Source: Escherichia phage 236Ecol005PP. Taken from it: a stretch of 64,000 nt of DNA. How positions within the stretch are numbered: position 1 is the first letter of the stretch; each line of letters begins with the position of its first letter. This document shows positions 1 to 64,000 of the stretch, one piece after another. The stretch is from sequence record PP434423.1; one strand, 5' to 3'. Position numbers and translations under genes: made by a program. The notes below the pieces were generated by a model. It ran no database searches and was not told the DNA's origin. It saw only the letters and a list, made by a program, of their open reading frames with translations.

Positions 1-146
1 TAAATAGCGTTCAATAGGAGCTGTTTTAGCGTCAAAGCCGTTTCCTATGCGGTCAACGCCGTTTCCTCGGTAAGTCCACTCATCTTTATTAATGCCTTTA
101 GCCTTTTCCACAGAAGCTTCAGCGATAAATTCTTTATACGTTTTCA
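1..146 (-). CDS. internal head protein (ip family), N-terminal 48 codons; CDS runs past window start
   Basis: ATG at 144-146; N-terminus MKTYKEFIAEA matches T-even capsid targeting sequence (CTS); early promoter upstream. Confidence 0.6.
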
Positions 147-175
147 TGTGTTTCCTTGTTTGTTTTGATAGAATA

Positions 176-205
176 ATTATATCATATTAATACTTAAGCG
201 TAAAC
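176..205 (-). promoter_or_regulatory. T4-type early promoter (-35 GTTTAC, -10 TATAAT)
   Basis: minus strand GTTTAC-N18-TATAAT just upstream of ip start at 146. Confidence 0.5.
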
Positions 206-468
206 TGTTTAAGCTTTACCGCCAGAAATAATTCCGAAGTTGTTAAAATCATATCCAATATCGTCACATCTACTTTAGGGCTTGCTACAACATAAGCAAT
301 TTCACTACGTTTTGCATAGGTGTTTATTTCTCTACCATCGCCGCCTAGGAAAGAATACCCATTACGTTTTAATGAGCCAAAATCTTCGGCATCACCAACG
401 AAAGCTTTAACTTTAAATTTGGGGCCTTTGGCATCTGCTTCAGCGATAAATTCTTGATACATTTTCAT
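187..468 (-). CDS. internal head protein (ip family), 93 aa
   Basis: ATG start with AAGGA RBS; N-terminus MKMYQEFIAEA = CTS consensus. Confidence 0.7.
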   Translation of the reverse strand: MKMYQEFIAEADAKGPKFKVKAFVGDAEDFGSLKRNGYSFLGGDGREINTYAKRSEIAYVVASPKVDVTILDMILTTSELFLAVKLKQFTLKY

Positions 469-474
469 TTTTCC

Positions 475-888
475 TTAGTAAATTGATTTACCATAGTATT
501 TGTACCAAGTAGGGCGTTGAGCAATTTTTTCATCTAAGCGAGCTTGACTTATCGCAATGGACGCTTCGGACGGGACATAATTATTACGAAATTCGACAGG
601 GATGTCGGAAATATCCTGGACAGTCGTGTCCTTGATTTTGAAACCACGTTTCAAACATTCAGCGATTAGCTCGATTTGACGTAAACGTAAAAATTCGAGT
701 TTGTCGTAAAAGAATGTTACGTGACCTGTGCCTAAGATAAATGTTGGAGAGATTTTAAAATCCTTTACACGTTTACCGTTTTGAACATGTTTACGGACTG
801 CACCAAATACGCGTGGTAATTCACGATACTCAGCCATAAGATGTTGGTCGGTCAATTCAGAAACAAGTGTTAAATTGATACGGGTCAT
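475..888 (-). CDS. denV: endonuclease V, pyrimidine-dimer DNA glycosylase/AP lyase
   Basis: [12 protein letters not shown]...[11 protein letters not shown]... matches T4 EndoV as recalled; ATG at 888 with GGAGG RBS (track start at 900 is TTG). Confidence 0.9.
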
Positions 889-891
889 AAT

Positions 892-939
892 TTCCTCCAA
901 GTAGTCGATGAATGTATAGTATCAAAACCCTTGGAGGAA
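892..939 (-). promoter_or_regulatory. inverted repeat TTCCTCCAA/TTGGAGGAA able to sequester the denV RBS in read-through RNA
   Basis: 9-bp perfect inverted repeat; downstream arm contains the GGAGG Shine-Dalgarno. Confidence 0.45.
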
Positions 940-945
940 GTAAAC
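916..945 (-). promoter_or_regulatory. T4-type early promoter for denV (-35 GTTTAC, -10 TACTAT)
   Basis: GTTTAC-N18-TACTAT on minus strand, located inside the inverted repeat. Confidence 0.5.
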
Positions 946-947
946 AA

Positions 948-2188
<1,241 letters not shown>

Positions 2189-2192
<4 letters not shown>

Positions 2193-2551
2193 TTTAATTT
2201 CCTGCAATCAATCACAAACTCTTTCATTGATTCATTTTCAATATAAGACATGTAGCTATTATATTCTTTTAATTGTATTTTGTAATCCTTTTTTCTTTGC
2301 CAATTTATTTTAAAATTATCATAATGAAAATATAGAATGATACAAAAGAATGAAAATAATGAAATAATTTTAGTATAGCGAAGTTCACTCCAAACTTCTA
2401 TTATATTTACTGTGCCATCGATGTTTAAAATAAGACAGTCAATTAACAATCCAAAAAGACTACCCGCAAGAGCTGCAGCCAACGCCACAGCAAAAATTAA
2501 AAATGACTCAGGAAGCGAATATTTGACTTTATTTAGTTTTGGCTTTTGCAT
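2189..2551 (-). CDS. hypothetical membrane protein (e.2-like position)
   Basis: ATG start; two hydrophobic segments; positional. Confidence 0.6.
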
Positions 2552-2925
2552 CGTGATTCCTTAACAAATTTCATAATTTCATCAAATTCATACGCAGCAA
2601 GTTTAAGCTGATATTCCTTTTTAATCTTTTTACACTGTGCTTTCCAATCACGTACGCGTTTACGATAATGCCTTCCTTGATACCAGTATCCTACCCAATT
2701 TACAGGTATTAATAAAAGCGGAATTATTAATGGAAGAATTAGCGTTGCTCCAAATATTACACCGGATTCAATATCAGTCATAACGTCTATAACCATTCCA
2801 GCAATTAGCAGAATCACAAATGATACAGCTACCACAGGACCCATTAATACATCAGTAGAAATTATCTGGCGCTTTAGTTCATACTTCACAGGTTTACTTG
2901 GAAGGTATAGTGATGGCTTTGACAT
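2533..2925 (-). CDS. hypothetical membrane protein
   Basis: ATG at 2925 with AGGAA RBS (track start 2946 is TTG); multiple hydrophobic helices. Confidence 0.5.
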   Translation of the reverse strand: MSKPSLYLPSKPVKYELKRQIISTDVLMGPVVAVSFVILLIAGMVIDVMTDIESGVIFGATLILPLIIPLLLIPVNWVGYWYQGRHYRKRVRDWKAQCKKIKKEYQLKLAAYEFDEIMKFVKESRCKSQN

Positions 2926-3502
2926 ATTCTCTACATTCCTTAACAAATTTTTCTAATAATAAATCGCTTTCAAAATTAGGATTTTCTACGAATTTATCAA
3001 AAAGATCATCAATAATAGTCAAGATATTCTTTTTACTAAGAATACGCTTATTTTCATATTTTGTTTCAGAGTCAACTATAAGAGTAAAGAAATATTTCTT
3101 TCCCTGAAATTTTACTGTAGTATCAATATAAAATAAATTTGACTTTTGTAAATTACGTCTAAACCCCGCGTCACTTAAACTATAAATGCCAAGATAGTCA
3201 TAATCGTCGTTTAAATAGCATACCGTCCATTCAGGGGAAATGAAATCAGTAAATTCAACATCAAAATCACATGTCAATGAATGAATTGATTCAATACTGT
3301 TAATAAGTATTCCAGGACGTATTAAAGACTTTTTACCTCTATAAAATCTTCCAGAAAGACTTTCGTCAGTTTCATATGAAGACCCCCAATAGTAATTACG
3401 TCCTTCTGCCATACGTTTAAGAGCATTTAGTAATTGGTCTGGAACATCAACATGTCTTTGGAACTCTTCAAACATTGAATTGAAATCATTTTGCATTCTC
3501 AT
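2894..3502 (-). CDS. hypothetical protein, 202 aa
   Basis: ATG with GGAG RBS; long ORF in early-gene orientation. Confidence 0.6.
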   Translation of the reverse strand: MRMQNDFNSMFEEFQRHVDVPDQLLNALKRMAEGRNYYWGSSYETDESLSGRFYRGKKSLIRPGILINSIESIHSLTCDFDVEFTDFISPEWTVCYLNDDYDYLGIYSLSDAGFRRNLQKSNLFYIDTTVKFQGKKYFFTLIVDSETKYENKRILSKKNILTIIDDLFDKFVENPNFESDLLLEKFVKECREYVKAITIPSK

Positions 3503-3522
3503 TCCTATTTACTCCAGTAATA

Positions 3523-3536
3523 GGGGCCGAAGCCCC
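3523..3536. terminator. GC hairpin GGGGCCGAAGCCCC (GNRA-like tetraloop) between ORFs
   Basis: perfect 5-bp GC stem with CGAA loop; weak U-tract. Confidence 0.3.
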
Positions 3537-3542
3537 TTATCA

Positions 3543-4136
3543 TTATTTCAGAGAATTAATGTATTCCTGAACATCGGCAGAAGTGGTTTCAACCCCAGAA
3601 ATATTACCGTTAAAGGTTTCAACTCGAGCAAGGGTATCTTCAATATCAACCTTAGTTAGCGCTGCGATTTCAACTACATCATCGGCAGTACTAATTCCAA
3701 GGGCATTTGCCGCTCGAGTTTCACGGATATATTCCAATTTAACTGCAAGTTCTTGGCGAGCATCATCTAACTCAACTACTTTCTTGGCGATTTCAATTCG
3801 CATTTCAGCATAACCATCAGCCTTAGTAGTCAACTGCTCAGCTGTTCGACGATATAATAAACCGAGTTTAGCATGCATTGTTACATCTTGACCTTCGGAA
3901 AGAAGCTTGCGAATTTCACGCTCTTTTGATTCGGCTTGTCGATTCTTTTCGATAACAAGTTCACGAATACGCTTTTCTTCATTAATAGATTTAACAGAAG
4001 CAGTTTTTAGATCTTTAATTTTATCAAGTAGTTTTGCTGCTGCAGCAGTATACTGTTCTTCGACAGATAGATTTTTAGCCATAGCAGAACCAAGTTTAGT
4101 GCGAATAAACTCAACAATTTTCTTCAGTGTGTTCAT
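3543..4136 (-). CDS. coiled-coil protein with PspA/IM30-like character, 197 aa
   Basis: ATG start; long charged heptad-like region; resemblance to PspA judged by eye only. Confidence 0.6.
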
Positions 4137-4179
4137 AGTATTTCCTTAGGTTAATTGAGATTTAAAATCCATGGGAGTA

Positions 4180-4356
4180 TTATACTCCAAAGAGTTTATA
4201 AACTATTTTAACATCTCCTTTTGCTACTTTATAGCCTTCAGCCCAAGATACAACCGAGTTTTTATCTGAAGATTCAAAGTCAGGCATTGGACTTTCATCA
4301 ATGTTCACACAGTATGTTTCTTCATTTTCGTCAAACCAAATAGTTAAAGTAGTCAT
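4180..4356 (-). CDS. small hypothetical protein, 58 aa
   Basis: ATG at 4356 preceded by GGAGAAATAA; below the ORF-track length cutoff. Confidence 0.4.
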   Translation of the reverse strand: MTTLTIWFDENEETYCVNIDESPMPDFESSDKNSVVSWAEGYKVAKGDVKIVYKLFGV

Positions 4357-4424
4357 TTATTTCTCCGCTTCTGTGGTTGTTTTGATAAATCTATAATAAC
4401 ACCGTCCTTGGTGTTTGTATACAC

Positions 4425-4688
4425 TTATTTCATATTATTGAAATATTCTTCTGCGATTTCGTCGTTATCATGGTAAACTTTAGAAGACAGTTTAACATAA
4501 CCTTCAGCAGTGAACATGTTAATCACAACTTTTACAGTATACCACTGACCGTCTTCATTACCCATTACTGCGTAAGTTTCAAACATCGGATGGTCAGGAC
4601 CGATAACTTTAATATCATTCACTGTACGACCGAAATCTTCTGAAACGCATTTCATAAAGAAGTTGAACAGTTCGCCGTAATTATCCAT
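4425..4688 (-). CDS. hypothetical protein, 87 aa
   Basis: ATG at 4688 with GGAG RBS (track start 4700 is TTG). Confidence 0.6.
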   Translation of the reverse strand: MDNYGELFNFFMKCVSEDFGRTVNDIKVIGPDHPMFETYAVMGNEDGQWYTVKVVINMFTAEGYVKLSSKVYHDNDEIAEEYFNNMK

Positions 4689-4731
4689 TTCATTCTCCAA
4701 GTTGTTTTCTGTATCAGTAGTTGATATTGAT

Positions 4732-4761
4732 ATAGTACCATGGAAGAACAGGGATGTAAAC
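4732..4761 (-). promoter_or_regulatory. T4-type early promoter (-35 GTTTAC, -10 TACTAT)
   Basis: GGTTTACA-N17-TACTAT on minus strand upstream of ORF 4425-4688. Confidence 0.45.
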
Positions 4762-4894
4762 CATTTTGTGAAAAAATTTTTTTAAAAGTTTTAGGGAATT
4801 CTAGGGCAGGGAGGGGCAATTAAAGGATAGGATAATATATTATAAAGGGTAGAAACTAAATGATGCCTAGAGAGGTCCAAAAAGGCCTAGATAC

Positions 4895-4923
4895 TAAAAA
4901 GCCCCAACCTTTCGGCTGGGGCT
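4895..4923 (-). terminator. rho-independent terminator closing the tRNA/stable-RNA transcription unit
   Basis: minus strand AGCCCCAGCCGAAAGGUUGGGGCU followed by UUUUU. Confidence 0.6.
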
Positions 4924-4971
4924 AAGCCTTGCGGCAACCTTGTCGGGGTTCCACCTGCTAAGGCAAGTGTT

Positions 4972-5066
4972 TGTACGAAACGCCGGGATTTGAACCCGGT
5001 TATTGAGCAGTTGACGCTACTCAATATTTTTAAAAGGCCATATCTCGACCATATCCGAACGTTCCG
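4972..5066 (-). ncRNA. tRNA-like stable RNA (candidate equivalent of T4 RNA species 1/2)
   Basis: canonical T-arm CCGGG-TTCAAAT-CCCGG and 7-bp acceptor-like stem, but no standard anticodon arm. Confidence 0.3.
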
Positions 5067-5210
5067 TCAAAAACGCTACTCGGCTTACGGCAAAGATATT
5101 TCCTCGAATCGATAATTCGGTGCGCCGTTTCTGCTGTGATGTAAGAGGGCATCAATAAACGCAAAGATTATTAACGCAATTCCTTACTCAGGGAACATCA
5201 GTCCGACGAC

Positions 5211-5765
5211 TTACCGGTAGCGACCCGGTTTCTCATTTGGTATTTCAAATTGTGTAGATTTAGTATCTAATTTTTTAACTATGGAACTTATGTCATGAAA
5301 GAAAAACCATTCGCCATTTATATGGTCCTGATTATAAATGCTGTGCATATATTTTTCAAGTTCTACTGCATCCTGGGAATATCTAAATGATACTATTTTA
5401 AAACTTTTAAACGGTGAAAATGTATTTGCTGTTATAACTCTAACATCAGGTTCTATACTTCTTCCTATTTTATAATAATTAGGATTTGTAGTATCTACCA
5501 TTATGTATACGAAAGCCTGTCGATAGCTTTTTTCTATATCAAATTCATCTTTAAATTTCAAAAGATTTAGGGCGGCAGTCCTACAAAATACTTTCCATTT
5601 TGACAAGCGTTTGGCTTCAGTCATAGAAAAGAATTTTTTCTTATCTGTTATTTTAAGAAAAGCAACATTTTCAATTAGTTCTTGTGTTATTTCAAAATTA
5701 CCGCGGTATATTAATCCAGCTTTTATAGCCAAATTAATTTGGTCCCAGTCTACATCACTTCTCAT
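5211..5765 (-). CDS. T5orf172 / GIY-YIG-like domain protein, 184 aa (possible seg-type mobile endonuclease)
   Basis: C-terminal AFVYIMVD...NYYKIGRS...GEWFFF resembles the T5orf172 GIY-YIG-like fold; ATG start. Confidence 0.7.
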   Translation of the reverse strand: MRSDVDWDQINLAIKAGLIYRGNFEITQELIENVAFLKITDKKKFFSMTEAKRLSKWKVFCRTAALNLLKFKDEFDIEKSYRQAFVYIMVDTTNPNYYKIGRSIEPDVRVITANTFSPFKSFKIVSFRYSQDAVELEKYMHSIYNQDHINGEWFFFHDISSIVKKLDTKSTQFEIPNEKPGRYR

Positions 5766-5786
5766 AATATTATTCTCTCAATAATT

Positions 5787-5863
5787 TGGCCAGGGTGAAA
5801 GGATTCTAACCTTTAACCTGCGGTTTAGAGGACCGCTACTCTATACAATTGAGTTACACCCCG
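5787..5863 (-). tRNA. tRNA-Arg (anticodon UCU)
   Basis: hand-folded cloverleaf; anticodon loop CCTCTAA; T-loop TTAGAAT; encoded CCA. Confidence 0.55.
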
Positions 5864-5989
5864 TAATTAGTTCACAGCAATACCTACTCCAACAATCAAG
5901 ATGTCTTCACACGAAATTAAGAGAAGAGTGATCAGTTCAACCACTATAATCGCGTCAAGTAGATATTAATGTGACAACTGTCACAAGTT

Positions 5990-6064
5990 TGGCGGACATG
6001 CATGGATTCGAACCATGGACCAATTGATTAACAGTCAACTGCTCTACCACTGAGCTACACATCC
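5990..6064 (-). tRNA. tRNA-Asn (anticodon GUU)
   Basis: hand-folded: GGATGTG acceptor, GCTC/GAGC D-stem, loop CTGTTAA, T-loop TTCGAAT, encoded CCA. Confidence 0.7.
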
Positions 6065-6068
6065 AAAT

Positions 6069-6155
6069 TGGTGGGGAGTGATGGAGTCGAACCACCCGAG
6101 TCGCAATGACAATGGATTTACAGTCCACACCGCTACCTCTACGGGATAACTCCCC
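6069..6155 (-). tRNA. tRNA-Tyr (anticodon GUA), long variable arm
   Basis: anticodon arm GTGGA-CTGTAAA-TCCAT as in bacterial tRNA-Tyr; type II variable arm; encoded CCA. Confidence 0.7.
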
Positions 6156-6168
6156 TAATTCGTAATTT

Positions 6169-6243
6169 GGTGGCCCTGGGTGGAATTGAACCACCATCTG
6201 GCGATTATGAGTCGCTTGCTTGAACCTTCCAGCTACAGGGCCT
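6169..6243 (-). tRNA. tRNA with CAU anticodon (Ile-lysidine type as in T4, or Met)
   Basis: anticodon loop CTCATAA; T-arm GGTGG-TTCAATT-CCACC; encoded CCA. Confidence 0.7.
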
Positions 6244-6244
6244 T

Positions 6245-6319
6245 GGTGCTGATTGACGGAATCGAACCGCCGACCTTCTCATTACAAGTGAGTTGCTCTA
6301 CCTACTGAGCTAAATCAGC
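6245..6319 (-). tRNA. tRNA-Thr (anticodon UGU)
   Basis: GCTGATT acceptor, loop CTTGTAA, T-loop TTCGATT, encoded CCA. Confidence 0.8.
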
Positions 6320-6325
6320 AAAAAC

Positions 6326-6415
6326 TGGCGGAGGCGATAGGATTTGAACCTATGAGTCGCCGGAGCGACTGCCGGTTTTCAAGACCGGTGCATTAAACCA
6401 CTCTGCCACGCCTCC
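6326..6415 (-). tRNA. tRNA-Ser (anticodon UGA), long variable arm
   Basis: anticodon arm CCGGT-CTTGAAA-ACCGG; type II variable arm; encoded CCA. Confidence 0.8.
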
Positions 6416-6417
6416 AG

Positions 6418-6491
6418 TCTCCGCGGCAGGATTTGAACCTGCGACATTCTGCTCCCAAAGCAGACGCTCTACCAAACTGAGCTACACGGAG
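6418..6491 (-). tRNA. tRNA-Pro (anticodon UGG), CCA not encoded
   Basis: anticodon loop TTTGGGA; T-arm GCAGG-TTCAAAT-CCTGC; 3-prime end lacks CCA. Confidence 0.75.
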
Positions 6492-6501
6492 TAAATTAAA
6501 T

Positions 6502-6575
<74 letters not shown>

Positions 6576-6581
6576 AAACTT

Positions 6582-6668
6582 TGGTACGAGAAGTGGGACT
6601 CGAACCCACAAGGAAATCATTCCGCAGCATTTTAAGTGCTGTGCCTTTACCAATTTGACCATTCTCGC
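6582..6668 (-). tRNA. tRNA-Leu (anticodon UAA), long variable arm
   Basis: anticodon arm CAGCA-CTTAAAA-TGCTG; T-arm GTGGG-TTCGAGT-CCCAC; encoded CCA. Confidence 0.8.
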
Positions 6669-6669
6669 G

Positions 6670-6742
6670 CTGGGAATAAAGGACTCGAACCTTTGCATCT
6701 AGCAGTCAAAGTGCTATGCCTTATCAACTTGGCTAATTCCCA
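6670..6742 (-). tRNA. tRNA-Gln (anticodon UUG), CCA not encoded
   Basis: anticodon arm TAGCA-CTTTGAC-TGCTA; T-arm AAAGG-TTCGAGT-CCTTT. Confidence 0.75.
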
Positions 6743-6811
6743 ATTATTAACAAAGGCTCTCAAGCAAGAACCCTTGATGATAGAGGGTATTAATCAGTGC
6801 GATATGAGTTA

Positions 6812-6835
6812 ATAATAACAAATAATTCTTAAAGC
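6812..6835 (-). promoter_or_regulatory. middle-type promoter (MotA box TGCTTTA, -10 TATTAT) upstream of tRNA cluster
   Basis: minus strand TGCTTTA-N12-TATTAT. Confidence 0.45.
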
Positions 6836-6839
6836 ATAT

Positions 6840-7127
6840 TTACCATTTATGATAATACATGTTTACGATGCATTCAAGACCCAAAGGATTCTTGAAAATA
6901 TCATATTCAAGAGGACCTTTTTCTGTTTCAATAAAGAAATCAAAATTTACTGTATTAAATTTACGGTCTTCCTTCACTAATTTAACTTGAGAAGATGAAC
7001 GGTCAATGTAAACCTTTTCAACTTCAAAACATGTTAAAATGCCATAATCGTCAATCAAGGCTTTAGCCGCGTCTTGATCATATTTATATCCATTTTCAAT
7101 GGATGATACTTTCGCATAAAGAATCAT
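6840..7127 (-). CDS. hypothetical protein, 95 aa
   Basis: ATG start; compact ORF between tRNA cluster and ip locus. Confidence 0.6.
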   Translation of the reverse strand: MILYAKVSSIENGYKYDQDAAKALIDDYGILTCFEVEKVYIDRSSSQVKLVKEDRKFNTVNFDFFIETEKGPLEYDIFKNPLGLECIVNMYYHKW

Positions 7128-7129
7128 TA

Positions 7130-7510
7130 TCAGCCTTCATCAACAATAGTATGCGTATTGGCATTTACGATTTGCCACCAATCAAAGCGATTAGAACCAT
7201 AATCTGGTTTGTTTTCATTTTCTTTGATAATGTCACGAAGTTCATCTTCAGTAGCGGCTTTCGCGATTAAATCAGCATATCCACCACGAGGATAATAATT
7301 ATCACCTGCAAAAAGTAAAAAGTTTGGTTTAATGTCATTGAACTCTTCAAGAGTAATAACTTTTCCTGACGGTTGAACAATCTCTACATATTTATACCCC
7401 AATTTTTGAGCAGCATCTACTGCTTCAAGCAAAGTATCATGAGCCCATCCAATTTGACAACCTGGCTTTTCAGATGGATTAGCCTGATAATCCGCATACA
7501 CTTTGTACAT
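7130..7510 (-). CDS. hypothetical protein, 126 aa
   Basis: ATG at 7510 with AAGGTGA RBS (track start 7519 is GTG). Confidence 0.6.
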   Translation of the reverse strand: MYKVYADYQANPSEKPGCQIGWAHDTLLEAVDAAQKLGYKYVEIVQPSGKVITLEEFNDIKPNFLLFAGDNYYPRGGYADLIAKAATEDELRDIIKENENKPDYGSNRFDWWQIVNANTHTIVDEG

Positions 7511-7511
7511 T

Positions 7512-7697
7512 CTATTCACCTTTAGAAATTTTATCCATAACGATAGCGATTAAACCAATTAAAAATGCTACTACAAGTGAAAACACATTTTCTGCTGTAG
7601 TTAATAATCCGCATATAAATCCAACAAACATTGAAAAACTAAAAGCGGAAGCAGAAATTGCAATAGCAACATTTCGAATTAATTCACAACGTTTCAT
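7512..7697 (-). CDS. small hydrophobic (membrane) protein, 61 aa
   Basis: ATG start; two predicted transmembrane stretches. Confidence 0.5.
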   Translation of the reverse strand: MKRCELIRNVAIAISASAFSFSMFVGFICGLLTTAENVFSLVVAFLIGLIAIVMDKISKGE

Positions 7698-7725
7698 TTT
7701 ATTCTCCTCTGTAGTTGATAGGGTA

Positions 7726-7755
7726 ATAGTATCACTACCCTATCTAAAAGTAAAC
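7726..7755 (-). promoter_or_regulatory. T4-type early promoter (-35 GTTTAC, -10 TACTAT) inside inverted repeat GATAGGG/CCCTATC
   Basis: GTTTAC-N18-TACTAT; 7-bp inverted repeat arms bracket the -10. Confidence 0.5.
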
Positions 7756-7767
7756 TGTTTTTATAAA

Positions 7768-8076
7768 CTATTTTATTCCGCGTGATGCAATTGTATTCTG
7801 TCGTTTAGCACCAGTTTGTTTAAAGTCATGATTGTCGATTTGATCGGTACGAGCAACTCCGAATGATGATTTAATCTTAGCTTTAGATCCTTTAGTTATA
7901 GAAATAAACATCTCGGAAGCCCCTTTCTTAAAGTCCGAAGCAATTACTTCAACACCGTTCTTAGCAAGTGACTTCAGAATTGCCTCCGCGTATTCATCGT
8001 CAAGACTCGCCTGAGTATTAATAACGAATGTCTTTGGCGCAGCCGCTTCATTGATAAATTCTTTAAATGTTTTCAT
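7768..8076 (-). CDS. internal head protein (ip family), 102 aa
   Basis: N-terminus MKTFKEFINEA = CTS; ATG start. Confidence 0.7.
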   Translation of the reverse strand: MKTFKEFINEAAAPKTFVINTQASLDDEYAEAILKSLAKNGVEVIASDFKKGASEMFISITKGSKAKIKSSFGVARTDQIDNHDFKQTGAKRQNTIASRGIK

Positions 8077-8106
8077 TTTATTTTCCTAATTAATTTTGAT
8101 GAGATA

Positions 8107-8136
8107 ATAGTATCACTACCCTATCTAAAAGTAAAC
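8107..8136 (-). promoter_or_regulatory. T4-type early promoter (near-copy of the 7726-7755 element)
   Basis: atagtatcactaccctatctaaaagtaaac repeated; GTTTAC-N18-TACTAT on minus. Confidence 0.5.
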
Positions 8137-8409
8137 TCATTTTAAATAAATTGCGTATTTTTTATAGCCACCAGGCTCGTGTCGAAGACCCCTATCATTA
8201 GCAAAACGCTCAATGTTGTTAATTTGATTCTGGTCAAGTTCAGAGATGTCAAACACGAAATAGTTACGTTTGTTACCAACTGTTACATAGTCAGTTAAAT
8301 CAATACCATATAGGTAATTGATGTCAGCAATCATAGTCTTGACAGCTTTGCTAATTTTTACTTTTTCGTTAAAAGTAGCTTCATTGATAAATTCTTTAAA
8401 TGTTTTCAT
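8137..8409 (-). CDS. internal head protein (ip family), 90 aa
   Basis: N-terminus MKTFKEFINEA = CTS; ATG start. Confidence 0.7.
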   Translation of the reverse strand: MKTFKEFINEATFNEKVKISKAVKTMIADINYLYGIDLTDYVTVGNKRNYFVFDISELDQNQINNIERFANDRGLRHEPGGYKKYAIYLK

Positions 8410-8442
8410 TTTATCCTATCACTCATTTGTTTTGATATGGTA

Positions 8443-8472
8443 ATAGTATCACAACTAAAACCCTGTGTAAAT
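8443..8472 (-). promoter_or_regulatory. T4-type early promoter (-35 TTTACA, -10 TACTAT)
   Basis: third copy of the ggtaatagtatcac motif upstream of an ip gene. Confidence 0.45.
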
Positions 8473-8484
8473 AACTTTGTGAAA

Positions 8485-9181
<697 letters not shown>

Positions 9182-9182
<1 letters not shown>

Positions 9183-9907
9183 TATAGTACCTTTAGTGTA
9201 TTTTTAATTTTAGAAAAAAGTTCTTCAAGAGAACCATCGTTTGTAATTACTAAATCGCCATCACGAATTGGCAATCCAGCTTCTGTAATATGAGTATCAT
9301 TGGATTTTTGACCAGGACGAACTACATGAATTACTGTAGCACCCATCGCCCTAGCCGCATCCATTTCATGATCTTGACGAGTATCAGGAACGATATAATA
9401 ATCATAACCTGAGTTAAATTTATCAAGATAATCTAAAGCAAATAATTTTACCCAATACATGCGGTCGAAGTTATTAACAATCAAATCCGTACCTAGGGCT
9501 TGCATCAGACGACGGACTGACCATTGATCTTCAATATTATTTATAACGTCAGCAATCTTGTTAAATGCTACGAAAGTAACTGATTCTTTTCCTTCGTCAT
9601 CAAAAACAAACACGCCTTTAATTGGGCTTTTACTATTAAGATAGCAAAATGCTTGTTCCATAATCGTAATTACTTCTAATTTAGTCAGATTCAAATTAGT
9701 CTCACGATCATAGTCAATTCCTTCAAACTCTTTACGAGTTAAACAAGGATAGTCAGTGTTTGCTGCAAATACGCCCCATGCATAAGCCAATGCATCTTTA
9801 ATAGGACCAGCAAGTTGATATTTAACTGCAGAATAATTATTCATGATAAAATCTGCAGTAGTATCTTTTCCACTACGCTTTACACCGCTTAAAAAGATTA
9901 GTTTCAT
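9182..9907 (-). CDS. 1: deoxynucleoside monophosphate kinase
   Basis: P-loop GVKRSGKDT; 241 aa as T4 gp1; synteny. Confidence 0.9.
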
Positions 9908-9932
9908 ATGTTTCTCCTCAAATTTAGTTAAG

Positions 9933-9957
9933 ATTATAACACATGAAACTTAAGCAT
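9933..9957 (-). promoter_or_regulatory. middle-type promoter upstream of gene 1 (MotA box TGCTTAA, -10 TATAAT)
   Basis: minus strand TGCTTAA-N12-TATAAT. Confidence 0.45.
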
Positions 9958-10487
9958 TAAACTTCTGCTATAATTTTACCATCTTTTTCTACTTGAAAAT
10001 ACGTATAAGGAATCGTTGCTGTACATACTAAAGCTGGGTCTGAATCTTCTGTGTAGCTAAATTCTACTTCAGACAGGTCAGAAACCCAAGGCTTATAAAA
10101 ATTTATTGACATCACGATTTCAGTTTTACTATTATCTAAAATGTAAAGCGTAATGTATTCAGGACCTGTTTTTTGGGCAGTATTTTCGCCTGTAAGATAG
10201 TTACTAGTTCCTAACATCCATTCATACATTCCTATCCACGACTTAAGCTCTTCATCAACTATAAATCTCACGATGAGTGGGTCGTACTCAAATGTAACAC
10301 CTGGACGTTGTGCTCTGCCCAGTCCAAACGGCCCAGTCACGGTATCAGTAACAGGTATCCTAATTCCCGGAATAGGAACTGACTGAGCATTTAAAGTAAA
10401 AGCAGATGTAGTATTACTATGCGGTATTGATACTACAAAGTTAGTTGTATTTGCTTGGTTAAAAATTTGTTGTAGTGCTTGCGACAT
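9957..10487 (-). CDS. 3: gp3 tail tube terminator / sheath stabiliser
   Basis: ATG at 10487 with GAGGAA RBS gives 176 aa as T4 gp3; synteny 1-3-2-4. Confidence 0.8.
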   Translation of the reverse strand: MSQALQQIFNQANTTNFVVSIPHSNTTSAFTLNAQSVPIPGIRIPVTDTVTGPFGLGRAQRPGVTFEYDPLIVRFIVDEELKSWIGMYEWMLGTSNYLTGENTAQKTGPEYITLYILDNSKTEIVMSINFYKPWVSDLSEVEFSYTEDSDPALVCTATIPYTYFQVEKDGKIIAEV

Positions 10488-10593
10488 ATATTCCTCATAA
10501 TGCTTCATAAATGTTGGTGGTATAATGGGTCTAAGTCCCTTCCATTCAATTCCAATTAGAACAAACAATAGAAAAGAATGGAAGATAATAGAA

Positions 10594-11418
10594 TTAGATA
10601 TTTGACCAGACTTTGTTTGCAGAGAAACGTTTTCCTTTTGAAACGAACTGCTGAAGTGGCATTAACACAACGTTCGCCCAGTCTTTCGGGGCGATTTCAA
10701 CAAGGCTACCCATAATATTACCAGGTATATATGCCTTAATCATTTGGTCTGCACCCCTAAATCCTTTCACTTGACTCCAATCAATTTTTAATTTCGTTTT
10801 ATTAGTAATAGTAGGTGTATTTGAATATTGCTTTAAAAGCTCTTCTAGAAATTGCTGACGAGCTTTAGGTGGAATATAGTGCAAGTTTAATCCGTACATT
10901 AAATTATGCTTACCTAAACCAAGGTAAATTATCAAAGGAAATTTATCCCAGTAAGGAAGAGTTTCTTTGTGTTTAGCATCGTAAGCAAAAGCATATATTC
11001 GTCCCGGCTGCGGGCGAACAACTTTATGTCCTTTTACTTGCTTAATAGTTTCAGCAAACCACTTTCTGGTTTTATTATTAATTGCTGCACCTTCATTACG
11101 AATTTTATCACGCAACGTTTGCCTGAATGAATTTATCATAAGCAGTTGTCTTTCTTGCTTATTGAGTTTATTCATTGGTTTTGATTCAAGCTTTTGAATC
11201 TTTTCAGCCGTTTTAATTCCTGAAGCATATTTTGACATTGCCGAAGTAAACGTAGAATATTTAATTCCTCTTTCTTCAGCAAATTGCTTTCCTGTCATTC
11301 CTTTTGCTTTGGCCTTTTTGTATTCAAGACCTATCTGAATCCATTTCTTTTCGTTTAATGATTGCTTAACCTTTGGAACTTGGGGAGTGCTTTCATTAAT
11401 TATTTGAAAAATAGCCAT
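10594..11418 (-). CDS. 2: gp2 DNA end-protector protein
   Basis: 274 aa as T4 gp2; synteny. Confidence 0.85.
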
Positions 11419-11870
11419 TATGCCCCCTTAAAGCCAAGAGCTCGTAATCCATCTTCTGTTAGAATTCTAAATTTTATTCCACGCTTTTCAGCTAAAGCTT
11501 GAGCTGCTTTCCATTTATCAGTATTAACGGAATATGTATAAATTTCATTCATAAATCTTTTCTTCGCTGCAGTTGTTAGATGTGCCGGTTTAACTGGTGG
11601 TTGTGTTTCTTTTTTAGGTTTTATTTCAATAAAAAATTCTTGCCCAGAAGAATCTTTCATCCAAATATCCATGAAGTATCTACGTTTTTTCCCTTCTGCA
11701 TTACAAAAATAAGGAATTACTGCTGTTTCACTACCCCATGCAATAATTTCTGGATTTTTATCTAACCATTCAAAAAAGAATTTTTCCCAATTTGATCTAT
11801 ACGTAATTTTTTTAGGGTCACCTCTATATTTTGATATATTTTTAGGAACCCATTTTCCAGAATATGCCAT
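11418..11870 (-). CDS. 4: gp4 head completion protein
   Basis: 150 aa as T4 gp4; synteny. Confidence 0.85.
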
Positions 11871-11881
11871 TGGATTCTCCT

Positions 11882-11889
11882 TATAAATA
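11882..11889 (+). promoter_or_regulatory. late promoter TATAAATA for gene 53
   Basis: exact TATAAATA about 30 nt upstream of ATG 11918. Confidence 0.55.
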
Positions 11890-11896
11890 TATTATC

Positions 11897-11904
11897 TATT
11901 TATA
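11897..11904 (-). promoter_or_regulatory. late promoter TATAAATA for 4-2-3 (divergent from the gene 53 promoter)
   Basis: plus tatttata = minus TATAAATA upstream of gene 4 start. Confidence 0.55.
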
Positions 11905-11917
11905 AACAGGAGGGCCC

Positions 11918-12508
11918 ATGCTCTTTACATTTTTTGATCCGATTGAATATGCGGCCAAAACGGTGAATAAAAACGCGCCGACTATTCCTATGACAGATAT
12001 TTTTAGAAACTATAAAGACTATTTTAAACGCGCTCTTGCGGGATACCGCTTACGTACTTATTATATTAAAGGTTCACCACGCCCAGAAGAATTAGCAAAT
12101 GCTATATATGGAAATCCGCAGTTGTATTGGGTTTTATTGATGTGTAATGATAATTATGATCCGTATTATGGATGGATTACTTCGCAAGAAGCTGCTTATC
12201 AAGCATCTATACAAAAATACAAAAACGTAGGTGGAGACCAAATAGTATATCATGTAAATGAAAACGGTGAAAAATTTTATAATTTAATATCATACGATGA
12301 TAATCCATATGTTTGGTATGACAAAGGCGATAAAGCTAGAAAATATCCTCAATATGAAGGAGCACTTGCTGCGGTCGATACGTATGAAGCTGCTGTTCTT
12401 GAAAATGAAAAACTTCGTCAAATAAAAATAATAGCAAAATCAGACATCAATTCATTTATGAACGACCTTATACGTATAATGGAGAAATCTTATGGAAATG
12501 ATAAGTAA
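11918..12508 (+). CDS. 53: gp53 baseplate wedge protein
   Basis: 196 aa as T4 gp53; GGAGGG RBS; synteny. Confidence 0.85.
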   Translation: MLFTFFDPIEYAAKTVNKNAPTIPMTDIFRNYKDYFKRALAGYRLRTYYIKGSPRPEELANAIYGNPQLYWVLLMCNDNYDPYYGWITSQEAAYQASIQKYKNVGGDQIVYHVNENGEKFYNLISYDDNPYVWYDKGDKARKYPQYEGALAAVDTYEAAVLENEKLRQIKIIAKSDINSFMNDLIRIMEKSYGNDK

Positions 12509-14219
12509 TAACCTTAATTGGTTTGTTGGTGTTGTTGAAGATAGAATGGACCCATTAAAATTAGGTCGTGTTCGTGTTCGTGTGGTTGGTCTGCATCCAC
12601 CTCAAAGAGCGCAAGGCGACGTAATGGGTATTCCAACAGATAAATTACCATGGATGTCAGTTATTCAACCTATAACTTCTGCAGCAATGTCTGGAATTGG
12701 AGGCTCCGTTACTGGTCCGGTAGAAGGAACTAGAGTTTATGGTCATTTTTTAGACAAATGGAAAACTAATGGAATTGTCCTTGGCACGTATGGTGGAATA
12801 GTTCGCGAAAAGCCTAATAGACTTGAAGGATTTTCTGACCCGACTGGACAGTATCCTAGACGTCTAGGAAATGATACTAACGTATTAAACCAAGGCGGAG
12901 AAGTAGGATATGATTCGTCTTCTAATATTATCCAAGATAGTAATTTAGATACTGCGATAAATCCTGATGATAGACCACTATCAGAGATTCCAACTGATGA
13001 TAATCCAAATATGTCAATGGCTGAAATGCTTCGCCGTGATGAAGGATTAAGACTAAAAGTCTATTGGGATACAGAAGGATATCCGACAATTGGTATTGGT
13101 CATCTTATCATGAAGCAGCCAGTTCGTGATATGAACCAAATTAATAAAGTTTTATCAAAACAAGTTGGTCGTGAAATTACCGGAAATCCAGGTTCTATTA
13201 CAATGGAAGAAGCGGTAAATTTATTTGAACGCGATTTGGCTGATATGCAACGTGACATTAAATCACATTCTAAAGTTGGCCCAGTTTGGCAAGCAGTTAA
13301 TCGTTCTCGTCAAATGGCATTAGAAAATATGGCATTTCAGATGGGTGTTGGCGGTGTAGCTAAATTTAACACAATGTTAACTGCTATGTTAGCCGGAGAT
13401 TGGGAAAAGGCATATAAAGCTGGTCGTGATTCATTGTGGTATCAACAAACAAAAGGCCGTGCATCTCGTGTTACCATGATTATTCTTACAGGGAATTTGG
13501 AATCATACGGCATTGAAGTGAAAACACCGGCTAGGTCTTTGTCAGCAATGGCTGCTACTGTAGCAAAGTCTTCTGATCCAGCTGACCCTCCTATTCCGAA
13601 TGATTCGAGAATTTTATTCAAAGAACCTGTTTCTTCATATAAAGGTGAATATCCGTATGTTCACACAATGGAAACTGAAAGCGGTCATATTCAGGAATTT
13701 GACGATACCCCGGGACAAGAACGATACAGATTAGTTCATCCGACTGGAACATATGAGGAAGTATCACCGTCAGGAAGAAGAACAAGAAAAACTGTTGACA
13801 ATTTGTATGATATAACAAATGCTGATGGTAATTTTTTGGTAGCTGGCGATAAAAAGACTAACGTCGGTGGATCAGAAATTTATTACAACATGGATAATCG
13901 TCTCCACCAAATAGATGGAAGCAATACAATATTTGTGCGTGGCGATGAAACTAAGACGGTTGAAGGTAATGGAACTATCCTAGTCAAAGGTAATGTTACT
14001 ATTGTAGTTGAAGGTAATGCTGACATTACAGTTAAAGGGGATGCTACCACTTTAGTTGAAGGAAATCAGACTAATACAGTAAATGGAAATCTTTCTTGGA
14101 AAGTTGCTGGGACAGTTGATTGGGACGTTGGTGGTGATTGGACAGAAAAAATGGCATCTATGAGTTCTATTTCATCTGGTCAATACACAATTGATGGATC
14201 GAGGATTGACATTGGCTAA
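12492..14219 (+). CDS. 5: gp5 baseplate hub / cell-puncturing protein with lysozyme domain
   Basis: OB-fold N-term, lysozyme motif GLRLKVYWDTEGYPTIGIGHL, C-terminal VEGNxT beta-helix repeats; 575 aa. Confidence 0.95.
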   Translation: MEMISNNLNWFVGVVEDRMDPLKLGRVRVRVVGLHPPQRAQGDVMGIPTDKLPWMSVIQPITSAAMSGIGGSVTGPVEGTRVYGHFLDKWKTNGIVLGTYGGIVREKPNRLEGFSDPTGQYPRRLGNDTNVLNQGGEVGYDSSSNIIQDSNLDTAINPDDRPLSEIPTDDNPNMSMAEMLRRDEGLRLKVYWDTEGYPTIGIGHLIMKQPVRDMNQINKVLSKQVGREITGNPGSITMEEAVNLFERDLADMQRDIKSHSKVGPVWQAVNRSRQMALENMAFQMGVGGVAKFNTMLTAMLAGDWEKAYKAGRDSLWYQQTKGRASRVTMIILTGNLESYGIEVKTPARSLSAMAATVAKSSDPADPPIPNDSRILFKEPVSSYKGEYPYVHTMETESGHIQEFDDTPGQERYRLVHPTGTYEEVSPSGRRTRKTVDNLYDITNADGNFLVAGDKKTNVGGSEIYYNMDNRLHQIDGSNTIFVRGDETKTVEGNGTILVKGNVTIVVEGNADITVKGDATTLVEGNQTNTVNGNLSWKVAGTVDWDVGGDWTEKMASMSSISSGQYTIDGSRIDIG

Positions 14220-14250
14220 TATACTTCCAATGAGCGCTGATTTAGGAGAA

Positions 14251-14748
14251 TCCATGGAAGGTTCTTCTATCGACGTCACCTTTACCGCTCAATTAGAAAC
14301 AGGTGAAACGTTAGTATCTATAAATATAACTAGTTACGAAGAAACTCCTGGGGTTTTAGTAGAAGAAAATCGTTTATATGGAACGTATGAATCTGTGTTT
14401 GGATTTGGAAATGATGCGTTGAAATATCGTTTAGATAATGAATTTAAAACCGCTGCTTCATGGGAAGACCTTCCAACTGATTCTAATACTCAGTTATATC
14501 TATGGAAAGCTCCTCAAAACCTCCAGAAGACATTCACTTACGAAGTAACATTAATATATGACTACCAAGAACAAGGTGAATCTGGAGGTTCTGGCAGTAA
14601 TTCTAGGTCATCTTTTGATACTACTGAACCAACGAATCCTCCAGCTCCAATAAGAAAAACTCTTGTTAAAAATTATACAAAAACTATAGTTGGAAATTGG
14701 AGTCGTTGGGCTAATAAATTGAGAAGCTACGTGTATGAGAGGCCATAA
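14251..14748 (+). CDS. 5.1: gp5.1-like protein (start uncertain; TTG 14191 and ATG 14194 are alternatives)
   Basis: ATG 14251 has AGGAG RBS; positional between 5 and 5.4. Confidence 0.6.
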   Translation, partial: SMEGSSIDVTFTAQLETGETLVSINITSYEETPGVLVEENRLYGTYESVFGFGNDALKYRLDNEFKTAASWEDLPTDSNTQLYLWKAPQNLQKTFTYEVTLIYDYQEQGESGGSGSNSRSSFDTTEPTNPPAPIRKTLVKNYTKTIVGNWSRWANKLRSYVYERP

Positions 14749-15042
14749 ATGTCAGGATTAAGTTATGATAAGTGTGTTACTGCCGGCCATGAAGCATGGC
14801 CTCCAACAGTTGTGAATGCTACACAAAGTAAAGTATTCACTGGAGGAATTGCTGTTCTCGTAGCAGGTGATCCAATTACAGAACATACAGAAATTAAAAA
14901 GCCATATGAAACACATGGCGGAGTGACACAACCTAGAACTTCTAAGGTATATGTCACTGGAAAGAAAGCTGTTCAAATGGCTGATACAATATCATGCGGT
15001 GATACAGTGGCTCAGGCATCATCTAAAGTATTCATTAAATAG
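14749..15042 (+). CDS. 5.4: gp5.4 spike-tip protein (PAAR-like)
   Basis: 97 aa as T4 gp5.4; Cys/His-containing small beta protein; synteny. Confidence 0.8.
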
Positions 15043-15050
15043 GATTTAAA

Positions 15051-17033
15051 ATGGCAAATACCCCTGTAAATTATCAATTAACAAGAACAGCAAATGCTAT
15101 TCCCGAGATATTCGTCGGGGGTACATTTGCTGAAATAAAACAAAACCTCATTGAATGGCTTAATGGCCAAAATGAATTTTTGGATTATGATTTTGAAGGC
15201 TCAAGATTAAACGTTCTGTGCGACCTTTTGGCTTATAATACATTATACATTCAGCAGTTTGGTAATGCTGCCTTGTACGAAAGCTTTATGCGTACTGCTA
15301 ATTTGCGTAGTTCAGTAGTTCAAGCTGCACAAGATAATGGATATTTACCTACTTCAAAATCAGCTGCTCAAACTGAAATTATGCTAACTTGTACAGACGC
15401 ATTGAATAGAAATTACATTACTATTCCTCGTGGTACTCGCTTTTTAGCATATGCAAAAGATACTTCCGTTAATCCTTACAACTTTGTATCTACCGAAGAT
15501 GTTATTGCTATTCGCGATAAAAATAACCAATATTTTCCGCGTTTAAAATTAGCCCAGGGACGTATAGTAAGAACTGAAATCATTTATGATAAATTAACAC
15601 CTATTATCATTTATGACAAAAATATAGATAGAAACCAAGTTAAACTATACGTTGATGGAGCAGAATGGATTAACTGGACAAGAAAGTCAATGGTTCATGC
15701 TGGTTCTACATCAACAATTTACTACATGCGTGAAACTATTGATGGAAATACTGAGTTTTATTTTGGTGAAGGTGAGATTTCTGTTAATGCGGCAGAAGGA
15801 GCATTGACTGCTAATTATATTGGAGGTCTTAAACCTACTCAGAACTCTACGATTGTTATTGAGTACATCAGTACTAACGGTGCAGATGCGAATGGTGCAG
15901 TCGGATTTTCATATGCAGATACATTAACAAATATAACTGTCATCAACATTAATGAAAATCCAAACGATGACCCAGATTTTGTTGGGGCAGATGGCGGCGG
16001 CGATCCAGAAGATATTGAGCGTATTCGCGAATTGGGTACTATTAAACGCGAAACCCAGCAACGCTGCGTAACTGCAACTGACTATGATACATTCGTTTCA
16101 GAGAGATTTGGTTCTATTATTCAAGCAGTTCAGACGTTCACTGATTCTACTAAACCTGGTTATGCATTTATTGCTGCTAAACCTAAATCAGGTCTGTATT
16201 TAACTACCGTACAGCGCGAAGATATTAAAAATTATCTCAAAGACTATAATTTAGCTCCTATTACGCCATCAATTATTTCTCCTAATTATCTTTTTATTAA
16301 GACTAATTTAAAAGTCACATATGCTTTAAATAAGCTGCAAGAATCCGAACAGTGGCTCGAAGGTCAAATAATTGATAAAATTGATCGTTATTATACCGAA
16401 GATGTAGAAATTTTTAACTCGTCTTTCGCTAAATCTAAGATGTTGACATATGTAGATGATGCAGATCATTCTATCATTGGTTCATCAGCGACAATTCAAA
16501 TTGTTCGTGAAGTACAAAACTTCTATAAAACGCCTGAAGCAGGTATTAAATACAATAATCAAATAAAAGATCGTTCTATGGAATCTAATACGTTTTCATT
16601 TAATTCCGGACGAAAGGTTGTAAATCCTGATACTGGTTTAGAAGAAGATGTATTATATGACGTTCGCATAGTATCAACAGACCGAGATTCTAAAGGAATT
16701 GGTAAAGTTATTATTGGTCCATTTGCTTCTGGCGATGTTACAGAAAATGAAAACATTCAGCCGTATACAGGCAACGATTTTAACAAATTAGCAAATTCTG
16801 ATGGACGCGACAAATACTATGTTATCGGTGAAATAAATTATCCAGCTGATGTGATTTACTGGAATATCGCTAAAATTAATTTAACATCTGAAAAATTTGA
16901 AGTTCAGACCATTGAATTATATTCTGACCCAACAGATGATGTTATTTTTACTCGCGACGGTTCACTGATTGTATTTGAAAATGACTTACGTCCACAATAC
17001 TTAACTATCGATTTGGAGCCTATATCACAATGA
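15051..17033 (+). CDS. 6: gp6 baseplate wedge protein
   Basis: 660 aa as T4 gp6; synteny. Confidence 0.9.
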   Translation: MANTPVNYQLTRTANAIPEIFVGGTFAEIKQNLIEWLNGQNEFLDYDFEGSRLNVLCDLLAYNTLYIQQFGNAALYESFMRTANLRSSVVQAAQDNGYLPTSKSAAQTEIMLTCTDALNRNYITIPRGTRFLAYAKDTSVNPYNFVSTEDVIAIRDKNNQYFPRLKLAQGRIVRTEIIYDKLTPIIIYDKNIDRNQVKLYVDGAEWINWTRKSMVHAGSTSTIYYMRETIDGNTEFYFGEGEISVNAAEGALTANYIGGLKPTQNSTIVIEYISTNGADANGAVGFSYADTLTNITVININENPNDDPDFVGADGGGDPEDIERIRELGTIKRETQQRCVTATDYDTFVSERFGSIIQAVQTFTDSTKPGYAFIAAKPKSGLYLTTVQREDIKNYLKDYNLAPITPSIISPNYLFIKTNLKVTYALNKLQESEQWLEGQIIDKIDRYYTEDVEIFNSSFAKSKMLTYVDDADHSIIGSSATIQIVREVQNFYKTPEAGIKYNNQIKDRSMESNTFSFNSGRKVVNPDTGLEEDVLYDVRIVSTDRDSKGIGKVIIGPFASGDVTENENIQPYTGNDFNKLANSDGRDKYYVIGEINYPADVIYWNIAKINLTSEKFEVQTIELYSDPTDDVIFTRDGSLIVFENDLRPQYLTIDLEPISQ

Positions 17034-20000
17034 CAGTAAAAGCACCTTCAGTCACTAGTCTCAGAATTTCCAAGTTATCCGCAAATCAGGTGCAAGTACG
17101 CTGGGATGACGTTGGTGCTAATTTCTACTATTTTGTAGAAATCGCTGAGACAAAAACAAACTCGGGGGAAAATCTCCCGAGTAATCAATACAGATGGATT
17201 AACTTAGGATATACTGCAAATAACAGCTTCTTTTTTGATGATGCTGACCCATTGACATCATACGTTATTAGAGTAGCTACAGCTGCACAAGATTTTGAGC
17301 AGTCTGATTGGATTTATACCGAAGAGTTTGAAACTTTTGCTACAAATGCTTATACATTTCAAAACATGATTGAAATGCAATTAGCCAATAAATTCATTCA
17401 GGAAAAATTTACTCTTAATAATTCTGATTATGTCAATTTTAATAATGACACTATAATGGCTGCATTGATGAATGAATCATTTCAGTTCAGCCCGTCATAT
17501 GTTGATGTTTCATCAATAAGTAATTTTATTATTGGTGAAAATGAGTATCATGAAATACAAGGTTCTATTCAGCAAGTATGTAAGGATATTAACCGAGTTT
17601 ATTTGATGGAATCAGAAGGGATTCTATACCTTTTTGAGCGCTATCAACCTGTAGTTAAAGTATCCAATGATAAAGGACAAACTTGGAAAGCTGTAAAGCT
17701 CTTCAATGACCGCGTAGGATATCCTTTATCTAAGACAGTATATTACCAATCTGCTAACACAACATACGTTCTAGGATACGACAAGATTTTCTATGGCCGC
17801 AAATCGACTGATGTTAGATGGTCAGCTGATGATGTCAGATTTAGTTCTCAGGATATAACATTTGCTAAACTTGGCGACCAATTACATTTAGGATTTGATG
17901 TAGAAATTTTTGCCACTTACGCAACTTTACCAGCTAATGTATACCGTATTGCAGAAGCTATTACTTGCACCGATGATTACATTTACGTTGTCGCCAGAGA
18001 CAAAGTTAGATACATAAAAACGAGTAATGCACCTATAGATTCTGATCCATTATCTCCGACATATTCGGAAAGACTTTTTGAACCTGATACAATGACTATA
18101 ACCGGAAATCCTAAAGCAGTATGCTATAAAATGGATTCTGTCGGTGATAAAGTTTTTGCTCTTATTATTGGTGAAGTTGAAACATTAAATGCTAATCCTA
18201 GAACATCAAAAATAATTGATTCTGCTGATAAAGGAATATATGTTTTAAATCACGACACAAAAACGTGGAAAAGAGTTTTTGGCAATACTGAAGAAGAAAG
18301 AAGACGTATTCAACCAGGGTATGCGAATATGTCAACTGATGGCAAATTAGTTTCTCTATCATCGAGTAATTTTAAATTTTTAAGTGATAATGTTGTTAAT
18401 GACCCTGAAACTACAGCAAAATATCAGTTAATCGGTGCTGTTAAATATGAATTTCCTCGTGAATGGTTAGCTGATAAGCATTATCATATGATGGCATTTA
18501 TAGCAGATGAAAAGTCTGATTGGGAAACTTTTACTCCTCAGCCGATGAAATACTATGCAGAACCATTCTTTAACTGGTCTAAAAAATCTAACACACGTTG
18601 TTGGATAAACAACTCTGATAGGGTTGTAGTAGTTTATGCTGATTTAAAATACACTAAAGTTATAGAAAATATTCCGGAAACATCACCAGATAGATTAGTT
18701 CATGAATATTGGGATGATGGCGATTGTACTATAGTAATGCCAAATGTTAAATTCACTGGATTTAAAAAATATGCATCTGGGATGCTTTTCTATAAAGCCT
18801 CTGGCGAAATAATTTCTTACTATGATTTTAACTATCGTGTTAGAGACACTGTCGAAATTATTTGGAAGCCAACTGAAGTATTTTTAAAAGCATTTTTACA
18901 AAACCAAGAGCATGAAACCCCTTGGTCGCCTGAAGAAGAGCGTGGATTAGCTGACCCTGATTTAAGACCATTGATTGGCACAATGATGCCTGATTCTTAT
19001 TTGTTACAGGATTCGAATTTTGAGGCATTTTGCGAAGCATATATTCAGTATCTTTCTGATGGATATGGAACCCAGTATAATAATTTACGAAATTTAATTC
19101 GTAACAAATATCCACGAGAAGAGCATGCGTGGGAGTATTTGTGGTCAGAGATATATAAAAGAAACATTTATTTAAATGCTGACAAACGTGATGCTGTTGC
19201 AAGATTTTTCGAATCACGTAGCTATGATTTTTATTCTACTAAAGGAATTGAAGCATCATACAAATTTCTTTTTAAAGTTCTTTATAATGAAGAGGTTGAA
19301 ATTGAAATTGAATCTGGGGCTGGTACTGAATATGATATAATCGTTCAATCTGATTCTTTGACTGAAGACTTAGTAGGACAAACGATTTATACAGCTACAG
19401 GAAGATGTAATGTTACTTATATAGAAAGAAGCTATTCTAATGGTAAATTGCAATGGACCGTAACTATTCATAATCTTTTGGGAAGATTGATTGCTGGTCA
19501 AGAAGTTAAAGCAGAAAGACTTCCTAGTTTTGAAGGCGAAATTATTCGTGGGGTTAAAGGAAAGGATTTGCTTCAAAATAATATAGACTATATTAATAGA
19601 AGTCGATCATATTATGTAATGAAAATTAAATCCAATTTACCTTCTTCCCGCTGGAAATCTGACGTTATTCGTTTTGTTCATCCAGTAGGATTTGGATTTA
19701 TAGCAATTACCCTTTTAACGATGTTTATTAATGTTGGTTTAACTCTTAAACATACAGAGACCATAATTAATAAATACAAAAACTATAAATGGGATTCTGG
19801 ATTGCCTACTGAATATGCTGATAGAGTAGCTAAATTAACTCCAACCGGTGAAATTGAGCATGATTCGGTAACAGGCGAAGCAATTTATGAGCCTGGCCCA
19901 ATGGCTGGTGTAGAATATCCTCTTCCTGATGACTATAATGCTGAAAATAACAATTCAATATTTCAAGGTCAATTGCCGTCTGAACGACGCAAATTAATGA

Positions 20001-20128
20001 GTCCTCTATTTGACGCATCTGGAACAACATTTGCACAATTTAGGGATTTAGTTAATAAACGTCTAAAAGATAATATAGGAAATCCAAGAGACCCTGAAAA
20101 TCCAACACAGGTTAAAATAGATGAATGA
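17030..20128 (+). CDS. 7: gp7 baseplate wedge protein
   Basis: 1032 aa as T4 gp7; synteny. Confidence 0.9.
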   Translation: MTVKAPSVTSLRISKLSANQVQVRWDDVGANFYYFVEIAETKTNSGENLPSNQYRWINLGYTANNSFFFDDADPLTSYVIRVATAAQDFEQSDWIYTEEFETFATNAYTFQNMIEMQLANKFIQEKFTLNNSDYVNFNNDTIMAALMNESFQFSPSYVDVSSISNFIIGENEYHEIQGSIQQVCKDINRVYLMESEGILYLFERYQPVVKVSNDKGQTWKAVKLFNDRVGYPLSKTVYYQSANTTYVLGYDKIFYGRKSTDVRWSADDVRFSSQDITFAKLGDQLHLGFDVEIFATYATLPANVYRIAEAITCTDDYIYVVARDKVRYIKTSNAPIDSDPLSPTYSERLFEPDTMTITGNPKAVCYKMDSVGDKVFALIIGEVETLNANPRTSKIIDSADKGIYVLNHDTKTWKRVFGNTEEERRRIQPGYANMSTDGKLVSLSSSNFKFLSDNVVNDPETTAKYQLIGAVKYEFPREWLADKHYHMMAFIADEKSDWETFTPQPMKYYAEPFFNWSKKSNTRCWINNSDRVVVVYADLKYTKVIENIPETSPDRLVHEYWDDGDCTIVMPNVKFTGFKKYASGMLFYKASGEIISYYDFNYRVRDTVEIIWKPTEVFLKAFLQNQEHETPWSPEEERGLADPDLRPLIGTMMPDSYLLQDSNFEAFCEAYIQYLSDGYGTQYNNLRNLIRNKYPREEHAWEYLWSEIYKRNIYLNADKRDAVARFFESRSYDFYSTKGIEASYKFLFKVLYNEEVEIEIESGAGTEYDIIVQSDSLTEDLVGQTIYTATGRCNVTYIERSYSNGKLQWTVTIHNLLGRLIAGQEVKAERLPSFEGEIIRGVKGKDLLQNNIDYINRSRSYYVMKIKSNLPSSRWKSDVIRFVHPVGFGFIAITLLTMFINVGLTLKHTETIINKYKNYKWDSGLPTEYADRVAKLTPTGEIEHDSVTGEAIYEPGPMAGVEYPLPDDYNAENNNSIFQGQLPSERRKLMSPLFDASGTTFAQFRDLVNKRLKDNIGNPRDPENPTQVKIDE

Positions 20129-21125
20129 TTCAAGTGTTATCTATCGTGCGATAGTTACTTCAAAATTTAGAACAGAAAAAATGTTGAATTTTTATAATTC
20201 AATTGGAAGTGGTCCGGATAAAAACACTATCTTTATCACATTTGGAAGATCAGAACCGTGGTCATCAAATGAAAATGAGGTGGGCTTTGCTCCACCTTAT
20301 CCTACCGATTCCGTATTAGGTGTAACTGACATGTGGACTCATATGATGGGAACCGTAAAGGTTCTTCCATCTATGCTTGATGCAGTTATTCCTCGTAGAG
20401 ATTGGGGAGATACTAGATATCCGGATCCATACACATTTAGAATTAACGATATTGTAGTGTGTAACTCAGCTCCTTACAATGCTACTGAATCAGGCGCAGG
20501 CTGGTTAGTATATCGTTGTTTAGATGTTCCTGATACCGGAATGTGTTCAATAGCATCTTTAACTGATAAAGATGAATGCCTTAAGTTAGGTGGAAAATGG
20601 ACTCCTTCTGTTAGGTCAATGACTCCTCCTGAAGGTCGAGGAGACGCGGAAGGAACAATCGAACCCGGCGACGGATATGTTTGGGAATATCTTTTTGAGA
20701 TTCCGCCTGATGTATCTATAAATAGATGCACGAATGAATATATCGTGGTTCCTTGGCCTGAGGAATTAAAAGAAGACCCGGCTAGATGGGGGTATGAAGA
20801 TAATCTCACTTGGCAACAAGATGATTTTGGATTAATTTACCGTGTTAAGGCAAATACTATCCGTTTTAAAGCATATTTAGATTCAGTTTATTTTCCTGAG
20901 GCTGCATTGCCGGGAAATAAAGGATTTAGACAAATATCAATAATCACGAATCCTCTTGAAGCTAAAGCTCATCCAAATGACCCAAACGTTAAAGCTGAAA
21001 AGGATTATTATGATCCGGAAGATTTAATGAGGCATTCGGGCGAAATGATTTATATGGAAAATAGGCCACCTATTATCATGGCAATGGATCAAACAGAAGA
21101 AATCAATATTCTGTTTACATTTTAA
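20121..21125 (+). CDS. 8: gp8 baseplate wedge protein
   Basis: 334 aa as T4 gp8; synteny. Confidence 0.9.
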   Translation: MNDSSVIYRAIVTSKFRTEKMLNFYNSIGSGPDKNTIFITFGRSEPWSSNENEVGFAPPYPTDSVLGVTDMWTHMMGTVKVLPSMLDAVIPRRDWGDTRYPDPYTFRINDIVVCNSAPYNATESGAGWLVYRCLDVPDTGMCSIASLTDKDECLKLGGKWTPSVRSMTPPEGRGDAEGTIEPGDGYVWEYLFEIPPDVSINRCTNEYIVVPWPEELKEDPARWGYEDNLTWQQDDFGLIYRVKANTIRFKAYLDSVYFPEAALPGNKGFRQISIITNPLEAKAHPNDPNVKAEKDYYDPEDLMRHSGEMIYMENRPPIIMAMDQTEEINILFTF

Positions 21126-21130
21126 CTTAA

Positions 21131-21153
21131 GGGAGCCCATGGGCTCCCTTTTT
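21131..21153 (+). terminator. rho-independent terminator after gene 8
   Basis: GGGAGCCCATGGGCTCCC followed by TTTTT. Confidence 0.7.
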
Positions 21154-21156
21154 CTT

Positions 21157-21164
21157 TATAAATA
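21157..21164 (+). promoter_or_regulatory. late promoter TATAAATA for gene 9
   Basis: exact TATAAATA 25 nt upstream of ATG 21189. Confidence 0.6.
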
Positions 21165-21188
21165 CTATAAACTCATAAGGAAACCGCT

Positions 21189-22055
21189 ATGTTCATTCAA
21201 GAACCAAAGAAATTGATTGATACCGGCGAAATTGGTAACGCTTCTACTGGTGATATCTTATTCGACGGTGGTAATAAAATTAATAGTGATTTTAACGCAA
21301 TTTATAATGCGTTTGGCGATCAACGTAAAATGGCAGTAGCAAATGGAACTGGAGCAGATGGCCAAATTATCCATGCTACTGGATATTATCAAAAACACTC
21401 TATTGCAGAGTACGCAACTCCAGTAAAAGTTGGCACTAGGCATGATATTGATACCTCTACTGTAGGTGTTAAAGTTATCATTGAAAGAGGCGAACTTGGT
21501 GACTGCGTTGAATTTATTAACTCAAATGGATCTATATCAGTTACTAATCCTTTAACGATTCAAGCAATTGATTCAATTAAAGGTGTTTCGGGTAATTTAG
21601 TAGTAACTAGCCCATACAGTAAAGTAACTTTACGCTGTATTTCATCTGATAATTCTACATCGGTTTGGAATTATTCTATTGAAAGCATGTTTGGACAAAA
21701 GGAATCACCAGCTGAAGGTACATGGAATATTTCTACATCCGGATCAGTTAATATTCCACTATTTCATCGCACTGAATACAATATGGCTAAATTGCTAGTT
21801 ACATGCCAATCAGTAGATGGAAGAAAAATTAAAACAGCAGAAATAAATATTCTTGTGGATACTGTTAATTCAGAGGTCATTTCTTCTGAATATGCTGTCA
21901 TGCGAGTTGGGAATGAAACCGAAGAAGACGAAATCGCTAATATTGCATTTAGTATTAAAGAAAATTATGTAACGGCGACTATAAGTTCTCCAACTGTCGG
22001 TATGAGAGCAGCAGTTAAAGTTATCGCTACGCAGAAAATCGGGGTGGCTCAATAA
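21189..22055 (+). CDS. 9: gp9 baseplate protein (long tail fibre socket)
   Basis: 288 aa as T4 gp9; synteny. Confidence 0.9.
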   Translation: MFIQEPKKLIDTGEIGNASTGDILFDGGNKINSDFNAIYNAFGDQRKMAVANGTGADGQIIHATGYYQKHSIAEYATPVKVGTRHDIDTSTVGVKVIIERGELGDCVEFINSNGSISVTNPLTIQAIDSIKGVSGNLVVTSPYSKVTLRCISSDNSTSVWNYSIESMFGQKESPAEGTWNISTSGSVNIPLFHRTEYNMAKLLVTCQSVDGRKIKTAEINILVDTVNSEVISSEYAVMRVGNETEEDEIANIAFSIKENYVTATISSPTVGMRAAVKVIATQKIGVAQ

Positions 22056-23863
22056 TGAAACAAAATATTAATATCGGTAATGTTGTTGATGATGGTACCG
22101 GTGACTACCTGCGTAAAGGTGGTATAAAAATAAATGAAAACTTTGATGAGCTTTATTATGAGCTCGGTGATGGAGATGTTCCATATTCAGCCGGTGCCTG
22201 GAAAACTTATGATGCTTCATCTGGCCAAACACTAAAAGCTGAGTGGGGAAAATCATACGCTATTAATACCTCTTCTGGAAGAGTAACTATAAATCTTCCA
22301 AAAGGAACTGTCAATGATTACAACAAGGTAATTAGAGCTAGAGACGTATTTGCTACATGGAACGTCAACCCAGTTACATTAGTAGCTGCTTCCGGCGATA
22401 CGATTAAAGGGTCTGCAGTACCAGTTGAAATTAATGTTCAATTCAGCGATTTGGAATTAGTGTATTGCGCCCCAGGACGTTGGGAATATGTCAAAAATAA
22501 GCAAATTGACAAAATTACCAGTTCAGACATTAGTAATGTAGCTCGTAAAGAATTTTTAGTCGAAGTCCAAGGACAAACAGACTTTTTAGATGTTTTCCGT
22601 GGAACTAGTTATAATGTAAATAACATCAGAGTAAAACATCGTGGTAACGAATTGTACTACGGCGATGTATTTAGTGAAAACAGCGATTTTGGCTCTCCGG
22701 GCGAAAACGAAGGTGAATTAGTTCCTCTTGATGGATTTAATATTCGATTAAGACAGCCTTGTAATATTGGTGATACTGTTCAAATTGAAACATTTATGGA
22801 TGGCGTATCACAGTGGAGAAGTTCATATACAAGACGTCAAATTAGAGTGTTAGATTCAAAATTAACGTCAAAAACTTCTTTAGAAGGAAGCATTTACGTT
22901 ACTGATTTATCAACAATGAAATCAATTCCGTTTTCAGCTTTTGGATTAATTCCAGGTGAACCTATTAATCCTAATTCTCTCGAGGTCCGTTTTAATGGAA
23001 TTTTACAAGAATTGGCTGGAACAGTTGGAATGCCATTATTTCATTGCGTTGGTGCCGATTCAGACGATGAAGTAGAATGCTCTGTTTTAGGTGGAACTTG
23101 GGAACAGTCTCATACCGACTATTCAGTTGAAACTGATGAAAACGGCATACCAGAAACATTGCACTTCGATAGAGTATTTGAGCACGGCGACATTATTAAT
23201 ATCACTTGGTTTAATAATGATTTAGGTACATTATTAACAAAAGATGAGATTATTGATGAAACTGATAATCTCTATGTATCGCAAGGACCAGGAGTAGATA
23301 TTTCCGGTGATGTAAATTTAACAGACTTCGATAAAATTGGTTGGCCAAATGTAGAAGCAGTTCAATCCTATCAACGTGAATTTAATGCTGTTTCAAATAT
23401 CTTTGATACGATTTATCCTATTGGAACTATATATGAAAACGCTGTTAATCCAAATAACCCTGTTACATATATGGGATTCGGCTCATGGAAATTATTTGGG
23501 CAAGGAAAAGTTTTAGTTGGATGGAATGAAGATATTTCGGACCCTAACTTTGCTTTAAATAACAACGATTTAGATTCGGGCGGAAATCCTTCACATACTG
23601 CAGGCGGAACAGGTGGTTCTACTTCTGTTACATTGGAAAATGCTAATCTTCCTGCAACTGAGACAGATGAAGAAGTTCTAATAGTTGATGAAAATGGATC
23701 AGTCATTGTTGGTGGATGTCAATACGATCCAGATGAATCTGGTCCAGTTTACACGAAATACCGTGAAGCTAAAGCATCTACTAACTCTACTCACACTCCG
23801 CCAACATCAATAACTAACATTCAACCATATATTACAGTTTATCGTTGGATAAGGATTGCATAA
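22055..23863 (+). CDS. 10: gp10 baseplate wedge protein
   Basis: 602 aa as T4 gp10; synteny. Confidence 0.9.
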
Positions 23864-24522
23864 TGAGTTTACTTAATAATAAAGCGGGAGTTATTTCCCG
23901 CTTAGCCGATTTTCTTGGTTTTAGACCTAAAACTGGCGACATCGATGTAATGAATCGTCAATCAGTTGGGTCAGTGACAATTTCTCAATTAGCGAAAGGA
24001 TTTTATGAACCAAACGTAGAATCAGCTATTAATGACGTTCATAATTTTTCTATAAAAGACGTTGGTACAATTATTACTAATAAAACTGGTGTTTCTCCTG
24101 AGGGTGTTTCTCAAACTGATTATTGGGCATTTTCGGGAACTGTAACAGATGATTCGCTTCCTCCTGGTTCTCCTGTTACTGTATTAGTATTCGGTCTTCC
24201 AGTTTCAGCAACAACCGGAATGACAGCTATTGAGTTTGTCGCCAAAGTTCGTGTTGCACTGCAAGAAGCTATTGCGTCATTTACTGCTATCAATTCATAT
24301 AAAGACCATCCAACCGATGGTAGTAAATTAGAAGTTACTTATTTAGATAATCAGAAACATGTATTAAGCACATATTCCACATATGGAATAACTATTTCCC
24401 AAGAAATTATTTCAGAATCTAAGCCTGGATATGGCACATGGAATTTGCTTGGTGCACAAACTGTAACTTTAGATAATCAGCAAACTCCGATAGTACTTTA
24501 TCATTTTGAGAGAACAGCATGA
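23863..24522 (+). CDS. 11: gp11 baseplate wedge / short tail fibre attachment
   Basis: ATG 23863 overlaps gp10 stop (TAATG), 219 aa as T4 gp11; track start 23845 is TTG. Confidence 0.85.
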
Positions 24523-26102
24523 GTAATAATACATACCAACACGTTTCTAATGAATCTCGCTATGTAAAATTTGATCCAACTGGCACAAATTTTCCAGCAG
24601 AGATTACTGATGTTCAGGCTGCTATAGCAGCCATTTCTCCTGCTGGTGTAAATGGAGTTCCTGACGCATCATCAACAACAAAGGGAATTTTATTTCTTGC
24701 CACTGAACAGGAAGTTATCGACGGAACTGATAATACCAAAGCAGTTACACCAGCAACGTTGGCAACAAGATTATCTTATCCAAACGCAACTGAAACTGTT
24801 TACGGATTAACAAGATATTCAACCAATGATGAAGCGATTGCTGGAGTTAATAATGAATCTTCTATAACTCCTGCTAAATTTACTGTTGCCCTTAATAATG
24901 CCTTTGAAACTCGTGTTTCAACTGAATCAAAGAATGGAGTTATTAAAATTTCATCTCTACCGCAAGCATTAGCTGGCGCAGATGATACTACTGCAATGAC
25001 TCCATTAAAAACGCAGCAGTTAGCTATTAAACTAATTGCGCAAATCGCTCCTTCTGAATCCACAGCTACCGAATCGGCCCAAGGTGTTGTTCAATTAGCG
25101 ACAGTAGCTCAAGTTCGTCAAGGAACTTTAAGAGAAGGCTATGCAATTTCTCCTTATACGCTAATGAATTCTACTGCTACTGAAGAATATAAAGGCGTAA
25201 TTAAATTAGGAACACAATCAGAAGTTAACTCGAATAATGCTTCTGTTGCGGTTACTGGTGCAACTCTTAATGGTCGTGGTTCTACAACGTCAATGAGAGG
25301 CGTAGTTAAATTAACTACAACCGCCGGCTCACAGAGTGGAGGTGATGCTTCATCAGCACTAGCTTGGAATGCTGACGTTATCCACCAAAGAGGTGGTCAA
25401 ACGATTAATGGAACACTTCGCATTAATAATACGCTTACAATAGCTTCAGGTGGAGCAAATATTACCGGAACAGTTAACATGACCGGTGGTTATATTCAGG
25501 GTAAGCGTGTTGTAACACAGAATGAAATAGATAGAACTATTCCTGTCGGAGCTATTATGATGTGGGCGGCTGATAGCCTTCCTAGTGATGCTTGGCGCTT
25601 TTGTCATGGCGGAACTGTTTCAGCGTCGGATTGCCCATTATATGCTTCTAGAATTGGAACAAGATACGGCGGAAGCTCATCAAATCCTGGATTACCTGAT
25701 ATGCGTGGCCTTTTTGTTCGCGGCTCTGGTCGCGGCTCTCACTTAACAAATCCAAATGTTAATGGTAATGACCAATTTGGTAAGCCTAGATTAGGTGTAG
25801 GTTGTACTGGTGGATATGTTGGCGAAGTGCAAAAACAGCAGATGTCTTATCATAAACACGCTGGCGGATTCGGCGAGTCAGATGATTCTGGAGCATTTGG
25901 TAATACCCGTAGATCAAATTTTGTTGGTACACGTAAAGGACTTGACTGGGATAACCATTCATACTTCACCAATGATGGATATGAAATCGACCCAGCATCA
26001 CAACGAAATTCCAAATATACACTAAATCGTCCTGAATTAATTGGAAATGAAACACGTCCATGGAACATTTCTTTAAACTACATAATTAAGGTAAAAGAAT
26101 GA
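24519..26102 (+). CDS. 12: gp12 short tail fibre
   Basis: 527 aa as T4 gp12; repetitive fibrous sequence; synteny. Confidence 0.9.
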
Positions 26103-27562
26103 CAGATATTGTACTGAATGACTTACCATTCGTTGACGGCCCTCCTGCAGAGGGCCAGAGCCGCATTTCCTGGATTAAAAACGGCGAAGAAATATTAGGA
26201 GCTGACACACAGTATGGAAGTGAAGGCTCAATGAATAGACCTACAGTTTCTGTACTAAGAAATGTTGAAGTTCTTGATAAAAACATTGGAATACTTAAAA
26301 CATCTTTAGAATCCGCGAATAGTGATATTAAAACAATTCAGGGCATCTTAGATGTATCTGGTGATATTGAAGCTTTGGCCCAAATAAGTATCAATAAAAA
26401 GGATATTTCTGACCTTAAAACGCTAACCAGTGAACATACAGAAATATTAAATGGAACTAATAGTACAGTTGACAGCATTCTTGCTGATATTGGTCCATTT
26501 AACTCCGAGGCTAACTCTGTATACAGAACGATCAGAAATGATTTACTGTGGATAAAGCGTGAACTTGGACAATACACAGGCCAAGATATTAATGGTCTTC
26601 CTGTTGTAGGAAATCCTAGCACAGGAATGAAGCATCGCATTATTAATAATACTGATGTCATCACTTCACAGGGAATACGTTTAAGCGAATTAGAAACAAA
26701 ATTTATTGAATCTGATGTAGGTTCTTTAACTATTGAAGTTGGTAATCTCCGTGAAGAGCTTGGACCTAAACCACCGTCATTTTCACAAAACGTTTACAGC
26801 CGCTTAAATGAAATTGACACTAAACAGACAACAGTTGAGTCTGACATTAGTGCTATTAAGACCTCAATAGGATATCCAGGAAATAATTCGATTATTACGA
26901 GTGTTAATACAAACACTGATAATATTGCATCTATTAATTTAGAGCTAAATCAAAGTGGAGGTATTAAACAGCGTTTAACCGTTATTGAAACTTCTATTGG
27001 TTCAGATGATATTCCTTCGAGTATTAAAGGCCAAATCAAAGATAATACAACTTCAATCGAAGCTCTAAATGGAATCGTCGGTGAAAACACTTCATCCGGT
27101 TTAAGAGCGAATGTTTCGTGGTTAAACCAAATTGTTGGAACTGATTCTAGCGGTGGACAACCTTCTCCTCCTGGGTCTCTTTTAAACCGAGTTTCTACAA
27201 TTGAAACTTCTGTTTCAAGCTTGAACAACGATGTTCAGAACCTACAAGTAGAGATTGGTAATAACAGCACAGGAATTAAAGGGCAAGTTGTAGCGTTAAA
27301 TACCTTAGTAAATGGAACTAATCCAAACGGTTCAACTGTCGAAGAACGTGGATTAACCAATTCAATAAAAGCTAACGAAACTAACATTGCATCAGTTACA
27401 CAAGAAGTGAATACAGCCAAAGGTAGTATATCTTCTCTGCAAGGTGATGTTCAAGCTCTACAAGAAGCAGGTTATATTCCTGAAGCTCCAAAAGATGGCC
27501 AAGCTTACGTTCGTAAAGACGGCGAATGGGTATTACTTTCTACCTTTTTATCACCAGCATAA
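26099..27562 (+). CDS. wac: fibritin (whisker antigen control)
   Basis: coiled-coil repeats and C-terminal foldon [27 protein letters not shown]; 487 aa. Confidence 0.95.
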
Positions 27563-27566
27563 CATG

Positions 27567-27592
27567 GGGCCGCAAGGCCCCAAAGGATTTTT
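27567..27592 (+). terminator. hairpin GGGGCCGCAAGGCCCC with weak T-tract after wac
   Basis: perfect GC stem, GCAA loop. Confidence 0.45.
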
Positions 27593-27594
27593 AA

Positions 27595-29296
<1,702 letters not shown>

Positions 29297-29337
29297 TAAA
29301 TATTATAAACTAATTAAAGCCCAGATTAGGAGAAATC

Positions 29338-32478
<3,141 letters not shown>

Positions 32479-32506
32479 TATTAAAGCATATTAAAGAGGA
32501 TTAAAA

Positions 32507-34486
32507 ATGACTTTATTATCTCCGGGCATTGAGCTCAAAGAAACCACGGTTCAAAGCACCGTGGTTAATAACTCTACTGGTACAGCCGCTCTGGCCGGTA
32601 AATTCCAGTGGGGTCCTGCTTTTCAAATTAAACAGGTTACAAATGAAGTAGATTTAGTTAATACTTTTGGTCAACCTACAGCTGAAACTGCTGACTATTT
32701 TATGTCTGCAATGAATTTCTTGCAATACGGAAATGATTTGCGAGTTGTGCGTGCTGTCGATAGAGATACCGCTAAAAACTCATCTCCGATTGCCGGTAAT
32801 ATTGAATACACTATTTCTACCCCAGGTAGTAACTACGCGGTTGGAGATAAAATCACGGTCAAATATGTTTCAGATGCTATTGAAACTGAAGGTAAAATTA
32901 CTGAAGTAGACACAGATGGAAAAATTAAGAAAATTAATATTCCTACTGCAAAAATTATCGCTAAAGCTAAAGAAGTCGGTGAATATCCAGAATTAGGTTC
33001 TAACTGGACCGCGGAAATTTCTTCATCTTCCTCTGGTTTAGCTGCAGTAATAACTCTTGGAAAAATTATTACTGATTCTGGTATTTTATTAGCTGAAATT
33101 GAAAATGCTGAAGCTGCTATGACAGAGGTTGGCTTTCAAGCAAATCTCGAAAAATATGGAATTCCAGGAGTAGTAGCTCTTTATCCAGGCGAATTAGGCG
33201 ATAAAATTGAAATTGAAATCGTATCTAAAGCTGACTACGCAAAAGGGGCTTCTGCATTACTGCCAATTTATCCAGGCGGTGGTACTCGTGCATCTACTGC
33301 TAAAGCTGTGTTTGGATATGGACCACAAACTGATTCACAGTACGCTATTATAGTTCGTCGCAATGATGCTATTGTTCAAAGCGTTGTTCTTTCAACTAAG
33401 CGTGGTGAAAAAGATATTTACGATAGTAACATCTATATCGATGACTTTTTCGCAAAAGGTGGTTCAGAATATATTTTCGCAACTGCACAAAACTGGCCAG
33501 AAGGTTTCTCTGGAATTTTAACTTTGTCTGGCGGATTATCATCAAATGCTGAAGTAACAGCAGGAGATTTGATGGAAGCTTGGGACTTCTTTGCTGACCG
33601 CGAATCTGTTGATGTTCAGTTGTTTATTGCGGGTTCTTGCGCCGGCGAATCTTTAGAAACAGCATCTACTGTCCAAAAACACGTCGTTTCAATTGGTGAT
33701 GCTCGCCAAGATTGCTTAGTATTGTGCTCACCGCCGCGCGAAACTGTAGTTGGAATTCCTGTAACTCGTGCTGTCGATAACTTAGTCAATTGGAGAACTG
33801 CGACAGGTTCATATACTGATAATAACTTTAATATCAGTTCAACCTACGCAGCAATTGATGGTAACTACAAGTATCAGTATGACAAATATAATGATGTGAA
33901 TCGTTGGGTTCCATTAGCAGCTGATATTGCTGGTTTATGCGCGAGAACAGATAACGTTTCTCAGACTTGGATGTCTCCGGCTGGTTATAATCGTGGCCAG
34001 ATTCTTAATGTTATTAAACTTGCTATTGAAACTCGCCAGGCTCAGCGCGACCGTTTATACCAAGAAGCTATCAACCCGGTAACCGGTACAGGTGGTGATG
34101 GTTACGTATTGTATGGTGATAAAACAGCTACTTCTGTTCCTTCTCCATTTGATCGTATTAACGTTCGTCGTCTGTTTAATATGTTGAAAACGAATATCGG
34201 ACGTAGTTCAAAATATCGTTTGTTCGAATTAAACAACGCGTTTACCCGTTCATCATTCCGCACAGAAACTGCCCAGTACTTACAGGGAATTAAAGCTCTC
34301 GGTGGAATTTATGAATATCGTGTAGTTTGCGATACAACAAATAACACTCCGTCAGTAATTGATAGAAATGAGTTTGTTGCAACATTCTACATCCAACCGG
34401 CTAGAAGCATTAACTACATTACCTTGAACTTCGTAGCAACTGCTACTGGTGCAGATTTCGATGAGTTAACTGGTCTTGCAGGTTAA
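32507..34486 (+). CDS. 18: tail sheath protein
   Basis: 659 aa as T4 gp18; synteny. Confidence 0.95.
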   Translation: MTLLSPGIELKETTVQSTVVNNSTGTAALAGKFQWGPAFQIKQVTNEVDLVNTFGQPTAETADYFMSAMNFLQYGNDLRVVRAVDRDTAKNSSPIAGNIEYTISTPGSNYAVGDKITVKYVSDAIETEGKITEVDTDGKIKKINIPTAKIIAKAKEVGEYPELGSNWTAEISSSSSGLAAVITLGKIITDSGILLAEIENAEAAMTEVGFQANLEKYGIPGVVALYPGELGDKIEIEIVSKADYAKGASALLPIYPGGGTRASTAKAVFGYGPQTDSQYAIIVRRNDAIVQSVVLSTKRGEKDIYDSNIYIDDFFAKGGSEYIFATAQNWPEGFSGILTLSGGLSSNAEVTAGDLMEAWDFFADRESVDVQLFIAGSCAGESLETASTVQKHVVSIGDARQDCLVLCSPPRETVVGIPVTRAVDNLVNWRTATGSYTDNNFNISSTYAAIDGNYKYQYDKYNDVNRWVPLAADIAGLCARTDNVSQTWMSPAGYNRGQILNVIKLAIETRQAQRDRLYQEAINPVTGTGGDGYVLYGDKTATSVPSPFDRINVRRLFNMLKTNIGRSSKYRLFELNNAFTRSSFRTETAQYLQGIKALGGIYEYRVVCDTTNNTPSVIDRNEFVATFYIQPARSINYITLNFVATATGADFDELTGLAG

Positions 34487-34502
34487 TACAGTGCATTCTA
34501 AA

Positions 34503-34520
34503 GGCCTGTTTCGACAGGCC
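34503..34520 (+). terminator. hairpin GGCCTGTTTCGACAGGCC after gene 18
   Basis: 7-bp stem; weak U-tract. Confidence 0.4.
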
Positions 34521-34521
34521 A

Positions 34522-34529
34522 TATAAATA
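34522..34529 (+). promoter_or_regulatory. late promoter TATAAATA (distal) for gene 19
   Basis: exact TATAAATA. Confidence 0.5.
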
Positions 34530-34582
34530 CACTATATCCTTAATTCTTTAATTCTATATGCCCTAGGTTAAACATAGGGATA

Positions 34583-34590
34583 TATAAATA
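34583..34590 (+). promoter_or_regulatory. late promoter TATAAATA (proximal) for gene 19
   Basis: exact TATAAATA 15 nt upstream of ATG 34605. Confidence 0.6.
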
Positions 34591-34604
34591 CTACAGAGGC
34601 TAAT

Positions 34605-35096
34605 ATGTTTGTAGATGATGTAACACGAGCGTTTGAATCTGGTGATTTTGCTCGACCTAACTTATTCCAAGTAGAAATTTCTTATCTTGGACAAAATTTT
34701 ACGTTTCAATGTAAAGCCACTGCTTTACCAGCTGGTATTGTAGAAAAAATTCCAGTCGGATTTATGAACCGTAAAATTAACGTAGCAGGCGATCGTACAT
34801 TCGATGACTGGACTGTTACAGTAATGAACGATGAGGCACATGATGCTCGCCAGAAGTTTGTTGATTGGCAAAGCATTGCTGCTGGGCAAGGGAACGAAAT
34901 TACTGGTGGAAAACCAGCAGAGTATAAAAAGAGTGCTGTTGTTCGTCAATATGCTCGTGACGCTAAAACTGTAACAAAAGAAGTCGAAATTAAAGGCCTG
35001 TGGCCTACTAACGTGGGTGAACTTCAATTAGATTGGGATTCAAACAATGAAATCCAAACCTTTGAAGTAACTCTCGCTCTCGATTATTGGGAATAA
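34605..35096 (+). CDS. 19: tail tube protein
   Basis: 163 aa as T4 gp19; synteny. Confidence 0.95.
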   Translation: MFVDDVTRAFESGDFARPNLFQVEISYLGQNFTFQCKATALPAGIVEKIPVGFMNRKINVAGDRTFDDWTVTVMNDEAHDARQKFVDWQSIAAGQGNEITGGKPAEYKKSAVVRQYARDAKTVTKEVEIKGLWPTNVGELQLDWDSNNEIQTFEVTLALDYWE

Positions 35097-35103
35097 AATG
35101 AAT

Positions 35104-35117
35104 GGGGAGAAATCCCC
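35104..35117 (+). terminator. hairpin GGGGAGAAATCCCC after gene 19
   Basis: GC stem-loop directly after stop. Confidence 0.35.
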
Positions 35118-35128
35118 ATCCTGCTTAA

Positions 35129-36753
<1,625 letters not shown>

Positions 36754-36754
<1 letters not shown>

Positions 36755-36969
36755 TGGAAGGTTTAATTGAAGCTATTAAATCAAACGACCTCGTAGCCGC
36801 TCGTAAATTATTTGCTGAAGCCATGGCTACAAGAACGATTGATTTAATTAAAGAAGAAAAAATCGCTATCGCTCGTAATTTCTTAATCGAAGGTGAAGAA
36901 CCTGAAGACGACGAAGACGAGGATGATGACGAAGACGACGAAGACGACGAAGACGAGGATGATGAATAA
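36754..36969 (+). CDS. 67: prohead core protein with poly-acidic C-terminus
   Basis: 71 aa; C-terminal [24 protein letters not shown]; position between 20 and 68. Confidence 0.8.
36904..36966 (+). repeat. GA-rich tandem codon repeat (GAA/GAC/GAG/GAT) encoding the acidic tail of gp67
   Basis: gaagacgacgaagacgaggatgat unit repeated. Confidence 0.7.
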
Positions 36970-37394
36970 TGCTTCTGATCCCTGAAACTCATGAATTAGT
37001 TCTCGAGCATGTCGAAGCACTTATTCCTGAAGCACAGGGTCGCTTTGACGAATTGTCTTCTGCTTTAAATAAAGACGATATAAATACAATTGTCGAGAAT
37101 ATGCTTGATGATGAAACTGATTTAGCAGTTGCATTAGCTTCTATTAATGAAAATATGCCGTTAAATGAATTCATTGTTAAGCATGTTTCAGCTCGTGGTG
37201 AAATTACACGTACTAAAGACCGCAAAACACGCGAACGTAATGCATTTCAAACCACTGGGCTGTCTAAAGCAAAACGTAGACAAATTGCTCGCAAAGCTAC
37301 CAAAACGAAGATTGCCAATCCAGCAGGTCAATCTCGTGCTCAGCGTAAGCGTAAAAAAGCTCTTAAACGCCGTAAAGCATTAGGATTAAGCTAA
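36969..37394 (+). CDS. 68: prohead core protein
   Basis: 141 aa as T4 gp68; basic C-terminus; synteny. Confidence 0.85.
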
Positions 37395-38032
37395 TGAATG
37401 AACCCCAATTACTAATTGAAACTTGGGGTCAACCTGGCGAAATTATTGATGGTGTGCCAATGCTTGAATCCCACGATGGAAAAGACTTAGGTTTAAAGCC
37501 GGGTTTATACATCGAAGGAATATTCATGCAAGCGGAAGTCGTCAATAGAAATAAACGTCTTTATCCAAAACGCATATTAGAAAAAGCGGTAAAAGACTAT
37601 ATCAATGAGCAAGTTTTAACTAAACAAGCTCTCGGAGAATTAAATCATCCTCCACGCGCTAATGTTGACCCGATGCAAGCCGCTATCATTATAGAAGATA
37701 TGTGGTGGAAAGGAAATGACGTATACGGACGAGCTCGTGTTATTGAAGGTGACCACGGTCCTGGAGATAAATTAGCAGCTAATATTCGTGCCGGATGGAT
37801 TCCAGGAGTTTCTTCTCGTGGATTAGGTTCATTGACTGACACAAATAAAGGTTATCGTATCGTAAACGAAGGATTCAAATTAACTGTAGGTGTTGATGCA
37901 GTATGGGGTCCAAGTGCTCCAGATGCATGGGTAACTCCTAAGGAAATTACCGAATCACAGACGGCGGAAGCCGATACAAGTGCCGATGACGCCTATATGG
38001 CTCTCGCAGAGGCCATGAAAAAAGCGTTATAA
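37394..38032 (+). CDS. 21: prohead core protease
   Basis: 212 aa as T4 gp21; synteny. Confidence 0.9.
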   Translation: MNEPQLLIETWGQPGEIIDGVPMLESHDGKDLGLKPGLYIEGIFMQAEVVNRNKRLYPKRILEKAVKDYINEQVLTKQALGELNHPPRANVDPMQAAIIIEDMWWKGNDVYGRARVIEGDHGPGDKLAANIRAGWIPGVSSRGLGSLTDTNKGYRIVNEGFKLTVGVDAVWGPSAPDAWVTPKEITESQTAEADTSADDAYMALAEAMKKAL

Positions 38033-38035
38033 ATA
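38028..38035 (+). promoter_or_regulatory. late promoter TATAAATA for gene 22
   Basis: exact TATAAATA overlapping the gp21 stop. Confidence 0.55.
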
Positions 38036-38062
38036 TTATTATCTAAACAACAGGACTACAAA

Positions 38063-38872
38063 ATGCTTAAAGAACAACTGATTGCTGAAGCGCAAAAAAT
38101 TGATGCTTCCGTTGCTCTTGATAGTATTTTCGAATCAGTTAGTATTTCTCCGGAAGCAAAAGAAACTTTCGGCACTGTATTCGAAGCTACCGTCAAGCAG
38201 CACGCCGTTAAATTAGCTGAATCCCATATCGCTAAAATTGCTGAAAAAGCAGAAGAAGAAGTAGAAAAAAATAAAGAAGAAGCCGAAGAAAAAGCTGAGA
38301 AGAAAATCGCTGAGCAAGCTTCTAAATTCATCGACCATCTTGCGAAAGAATGGCTCGCTGAAAATAAATTAGCAGTTGATAAAGGCATCAAAGCCGAATT
38401 GTTTGAATCCATGCTTGGTGGATTAAAAGAGCTCTTTGTTGAACACAACGTTGTTGTTCCAGAAGAATCAGTTGATATTGTAGCTGAAATGGAAGAAGAG
38501 CTGCAAGAACATAAAGAAGAATCAGCTCGTCTGTTCGAAGAACTCAATATGCGCGACGCATATATCAATTATGTGCAGCGTGAAGTGGCATTGAGCGAAA
38601 GTACTAAAGATCTGACTGAGTCTCAAAAAGAAAAAGTCTCTGCTCTGGTCGAAGGTATGGATTATTCAGATGAATTCTCAAATAAATTGAGTGCCATCGT
38701 AGAAATGGTGAAGAAGTCTAATAAAGATGAAAGCACTATTACTGAGGGTATAAATACTCCTGATACTGAAGCAGCCGGACTGAATTTCGTCACTGAAGCT
38801 GTAGAAGATAAAGCTGCACCTGGTGCAGAAGATATTGTAAGTGTATATGCGAAAGTCGCATCTCGTTTCTAA
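38063..38872 (+). CDS. 22: prohead core scaffold protein
   Basis: 269 aa, highly acidic coiled-coil; synteny. Confidence 0.9.
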   Translation: MLKEQLIAEAQKIDASVALDSIFESVSISPEAKETFGTVFEATVKQHAVKLAESHIAKIAEKAEEEVEKNKEEAEEKAEKKIAEQASKFIDHLAKEWLAENKLAVDKGIKAELFESMLGGLKELFVEHNVVVPEESVDIVAEMEEELQEHKEESARLFEELNMRDAYINYVQREVALSESTKDLTESQKEKVSALVEGMDYSDEFSNKLSAIVEMVKKSNKDESTITEGINTPDTEAAGLNFVTEAVEDKAAPGAEDIVSVYAKVASRF

Positions 38873-38890
38873 TTTTAAAGGTTAACACAA

Positions 38891-40456
38891 ATGACTATCA
38901 AAACTAAAGCTGAACTTTTGAACAAATGGAAGCCATTACTGGAAGGTGAAGGTTTACCGGAAATTGCTAATAGCAAACAAGCGATTATCGCTAAAATCTT
39001 TGAAAACCAGGAAAAAGATTTCCAGACAGCTCCAGAGTACAAAGACGAAAAAATCGCTCAGGCGTTCGGTTCTTTCTTAACAGAAGCTGAAATCGGTGGT
39101 GACCACGGTTACAATGCTACTAACATCGCTGCAGGTCAGACTTCTGGCGCAGTAACTCAGATTGGCCCAGCTGTTATGGGTATGGTACGTCGTGCTATTC
39201 CTAACCTGATTGCTTTCGATATTTGCGGTGTTCAGCCGATGAACAGCCCGACTGGCCAGGTATTCGCACTGCGCGCAGTATACGGTAAAGACCCGGTCGC
39301 TTCCGGTGCTAAAGAAGCATTCCACCCAATGTATGGTCCAGATGCAATGTTCTCTGGTCAGGGTGCTGCTAAGAAATTCGCTGCTTTGAAAGCAAGTGAT
39401 ACTCTTGAAGTTGGAACTATTTACACCCACTTCTTCCAGGACACTGGTACTGTGTATCTGCAAGCTACAGAAGTTAAGCAAATTGATACTAGTGCAACTG
39501 ACGCAGCTAAATTAGATGCTGAAATTAAGAAACAAATGGAAGCTGGTGTACTGGTAGAAATCGCTGAAGGTATGGCTACTTCTGTCGCTGAACTTCAGGA
39601 AAGTTTCAACGGTTCTACCGATAACCCATGGAATGAAATGGGCTTCCGTATCGATAAACAAGTTATCGAAGCTAAATCTCGCCAGCTGAAAGCTGCTTAC
39701 TCTATCGAATTAGCACAAGACCTCCGCGCTGTTCACGGTATGGATGCTGATGCTGAACTGTCTGGTATTCTGGCTACAGAAATCATGCTGGAAATTAACC
39801 GTGAAGTTGTTGATTGGATTAACTACTCAGCTCAGGTTGGTAAATCTGGTATGACCCTGACTCCGGGTTCTAAAGCTGGTGTATTTGACTTCCAGGATCC
39901 GATTGATATTCGTGGTGCTCGCTGGGCGGGTGAATCCTTTAAAGCTCTGTTGTTCCAGATTGACAAAGAAGCAGTTGAAATTGCTCGTCAGACTGGTCGT
40001 GGTGAAGGTAACTTCATTATCGCTTCCCGTAACGTAGTTAACGTTCTGGCTTCAGTTGATACCGGCATTTCTTATGCTGCACAGGGTCTGGCTACCGGCT
40101 TTAACACTGATACTACCAAGTCAGTATTTGCTGGTGTTCTGGGTGGTAAATACCGTGTATATATCGACCAGTATGCTAAACAGGATTATTTCACTGTAGG
40201 TTATAAAGGTCCGAACGAAATGGATGCTGGTATTTACTATGCTCCATATGTAGCTCTGACTCCGCTGCGTGGTTCCGATCCGAAGAACTTCCAACCAGTA
40301 ATGGGATTCAAAACTCGTTACGGTATCGGTATCAACCCATTTGCAGAATCCGCTGCTCAGGCTCCGGCTTCTCGCATCCAGAGCGGTATGCCTTCTATTC
40401 TGAATAGCCTTGGTAAAAACGCTTACTTCCGCCGTGTATATGTTAAAGGTATCTAA
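38891..40456 (+). CDS. 23: major capsid protein
   Basis: MTIKTKAELLNKWKPLLEGEG... 521 aa, T4 gp23 sequence. Confidence 0.97.
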   Translation: MTIKTKAELLNKWKPLLEGEGLPEIANSKQAIIAKIFENQEKDFQTAPEYKDEKIAQAFGSFLTEAEIGGDHGYNATNIAAGQTSGAVTQIGPAVMGMVRRAIPNLIAFDICGVQPMNSPTGQVFALRAVYGKDPVASGAKEAFHPMYGPDAMFSGQGAAKKFAALKASDTLEVGTIYTHFFQDTGTVYLQATEVKQIDTSATDAAKLDAEIKKQMEAGVLVEIAEGMATSVAELQESFNGSTDNPWNEMGFRIDKQVIEAKSRQLKAAYSIELAQDLRAVHGMDADAELSGILATEIMLEINREVVDWINYSAQVGKSGMTLTPGSKAGVFDFQDPIDIRGARWAGESFKALLFQIDKEAVEIARQTGRGEGNFIIASRNVVNVLASVDTGISYAAQGLATGFNTDTTKSVFAGVLGGKYRVYIDQYAKQDYFTVGYKGPNEMDAGIYYAPYVALTPLRGSDPKNFQPVMGFKTRYGIGINPFAESAAQAPASRIQSGMPSILNSLGKNAYFRRVYVKGI

Positions 40457-40471
40457 TCTTTGACGATTTAA

Positions 40472-40500
40472 GGGACCTTCGGGTCCCTTTAGTTGTTTTT
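40472..40500 (+). terminator. rho-independent terminator after gene 23
   Basis: GGGACCTTCGGGTCCC followed by T-rich tract. Confidence 0.7.
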
Positions 40501-40504
40501 ATGG

Positions 40505-40512
40505 TATAAATA
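40505..40512 (+). promoter_or_regulatory. late promoter TATAAATA for gene 24
   Basis: exact TATAAATA 28 nt upstream of ATG 40540. Confidence 0.55.
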
Positions 40513-40539
40513 AATCATATAAACTGAAAGGAAAGCGCA

Positions 40540-41823
40540 ATGGCTAAAATCAACGAACTTTTGCGCGAATCAACCACAACGAATAGCAACTCAATCGGTC
40601 GCCCAAATCTCGTTGCTTTGACTCGCGCTACCACTAAATTAATATATTCTGACATTGTAGCAACGCAAAGAACTAATCAACCTGTTGCTGCTTTTTATGG
40701 TATCAAATACCTTAACCCAGATAATGAATTTACATTTAAAACTGGTGCTACTTACGCTGGCGAAGCTGGGTACGTAGATCGAGAACAAATCACAGAATTA
40801 ACAGAAGAGTCTAAATTAACTCTCAATAAAGGCGATTTATTCAAATATAATAATATCGTTTATAAAGTATTAGAAGATACACCATTTGCTGATATTGAAG
40901 AAAGCGATTTAGAATTAGCTCTTCAGATTGCAATTGTTCTTTTAAAGGTTCGTCTATTTTCTGATGCTGCAGTAACAAGCAAATTTGAAAGCTCTGATAG
41001 CGAAATTGCGGATGCTAGATTCCAGATTAATAAATGGCAAACCGCAGTTAAATCTCGTAAACTTAAAACTGGCATTACGGTTGAATTAGCACAAGATTTA
41101 GAAGCAAATGGATTCGATGCTCCTAATTTCTTGGAAGATTTGCTTGCAACTGAAATGGCAGATGAAATCAATAAAGATATTCTGCAATCTTTGATTACAG
41201 TATCAAAACGCTATAAAGTTACAGGAATTACTGATAGTGGATTCATCGATTTGAGTTATGCATCTGCTCCTGAAGCAGGTCGTTCATTATACCGAATGGT
41301 ATGTGAAATGGTTTCGCATATCCAAAAAGAATCAACTTATACAGCAACGTTCTGTGTTGCTTCTGCTCGTGCCGCTGCGATTCTTGCTGCATCAGGTTGG
41401 TTAAAACATAAACCAGAAGATGACAAATATCTTTCACAAAATGCCTACGGGTTATTAGCTAATGGTTTACCGCTTTATTGCGATACTAACAGCCCATTAG
41501 ATTATGTAATCGTTGGTGTAGTAGAAAATATCGGTGAAAAAGAAATTGTTGGATCAATTTTCTATGCTCCGTATACAGAAGGTCTTGACTTAGATGACCC
41601 TGAACATGTAGGTGCATTTAAAGTTGTAGTTGATCCAGAAAGCTTACAACCATCTATCGGTTTATTGGTTAGATATGCTTTATCTGCAAATCCTTACACT
41701 GTAGCAAAAGATGAAAAAGAAGCAAGAATAATTGATGGTGGAGACATGGATAAAATGGCGGGTCGTTCAGATTTGTCTGTTTTATTAGGTGTTAAACTGC
41801 CAAAAATTATCGTTGATGAATAA
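40540..41823 (+). CDS. 24: capsid vertex protein
   Basis: 427 aa as T4 gp24; gp23 paralogue. Confidence 0.95.
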   Translation: MAKINELLRESTTTNSNSIGRPNLVALTRATTKLIYSDIVATQRTNQPVAAFYGIKYLNPDNEFTFKTGATYAGEAGYVDREQITELTEESKLTLNKGDLFKYNNIVYKVLEDTPFADIEESDLELALQIAIVLLKVRLFSDAAVTSKFESSDSEIADARFQINKWQTAVKSRKLKTGITVELAQDLEANGFDAPNFLEDLLATEMADEINKDILQSLITVSKRYKVTGITDSGFIDLSYASAPEAGRSLYRMVCEMVSHIQKESTYTATFCVASARAAAILAASGWLKHKPEDDKYLSQNAYGLLANGLPLYCDTNSPLDYVIVGVVENIGEKEIVGSIFYAPYTEGLDLDDPEHVGAFKVVVDPESLQPSIGLLVRYALSANPYTVAKDEKEARIIDGGDMDKMAGRSDLSVLLGVKLPKIIVDE

Positions 41824-41829
41824 AACAAA

Positions 41830-41850
41830 GGGACCGAAAGGTCCCTTTTT
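41830..41850. terminator. bidirectional terminator between gene 24 (+) and rnlB (-)
   Basis: GGGACCGAAAGGTCCC flanked by T-run on plus and A-run upstream. Confidence 0.7.
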
Positions 41851-41852
41851 AT

Positions 41853-42857
41853 TTAACTTACCAATTCAATCCAAGCCGGACGAAGTACATCTTGTACCAT
41901 TTTAACTAATTCCTTTTTAATCAAAGAAGGATTATCCGCTTGAGTTAGAGTAATACCTTCACGAGAAGTTTCTTCCAAAATATCTTGAACAGTTAGCCCC
42001 ATCACCTTTCCAAAATCCTTTGGACCAATTTCGCCAATTTTAGAAATAACGTTATTTACTCGGTTCAGTGTAACGTAGCAAGCTAAAATTCCCAGCAATT
42101 TATTATCAGCTTCTGACAGCTCAACTTTAGCTTTAATAGGCTTATCAGACTTTTTCTTTTCGCTAAATTTAGAGTTCTTGCATTTAATAGCTACACGATT
42201 GCCATTAGGCATCCAAGAAGGATAACAAGGTTTCAATACATATCCTTCAGCAGTAAATACTTCGCCTTTTGCTTCGGCATTCCAAACGCATTTATTTGCA
42301 TCAACTAATCCAGCATGGTCTACTGTAAAATTATAATCCTGGACGACAGAATCTAAATCATTTGGCAATTTAATAAGTTCTTCAAATTTACCACGACCCA
42401 AAAGTGGAGCCGTTTTAAATTTGAATGTATTACAGAATGATTCCATCATATAATCATCGACATAAGTCACATCACCACTTTCTGTAGTAACAATAATGTC
42501 AAATACATAAAAATCTTTATCACCATAATCGACATTCTTCTGAATGCCAGGTCCAGCGAATTCGCCAAAAACTTGATAAGATACAACTGCTGAAGTTTCC
42601 ATAATATCTTGCACTGCTTTAATGGAATCAGCGTAATTCTTTAAAATAATTTCATACCCAAAGAAATCTTCAGCAGGAAGAATCGGTCCAGTACGTTTAG
42701 CACAAGTTGCTTTATCGCGTTCAATAATCAGTGAGAAATTTGTGCCATGAATCTTTTCACGAGCTACCCATTCGCCGTCAGTCAATCCTAAACTGTAAAG
42801 TTTTTCAATGAATTTAGAATTGTAATGATTTTCAAGACTGCTATACTTTTTAAACAT
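41853..42857 (-). CDS. rnlB: RNA ligase 2
   Basis: nucleotidyltransferase motif I KIHGTN; 334 aa as T4 Rnl2. Confidence 0.9.
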
Positions 42858-42866
42858 AATTAATCC

Positions 42867-43145
42867 TCAAAATGTAATTTCTAACCAATCACCATCACGC
42901 TGATCACTATTGACTTTAAAGCTAAATCCTTCTTTTCTCAGCCAATCACCAATTTCTTCAGTAATCAATTTATCGCGAGCGATACAATAATAACTAAAAT
43001 ATGTTTTACCTTGTTCAGCTGCTTTATTGGCAAGTTCCGAAAAATCTTTAATAAAACACTCTAGCTTAAACTGTTTACTTTTTAATGCTTTTTCGCGTAG
43101 TTGATTAGCAAAAGATTCATTTTCATAAAGATCATACTGTTCCAT
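42867..43145 (-). CDS. hypothetical protein (24.2 position), 92 aa
   Basis: ATG start; positional. Confidence 0.6.
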   Translation of the reverse strand: MEQYDLYENESFANQLREKALKSKQFKLECFIKDFSELANKAAEQGKTYFSYYCIARDKLITEEIGDWLRKEGFSFKVNSDQRDGDWLEITF

Positions 43146-43335
43146 TTTTCACCTTTTTATTGATATGTCTTTTTCTATAGACGACTTTTTCTCGAGTTTC
43201 AAATTTATTCTTAGCAGTCATAGCTCGAGCCCATAATACAGCCACTTCTTTCGCCTGTAAGTTCAATTCACGAGCAATTTCAATGAATGACTTTCCAGAC
43301 TCATGAAGAGTAAACACCACAACCTCAGTTCTCAT
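43132..43335 (-). CDS. small helix-turn-helix-like protein (24.3 position), 67 aa
   Basis: ATG 43335 (track start 43341 is TTG); HTH-like segment GKSFIEIARELNLQAKEVAVLWARA. Confidence 0.55.
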   Translation of the reverse strand: MRTEVVVFTLHESGKSFIEIARELNLQAKEVAVLWARAMTAKNKFETREKVVYRKRHINKKVKNGTV

Positions 43336-43403
43336 AATCAATCCCGTATTATTTGGTTTGTGCCATTATATACATCAATCTCAAGATGTGTTTTGTATGC
43401 TTT

Positions 43404-43430
43404 AAAAACGAAGAAAGGGGCCGAAGCCCC
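43404..43430 (-). terminator. rho-independent terminator after hoc
   Basis: minus GGGGCUUCGGCCCC followed by UUUCUUCGUUUUU. Confidence 0.65.
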
Positions 43431-43434
43431 ACGA

Positions 43435-44565
43435 TTATGGATAAGTATAGATGATACCAGTTTCTAAAGCAGTTTTATGAATGATGTATCCATTACGTGA
43501 TTCTTGAACATCAACTTCTGGATAATCTTGAATCATCTTCTGAAGAGTGTAACGATGCAGGTAATATTTACTATCTGGGTCGTCAGTTTTCCAATCTTTA
43601 CCTTCTTCGGTCATTTTTTGGATTTCATCCATAACCCACCAACCGCACCAGATATAAGCTGAAGTACGGTGTGGAAGAGGATGAACATAAGGCAATTCAC
43701 CTTCTGGTTCCGGAGCAACTTTATCAGTCACTTGAACTTGACCTTCTGCTGTAATAGTTTTGCTATCATAATCAGTAGCAGTAACAGTAGCAGTAACTTC
43801 AATGGTTTGACTTCCAACAGATGAGGTATCAACGGTATATACATTAGTTGACCCTTCTACAGGAGAAGAATCTTTCTTCCATGAATAAGTAATTTGCGCT
43901 TCTTCTGGAGCATCAGTAACATTAGCAGTAAATGTAGCCGAAGCATCTTGTTGAACGTTAATAGAAGGAGGAGTCAATGTAACCTGTGGATTCATTGTCT
44001 TCTTATTAACCGTTAATGATACTTCATTAGAAGTAACGCTTAGTGCATCATAATCTGTCGCGGTTACTTGAGCTACACACTTGATTTTTTTAACTCCGCT
44101 TGTGGTAGGAGTGTAATTGAATGTAGCGCTAGTTGCTTCGTCCACAGGAGAATCATCTACATACCACTGATACGTAGCAGATGCTCCATCAGGTTGAGAA
44201 GCTAAGGCAGCAGTAAATTGAACTGGGGTTCCGATTACTCCAGCGTCAGGGCTATCAGGAGTTACTGCTAAGGTGGTCGTTTGTGTCTTATTTTTAACCG
44301 TGATAGTCGTAGTAATTTCTGCTGTTTCGGGACTACTATCGGCAACTTGATTTGTTGCAACAACTTTAATTGTTTTTGTTCCAGCAGGTCCTTTTAATAC
44401 ATAATTAAAAGTTGCTTCAGCTCCATCTTGTGGAACATTATCTACGCTCCAAGCATATGTAATAGGTCCATCTCCAGTTTGACCACTGGGTGTAGCAGTA
44501 AACTGCTGAGTCTGATCTATAACTCCAGTAGGTGTTTTAGGAGTTATATCAACTGTAAAAGCCAT
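43435..44565 (-). CDS. hoc: highly immunogenic outer capsid protein (Ig-like domains)
   Basis: 376 aa as T4 Hoc; repeated Ig-like segments; synteny. Confidence 0.9.
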   Translation of the reverse strand: MAFTVDITPKTPTGVIDQTQQFTATPSGQTGDGPITYAWSVDNVPQDGAEATFNYVLKGPAGTKTIKVVATNQVADSSPETAEITTTITVKNKTQTTTLAVTPDSPDAGVIGTPVQFTAALASQPDGASATYQWYVDDSPVDEATSATFNYTPTTSGVKKIKCVAQVTATDYDALSVTSNEVSLTVNKKTMNPQVTLTPPSINVQQDASATFTANVTDAPEEAQITYSWKKDSSPVEGSTNVYTVDTSSVGSQTIEVTATVTATDYDSKTITAEGQVQVTDKVAPEPEGELPYVHPLPHRTSAYIWCGWWVMDEIQKMTEEGKDWKTDDPDSKYYLHRYTLQKMIQDYPEVDVQESRNGYIIHKTALETGIIYTYP

Positions 44566-44574
44566 AAGTTATCC

Positions 44575-45255
44575 TTATTTTAATGTTACGAAAGAAGAAT
44601 TGCGTGTTTCACGAATTAGAACTGATCCGTCGCGATTAATATAATAAATTAAGCTAAATAAAGTTTGGTGTGCCGACGCATGTTCAAAACTAGTTGGGTG
44701 AGATTTCCAATCCGGAGTTTCAGCTATCCATTGATAAATCCACCAAGGAACAGTGCAGAATCCTGGATTTTTTCCAATCAGCTGAAGATTCGGGCTAAAG
44801 TTTTCCGGAAGAGTAAATACAGACGGCTTTTCAGATTCAATAATCTCAGCTACAGCTTGCTCGAATTTTTCTTCAACAAAAGGAGTATCTTCAATCAAAA
44901 CATCGGTATTTTCGGGAATTTTATCCGTTTCGACTACTTCAATTTTAATGTCAGATTTAACCGGAGAATCAATCAGAAGTGCTGCTTCTGGATTGACTTC
45001 TTCATCGTCATATTTTAATCCCTCTGCGGCATCAGCAGCATTGATTAAGTCTTTAATAGATAACCCATCAGTCTCTGGCATAGGTTCACTAGCGAGCTTC
45101 TGGAGGGCTTCTTCAATATCAACAACGATATTATCAAAAGATTTATTCTTTTTGACCTTTATACCAAACTGTTCAGCGTATTCAGCTAATTTAGCTTTAG
45201 CTTCTTTATTATCATCAAGAGCCTTCAGCTCTGCAATATAATCTTTATCTATCAT
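44575..45255 (-). CDS. inh: inhibitor of prohead protease
   Basis: 226 aa as T4 Inh; synteny hoc-inh-segE. Confidence 0.85.
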   Translation of the reverse strand: MIDKDYIAELKALDDNKEAKAKLAEYAEQFGIKVKKNKSFDNIVVDIEEALQKLASEPMPETDGLSIKDLINAADAAEGLKYDDEEVNPEAALLIDSPVKSDIKIEVVETDKIPENTDVLIEDTPFVEEKFEQAVAEIIESEKPSVFTLPENFSPNLQLIGKNPGFCTVPWWIYQWIAETPDWKSHPTSFEHASAHQTLFSLIYYINRDGSVLIRETRNSSFVTLK

Positions 45256-45268
45256 AATATTTCCTCAG

Positions 45269-45276
45269 TATAAATA
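45269..45276 (+). promoter_or_regulatory. TATAAATA late-promoter motif upstream of segE
   Basis: exact TATAAATA 29 nt upstream of ATG 45305. Confidence 0.4.
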
Positions 45277-45304
45277 TAGATATATTTATTACTCGGAAAA
45301 TAGT

Positions 45305-45922
45305 ATGTACCACTTTGTATATGAAACGACAAATCTAATAAATGGTAAAAAGTATATAGGAAAACACTCTACTGATGACTTGAATGATGGCTACCTTGGT
45401 TCCGGTAAAGCAATTCAGCAGGCTATAAAGAAATATGGTGAAAAGAATTTCTCTAGAACAATACTAAAAGAGTTTAAAACTTCCGAAGAAGCGTACATGT
45501 ATGAAGAAGAAATTATAACTCCTGAACTAATAAAAAGCAAAAATTATTATAATATGAAACCTGGTGGAATTGGTGGAATTGTTATGACTGCAGAGGTTAT
45601 AGCAAAGATGAAAGAATCTTCCGCTAAGAGATTTGAAAACTCACCGGGCACGGTATTAGGTACAACTTGTTACACCAATGGAACTAAAAATATTTTTATT
45701 AAACCTGGAGAACTTGTTCCAGAAGGATTTGTAAAAGGGATGGTTCATCTTAATAGAAAGTCCAGAAAAGGATGTAAAGTCAAACCGACTACCACAGGAA
45801 CTTTTTGGGTCAATAATGGAGCAATAAATAAATTAATACAACCAGACGGTATTATTCCCGACGGATTTATTAAAGGTCGTCTCATGAAAAGAGACTCTAA
45901 AGGCAAATTTAGTAAGGCATAA
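45305..45922 (+). CDS. segE: GIY-YIG homing endonuclease
   Basis: N-terminal GIY-YIG motif (HFVYETTNLINGKKYIGK); 205 aa; position between inh and uvsW as in T4. Confidence 0.85.
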   Translation: MYHFVYETTNLINGKKYIGKHSTDDLNDGYLGSGKAIQQAIKKYGEKNFSRTILKEFKTSEEAYMYEEEIITPELIKSKNYYNMKPGGIGGIVMTAEVIAKMKESSAKRFENSPGTVLGTTCYTNGTKNIFIKPGELVPEGFVKGMVHLNRKSRKGCKVKPTTTGTFWVNNGAINKLIQPDGIIPDGFIKGRLMKRDSKGKFSKA

Positions 45923-45924
45923 TT

Positions 45925-47433
45925 ATGGATATTAAAGTACATTTTCACGACTTCAGTCATGTACGCATCGATTGTGAAGAGAGCACGTTCCACGAATTAA
46001 GAGATTTCTTTTCGTTTGAGGCCGATGGATATAGGTTTAATCCTCGCTTCAGATATGGCAACTGGGATGGACGAATCCGTCTTTTAGATTATAATCGCCT
46101 TCTTCCATTTGGCTTAGTCGGGCAAATTAAAAAGTTCTGTGATAACTTTGGCTATAAAGCCTGGATTGACCCGCAGATTAACGAAAAAGAAGAATTATCA
46201 AGAAAAGATTTTGATGAATGGCTTTCTAAATTAGAAATCTATTCAGGAAATAAAAGAATTGAACCACACTGGTATCAAAAAGATGCAGTGTTCGAAGGAT
46301 TAGTTAATCGTCGTAGAATTCTTAATCTTCCAACATCCGCAGGTAAATCTTTAATTCAAGCTTTGCTTGCTCGATATTATTTGGAAAATTATGAAGGTAA
46401 AATTCTTATCATTGTTCCAACAACTGCTCTGACAACTCAGATGGCTGATGACTTTGTTGACTATCGTTTATTCAGTCATGCAATGATAAAGAAAATCGGT
46501 GGTGGAGCATCAAAAGATGATAAATATAAAAATGATGCACCGGTCGTTGTTGGTACATGGCAAACTGTAGTAAAACAACCGAAAGAATGGTTCTCACAGT
46601 TTGGAATGATGATGAATGATGAATGCCATCTTGCTACAGGAAAAAGTATTTCATCTATCATATCAGGTTTAAATAACTGCATGTTTAAATTTGGTTTGTC
46701 CGGTTCATTGCGTGATGGCAAAGCTAATATCATGCAGTATGTTGGAATGTTTGGTGAAATATTTAAGCCAGTAACGACTTCTAAATTAATGGAAGATGGA
46801 CAAGTAACTGAGTTAAAAATTAATAGTATTTTTCTTCGCTATCCCGATGAGTTCACTACTAAATTAAAGGGAAAAACTTACCAAGAAGAAATAAAAATTA
46901 TTACTGGGCTCAGTAAAAGAAATAAATGGATCGCTAAATTAGCTATTAAGCTTGCGCAAAAAGATGAAAACGCTTTTGTCATGTTTAAGCATGTATCACA
47001 TGGTAAAGCTATTTTCGATTTAATTAAAAATGAATACGATAAAGTTTATTACGTATCAGGGGAAGTTGATACCGAAACCCGCAATATAATGAAAACCTTA
47101 GCTGAAAACGGTAAAGGAATAATTATAGTAGCTAGTTATGGTGTATTTTCTACTGGTATTTCAGTTAAAAATCTGCATCACGTTGTTTTAGCGCACGGTG
47201 TTAAATCTAAAATTATTGTATTGCAAACAATAGGTCGCGTATTACGTAAGCATGGTTCTAAAACAATCGCAACGGTCTGGGACCTCATAGATGATTGTGG
47301 CGTCAAGCCAAAATCTGCTAATACGAAAAAGAAATATGTTCATTTGAACTATCTTTTAAAACACGGCATTGATCGTATTCAGCGCTACGCAGATGAAAAA
47401 TTTAATTACGTAATGAAAACAGTTAATTTATAA
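45925..47433 (+). CDS. uvsW: UvsW DNA/RNA helicase (SF2)
   Basis: Walker A LPTSAGKS, DECH box; 502 aa. Confidence 0.9.
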   Translation: MDIKVHFHDFSHVRIDCEESTFHELRDFFSFEADGYRFNPRFRYGNWDGRIRLLDYNRLLPFGLVGQIKKFCDNFGYKAWIDPQINEKEELSRKDFDEWLSKLEIYSGNKRIEPHWYQKDAVFEGLVNRRRILNLPTSAGKSLIQALLARYYLENYEGKILIIVPTTALTTQMADDFVDYRLFSHAMIKKIGGGASKDDKYKNDAPVVVGTWQTVVKQPKEWFSQFGMMMNDECHLATGKSISSIISGLNNCMFKFGLSGSLRDGKANIMQYVGMFGEIFKPVTTSKLMEDGQVTELKINSIFLRYPDEFTTKLKGKTYQEEIKIITGLSKRNKWIAKLAIKLAQKDENAFVMFKHVSHGKAIFDLIKNEYDKVYYVSGEVDTETRNIMKTLAENGKGIIIVASYGVFSTGISVKNLHHVVLAHGVKSKIIVLQTIGRVLRKHGSKTIATVWDLIDDCGVKPKSANTKKKYVHLNYLLKHGIDRIQRYADEKFNYVMKTVNL

Positions 47434-47445
47434 GGGCTTCGGCCC
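47434..47445 (+). promoter_or_regulatory. hairpin GGGCTTCGGCCC between uvsW stop and uvsW.1 RBS
   Basis: GC stem with TTCG loop immediately upstream of GGAG RBS. Confidence 0.4.
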
Positions 47446-47458
47446 TTTGGAGAAAAAG

Positions 47459-47689
47459 ATGTTACTAGAATTTAAACAATTTCTTTATGAAGCTTCTATT
47501 GATGAATTTATGGGTAAAATTGCCTCTTGCCAAACATTAGAAGGTCTAGAAGAACTCGAAGCTTATTATAAGAAAAGAGTTAAAGAAACTGAATTAAAAG
47601 ATACTGATGACATCTCTGTGAGAGATGCTTTGGCAGGAAAAAGAGCTGAATTAGAAGATTCAGACGATGAAGTAGAAGAAAGCTTTTAA
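47459..47689 (+). CDS. uvsW.1: UvsW.1 small acidic protein, 76 aa
   Basis: ATG 47459 with GGAG RBS (track start 47447 is TTG); different frame from uvsW. Confidence 0.75.
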   Translation: MLLEFKQFLYEASIDEFMGKIASCQTLEGLEELEAYYKKRVKETELKDTDDISVRDALAGKRAELEDSDDEVEESF

Positions 47690-47742
47690 ATTAAAAAAGG
47701 CCCAACCAAAAAAGGAAGGGCCAAAACTATAGACTAAAGGTC

Positions 47743-47913
47743 ACACTATAGCAAAAGTTGTGTTTCATTTAATTGTTCTTCCGAACTTTCTGAAACTGGT
47801 AGTTCTTTAATGTAATTATAGCAAGGCCCAGGATGTACAGGACCTTTGTCTGTTTCAACAACCAATGCAGAATCGATTGGAGTTTTACAGACAACACAAA
47901 TCTTATCTGACAT
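47743..47913 (-). CDS. small Cys-rich protein (uvsY.-2 position), 56 aa
   Basis: ATG 47913 with GGAGA RBS; CxxC...C pattern; below ORF-track cutoff. Confidence 0.45.
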
Positions 47914-47938
47914 GATTGTCTCCTCTAAATTATATATC

Positions 47939-47946
47939 TATTTATA
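47939..47946 (-). promoter_or_regulatory. late promoter TATAAATA upstream of the small Cys-rich ORF
   Basis: minus strand TATAAATA. Confidence 0.4.
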
Positions 47947-48166
47947 TAACTCTCATATGCATATCAATGCCCATATCTTTAGAATAAAAATATTCATCAA
48001 GATATCCGGCAAATTTTCCTTTAATATAAAGTACATCTTCACCGCATGGGTGGTCGGCCAGGATACGAATATCCTGGCGCTTGAGATTATACTTTTTCAT
48101 TAAGAATTGAATTTCCGTTTCGAATTCTTCTTCATAATTAAAAGCATCATCAATGCTATATTTCAT
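47942..48166 (-). CDS. hypothetical protein (uvsY.-1 position), 74 aa
   Basis: ATG start; ATGA overlap with uvsY stop. Confidence 0.6.
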   Translation of the reverse strand: MKYSIDDAFNYEEEFETEIQFLMKKYNLKRQDIRILADHPCGEDVLYIKGKFAGYLDEYFYSKDMGIDMHMRVI

Positions 48167-48579
48167 TATTTTCCAGCCTCAAATGCTCGCATGTCTTGAA
48201 TATGCTTAATAGCAAATCCACGTGATTTAATAGCATCAAGAGCTCCGCTACAGAAATCCAGTAAAATTCCCCAATATTGTAATGAAGTATCAACTTTTAA
48301 AACATCCTTATCAGCTGATAGAACTGTCTTCATTTCTGATTTTTCATAACGATCCATACTAAATTCATCACCATCTCCTCGTCCCGAGTAGTAGTCTAAT
48401 TTAGCTTTAAGAGCAACTTTTTTCTGTGCGTCAATTCTAAGCATTTCCTTTTTAATACTTGAATGCTTATTAAGCCATTTACTATATAACATCACATTAT
48501 TAGCTGCTTCATACTGTAATTTAGTCGAATCTATAAACACATCTTTCTTCAATTCTTCTTGAAGATCTTCTAATTTCAT
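48166..48579 (-). CDS. uvsY: UvsY recombination mediator
   Basis: 137 aa as T4 UvsY; synteny uvsW-uvsY-25. Confidence 0.85.
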   Translation of the reverse strand: MKLEDLQEELKKDVFIDSTKLQYEAANNVMLYSKWLNKHSSIKKEMLRIDAQKKVALKAKLDYYSGRGDGDEFSMDRYEKSEMKTVLSADKDVLKVDTSLQYWGILLDFCSGALDAIKSRGFAIKHIQDMRAFEAGK

Positions 48580-48619
48580 ATTGTTCTCTATTCAATTGTT
48601 ATTGGATGGACTTAGATTC

Positions 48620-48645
48620 ATTATACCACGTTTATACGTGAAGCA
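48620..48645 (-). promoter_or_regulatory. uvsY middle promoter (MotA box TGCTTCA, -10 TATAAT); candidate oriF-type origin
   Basis: minus TAATGCTTCA-N13-TATAAT; T4 oriF maps to the uvsY middle promoter (from memory). Confidence 0.45.
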
Positions 48646-49044
48646 TTATACTCTATTACTGGAAGCCAATTGCAGTTTTATCTGCTCAATATCATCAGGG
48701 TTATCGATGACCGAAAAGCGTATTTCTACTATCAGAGTATAATCATCATAAACCGGTATTACATTAACTGCTAATTTATCAATACGTGGCTCGTAGTTTC
48801 TTACTGCGCTTTCGATGTTACGCTCAACTGTATCAGCAGTAAGAGGAGTCATATTCTCAAAAAGCTGGTCAGATAAATCGCATCCAAATTCTGGGTCAAA
48901 AGGTCTCGACCCTTTTCTGGTTGTAATAATTCCTAAAAGGCTATTTTTAATTGACCTTAATCCAAGAGATCTAGAAACATCTTTGTCCCAATCCATTTTC
49001 ATTTCTGGGTCAATGTCAGAATAAAGCTTATTAATATTTGCCAT
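48646..49044 (-). CDS. 25: gp25 baseplate wedge protein
   Basis: 132 aa as T4 gp25; synteny. Confidence 0.9.
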   Translation of the reverse strand: MANINKLYSDIDPEMKMDWDKDVSRSLGLRSIKNSLLGIITTRKGSRPFDPEFGCDLSDQLFENMTPLTADTVERNIESAVRNYEPRIDKLAVNVIPVYDDYTLIVEIRFSVIDNPDDIEQIKLQLASSNRV

Positions 49045-49670
49045 TACAATAGCTCAAAGAATTCTTTGAGTCCTCTTATTACATGAGCGTGAGTTTTTCC
49101 ACACTCTGGACACTTAATTGGAACAGCCAAATAAACAGTAGGCTTTAAAAGCATATCTTTTATAGCTACAATATCTGACTCTGTGATGATAGAATATAAA
49201 TCTTCCAGTTCCTTTTCATTTAAGTCTTCAACTGGAATGCTTTCCCCGTTAGCATGAATCGTTTCTATGCATGATACTATCATGTGGGCTATATTTTTAT
49301 CATCAAAAATTTTAGGGTAATGGAACTTAATTTTAATGTCACCCAGTGTATACCAGAGGTCTTCTGGTGCATCTATTTGTGTATGTAATAGATTTATATG
49401 GGTTGGTATTTCAGTTCCACAGGTGCACTTCCAGGAGTTTTCATGATTAACTTCTCCAAGAGAATGCGCCCATAAATGAATCAGCAGTAGTTCTGATTCT
49501 TGGCGGTTTAAATCTTTTGCATTTGTGCAGTCTTTGATTAGCTTTTTAACAATCTCTTCGACTGAACCGTTCTTTTTAGCAGTAATAAGTTCTAGATATT
49601 CTTTAAGAGTAAATGCGCGACAGTTGATTATTTTAGAACCAACTCTCACGTCAAATTTGTATTCATACAT
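49044..49670 (-). CDS. 26: gp26 baseplate hub protein
   Basis: 208 aa as T4 gp26; synteny. Confidence 0.85.
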
Positions 49671-49691
49671 ATTTAGCTCCTTTATTTATCA

Positions 49692-49699
49692 TATTTATA
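49692..49699 (-). promoter_or_regulatory. late promoter TATAAATA for 26-25
   Basis: minus TATAAATA overlapping the plus-strand motif. Confidence 0.5.
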
Positions 49700-49703
49700 A
49701 ATA
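49696..49703 (+). promoter_or_regulatory. late promoter TATAAATA for gene 51
   Basis: exact TATAAATA 18 nt upstream of ATG 49721. Confidence 0.55.
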
Positions 49704-49720
49704 GAATAAAAGGAGCATCT

Positions 49721-50470
49721 ATGGCAAACATTATTCGTTGTAAATTACCAGATGGTGTTCATCGTTTTAAACCATTTACGGTAGAAGATTATCGAGATTT
49801 TTTGTTAGTTCGAAACGATATAGAACATCGGTCACCACAAGAACAAAAAGAAATAATTGCTGATTTAATTGCTGATTATTTTGGAGACTATCCGAAGACT
49901 TGGCAACCATTTATATTTTTGCAGGTATTTGTAGGGTCGATAGGTAAAACTAAAGTACCGGTCACATTTGTATGTCCAAAATGTAAAAAAGAAAAGACAG
50001 TTCCATTTGAAATATATCAAAAAGAATTAAAGGAACCTGTTTTTGATGTAGCTAATGTTAAAATTAAATTAAAGTTTCCTTCTGAGTTTTATGAAAATAA
50101 AGCAAAGATGATTACTGAAAATATTCATTCTGTTCAAGTAGATGAAACTTGGTATGATTGGAAGGAAATTAGCGAATCAAGTCAAATAGAACTCGTTGAC
50201 GCCATCGAGATAGAAACATTAGAAAAAATTCTCGATGCAATGAATCCTATTAATTTAACTCTACATATGTCATGCTGTAATAAGTATGTAAAAAAATACA
50301 CTGATATAGTAGATGTGTTTAAGCTATTAGTTAACCCAGATGAAATATTTACTTTTTATCAAATCAATCACACGCTCGTAAAAAGTAATTATAGCTTAAA
50401 TTCAATAATGAAAATGATTCCTGCCGAGCGCGGATTCGTATTAAAACTGATTGAGAAGGATAAACAATAA
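49721..50470 (+). CDS. 51: gp51 baseplate hub assembly catalyst
   Basis: 249 aa as T4 gp51; AGGAG RBS. Confidence 0.85.
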
Positions 50471-51645
50471 TGAGTATGTTGCAACGCCCAGGATATCCAA
50501 ATCTCAGCGTTAAATTATTTGATAGCTACGACGCTTGGAGTAATAATAGATTTGTTGAATTAGCTGCTACTATTACCACATTAACTATGCGGGATTCTCT
50601 TTATGGACGAAATGAAGGAATGCTGCAGTTTTATGATTCTAAAAACATCCATACAAAAATGGATGGAAATGAAATAATTCAGATTTCTGTAGCTAATGCA
50701 AATGATATTAATAATGTTAAAACACGAATTTATGGATGTAAGCATTTTTCAGTGTCAGTAGATTCAAAAGGCGATAACATCATTGCTATTGAATTGGGAA
50801 CTATTCATTCTATAGAAAATCTTAAATTTGGCAGACCGTTTTTCCCTGATGCAGGTGAATCTATAAAGGAAATGCTTGGCGTCATTTATCAAGACCGTAC
50901 GCTATTGACTCCAGCAATAAATGCTATAAATGCTTATGTTCCTGATATTCCGTGGACTAGTACATTTGAAAACTATTTGTCGTATGTCAGAGAAGTTGCT
51001 CTAGCTGTAGGAAGTGACAAATTTGTATTTGTGTGGCAAGACATCATGGGAGTTAACATGATGGACTATGATATGATGATAAATCAAGAACCATATCCAA
51101 TGATTGTCGGTGAGCCATCTTTAATAGGTCAATTCATCCAAGAATTAAAATATCCATTAGCATATGATTTCGTTTGGTTGACTAAATCGAATCCTCACAA
51201 ACGTGACCCAATGAAAAATGCTACTATCTATGCACATTCATTTTTGGATTCTTCATTGCCAATGATTACTACAGGAAAGGGCGAAAACTCTATTGTAGTG
51301 TCAAGATCAGGTGCTTATTCTGAAATGACTTATAGGAATGGGTATGAAGAAGCTATTCGTCTTCAAACTATGGCACAATACGATGGCTATGCTAAATGTT
51401 CTACTGTCGGTAATTTTAACTTGACACCTGGCGTTAAAATTATTTTTAACGATAGTAAAAACCAATTTAAAACAGAATTTTACGTTGATGAAGTCATCCA
51501 TGAATTATCAAATAATAATTCAGTAACTCATCTATATATGTTCACTAATGCAACGAAACTGGAAACAATAGACCCAGTTAAGGTTAAAAATGAATTTAAA
51601 TCTGATACTACCACTGAAGAAAGTAGTTCTTCCAATAAGCAATAA
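50470..51645 (+). CDS. 27: gp27 baseplate hub protein
   Basis: 391 aa as T4 gp27; synteny. Confidence 0.9.
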
Positions 51646-52123
51646 AGAAGTTTCTATTCCTAAAATGGGTCTTAAACATTATAACATTTTAAAAGATGTT
51701 AAAGGTCCTGATGAAAATTTAAAACTTCTTATTGATTCTATTTGTCCGAATTTATCACCAGCAGAAGTTGATTTCGTTTCCATTCATTTATTGGAATTTA
51801 ATGGAAAGATTAAATCTCGTAAAGAAATAGATAGTTATACTTATGACATTAATGATGTTTATGTATGCCAAAGATTAGAATTTCAATACCAAGGAAATAC
51901 ATTTTATTTTAGACCGCCTGGAAAATTTGAACAATTTTTAACTGTGAGCGATATGTTATCCAAATGCTTGCTTAAGGTCAATGATGAAGTTAAAGAAATT
52001 AATTTTCTTGAGATGCCAGCATTCGTTTTAAAATGGGCAAATGATATTTTTACAACTTTAGCAATTCCTGGCCCTAATGGTCCAATAACCGGAATTGGCA
52101 ATATTATTGGATTATTTGAATGA
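51590..52123 (+). CDS. 28: gp28 baseplate hub distal subunit
   Basis: 177 aa as T4 gp28; overlaps 3-prime end of gene 27. Confidence 0.8.
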
Positions 52124-53892
52124 AAAAGCCACAAGAAATGCAAACGATGCGTAGAAAAGTTATTTCAGATAATAAACCAACACAGGAAGCGGCTAAATCC
52201 GCTTCTAACACTTTATCTGGACTTAACGATATATCTACGAAATTGGATGATGCTCAAGCTGCTTCTGAGTTAATTGCTCAAACTGTCGAAGAAAAATCGA
52301 ATGAAATAATTGGAGCAATTGACAACGTAGAAAGCGCAGTGAGTGATACTACCGCTGGTTCTGAGTTAATTGCTGAAACTGTTGAAATTGGCAATAATAT
52401 TAATAAAGAAATCGGTGAATCACTCGGGAGCAAATTAGATAAATTAACAAGTTTACTAGAGCAAAAAATTCAGACAGCCGGAATTCAACAAACAGGAACT
52501 AGTTTAGCTACGGTTGAAAGCGCTATTCCTGTTAAAGTTGTTGAGGACGATACAGCTGAATCTGTGGGTCCTTTATTACCGGCTCCTGAAGCAGTTAATA
52601 ATGATCCTGATGCTGATTTTTTCCCTACCCCTCAGCCAGTTGAACCCAAACAAGAATCACCAGAAGAAAAACAGAAAAAAGACGCATTTAACTTAAAATT
52701 ATCTCAAGCTTTAGATAAATTAACGAAGACTGTTGATTTTGGATTTAAGAAATCCATTTCAATTACTGATAAAATATCGAGCATGTTATTTAAGTATACT
52801 GTCAGTGCTGCTATTGAAGCTGCTAAAATGACTGCAATGATATTGGCTGTTGTTGTCGGAATAGATCTGTTGATGGTTCATTTCAAATATTGGTCAGATA
52901 AATTTTCGCAGGCTTGGGATTTGTTTAGTACAGACTTTACTAAATTCTCTAGCGAAACCGGAACATGGGGTCCTTTATTACAGAGCATCTTTGGTTCTAT
53001 TGATAAAATTAAGAAGCTGTGGGAAGCTGGAGATTGGGGCGGATTGACAGCAGCTATTGTAGAAGGGCTTGGAAAGGTTCTTTTTAATTTAGGAGAGCTT
53101 ATTCAACTTGGTATGGCTAAATTATCTGCGGCAATTCTTCGAGTCATTCCTGGTATGAAGGATACTGCTGATGAAGTAGAAGGAAGAGCACTAGAAAATT
53201 TCCAAAATACTACAAATGCTTCTCTTAACAAAGAAGACCAAGAAAAAGTTGCAAACTATCAATATAAAAGAATGAATGGAGAACTTGGTCCGATAGCAAA
53301 AGGACTCGACAAAATTGCGAACTGGAAAACTCGTGCATCTAACTGGATTCGTGGTGTTGATAATAAAGAAGCACTAACGACTGATGAAGAGAGAGCAGAG
53401 GAAGAAGAAAAATTAAAGCAACTTTCTCCGGAGGAAGCTAAAATTGCTTTAATGAAAGCTAATGAAGCTCGTGCTGCTATGAATCGTTTTGATGAATATG
53501 CTAATTCAGCTGATATGAGTAAAGACTCAACAGTTAAATCAGTTGAAGCTGCCTATGAAGACCTTAAAAAACGGATGGATGACCCGGATTTAAATAATTC
53601 ACCGGCAGTTAAAAAAGAACTTGCTGCTAGATTTTCTAAAATTGATGCTACTTATCAAGAGCTCAAGAAAAATCAGCCTAATGCCAAACCTCAAACTTCT
53701 GCTAAATCGCCAGAAGCAAAACAAGTCCAGGTAATAGAAAAGAACAAAGCGCAACAAGCTCCTGTTCAACAAGCATCTCCTTCGATCAATAATACTAATA
53801 ATGTTGTTAAGAAAAATACTGTCGTTCATAATATGACACCCGTAACGAGCACGACTGCTCCTGGTGTATTTGATGCGACTGGAGTTAATTAA
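52120..53892 (+). CDS. 29: gp29 tail tape measure / hub protein
   Basis: 590 aa as T4 gp29; synteny. Confidence 0.9.
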   Translation: MKKPQEMQTMRRKVISDNKPTQEAAKSASNTLSGLNDISTKLDDAQAASELIAQTVEEKSNEIIGAIDNVESAVSDTTAGSELIAETVEIGNNINKEIGESLGSKLDKLTSLLEQKIQTAGIQQTGTSLATVESAIPVKVVEDDTAESVGPLLPAPEAVNNDPDADFFPTPQPVEPKQESPEEKQKKDAFNLKLSQALDKLTKTVDFGFKKSISITDKISSMLFKYTVSAAIEAAKMTAMILAVVVGIDLLMVHFKYWSDKFSQAWDLFSTDFTKFSSETGTWGPLLQSIFGSIDKIKKLWEAGDWGGLTAAIVEGLGKVLFNLGELIQLGMAKLSAAILRVIPGMKDTADEVEGRALENFQNTTNASLNKEDQEKVANYQYKRMNGELGPIAKGLDKIANWKTRASNWIRGVDNKEALTTDEERAEEEEKLKQLSPEEAKIALMKANEARAAMNRFDEYANSADMSKDSTVKSVEAAYEDLKKRMDDPDLNNSPAVKKELAARFSKIDATYQELKKNQPNAKPQTSAKSPEAKQVQVIEKNKAQQAPVQQASPSINNTNNVVKKNTVVHNMTPVTSTTAPGVFDATGVN

Positions 53893-53900
53893 GGAATAAT

Positions 53901-54995
53901 ATGGCAATTGTTAAAGAAATAACTGCTGATTTAATTAAAAAGTCCGGTGAGAAAATTTCAGCCGGACAGAGTACTAAATCAGAAGTAGCAACTAAAACAT
54001 ACACTGCCCAGTTTCCAACTGGGCGTGCTAGTGGTAATGACACTACAGGGGACTTCCAGGTAACAGATCTATATAAGAATGGATTATTATTTACTGCATA
54101 CAATATGTCATCTAGGGATTCTGGAAGTCTTAGATCGATGAGATCTAACTACTCTTCTTCATCTTCGAGTATTTTAAGTACAGCTAGAAACACTATTAGT
54201 AGTACAGTATCAAAACTATCAAATGGATTAATATCAAACAATAATTCAGGAACAATAAGTAAAGCTCCTGTGGCAAATATTCTTTTACCGAGATCTAAAT
54301 CTGATGTTGATACATCATCACATAGATTTAATGATGTTCAAGAAAGTCTTATCAGCAGAGGCGGAGGTACTGCTACTGGTGTGCTAAGTAATATTGCTTC
54401 AACTGCAGTGTTTGGGGCACTGGAAAGTATAACGCAAGGTATAATGGCTGATAATAATGAACAGATTTATACAACAGCCAGAAGTATGTATGGTGGTGCT
54501 GAGAATAGAACTAAAGTGTTTACATGGGATTTGACTCCACGTTCAACAGAAGATTTAATGGCTATTATTAATATCTATCAATATTTTAACTATTTTTCTT
54601 ATGGCGAAACAGGTAAATCTCAATACGCTGCTGAAATAAAGGGGTATTTGGATGATTGGTATCGTTCTACGTTAATTGAACCTTTATCTCCGGAAGACGC
54701 AGCTAAAAATAAAACACTATTTGAGAAAATGACAGCAAGTTTAACGAACGTTCTAGTAGTTTCAAACCCGACAGTTTGGATGGTGAAAAACTTTGGTGCA
54801 ACATCTAAGTTTGATGGAAAAACGGAAATATTTGGCCCATGTCAAATACAGAGCATTAGATTTGATAAAACGCCTAACGGTAACTTTAATGGATTAGCTA
54901 TTGCTCCAAACCTCTCTAGTACATTTACTCTTGAGATTACTATGAGAGAAATTATCACGTTAAACCGTGCTTCTTTATATGCGGGGACTTTTTAA
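53901..54995 (+). CDS. 48: gp48 baseplate-tail tube junction protein
   Basis: 364 aa as T4 gp48; synteny. Confidence 0.9.
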   Translation: MAIVKEITADLIKKSGEKISAGQSTKSEVATKTYTAQFPTGRASGNDTTGDFQVTDLYKNGLLFTAYNMSSRDSGSLRSMRSNYSSSSSSILSTARNTISSTVSKLSNGLISNNNSGTISKAPVANILLPRSKSDVDTSSHRFNDVQESLISRGGGTATGVLSNIASTAVFGALESITQGIMADNNEQIYTTARSMYGGAENRTKVFTWDLTPRSTEDLMAIINIYQYFNYFSYGETGKSQYAAEIKGYLDDWYRSTLIEPLSPEDAAKNKTLFEKMTASLTNVLVVSNPTVWMVKNFGATSKFDGKTEIFGPCQIQSIRFDKTPNGNFNGLAIAPNLSSTFTLEITMREIITLNRASLYAGTF

Positions 54996-55960
54996 TGTAT
55001 TCTTTAGAGGAATTTAATAATCAAGCAATAAACGCAGATTTCCAACGTAATAATATGTTTAGCTGCGTTTTTGCGACAACTCCATCAACTAAAAGCTCTT
55101 CGTTGATAAGTTCAATTAGCAACTTTTCTTATAATAACTTGGGCCTAAATTCAAATTGGTTAGGATTAACTCAAGGTGATATTAATCAGGGAATTACCAC
55201 GCTAATTACAGCTGGCACACAAAAACTAATAAGAAAATCAGGAGTCAGTAAATATCTCATTGGTGCCATGAGTCAACGTACTGTCCAGAGTTTATTAGGC
55301 TCATTTACAGTTGGTACATATTTAATTGACTTCTTTAACATGGCATATAACTCATCTGGATTGATGATATACTCTGTAAAAATGCCAGAGAATAGATTAT
55401 CCTATGAAACTGACTGGAACTATAATTCTCCTAATATTCGTATAACTGGGAGAGAATTAGACCCTTTGGTTATTTCATTTAGAATGGATTCAGAAGCTTG
55501 TAACTATCGTGCAATGCAAGACTGGGTTAACGCTGTTCAAGACCCAGTAACTGGATTGCGTGCTTTGCCACAAGATGTCGAGGCAGATATTCAGGTTAAT
55601 CTTCATTCTCGCAATGGATTGCCTCATACTGCGGTGATGTTCACCGGATGCATTCCAATATCAGTGAGCGCTCCTGAGCTATCATATGATGGAGATAACC
55701 AAATAACTACATTTGATGTTACTTTTGCGTACAGAGTGATGCAGGCTGGAGCAGTTGATAGGCAAGCTGCGCTTGAATGGCTTGAATCTGCTGCTATAAA
55801 TGGTATTCAAAGCGTTCTCGGAAATAGTGGAGGTGTTACTGGACTATCTAATTCGCTTTCACGACTTAGTAGATTAGGAGGAACTGCGGGAAGCATTTCA
55901 AACATTAATACTATGACGGGAATTGTCAACTCGCAAAGTAAAATATTAGGAGCAATATAA
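54995..55960 (+). CDS. 54: gp54 tail tube initiator
   Basis: 321 aa; gp48 paralogue; synteny. Confidence 0.9.
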   Translation: MYSLEEFNNQAINADFQRNNMFSCVFATTPSTKSSSLISSISNFSYNNLGLNSNWLGLTQGDINQGITTLITAGTQKLIRKSGVSKYLIGAMSQRTVQSLLGSFTVGTYLIDFFNMAYNSSGLMIYSVKMPENRLSYETDWNYNSPNIRITGRELDPLVISFRMDSEACNYRAMQDWVNAVQDPVTGLRALPQDVEADIQVNLHSRNGLPHTAVMFTGCIPISVSAPELSYDGDNQITTFDVTFAYRVMQAGAVDRQAALEWLESAAINGIQSVLGNSGGVTGLSNSLSRLSRLGGTAGSISNINTMTGIVNSQSKILGAI

Positions 55961-55964
55961 CAAT

Positions 55965-55993
55965 GGGGACCTTTCGGTCCCCATATTTTTATT
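55965..55993 (+). terminator. rho-independent terminator after gene 54
   Basis: GGGGACCTTTCGGTCCCC followed by ATATTTTTATTT. Confidence 0.7.
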
Positions 55994-56279
55994 TACGGAA
56001 TGAAATAAAAGCAGCAACTGAAGCAACTAAACTGTCTTCAATATAAACTTCAATTTTTACCGGAGCTTCTGACTCAAATTTACCTGTTACTACACCTTGG
56101 AAAATACTTTCAGTCTGTTCTGGCTTTGAAAAATTTTCAGAAGGAAAAATTCCGAACTTTTTATCTGTTCCAAAAATTTTGATAAATTCATCATAAACTG
56201 CTTCATTAAAAGCATTATCAGCAGGAATAACGCCTTCAACTACAAGTTCTTGACCTAAAAAGCGCAAAGAAGATTTCAT
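55989..56279 (-). CDS. hypothetical protein (alt.-3 position), 96 aa
   Basis: ATG start; SD GAGG 8 nt upstream. Confidence 0.6.
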   Translation of the reverse strand: MKSSLRFLGQELVVEGVIPADNAFNEAVYDEFIKIFGTDKKFGIFPSENFSKPEQTESIFQGVVTGKFESEAPVKIEVYIEDSLVASVAAFISFRK

Positions 56280-56287
56280 TTTGTGTT

Positions 56288-56330
56288 CCTCATGTTATGT
56301 CAGTAAGATTACTATAACACAACATGAGGG
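56288..56330 (-). promoter_or_regulatory. inverted repeat CCTCATGTT/AACATGAGG able to sequester the alt.-3 RBS
   Basis: 9-bp perfect inverted repeat; downstream arm includes SD GAGG. Confidence 0.45.
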
Positions 56331-56340
56331 ACTTGTAAAC
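56311..56340 (-). promoter_or_regulatory. T4-type early promoter (-35 GTTTAC, -10 TATAGT) embedded in the hairpin
   Basis: GTTTAC-N18-TATAGT on minus strand. Confidence 0.45.
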
Positions 56341-56515
56341 TACATTTTGAACTTTTTAGTACGCGTAATAGGCATGCGTCGATTTTATACTGTTTCATTG
56401 TTTGAAGAGCAGTATCAAAAACAGCATTAATGACACCAATTGGATTTCCGCCCAAGTTTTTAAGCTTAACTAATGATAGTTTCTCATTAACACCTATCAT
56501 TACGATATGCATCAT
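56312..56515 (-). CDS. alt N-terminal paralogue fragment, downstream part (similar to Alt residues ~64-125)
   Basis: MMHIV...KLKNLGGNPIGVINAVFDTALQTMKQYKIDACLLRVLKS aligns with Alt MMHIV...KLKGLGPSPINYINSVFTVAMQTMRQYKIDACMLRILKS. Confidence 0.6.
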   Translation of the reverse strand: MMHIVMIGVNEKLSLVKLKNLGGNPIGVINAVFDTALQTMKQYKIDACLLRVLKSSKCSLQVPHVVL

Positions 56516-56697
56516 TTTATCGCCCGGCTTAACGTTTTATTCGTATCACCGCCAGAGGTGTATGTACAAAATCTAAATCCAGGAAGCACACTTTCTTCAC
56601 CGGCTTGAATAGCAAAAATTTGAGGTATTTTATGCTTAGGATTTAAGTTAACAACCGGCGCCGAAGCGCCGTCAAATAATTCTGTAATAAGTTCCAT
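56512..56697 (-). CDS. alt N-terminal paralogue fragment, upstream part (similar to Alt residues 1-60)
   Basis: MELITELFD...KIPQIF...PGFRFCTYTSGGDTN aligns with Alt N-terminus; frameshifted relative to the next ORF. Confidence 0.6.
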   Translation of the reverse strand: MELITELFDGASAPVVNLNPKHKIPQIFAIQAGEESVLPGFRFCTYTSGGDTNKTLSRAIK

Positions 56698-56700
56698 GAT

Positions 56701-58752
56701 TTATCCTTGAACGAACTTGTAAGGCATGTTTGCAATATCTATGCAAGACGCAATAATTCCAAGAGATGATTCTGCTTTCTGTTTAACATTTGATGAAACA
56801 AACGATGCAAAGTCAACTCTATCTTCTATATCACCTGTCATTGTAACCAATTCACCAGTTTCCATTAAACGGTCACCGTCATAAATTACCGATTCGGTGA
56901 GTTCTTCTGTGGTCATAACTTCAGCTTGAATAAGCTTGTTGTTAGTTCTAACTGTTCCATCGTTGTAAGATGCATCAGTTATTTTATTAACTTTGACCAT
57001 TAATCCACGTGGCAAAATGACTTCCATTTCATTTGAAGGCGCTAAACTTCCACCGGGTAAAACAACATTGACTTTATCAGCCCCAGTAATAACCCATCCA
57101 ATTCCAACTAAATTATCGCTAGAATTTACAAGTCCTTCATCAGTTTTATCAATAGAAACACTTAAACGCTTTTCGTCTGGTAAAACACCCACAGATGAAT
57201 CAGTCATCCAAGTACCAAAAATATTTGGATATAATGATGTTGACACAAAGTTTCTAAAATAAAAAACTCGATTTTTTACCATTGCTTCGTATATTGAAGG
57301 TAACATTCGTTGTGAACGATACAAAGTAATACCTTTTGGTAATCGTTCACCATTTTTAAAGGCTGAATCTAAATTATCAATGGCTTGTTCTATTTCAGGT
57401 GCTGTTAAAATACTTGTACGCTCATCTGGATTATATAATCCCAAAAGAGCATTATTCATGTCTACATATCCTGAACCTACATATTCACGAATTCCGCGTT
57501 TTTGCGCTGGTGTGTATTTAGATGAATCTTTATTTTCGACTATAGGATGTAATGACCATCCAGCGGTAAGAGCATATCCACGTAATTCTCTTCGAATAAT
57601 CTTTGTTTTTATTGCATTCCAAGAATTTTGTACTAACTCATTTGCAGCATCTTGGTTTAAATGCGAATGTCTGTTAATATTTCTTTCAAACCAAGCACCT
57701 TTATATTTTTCTAAAGTATCATCGACGATAGAAGCAATAGTTTCTAAAGTTTTTATTGAAGTAATAGATTCTTTTCGTAATTTTTCTAAAGCTTTATTTT
57801 TTATTTCTGCATTAATAATGGATTCTTTATCTTCAGGAATTATAGAAGCTTCTCTGAATGCCATCCCAGCTGTAACACTGCTAAGAGCATTCTCTAATGC
57901 AAATCCTGAAGTAGAAATAACAGTTAATTCGTTAGCATCAGAAATTAAAGGCGCGTCGGCGGGTTTATTTAATTCTGCTGCTGAAGCCTCAAATTTTTGA
58001 AACATTGGTGTTTCAAATCTAGAAGATTCCAATGACTGACTTTGTGCAATTGCTCTACGGGAAATTTTAACTTTAACAATAACAGCTTGGTCAGAACGTT
58101 TATCATTTTCTTGCGCAATAGATGCAGCAATTGCCTCATTTTTAGTTACTTGAGCTCCAGTATCTTTATTGATATAAACATCACCGACCTTCGATTCAAC
58201 TTTAGTAAAGAGCTCGGTGCTAATTTCCGGAACTCCTGGAATGTCTTCTAGTGATACATTTTTGCGATGTATAAGAATATATGCATACTTTTTATCGTAA
58301 TCCCAGAGTTCCTTAAGAAGGACGTATCTGCCACCTGAACGACTGCGGATAAGTCTATCAGCAATAACTTGAATTTGTCGAGCTTGACCAGCAGTTTTAG
58401 ACTTAAGAATACGAAGCATGCAGGCATCAATTTTATACTGACGCATCGTTTGCATCGCAACAGTAAAAACTGAATTGATGTAATTAATTGGGCTTGGACC
58501 GAGACCTTTTAATTTAGCAATTGAACCTTTAGCAGTTAATGTAAAAGGAACGATGTGCATCATTTTATCGCCCATCTTTAAATCACGGTTAGTATCACCT
58601 CCAGATGTATAAGTACATAAACGAAAGCCTGGTTGTTCTATTGCGTCATCAACATGAACTGAAAAAATTTGTGGTATTTTCTTCTTTGGATACAAATTTG
58701 TAATCGGAAGAGTAGTATTTTCGTCAAATAATTCTGTAATAAGTTCCATCAT
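56701..58752 (-). CDS. alt: Alt ADP-ribosyltransferase (virion-packaged)
   Basis: 683 aa; position between 54 and 30 and length as T4 Alt; two adjacent ATG starts. Confidence 0.85.
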   Translation of the reverse strand: MMELITELFDENTTLPITNLYPKKKIPQIFSVHVDDAIEQPGFRLCTYTSGGDTNRDLKMGDKMMHIVPFTLTAKGSIAKLKGLGPSPINYINSVFTVAMQTMRQYKIDACMLRILKSKTAGQARQIQVIADRLIRSRSGGRYVLLKELWDYDKKYAYILIHRKNVSLEDIPGVPEISTELFTKVESKVGDVYINKDTGAQVTKNEAIAASIAQENDKRSDQAVIVKVKISRRAIAQSQSLESSRFETPMFQKFEASAAELNKPADAPLISDANELTVISTSGFALENALSSVTAGMAFREASIIPEDKESIINAEIKNKALEKLRKESITSIKTLETIASIVDDTLEKYKGAWFERNINRHSHLNQDAANELVQNSWNAIKTKIIRRELRGYALTAGWSLHPIVENKDSSKYTPAQKRGIREYVGSGYVDMNNALLGLYNPDERTSILTAPEIEQAIDNLDSAFKNGERLPKGITLYRSQRMLPSIYEAMVKNRVFYFRNFVSTSLYPNIFGTWMTDSSVGVLPDEKRLSVSIDKTDEGLVNSSDNLVGIGWVITGADKVNVVLPGGSLAPSNEMEVILPRGLMVKVNKITDASYNDGTVRTNNKLIQAEVMTTEELTESVIYDGDRLMETGELVTMTGDIEDRVDFASFVSSNVKQKAESSLGIIASCIDIANMPYKFVQG

Positions 58753-58772
58753 ATCCTCTCTAGTGTTTATTC

Positions 58773-58780
58773 TATTTATA
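58773..58780 (-). promoter_or_regulatory. late promoter TATAAATA upstream of alt
   Basis: minus TATAAATA 21 nt upstream of alt ATG. Confidence 0.55.
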
Positions 58781-58786
58781 AAATTA

Positions 58787-58803
58787 AAGGCCCGAAGGCC
58801 TTT
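58787..58803 (-). terminator. hairpin AAGGCCTTCGGGCCTT between gene 30 operon and alt
   Basis: GC stem with TTCG loop overlapping the stop of ORF 58802-58990. Confidence 0.4.
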
Positions 58804-58990
58804 AATAATCTAATGGTAAGAGAGTACGATATATTTCAAACTTTGGCCCTTTTTCATAGGCATCAAATGTTTCTGAAAATTTATTATAAGCATATGCATC
58901 TACAAATTCGAGAATGATTTGTGATACAGAAGTAGAAACATCTCCACCTTCTTTTTGAGCAATGACAATTGTTTCTAAGTAAGCTTTCAT
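58802..58990 (-). CDS. hypothetical protein, 62 aa, translationally coupled to ligase
   Basis: ATG overlaps gene 30 stop (ATGA). Confidence 0.55.
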   Translation of the reverse strand: MKAYLETIVIAQKEGGDVSTSVSQIILEFVDAYAYNKFSETFDAYEKGPKFEIYRTLLPLDY

Positions 58991-60450
58991 AGACCAGTTA
59001 CCTCATGAAAATCGCCAAATACATCCTCGAATGTATTAGCTTTAGTTTTATCTTCACGTAAACGAATCGCAATCGGAAGAAATAATTTAACGTAATCAGT
59101 GCGGCCATCAGATTTTAACCAACCATTGCATTCGCACTCTAGAATTTTTCCAATATAATAATTTTGGTTTTCCATAATGCGAGTACGGTCAAGTTCATGC
59201 GATTTTACACCGGCTTTATCTTTTAAGCCTGAACCAGCATTTACTTTAATTTTTCCACACTCTGACTCAAGAATAAATCCACCTGCTTTAGTAGGGTCTT
59301 TACGGTGAGGATAAATTCCTACAATTTTTAAATCAACATCAATTACTTCTTTAAATTTATAGAGATTTTTTGAACGAGCATTTTCCCATAATCCATCGAT
59401 ATTTTTGAGAATAATACCTTCAAGACCTTGGTCAATATACTTTTTATAAATTACCTTAGCTTCATCTAGGTTATTTACTACCTGGTTTTCAATTAAAATT
59501 ACTTTATCATAGCCTGATGTCATTTGTTCTAGTTTAGAAAAACGTACATCATATTTCAAACGAAATGCAGGAAGACCGTATATTTCTACCAACGGGACAT
59601 AATCCCAGACCTGAAACTTCATGCATTGAGCTTCTTTTTCAGAAATGGTTCCCTTTAAAGATTTATTGGCGATGCCATTAGATGCAGTACGTGATTCAGC
59701 TACTTCTGTGAAGTCTTTAACTTTGCTGTTTTCAGGATGAGCATCAAAAAGAAAATCTAGGCCTTCTGGCTCCTTTTTAACTTGCTCATGGTATACCAAT
59801 TCGCCATCAATTAACACACCTTCTGGATGAATCTGGCGGGCTTCAGCAGTCATTTTGATTAACTCTTCCTTAAGAAGATCTAATCCTAGATATTCATTAC
59901 CGGCTCGTGATAAAAGACGAACATCATCTAATTCATCACCTCGGACTTCAGCAAAACACCGAGCTCCATCTGCTTTTAACTGTGCAAAGGCTGGAAACTT
60001 AATATTCTTATTAATGCCTTTTTCATCATAAGAACTTGCCAGCATTTGAGGTTGTTCAGGAATTAAACCTGACCAAACTTTGTTTGCAATAGATACTGAA
60101 GCACCGCATTCAAGGTCTCGCATCATAACTCGACGCAAAACTTCAACATCATTCTTTTTACCATCAGTGATATATCCAGTCAATTCCTCAATTGCAGCAT
60201 TTCCAGTCAATTTCCGAGTAGCTAATGTGAATTCAATGAAGTCAAGCATATCGGTAAGAGTCAACATTCCAAAACTCTGGGTAGTAATACCAGGTTTAGG
60301 CCATTTCTTGATATAATACTGCAACCCACGAGAATAAGTCAGACGATATACTCGTTTAAGCAATTCATTATCTTTATTCTTTTCAAGAATTGCTTGCTTC
60401 TGCTTAGTTGAACCAATAGATGCTATTTCGTTCAGAATTTTAAGAATCAT
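58987..60450 (-). CDS. 30: ATP-dependent DNA ligase
   Basis: MILKILNEIASIGSTKQKQAILEKNKDNELLKRVYRL... and KADG motif; 487 aa, T4 DNA ligase. Confidence 0.97.
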   Translation of the reverse strand: MILKILNEIASIGSTKQKQAILEKNKDNELLKRVYRLTYSRGLQYYIKKWPKPGITTQSFGMLTLTDMLDFIEFTLATRKLTGNAAIEELTGYITDGKKNDVEVLRRVMMRDLECGASVSIANKVWSGLIPEQPQMLASSYDEKGINKNIKFPAFAQLKADGARCFAEVRGDELDDVRLLSRAGNEYLGLDLLKEELIKMTAEARQIHPEGVLIDGELVYHEQVKKEPEGLDFLFDAHPENSKVKDFTEVAESRTASNGIANKSLKGTISEKEAQCMKFQVWDYVPLVEIYGLPAFRLKYDVRFSKLEQMTSGYDKVILIENQVVNNLDEAKVIYKKYIDQGLEGIILKNIDGLWENARSKNLYKFKEVIDVDLKIVGIYPHRKDPTKAGGFILESECGKIKVNAGSGLKDKAGVKSHELDRTRIMENQNYYIGKILECECNGWLKSDGRTDYVKLFLPIAIRLREDKTKANTFEDVFGDFHEVTGL

Positions 60451-60716
60451 TATTCATCCTTCAGAGTTTGGTTTACAGCTCTATTATAAATCAATTCATC
60501 ATTAAGCTCAGTCAAAGACTTATGATATGTGGTTCTAACTTTATTTCCTTGCATCCAGTGCTTGATATAAATGAAACCTTGCTCTACACATTTTTTAAAA
60601 ATTCGTTCGTCTTTTTGAGCTCGGAACTCTGGATTGCATCTAAAAAATTGATTTACGTGACCGTAATCACGTGTAGTATTACCTTCATTTTCATAAATAG
60701 TGTGAACAACAAACAT
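60450..60716 (-). CDS. hypothetical protein, 88 aa (first ORF upstream of ligase)
   Basis: ATG start; ATGA-type coupling. Confidence 0.6.
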   Translation of the reverse strand: MFVVHTIYENEGNTTRDYGHVNQFFRCNPEFRAQKDERIFKKCVEQGFIYIKHWMQGNKVRTTYHKSLTELNDELIYNRAVNQTLKDE

Positions 60717-61579
60717 TAGAATGCTCCTTGAAAAATATTATCACCACTAGTAAGTCTATTAAAATACCCTGCGTCGCCAGGCTTAATATAACTCCACGTG
60801 TGGAATGGATTCATATGATACGGGTGTGTATAATATGGATTATATGGATGTGTATAATATGGATGATATGGATTTAATCCAGGCGTTCTCCAGGTAGTGT
60901 TCCAAGGAAAAGAATCGTTTTTAACCATCTTCTCAATTACATCTTTTATAGCTTTTTCACTATCAAAACTTTCTTTATTTTCCTTTGGTGAAAAAAGCTT
61001 ATTCTCTACATCGTTCCATGTATAAACTCGCTGTGCAGTTTTTGGAATATTGTCACGCTCTCCTCGCGCCATCCAATAAACAGGAACATTTAATATTTCA
61101 TTCGCATGATCGCAATGGTGAGCAAGATCGTCAATATAACAAATTACGTTATATTTCTCTTTTGCCTTTTTGAATAACTCTTCTTTTGAAGAATCATGAC
61201 CACACATCATTACTTCTGAGAAGGCACCAGGAAAAAGAGCATTCAAATTAAATTGACGATTCAACAGAGCGTCAATAGAATCACCCAATGCTGTAACAGC
61301 TACAAAATTATAATCTTCTTTTAATTTGTTAATTACACACAGAGCATCTTTATACGGAGACAAGTAACGAATAAAATCTGAACGATTGTATTTTTCAATT
61401 AACTTGACGCCAAGTTCTTCATCACAATTAAATAGTTTACCTGGAGAAATAAATTTCTCATCTTGGATCATTTTTAAAATATGTTCTAACGGAAGATTAT
61501 ATTTCTGAGCAAAATAAGGAAGGCCTGATTGCCAGCTTAAACATACTCCATCAATATCAGTCAAAATAGTTGGCTTCAT
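60716..61579 (-). CDS. HAD-superfamily phosphatase (5-prime(3-prime)-deoxyribonucleotidase-like) with C-terminal Pro/Tyr/His repeat
   Basis: HAD motif I LTDIDGV near N-terminus; C-terminal NPYHPYYTHPYNPYYTHPYH. Confidence 0.7.
   Translation of the reverse strand: MKPTILTDIDGVCLSWQSGLPYFAQKYNLPLEHILKMIQDEKFISPGKLFNCDEELGVKLIEKYNRSDFIRYLSPYKDALCVINKLKEDYNFVAVTALGDSIDALLNRQFNLNALFPGAFSEVMMCGHDSSKEELFKKAKEKYNVICYIDDLAHHCDHANEILNVPVYWMARGERDNIPKTAQRVYTWNDVENKLFSPKENKESFDSEKAIKDVIEKMVKNDSFPWNTTWRTPGLNPYHPYYTHPYNPYYTHPYHMNPFHTWSYIKPGDAGYFNRLTSGDNIFQGAF
60825..60872 (-). repeat. 24-bp tandem direct repeat (x2) inside the HAD-like gene
   Basis: gtgtataatatggattatatggat / gtgtataatatggatgatatggat, one mismatch. 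Confidence 0.8.
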
Positions 61580-62034
61580 AGAGAGTCTCTTAATAGGTTT
61601 AACACATCAATAAATTCAGCTTCGGTTAGTATTGTATCATCTTTTGTTAGACCACTAGCCATGCTGTGCTTCAAAACTTTTCCTTTCGAGGCTTGTAATG
61701 CATCGCGAAAGCCCTTGTTTTGGAACGCTGCTTCAAAATATGCATTTGTGTATAATTCTTTCCACGCCGGAGAGTATCTTGAAAACGGAACTCCAAGCCA
61801 AAAGAGGGTCCCACGGTCCTGAGCTCTAGCATAAGACCTTCCAGCTTGTTGGGCGGCAAGCCCGGATAACCCAAATATACGACGCTGTTGTTCAACATTT
61901 TTCACCTTGCATCCTTGGAGGAATCCTTCGAGACCTCCAAATTGAATACCATCCATAACGAAAGGCCATTGGGCGAAATTACTTAATGCGCATGATGGCC
62001 ATCTAAAATTGCTTCTTATCTCTAACTCAGACAT
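61576..62034 (-). CDS. NADAR (YbiA/DUF1768)-like protein, 152 aa
   Basis: SNFAQWPF..DG..F...EGFLQGCK resembles the NADAR core by eye; ATG 62034 (track start 62040 is TTG). Confidence 0.55.
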   Translation of the reverse strand: MSELEIRSNFRWPSCALSNFAQWPFVMDGIQFGGLEGFLQGCKVKNVEQQRRIFGLSGLAAQQAGRSYARAQDRGTLFWLGVPFSRYSPAWKELYTNAYFEAAFQNKGFRDALQASKGKVLKHSMASGLTKDDTILTEAEFIDVLNLLRDSL

Positions 62035-62233
62035 TTTCAATACTTATAATTTCAACATCAGCCCAATGACCATAGCAAGGAAGACGAAATTCAACTGGCC
62101 AGTTAGGGTCCTTTTCTAATATAATAGACTGAACTTGTGGCTCTTCATGTTCATCGGTATACGGACCTTTATACGTTACTTTATATGTGACCTTAATGTA
62201 CTGAATTCCAAAAATCTTATTAATTATATTCAT
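62027..62233 (-). CDS. hypothetical protein, 68 aa
   Basis: ATG start; overlapping-stop coupling. Confidence 0.55.
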   Translation of the reverse strand: MNIINKIFGIQYIKVTYKVTYKGPYTDEHEEPQVQSIILEKDPNWPVEFRLPCYGHWADVEIISIENV

Positions 62234-62427
62234 ATTAATTCCTTTAATCCATAGATAGGAGATAATTCATCACCCATACGAAGGTCTTCATTTCCATCTA
62301 CCCAGGAAACAATATAAGCCTCTTTTATTTGAATACCACTCCATTTAAATGGAGGTAGAACCTTAGAAATTAATCCAGGTATACCAACTCCCTTTAATTC
62401 AACAGTTTGACCCGAAAAGAATTTCAT
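62230..62427 (-). CDS. hypothetical protein, 65 aa
   Basis: ATG start; coupled. Confidence 0.55.
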   Translation of the reverse strand: MKFFSGQTVELKGVGIPGLISKVLPPFKWSGIQIKEAYIVSWVDGNEDLRMGDELSPIYGLKELI

Positions 62428-62714
62428 TAGAACCTCATCTGAAAACCATGCGATTTAACATTACCGCCGCCAATATCAGAAATGTTAATTTCGCGCGCAA
62501 TTGAAGGGTCAATGTCAATTTCACGATTGAGTTTAGTGATAGCTAAAGTATCGCGTCCATTTACAGTACGGAACTCTAAAGGGCAGACTACATTAACGTA
62601 GTTTTTAATCGATTCACTGATAGGTTGCAAATGAGCAGGAAGGTCTTTAGGTGCCTTAGAGAAAACCACTTCACAGAAATTTTTGCGGGTATCAAAATAA
62701 GTAGTCATAAACAT
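62427..62714 (-). CDS. hypothetical protein, 95 aa
   Basis: ATG start; coupled. Confidence 0.55.
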   Translation of the reverse strand: MFMTTYFDTRKNFCEVVFSKAPKDLPAHLQPISESIKNYVNVVCPLEFRTVNGRDTLAITKLNREIDIDPSIAREINISDIGGGNVKSHGFQMRF

Positions 62715-62731
62715 AGTATTTTCCTCAGTAA

Positions 62732-62745
62732 GGGGCCGAAGCCCC
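62732..62745. terminator. GC hairpin GGGGCCGAAGCCCC
   Basis: same GNRA-hairpin sequence as at 3523 and 43417. Confidence 0.35.
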
Positions 62746-62755
62746 TCATTTTATT

Positions 62756-63121
62756 TTAAATATCAAATTCGTTAAGAACTACATCAAAGATCGCTTCAAG
62801 ATGCTCAGGTTTAGCTCTGTTACTCAGAATATGACGAATCCAAGTTTTAACCAGAAGCTTACGATTGACGCCATTCCAGCAAGGATGAGTCCCTAAATCA
62901 CGTTGACGGAAATCATCATCTAATGCGATTTTAAAAGAAGAACCTTCTTTCGTGATTGAAACCGTGATGCCATTTTCAAATCGCATATAAACGTAATTAG
63001 GAGTCATATACTGTTCAATTTCGCATACTGATCCATTTTGATGTTTCCAAAGGCAGATAGTATCAATAGAACCTGCAATACCGTTAGAAACATATTTACG
63101 TTCAAAGTTGATGTAGTTCAT
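62756..63121 (-). CDS. hypothetical protein, 121 aa
   Basis: ATG start; early promoter upstream. Confidence 0.6.
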   Translation of the reverse strand: MNYINFERKYVSNGIAGSIDTICLWKHQNGSVCEIEQYMTPNYVYMRFENGITVSITKEGSSFKIALDDDFRQRDLGTHPCWNGVNRKLLVKTWIRHILSNRAKPEHLEAIFDVVLNEFDI

Positions 63122-63158
63122 TTTTATTCTCCGAGATGTTTAATTGCGGTACAGGTAT

Positions 63159-63187
63159 ATAATATCATATCCTGTACCAAAGTAAAC
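63159..63187 (-). promoter_or_regulatory. T4-type early promoter (-35 GTTTAC, -10 TATTAT) bracketed by inverted repeat GGTACAGG/CCTGTACC
   Basis: GTTTAC-N17-TATTAT; 8-bp inverted repeat arms at 63149-63156 and 63171-63178. Confidence 0.5.
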
Positions 63188-63189
63188 AA

Positions 63190-63522
63190 TTATTTTACTA
63201 CTTTCCATTGCTGCATGTCAAGTTTACCAACTTTTTTCATCTTCTCAATTAAGCGTTCGACACGTTGGCGAGCTGTAACATAATACCATTCACCCAATTC
63301 ATTTTGTTCAATTTTTCCAACGATTACTGTATTCAATTCATAAATCCAACCAGTAAAGAAATTATGAACTTGAATTGTAAAGGTGAAATCTGTTCCCATA
63401 CCTTCTGTTGTTTCTACTTCAATAATATCACCTTCAACTGCCATTAAGAACCACATAGTTTCATCATATTTACCATTGAAGCATTTAATTTTAACTGTAG
63501 CGTTCAGATTAATCGTTTTCAT
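63190..63522 (-). CDS. hypothetical protein, 110 aa
   Basis: ATG with AAGGAG RBS. Confidence 0.65.
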   Translation of the reverse strand: MKTINLNATVKIKCFNGKYDETMWFLMAVEGDIIEVETTEGMGTDFTFTIQVHNFFTGWIYELNTVIVGKIEQNELGEWYYVTARQRVERLIEKMKKVGKLDMQQWKVVK

Positions 63523-63550
63523 TTTATTCTCCTTTGTTTGTGTAAGATAA

Positions 63551-63579
63551 TACTATTACAAAGGAACCATACTGTAAAC
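63551..63579 (-). promoter_or_regulatory. T4-type early promoter (-35 GTTTAC, -10 TAGTAT) bracketed by TGTAA/TTACA
   Basis: GTTTAC-N18-TAGTAT on minus strand. Confidence 0.4.
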
Positions 63580-63597
63580 AACTTTGTGCAATCTTTG

Positions 63598-63627
63598 GAA
63601 AATAAAAAAGGACTCCCGAAGGAGTCC
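63598..63627 (-). terminator. rho-independent terminator
   Basis: minus GGACUCCUUCGGGAGUCC followed by UUUUUUAUUUU. Confidence 0.7.
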
Positions 63628-63632
63628 TCAAC

Positions 63633-63809
63633 TTATGCTTTCTGCTTACCAAAACGAGAAGCATCATCTCGAAGAACCGCACGTGCTCGGCGCATGATCT
63701 TCTCAACAGTTTGATTGATACGAGAGTTCGACCCACGCTTGTAACCAGCGCGTTTAGAATCACCAACTTTCTTTTCAACTGCTTTCTTTGCTTTAGCTTG
63801 TTTTGCCAT
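63633..63809 (-). CDS. small highly basic protein, 58 aa
   Basis: ATG 63809 (M15 of track ORF 63633-63851); MAKQAKAKKAVEKK..., Lys/Arg-rich; terminator directly downstream. Confidence 0.5.
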   Translation of the reverse strand: MAKQAKAKKAVEKKVGDSKRAGYKRGSNSRINQTVEKIMRRARAVLRDDASRFGKQKA

Positions 63810-64000
63810 TATAAATTCTCTTTTAAATGAAAATGCAGGACTTATTGGCATTGCCTGCGCAAGCCCTCAAGGGGAACATAGGTTTTGGATATTTAACGAC
63901 AGGATAACCATAAACCCGTCATCATACCTTATAGCTCTTATCTGTTGCACACCGTTAGCTTAAAGGTTCCGGGTCCGATTTCTCGAGGATAAGATATATA

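Follow-up and report, generated by a model that had tools for sequence, protein, structure and literature searches.

Genomic context and layout of the promoter

The DNA analysed here is a stretch of 64,000 nucleotides from Escherichia phage 236Ecol005PP (PP434423.1), in the following denoted as the window, and is from a T4-type phage (Tequatrovirus). A 1-kb query around the inverted repeat described below matched 722 phage records, mostly Tequatrovirus, with 95-99% identity. The last 5 kb of the window are occupied by minus-strand genes that match T4 gene 30 and genes 30.1 to 30.9. The 30.1-30.9 cluster is comprised of small genes of unknown function, and the repeat is intergenic within this cluster, located in the 68 nt between genes 30.8 and 30.7. 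These 68 nt are identical to T4 (AF158101). The features of the locus, in window coordinates, are:

58987-60450, minus strand: gene 30 (DNA ligase), by its match to T4
62756..63121, minus strand: gene 30.7, 121 aa, served by the promoter under study (ORF list and T4 match)
63122..63132, minus strand: Shine-Dalgarno GGAG of gene 30.7 with A-rich tail (GGAGAAUAAAA), a canonical RegB/S1 cleavage motif, unpaired in the hairpin fold
63137..63188, minus strand: full predicted read-through hairpin in T4-type phages, core plus outer helix
63148..63155, minus strand: hairpin 3' arm (CCUGUACC in the sense RNA), about -3 to +5 relative to the estimated start
63159..63167, minus strand: extended -10 element TGaTATTAT, in the repeat loop (promoter scan)
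63171..63178, minus strand: hairpin 5' arm (GGUACAGG in the sense RNA), in the promoter spacer from the fourth nt after GTTTAC
63182..63187, minus strand: -35 element GTTTAC, with A/T-rich TAGTAAAATAATT ahead of it (promoter scan; identical in T4 AF158101)
63192..63190, minus strand: stop codon of gene 30.8, 2 nt ahead of the -35 element
63190..63522, minus strand: gene 30.8, 110 aa (ORF list and T4 match)
63530..63579, minus strand: early promoter of gene 30.8 (P30.8), GTTTAC at 63579..63574 and TAGTAT at 63555..63550
63608..63629, minus strand: canonical intrinsic terminator after gene 30.9, GAGGACUCCUUCGGGAGUCCUU plus U-tract, flagged by the terminator scan and upstream of P30.8

The promoter of gene 30.7 (P30.7) is a consensus T4 early promoter, GTTTAC-N17-TATTAT, whose spacer is 16 nt, TG included, when counted from TTTACT. 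On the minus strand the TG is found at 63167..63166 and the TATTAT at 63164..63159. The complete layout of this strand reads TAA-TT-GTTTAC-TTT-GGTACAGG-ATA-TGA-TATTAT-ATA-CCTGTACC-GCAATTAAACATCTC-GGAG-AATAAAA-ATG. Judged by the spacing to the -10 element, transcription from P30.7 would start near position 63152. The 30.7 transcript is observed 2 min after infection, and RegB cuts at its GGAG (PMC9409239); motifs of the GGAGAAUAAAA type are canonical RegB/S1 sites (PMC1702504). Transcription start or end sites of T4 mapped across the whole genome were not found in the literature searched. For the region upstream of gene 30, Truncaite and co-workers reportedly described two promoters of the early class, two sites for RegB and a terminator that is conserved.

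On the plus strand, the perfect 8-bp inverted repeat consists of GGTACAGG (63148-63155) and CCTGTACC (63171-63178), separated by a loop of 15 nt (63156-63170). An earlier reading of this DNA, made from the letters alone (the sequence-only reading), had proposed a perfect 8-bp repeat at 63149-63187 that encloses the -10 of an early promoter, upstream of ORF 62756-63121. The repeat is present, the promoter is of the T4 early type (GTTTAC-N17-TGaTATTAT), and the minus-strand ORF lies directly downstream of the repeat. The proposed span covers promoter plus repeat up to the -35 hexamer, but starts one base inside the first arm. Likewise, TATTAT is in the loop as proposed (on the minus strand), but the loop has 15 nt rather than 14. 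Outside of the core, an outer helix is formed by UGUUUACUU (63188..63180) and AAUUAAACA (63145..63137) with 8 of 9 pairs. As a conserved part of the element the outer helix was rejected, as it is gone outside the close T4 relatives (lost in L007-L016 of the comparison set introduced below).

Recurrence at other early promoters

Inverted repeats of this size are frequent in the A/T-rich window. Perfect 8-bp repeats with loops of 3-25 nt amount to 98 seeds, compared to 41.8 +/- 7.5 in block shuffles; repeats with at least 5 G/C per arm are rare, the numbers being 15 and 1.2 +/- 1.3, respectively. When the hexamers of P30.7 are kept and the spacer and downstream bases are shuffled, a bracketing repeat of at least 8 bp is obtained with p = 0.017. 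The abundance of seeds and the limited single-site p-value are what speaks for chance, or for a neutral by-product of the constraints on promoter sequence. The recurrence of the arrangement speaks against it: of the 11 credible early promoters of the window, 6 are bracketed by a perfect repeat of 8 bp or more (Fisher combined p 3e-5), with -35 elements at positions 945, 7755, 9962, 56340, 63187 and 63579. Taken together with the arms that are conserved between diverging flanks, the compensatory changes and the re-invention of the hairpin in other genera (see below), this enrichment makes a chance origin hardly credible.

The sequence-only reading had regarded the repeat at P30.7 as an independent instance of a recurring bracketed -10, and the count of 6 of 11, which includes its other case at 7717-7755, agrees with this. 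Within the first 50 kb of T4 (positions 1-50 kb), 2 of about 13 promoters are clearly bracketed, namely those upstream of dmd and motB. Based on both counts, the bracketed -10 architecture is real and is found at about one in three of the early promoters examined. The arm sequences are different at each of the six bracketed promoters of the window.

The individual promoters differ in detail. The minus-strand promoters at 945, 9962 and 56340 have perfect bracketing repeats of 8-10 bp, with the arms TTCCTCCAAG/CTTGGAGGAA, AGTTTCAT/ATGAAACT and CCTCATGTT/AACATGAGG, respectively, and their 3' arms contain the downstream Shine-Dalgarno (SD) or AUG. The minus-strand promoters at 7755 and 8136 share an identical segment from -35 to -10 (GTTTACttttagatagggtagtgaTACTAT). 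The complementary 3' arm is kept only at 7755 (TACCCTATC), with TATCTCATC found at 8136; the pair looks like a duplicated cassette of which one copy has lost the pairing. In T4 (L059, AF158101), the dmd promoter (repeat at about 20560-20612, minus strand) has a tight repeat around the -10, GACAAGACTA/TAGTCTTGTC with a loop of 8. The motB promoter (about 7160-7215, minus strand) has GGGACCA/TGGTCCC around the -10, also tight and with a loop of 8. In type, both repeats correspond to the 30.7 element.

A scan of IMG/VR for GGTACAGG-N8-22-CCTGTACC returned at least 120 matches, nearly all of them on contigs that are unrelated. In a collection of this size such matches are due to chance, and they are uninformative on mobility. 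A search against Rfam with permissive E-values yielded hairpin look-alikes only, the sole overlap being mir-126 with 22.8 bits (gathering score 47.2, E 0.22).

Conservation and compensatory changes

The regions upstream of gp30.7 homologues were compared among phages from IMG/VR and GenBank. In relatives whose gp30.7 is 89-100% identical (L003-L016) the arms are invariant, while the loop outside of the hexamers and the 5' leader diverge. In genera with a gp30.7 of only 45-56% identity, a hairpin around the -10 persists with other arm sequences and a stem of 9-19 bp:

Marfavirus P545: arms TTGGTGTAGGAGTA / TACTCTTACACCAA
L041: arms GGTGAGGGTCTG / TAGACTCTCACC
Kanagawavirus Q7622: arms GCTGATTGAGTGT / ACACTCAATCAGC
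MHG19: 19-bp stem
L051: arms TTGGGTGGT / ACCACCCAA
Karamvirus, Gelderlandvirus and L056: arms CTCCGTTGTAT / ATACAACGGAG or CTCCGAGGTTTGT / ATAAACCTCGGAG, the 3' arm being the Shine-Dalgarno

Alignment A3 consists of eight distinct sequences in one register. All of its 64 helix cells pair (64/64); three pairs are changed on both sides and one pair alternates between G-C and G·U. With the partner slid by 1-3 columns as a control, 30-48% of the cells pair. RNAalifold, unprompted, returns the same helix. MAFFT set the 3' arms of Kanagawavirus and MHG19 four columns out of register; the pair count is therefore limited to the eight sequences of A3, and the others are treated as independent re-inventions. 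The inverted repeat is conserved, with the arms kept in the close relatives and the pairing kept in A3.

Internal single mismatches (L006, the P545 group, L041 twice, and L053) are all G·T on the sense strand, with no A·C among them, and go back to at least four independent events. This restriction to one strand is an indication that the arms pair as sense RNA and neither as DNA nor as antisense RNA. Among the orthologues, the arms are spaced 6 to 31 nt apart. Complementarity, more than sequence, is maintained in the repeat.

These observations bear on the idea that the repeat is a protein binding site, which the sequence-only reading had raised as something to be checked. A palindrome that binds a dimeric phage or host protein could occlude the -10 and switch the early promoter off. 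The repeat indeed brackets the -10 in the manner of classical operators, and the mechanism of T4 early-promoter shut-off is still described as unknown (PMC2988021). The invariance of the arms among close T4 relatives, taken alone, would also fit a sequence-specific reader. However, the arms differ among the bracketed promoters of the window as well as between orthologous promoters, the spacing varies over the range given above, pairs covary, and G·T is tolerated on the sense strand only, which together are the signature of RNA pairing. An operator also offers no rationale for the loss of the repeat exactly where a terminator is present upstream, as described below. Nothing in the present data speaks in favour of an operator. 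We consider such a role very unlikely, and the more specific proposal, that the palindrome is the operator of an unidentified early-promoter shut-off factor, is given at best a slight chance.

Different genera have different genes upstream of the promoter, and nucleotide homology to several phage groups ends at the -35 (query position 138). As for junctions of insertions, deletions or replacements, the comparison gave the variable upstream neighbour and the half repeat of KpV477, with no junction located among the close relatives. Specifically, the Klebsiella phage KpV477 (L022/L052) keeps the T4-type 3' half GACCTGTACC, together with an unrelated spacer and a terminator upstream. In L051, a relative of KpV477 without a terminator, a new 5' arm TTGGGTGGT pairs with ACCACCCAA, which overlaps the old arm. 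From this pair of sequences, the register of the hairpin has shifted during evolution.

Folding in read-through RNA and access to the ribosome site

The 5' arm is located upstream of the start site, hence the hairpin folds only in RNA that has begun further upstream. Such read-through RNA must exist, because the 30.8 stop codon precedes the -35 by 2 nt, without an intervening terminator. The read-through RNA has a predicted fold of -20.1 kcal/mol (z -3.9), and none of 200 shuffles is as stable. The leader of the transcript that starts at P30.7 itself is unstructured (-0.8 kcal/mol).

A number of T4 genes are known for hairpins of a related design. The genes e, soc, 49 and I-TevI have hairpins that sequester the ribosome binding site, together with an internal late promoter (PMC3014915). 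As in the 30.7 element, the promoter is in or next to the 5' strand of the hairpin, such that local transcripts are without this strand and RNA started upstream folds. They differ from the 30.7 element, an early promoter with a free ribosome site, in that their promoters are late and the 3' strand extends over the SD or AUG.

By analogy, the read-through RNA could hide the ribosome site of 30.7, with only transcripts from its own promoter being translated. For late promoters the principle has been established (PMC3014915), and it fits P30.8, 945, 9962, Karamvirus, Gelderlandvirus and L056, in all of which the SD or AUG is part of the 3' arm. In these six cases, the predicted probability of the initiation region being unpaired drops from 0.5-0.97 to 0.19-0.37 in the read-through RNA. 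For gene 30.7, however, the initiation region (-14..+3) is as open in the read-through RNA (0.81) as in its own transcript (0.67), and the minimum-energy fold leaves SD and AUG open. The distance from the end of the 3' arm to GGAG is 15 nt for the core and 4 nt for the outer helix. Discrimination between transcripts at the level of translation is thus decidedly unlikely as the role of the element at 30.7. The 3' arm also stops ahead of the Shine-Dalgarno in L007, L013, L017 and L051, with an initiation region that is open as at 30.7. On the basis of the predicted folds, the hairpins would fall into two functional types: boundary hairpins, as at 30.7, and hairpins that hide the ribosome site.

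The neighbouring promoter P30.8 exemplifies the second type. Its bracketing repeat on the plus strand is TCCTTTGT (63530-63537) / ACAAAGGA (63558-63565), and this pairing is used in the minimum-energy fold. The 3' arm of the repeat (UCCUUUGU/ACAAAGGA) covers the Shine-Dalgarno of 30.8. The predicted accessibility of the 30.8 initiation region is 0.97 in its own transcript versus 0.37 in the read-through RNA. The repeat at P30.8 may be described as an early-promoter version of the scheme of e, soc and 49, and several P30.7 orthologues likewise follow the scheme of e, soc, 49 and I-TevI. For this promoter, the sequence-only reading had pointed to a second, weaker instance, TGTAA (63541-63545) / TTACA (63556-63560). 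These sequences are present, but the stronger TCCTTTGT/ACAAAGGA at the same promoter was missed. As the main structure of P30.8, TGTAA/TTACA was rejected, as the fold prefers the stronger competing repeat. We note that the ribosome sites of 30.7 (63122-63132) and 30.8 (about 63523-63534), both on the minus strand, are of the GGAGAAUAAAA type, that is, RegB/S1 motifs.

Similarity to promoter-stem-loop cassettes

PeSLs (promoter-early stem-loops) were defined in the phages RB49 and phi1 as a stem-loop combined with an early promoter of the sigma-70 type that has an A/T-rich region upstream (Arbiol et al. 2010, PMC2839356). In that paper, the stem-loop is most commonly located between -35 and -10, or described as 'SLS overlapping the -10 box', and G-T pairs occur. 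The definition was later extended to PST/T4, with the promoter consensus TTTACW-N17-TAYWAT (Comeau et al. 2014, PMC4122927). By these published descriptions, the 30.7 cassette is similar in composition, with an early promoter, a stem-loop, an SD and an ATG between small genes of the hyperplastic region. P30.7 conforms to the promoter consensus as GTTTACT, a 16-nt spacer and TATTAT. Its layout likewise corresponds, with the upstream stop in TAA-TT-GTTTAC, the A/T-rich TAGTAAAATAATT, and GGAG-N7-ATG downstream. The stem-loop is represented by the perfect 8-bp repeat, the fold of -20.1 kcal/mol and the covariation. There are two differences. The legend of the 2014 paper puts the stem-loops of PST/T4 'just upstream' of the promoter, whereas the arms at 30.7 bracket the -10 (PMC4122927). 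Moreover, the terminator activity in the published account stems from one reporter assay on another element, and the 30.7 hairpin is without U-tract. Judged by the published text, the structural properties assign the 30.7 element to the PeSLs, as a member of the subclass that overlaps the -10.

PeSLs have also been found to recombine with one another, with crossovers mapped within the stem-loop in the account of the RB49/phi1 elements (PMC2839356). It is therefore conceivable that the repeat acts at the level of DNA and is kept as a substrate for recombination, either as a cruciform or as a patch of homology, in the modular shuffling of small genes, which has been proposed for PeSLs. This would be in line with KpV477 (L022/L052), which keeps only the T4-type half CCTGTACC next to a different spacer and upstream gene, with the variation of the upstream gene between genera, and with the homology to several phage groups that stops at the -35. 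Against this, the sense-strand-only G·T mismatches argue for RNA, and the break in homology is explained equally by a faster divergence of the 30.8 coding sequence. Stems of 8 bp with a loop of 15 nt extrude poorly as cruciforms, and poor extrusion is to be expected here. It seems more apt to view the shuffling as something that follows from conserved cassettes than as the selected function. Overall, a role as a recombination substrate is quite unlikely.

Relation to terminators

In one of the annotated genomes, OL960581, the equivalent feature is labelled 'rho-independent terminator' (WebGeSTer). If this were correct, the hairpin would end transcription from gene 30.8. The label is in agreement with the position of the hairpin, which occupies the site of the true terminator in some relatives, and, according to the published assay, one other PeSL stem-loop from RB49/phi1 reduced the expression of lacZ to a similar extent as rrnB T1 (PMC2839356). 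No U-tract follows the stem in the window or in any orthologue; the tail in the window reads GCAAUUAAAC, and the tails of all orthologues are A-rich. Canonical termination is therefore unlikely. The terminator scan left the P30.7 hairpin unflagged, but did flag the real terminator at 63629..63608; the core stem has only 8 bp and the loop 15 nt. Lacking a U-tract and with a negative scan, the label in OL960581 is unsupported by canonical criteria, and we regard an intrinsic terminator at this position as improbable.

Hairpin and terminator are complementary in their occurrence. The upstream stop codon abuts the -35 without a terminator in 16 of the 19 loci, and a hairpin is present in 15 of these 16; L044 has neither hairpin nor terminator. 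In the remaining three loci (fHe-Yen9-01 and KpV477, L022 and L052) a canonical terminator is located 44-55 nt upstream, and the hairpin is absent in all three. The exclusion is also observed within one genus, with the hairpin in L051 and the terminator in KpV477. Counting the few independent lineages (about 12), the pattern has a hypergeometric p of about 0.045. We read the hairpin as a probable stand-in for the intergenic hairpin of a terminator, marking the boundary of the upstream message.

Intercistronic stabiliser hairpins, such as the REP-type 3' barriers in E. coli operons, offer a further comparison. As with terminators and stabilisers, the 30.7 element is a stable, G+C-containing hairpin right after a stop codon, and it is exclusive with a true terminator in relatives. 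The differences are the missing U-tract, the long loop and the overlap with a functional promoter, and the stabiliser activity is only putative.

Proposed function

Our preferred reading, to which we assign a probability of about 0.6, is a cassette of the PeSL type whose stem-loop acts as RNA in read-through transcripts, as a boundary element of the upstream cistron. The cassette would combine a strong sigma-70 T4 early promoter with a stem-loop whose arms are placed in the spacer and across the start site. Transcripts from P30.8 and beyond would carry both arms and form the hairpin, and leaders started at P30.7 would be unstructured. The hairpin may then serve as the boundary of the upstream cistron where other relatives have an ordinary terminator. 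As such, it would probably hold up 3'-exonucleases after a cut by RegB or RNase E at or near the GGAG of 30.7, and/or act as a weak, U-tract-independent attenuator of read-through. The 30.8 fragment left by RegB cleavage would end just 3' of the hairpin, which fits a 3'-exonuclease barrier. As a by-product, the local fold may keep the initiation region of 30.7 free.

A stronger version of the attenuator, a U-tract-independent and possibly factor-assisted device that stops or unloads the upstream RNA polymerase at the next promoter, is a speculation to which we attach a low probability. If true, the dose of each small early gene would be set by its own promoter alone, and the device would represent a general rule of transcriptional insulation in the T4 superfamily, able to replace canonical terminators.

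For the biology of T4 itself, a boundary element adds little that is new: P30.7, the RegB site and, according to the published descriptions, the class of promoter-plus-stem-loop elements have already been reported (PMC2839356, PMC4122927). Added here are the compensatory changes and the sense-strand-only G·U, which indicate that the stem-loop is selected as RNA. Also added is the observation that the hairpin is possible only in read-through RNA and that, at 30.7, it probably replaces a terminator with the ribosome site left unmasked. The result is relevant for annotation, since pipelines either label this element as a 'terminator' or overlook its promoter. The same goes for the reuse of T4 early promoters as parts, because the base pairing couples the spacer with the start region.

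Further observations in the gene 30.8-30.9 region

A second promoter-like element is found in the 3' end of gene 30.8. The element TTGACA-N18-TAAAAT (63192-63221, minus strand) agrees with the sigma-70 consensus in 11 of 12 positions. It is labelled 'promoter' in OL960581 and NC_054925; its conservation does not extend to more distant relatives. RNA started from this element would begin at about the -35 of P30.7, with the whole hairpin at their 5' end.

The Rfam search also returned a sub-threshold match to Atu_C8, an sRNA of Rhizobiales, at 63594-63677 on the minus strand (31.4 bits, gathering score 50, E 7e-4). The match covers the 3' end of gene 30.9 and the terminator, and is probably driven by the terminator hairpin. 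Upstream of gene 30.9, positions 63820-64000 form a comparatively G+C-rich stretch that continues past the end of the window. The equivalent region is annotated as a hypothetical ORF of 58 aa in OL960581 and is without annotation in T4, where a gap of 244 nt separates 30.9 and rIII.
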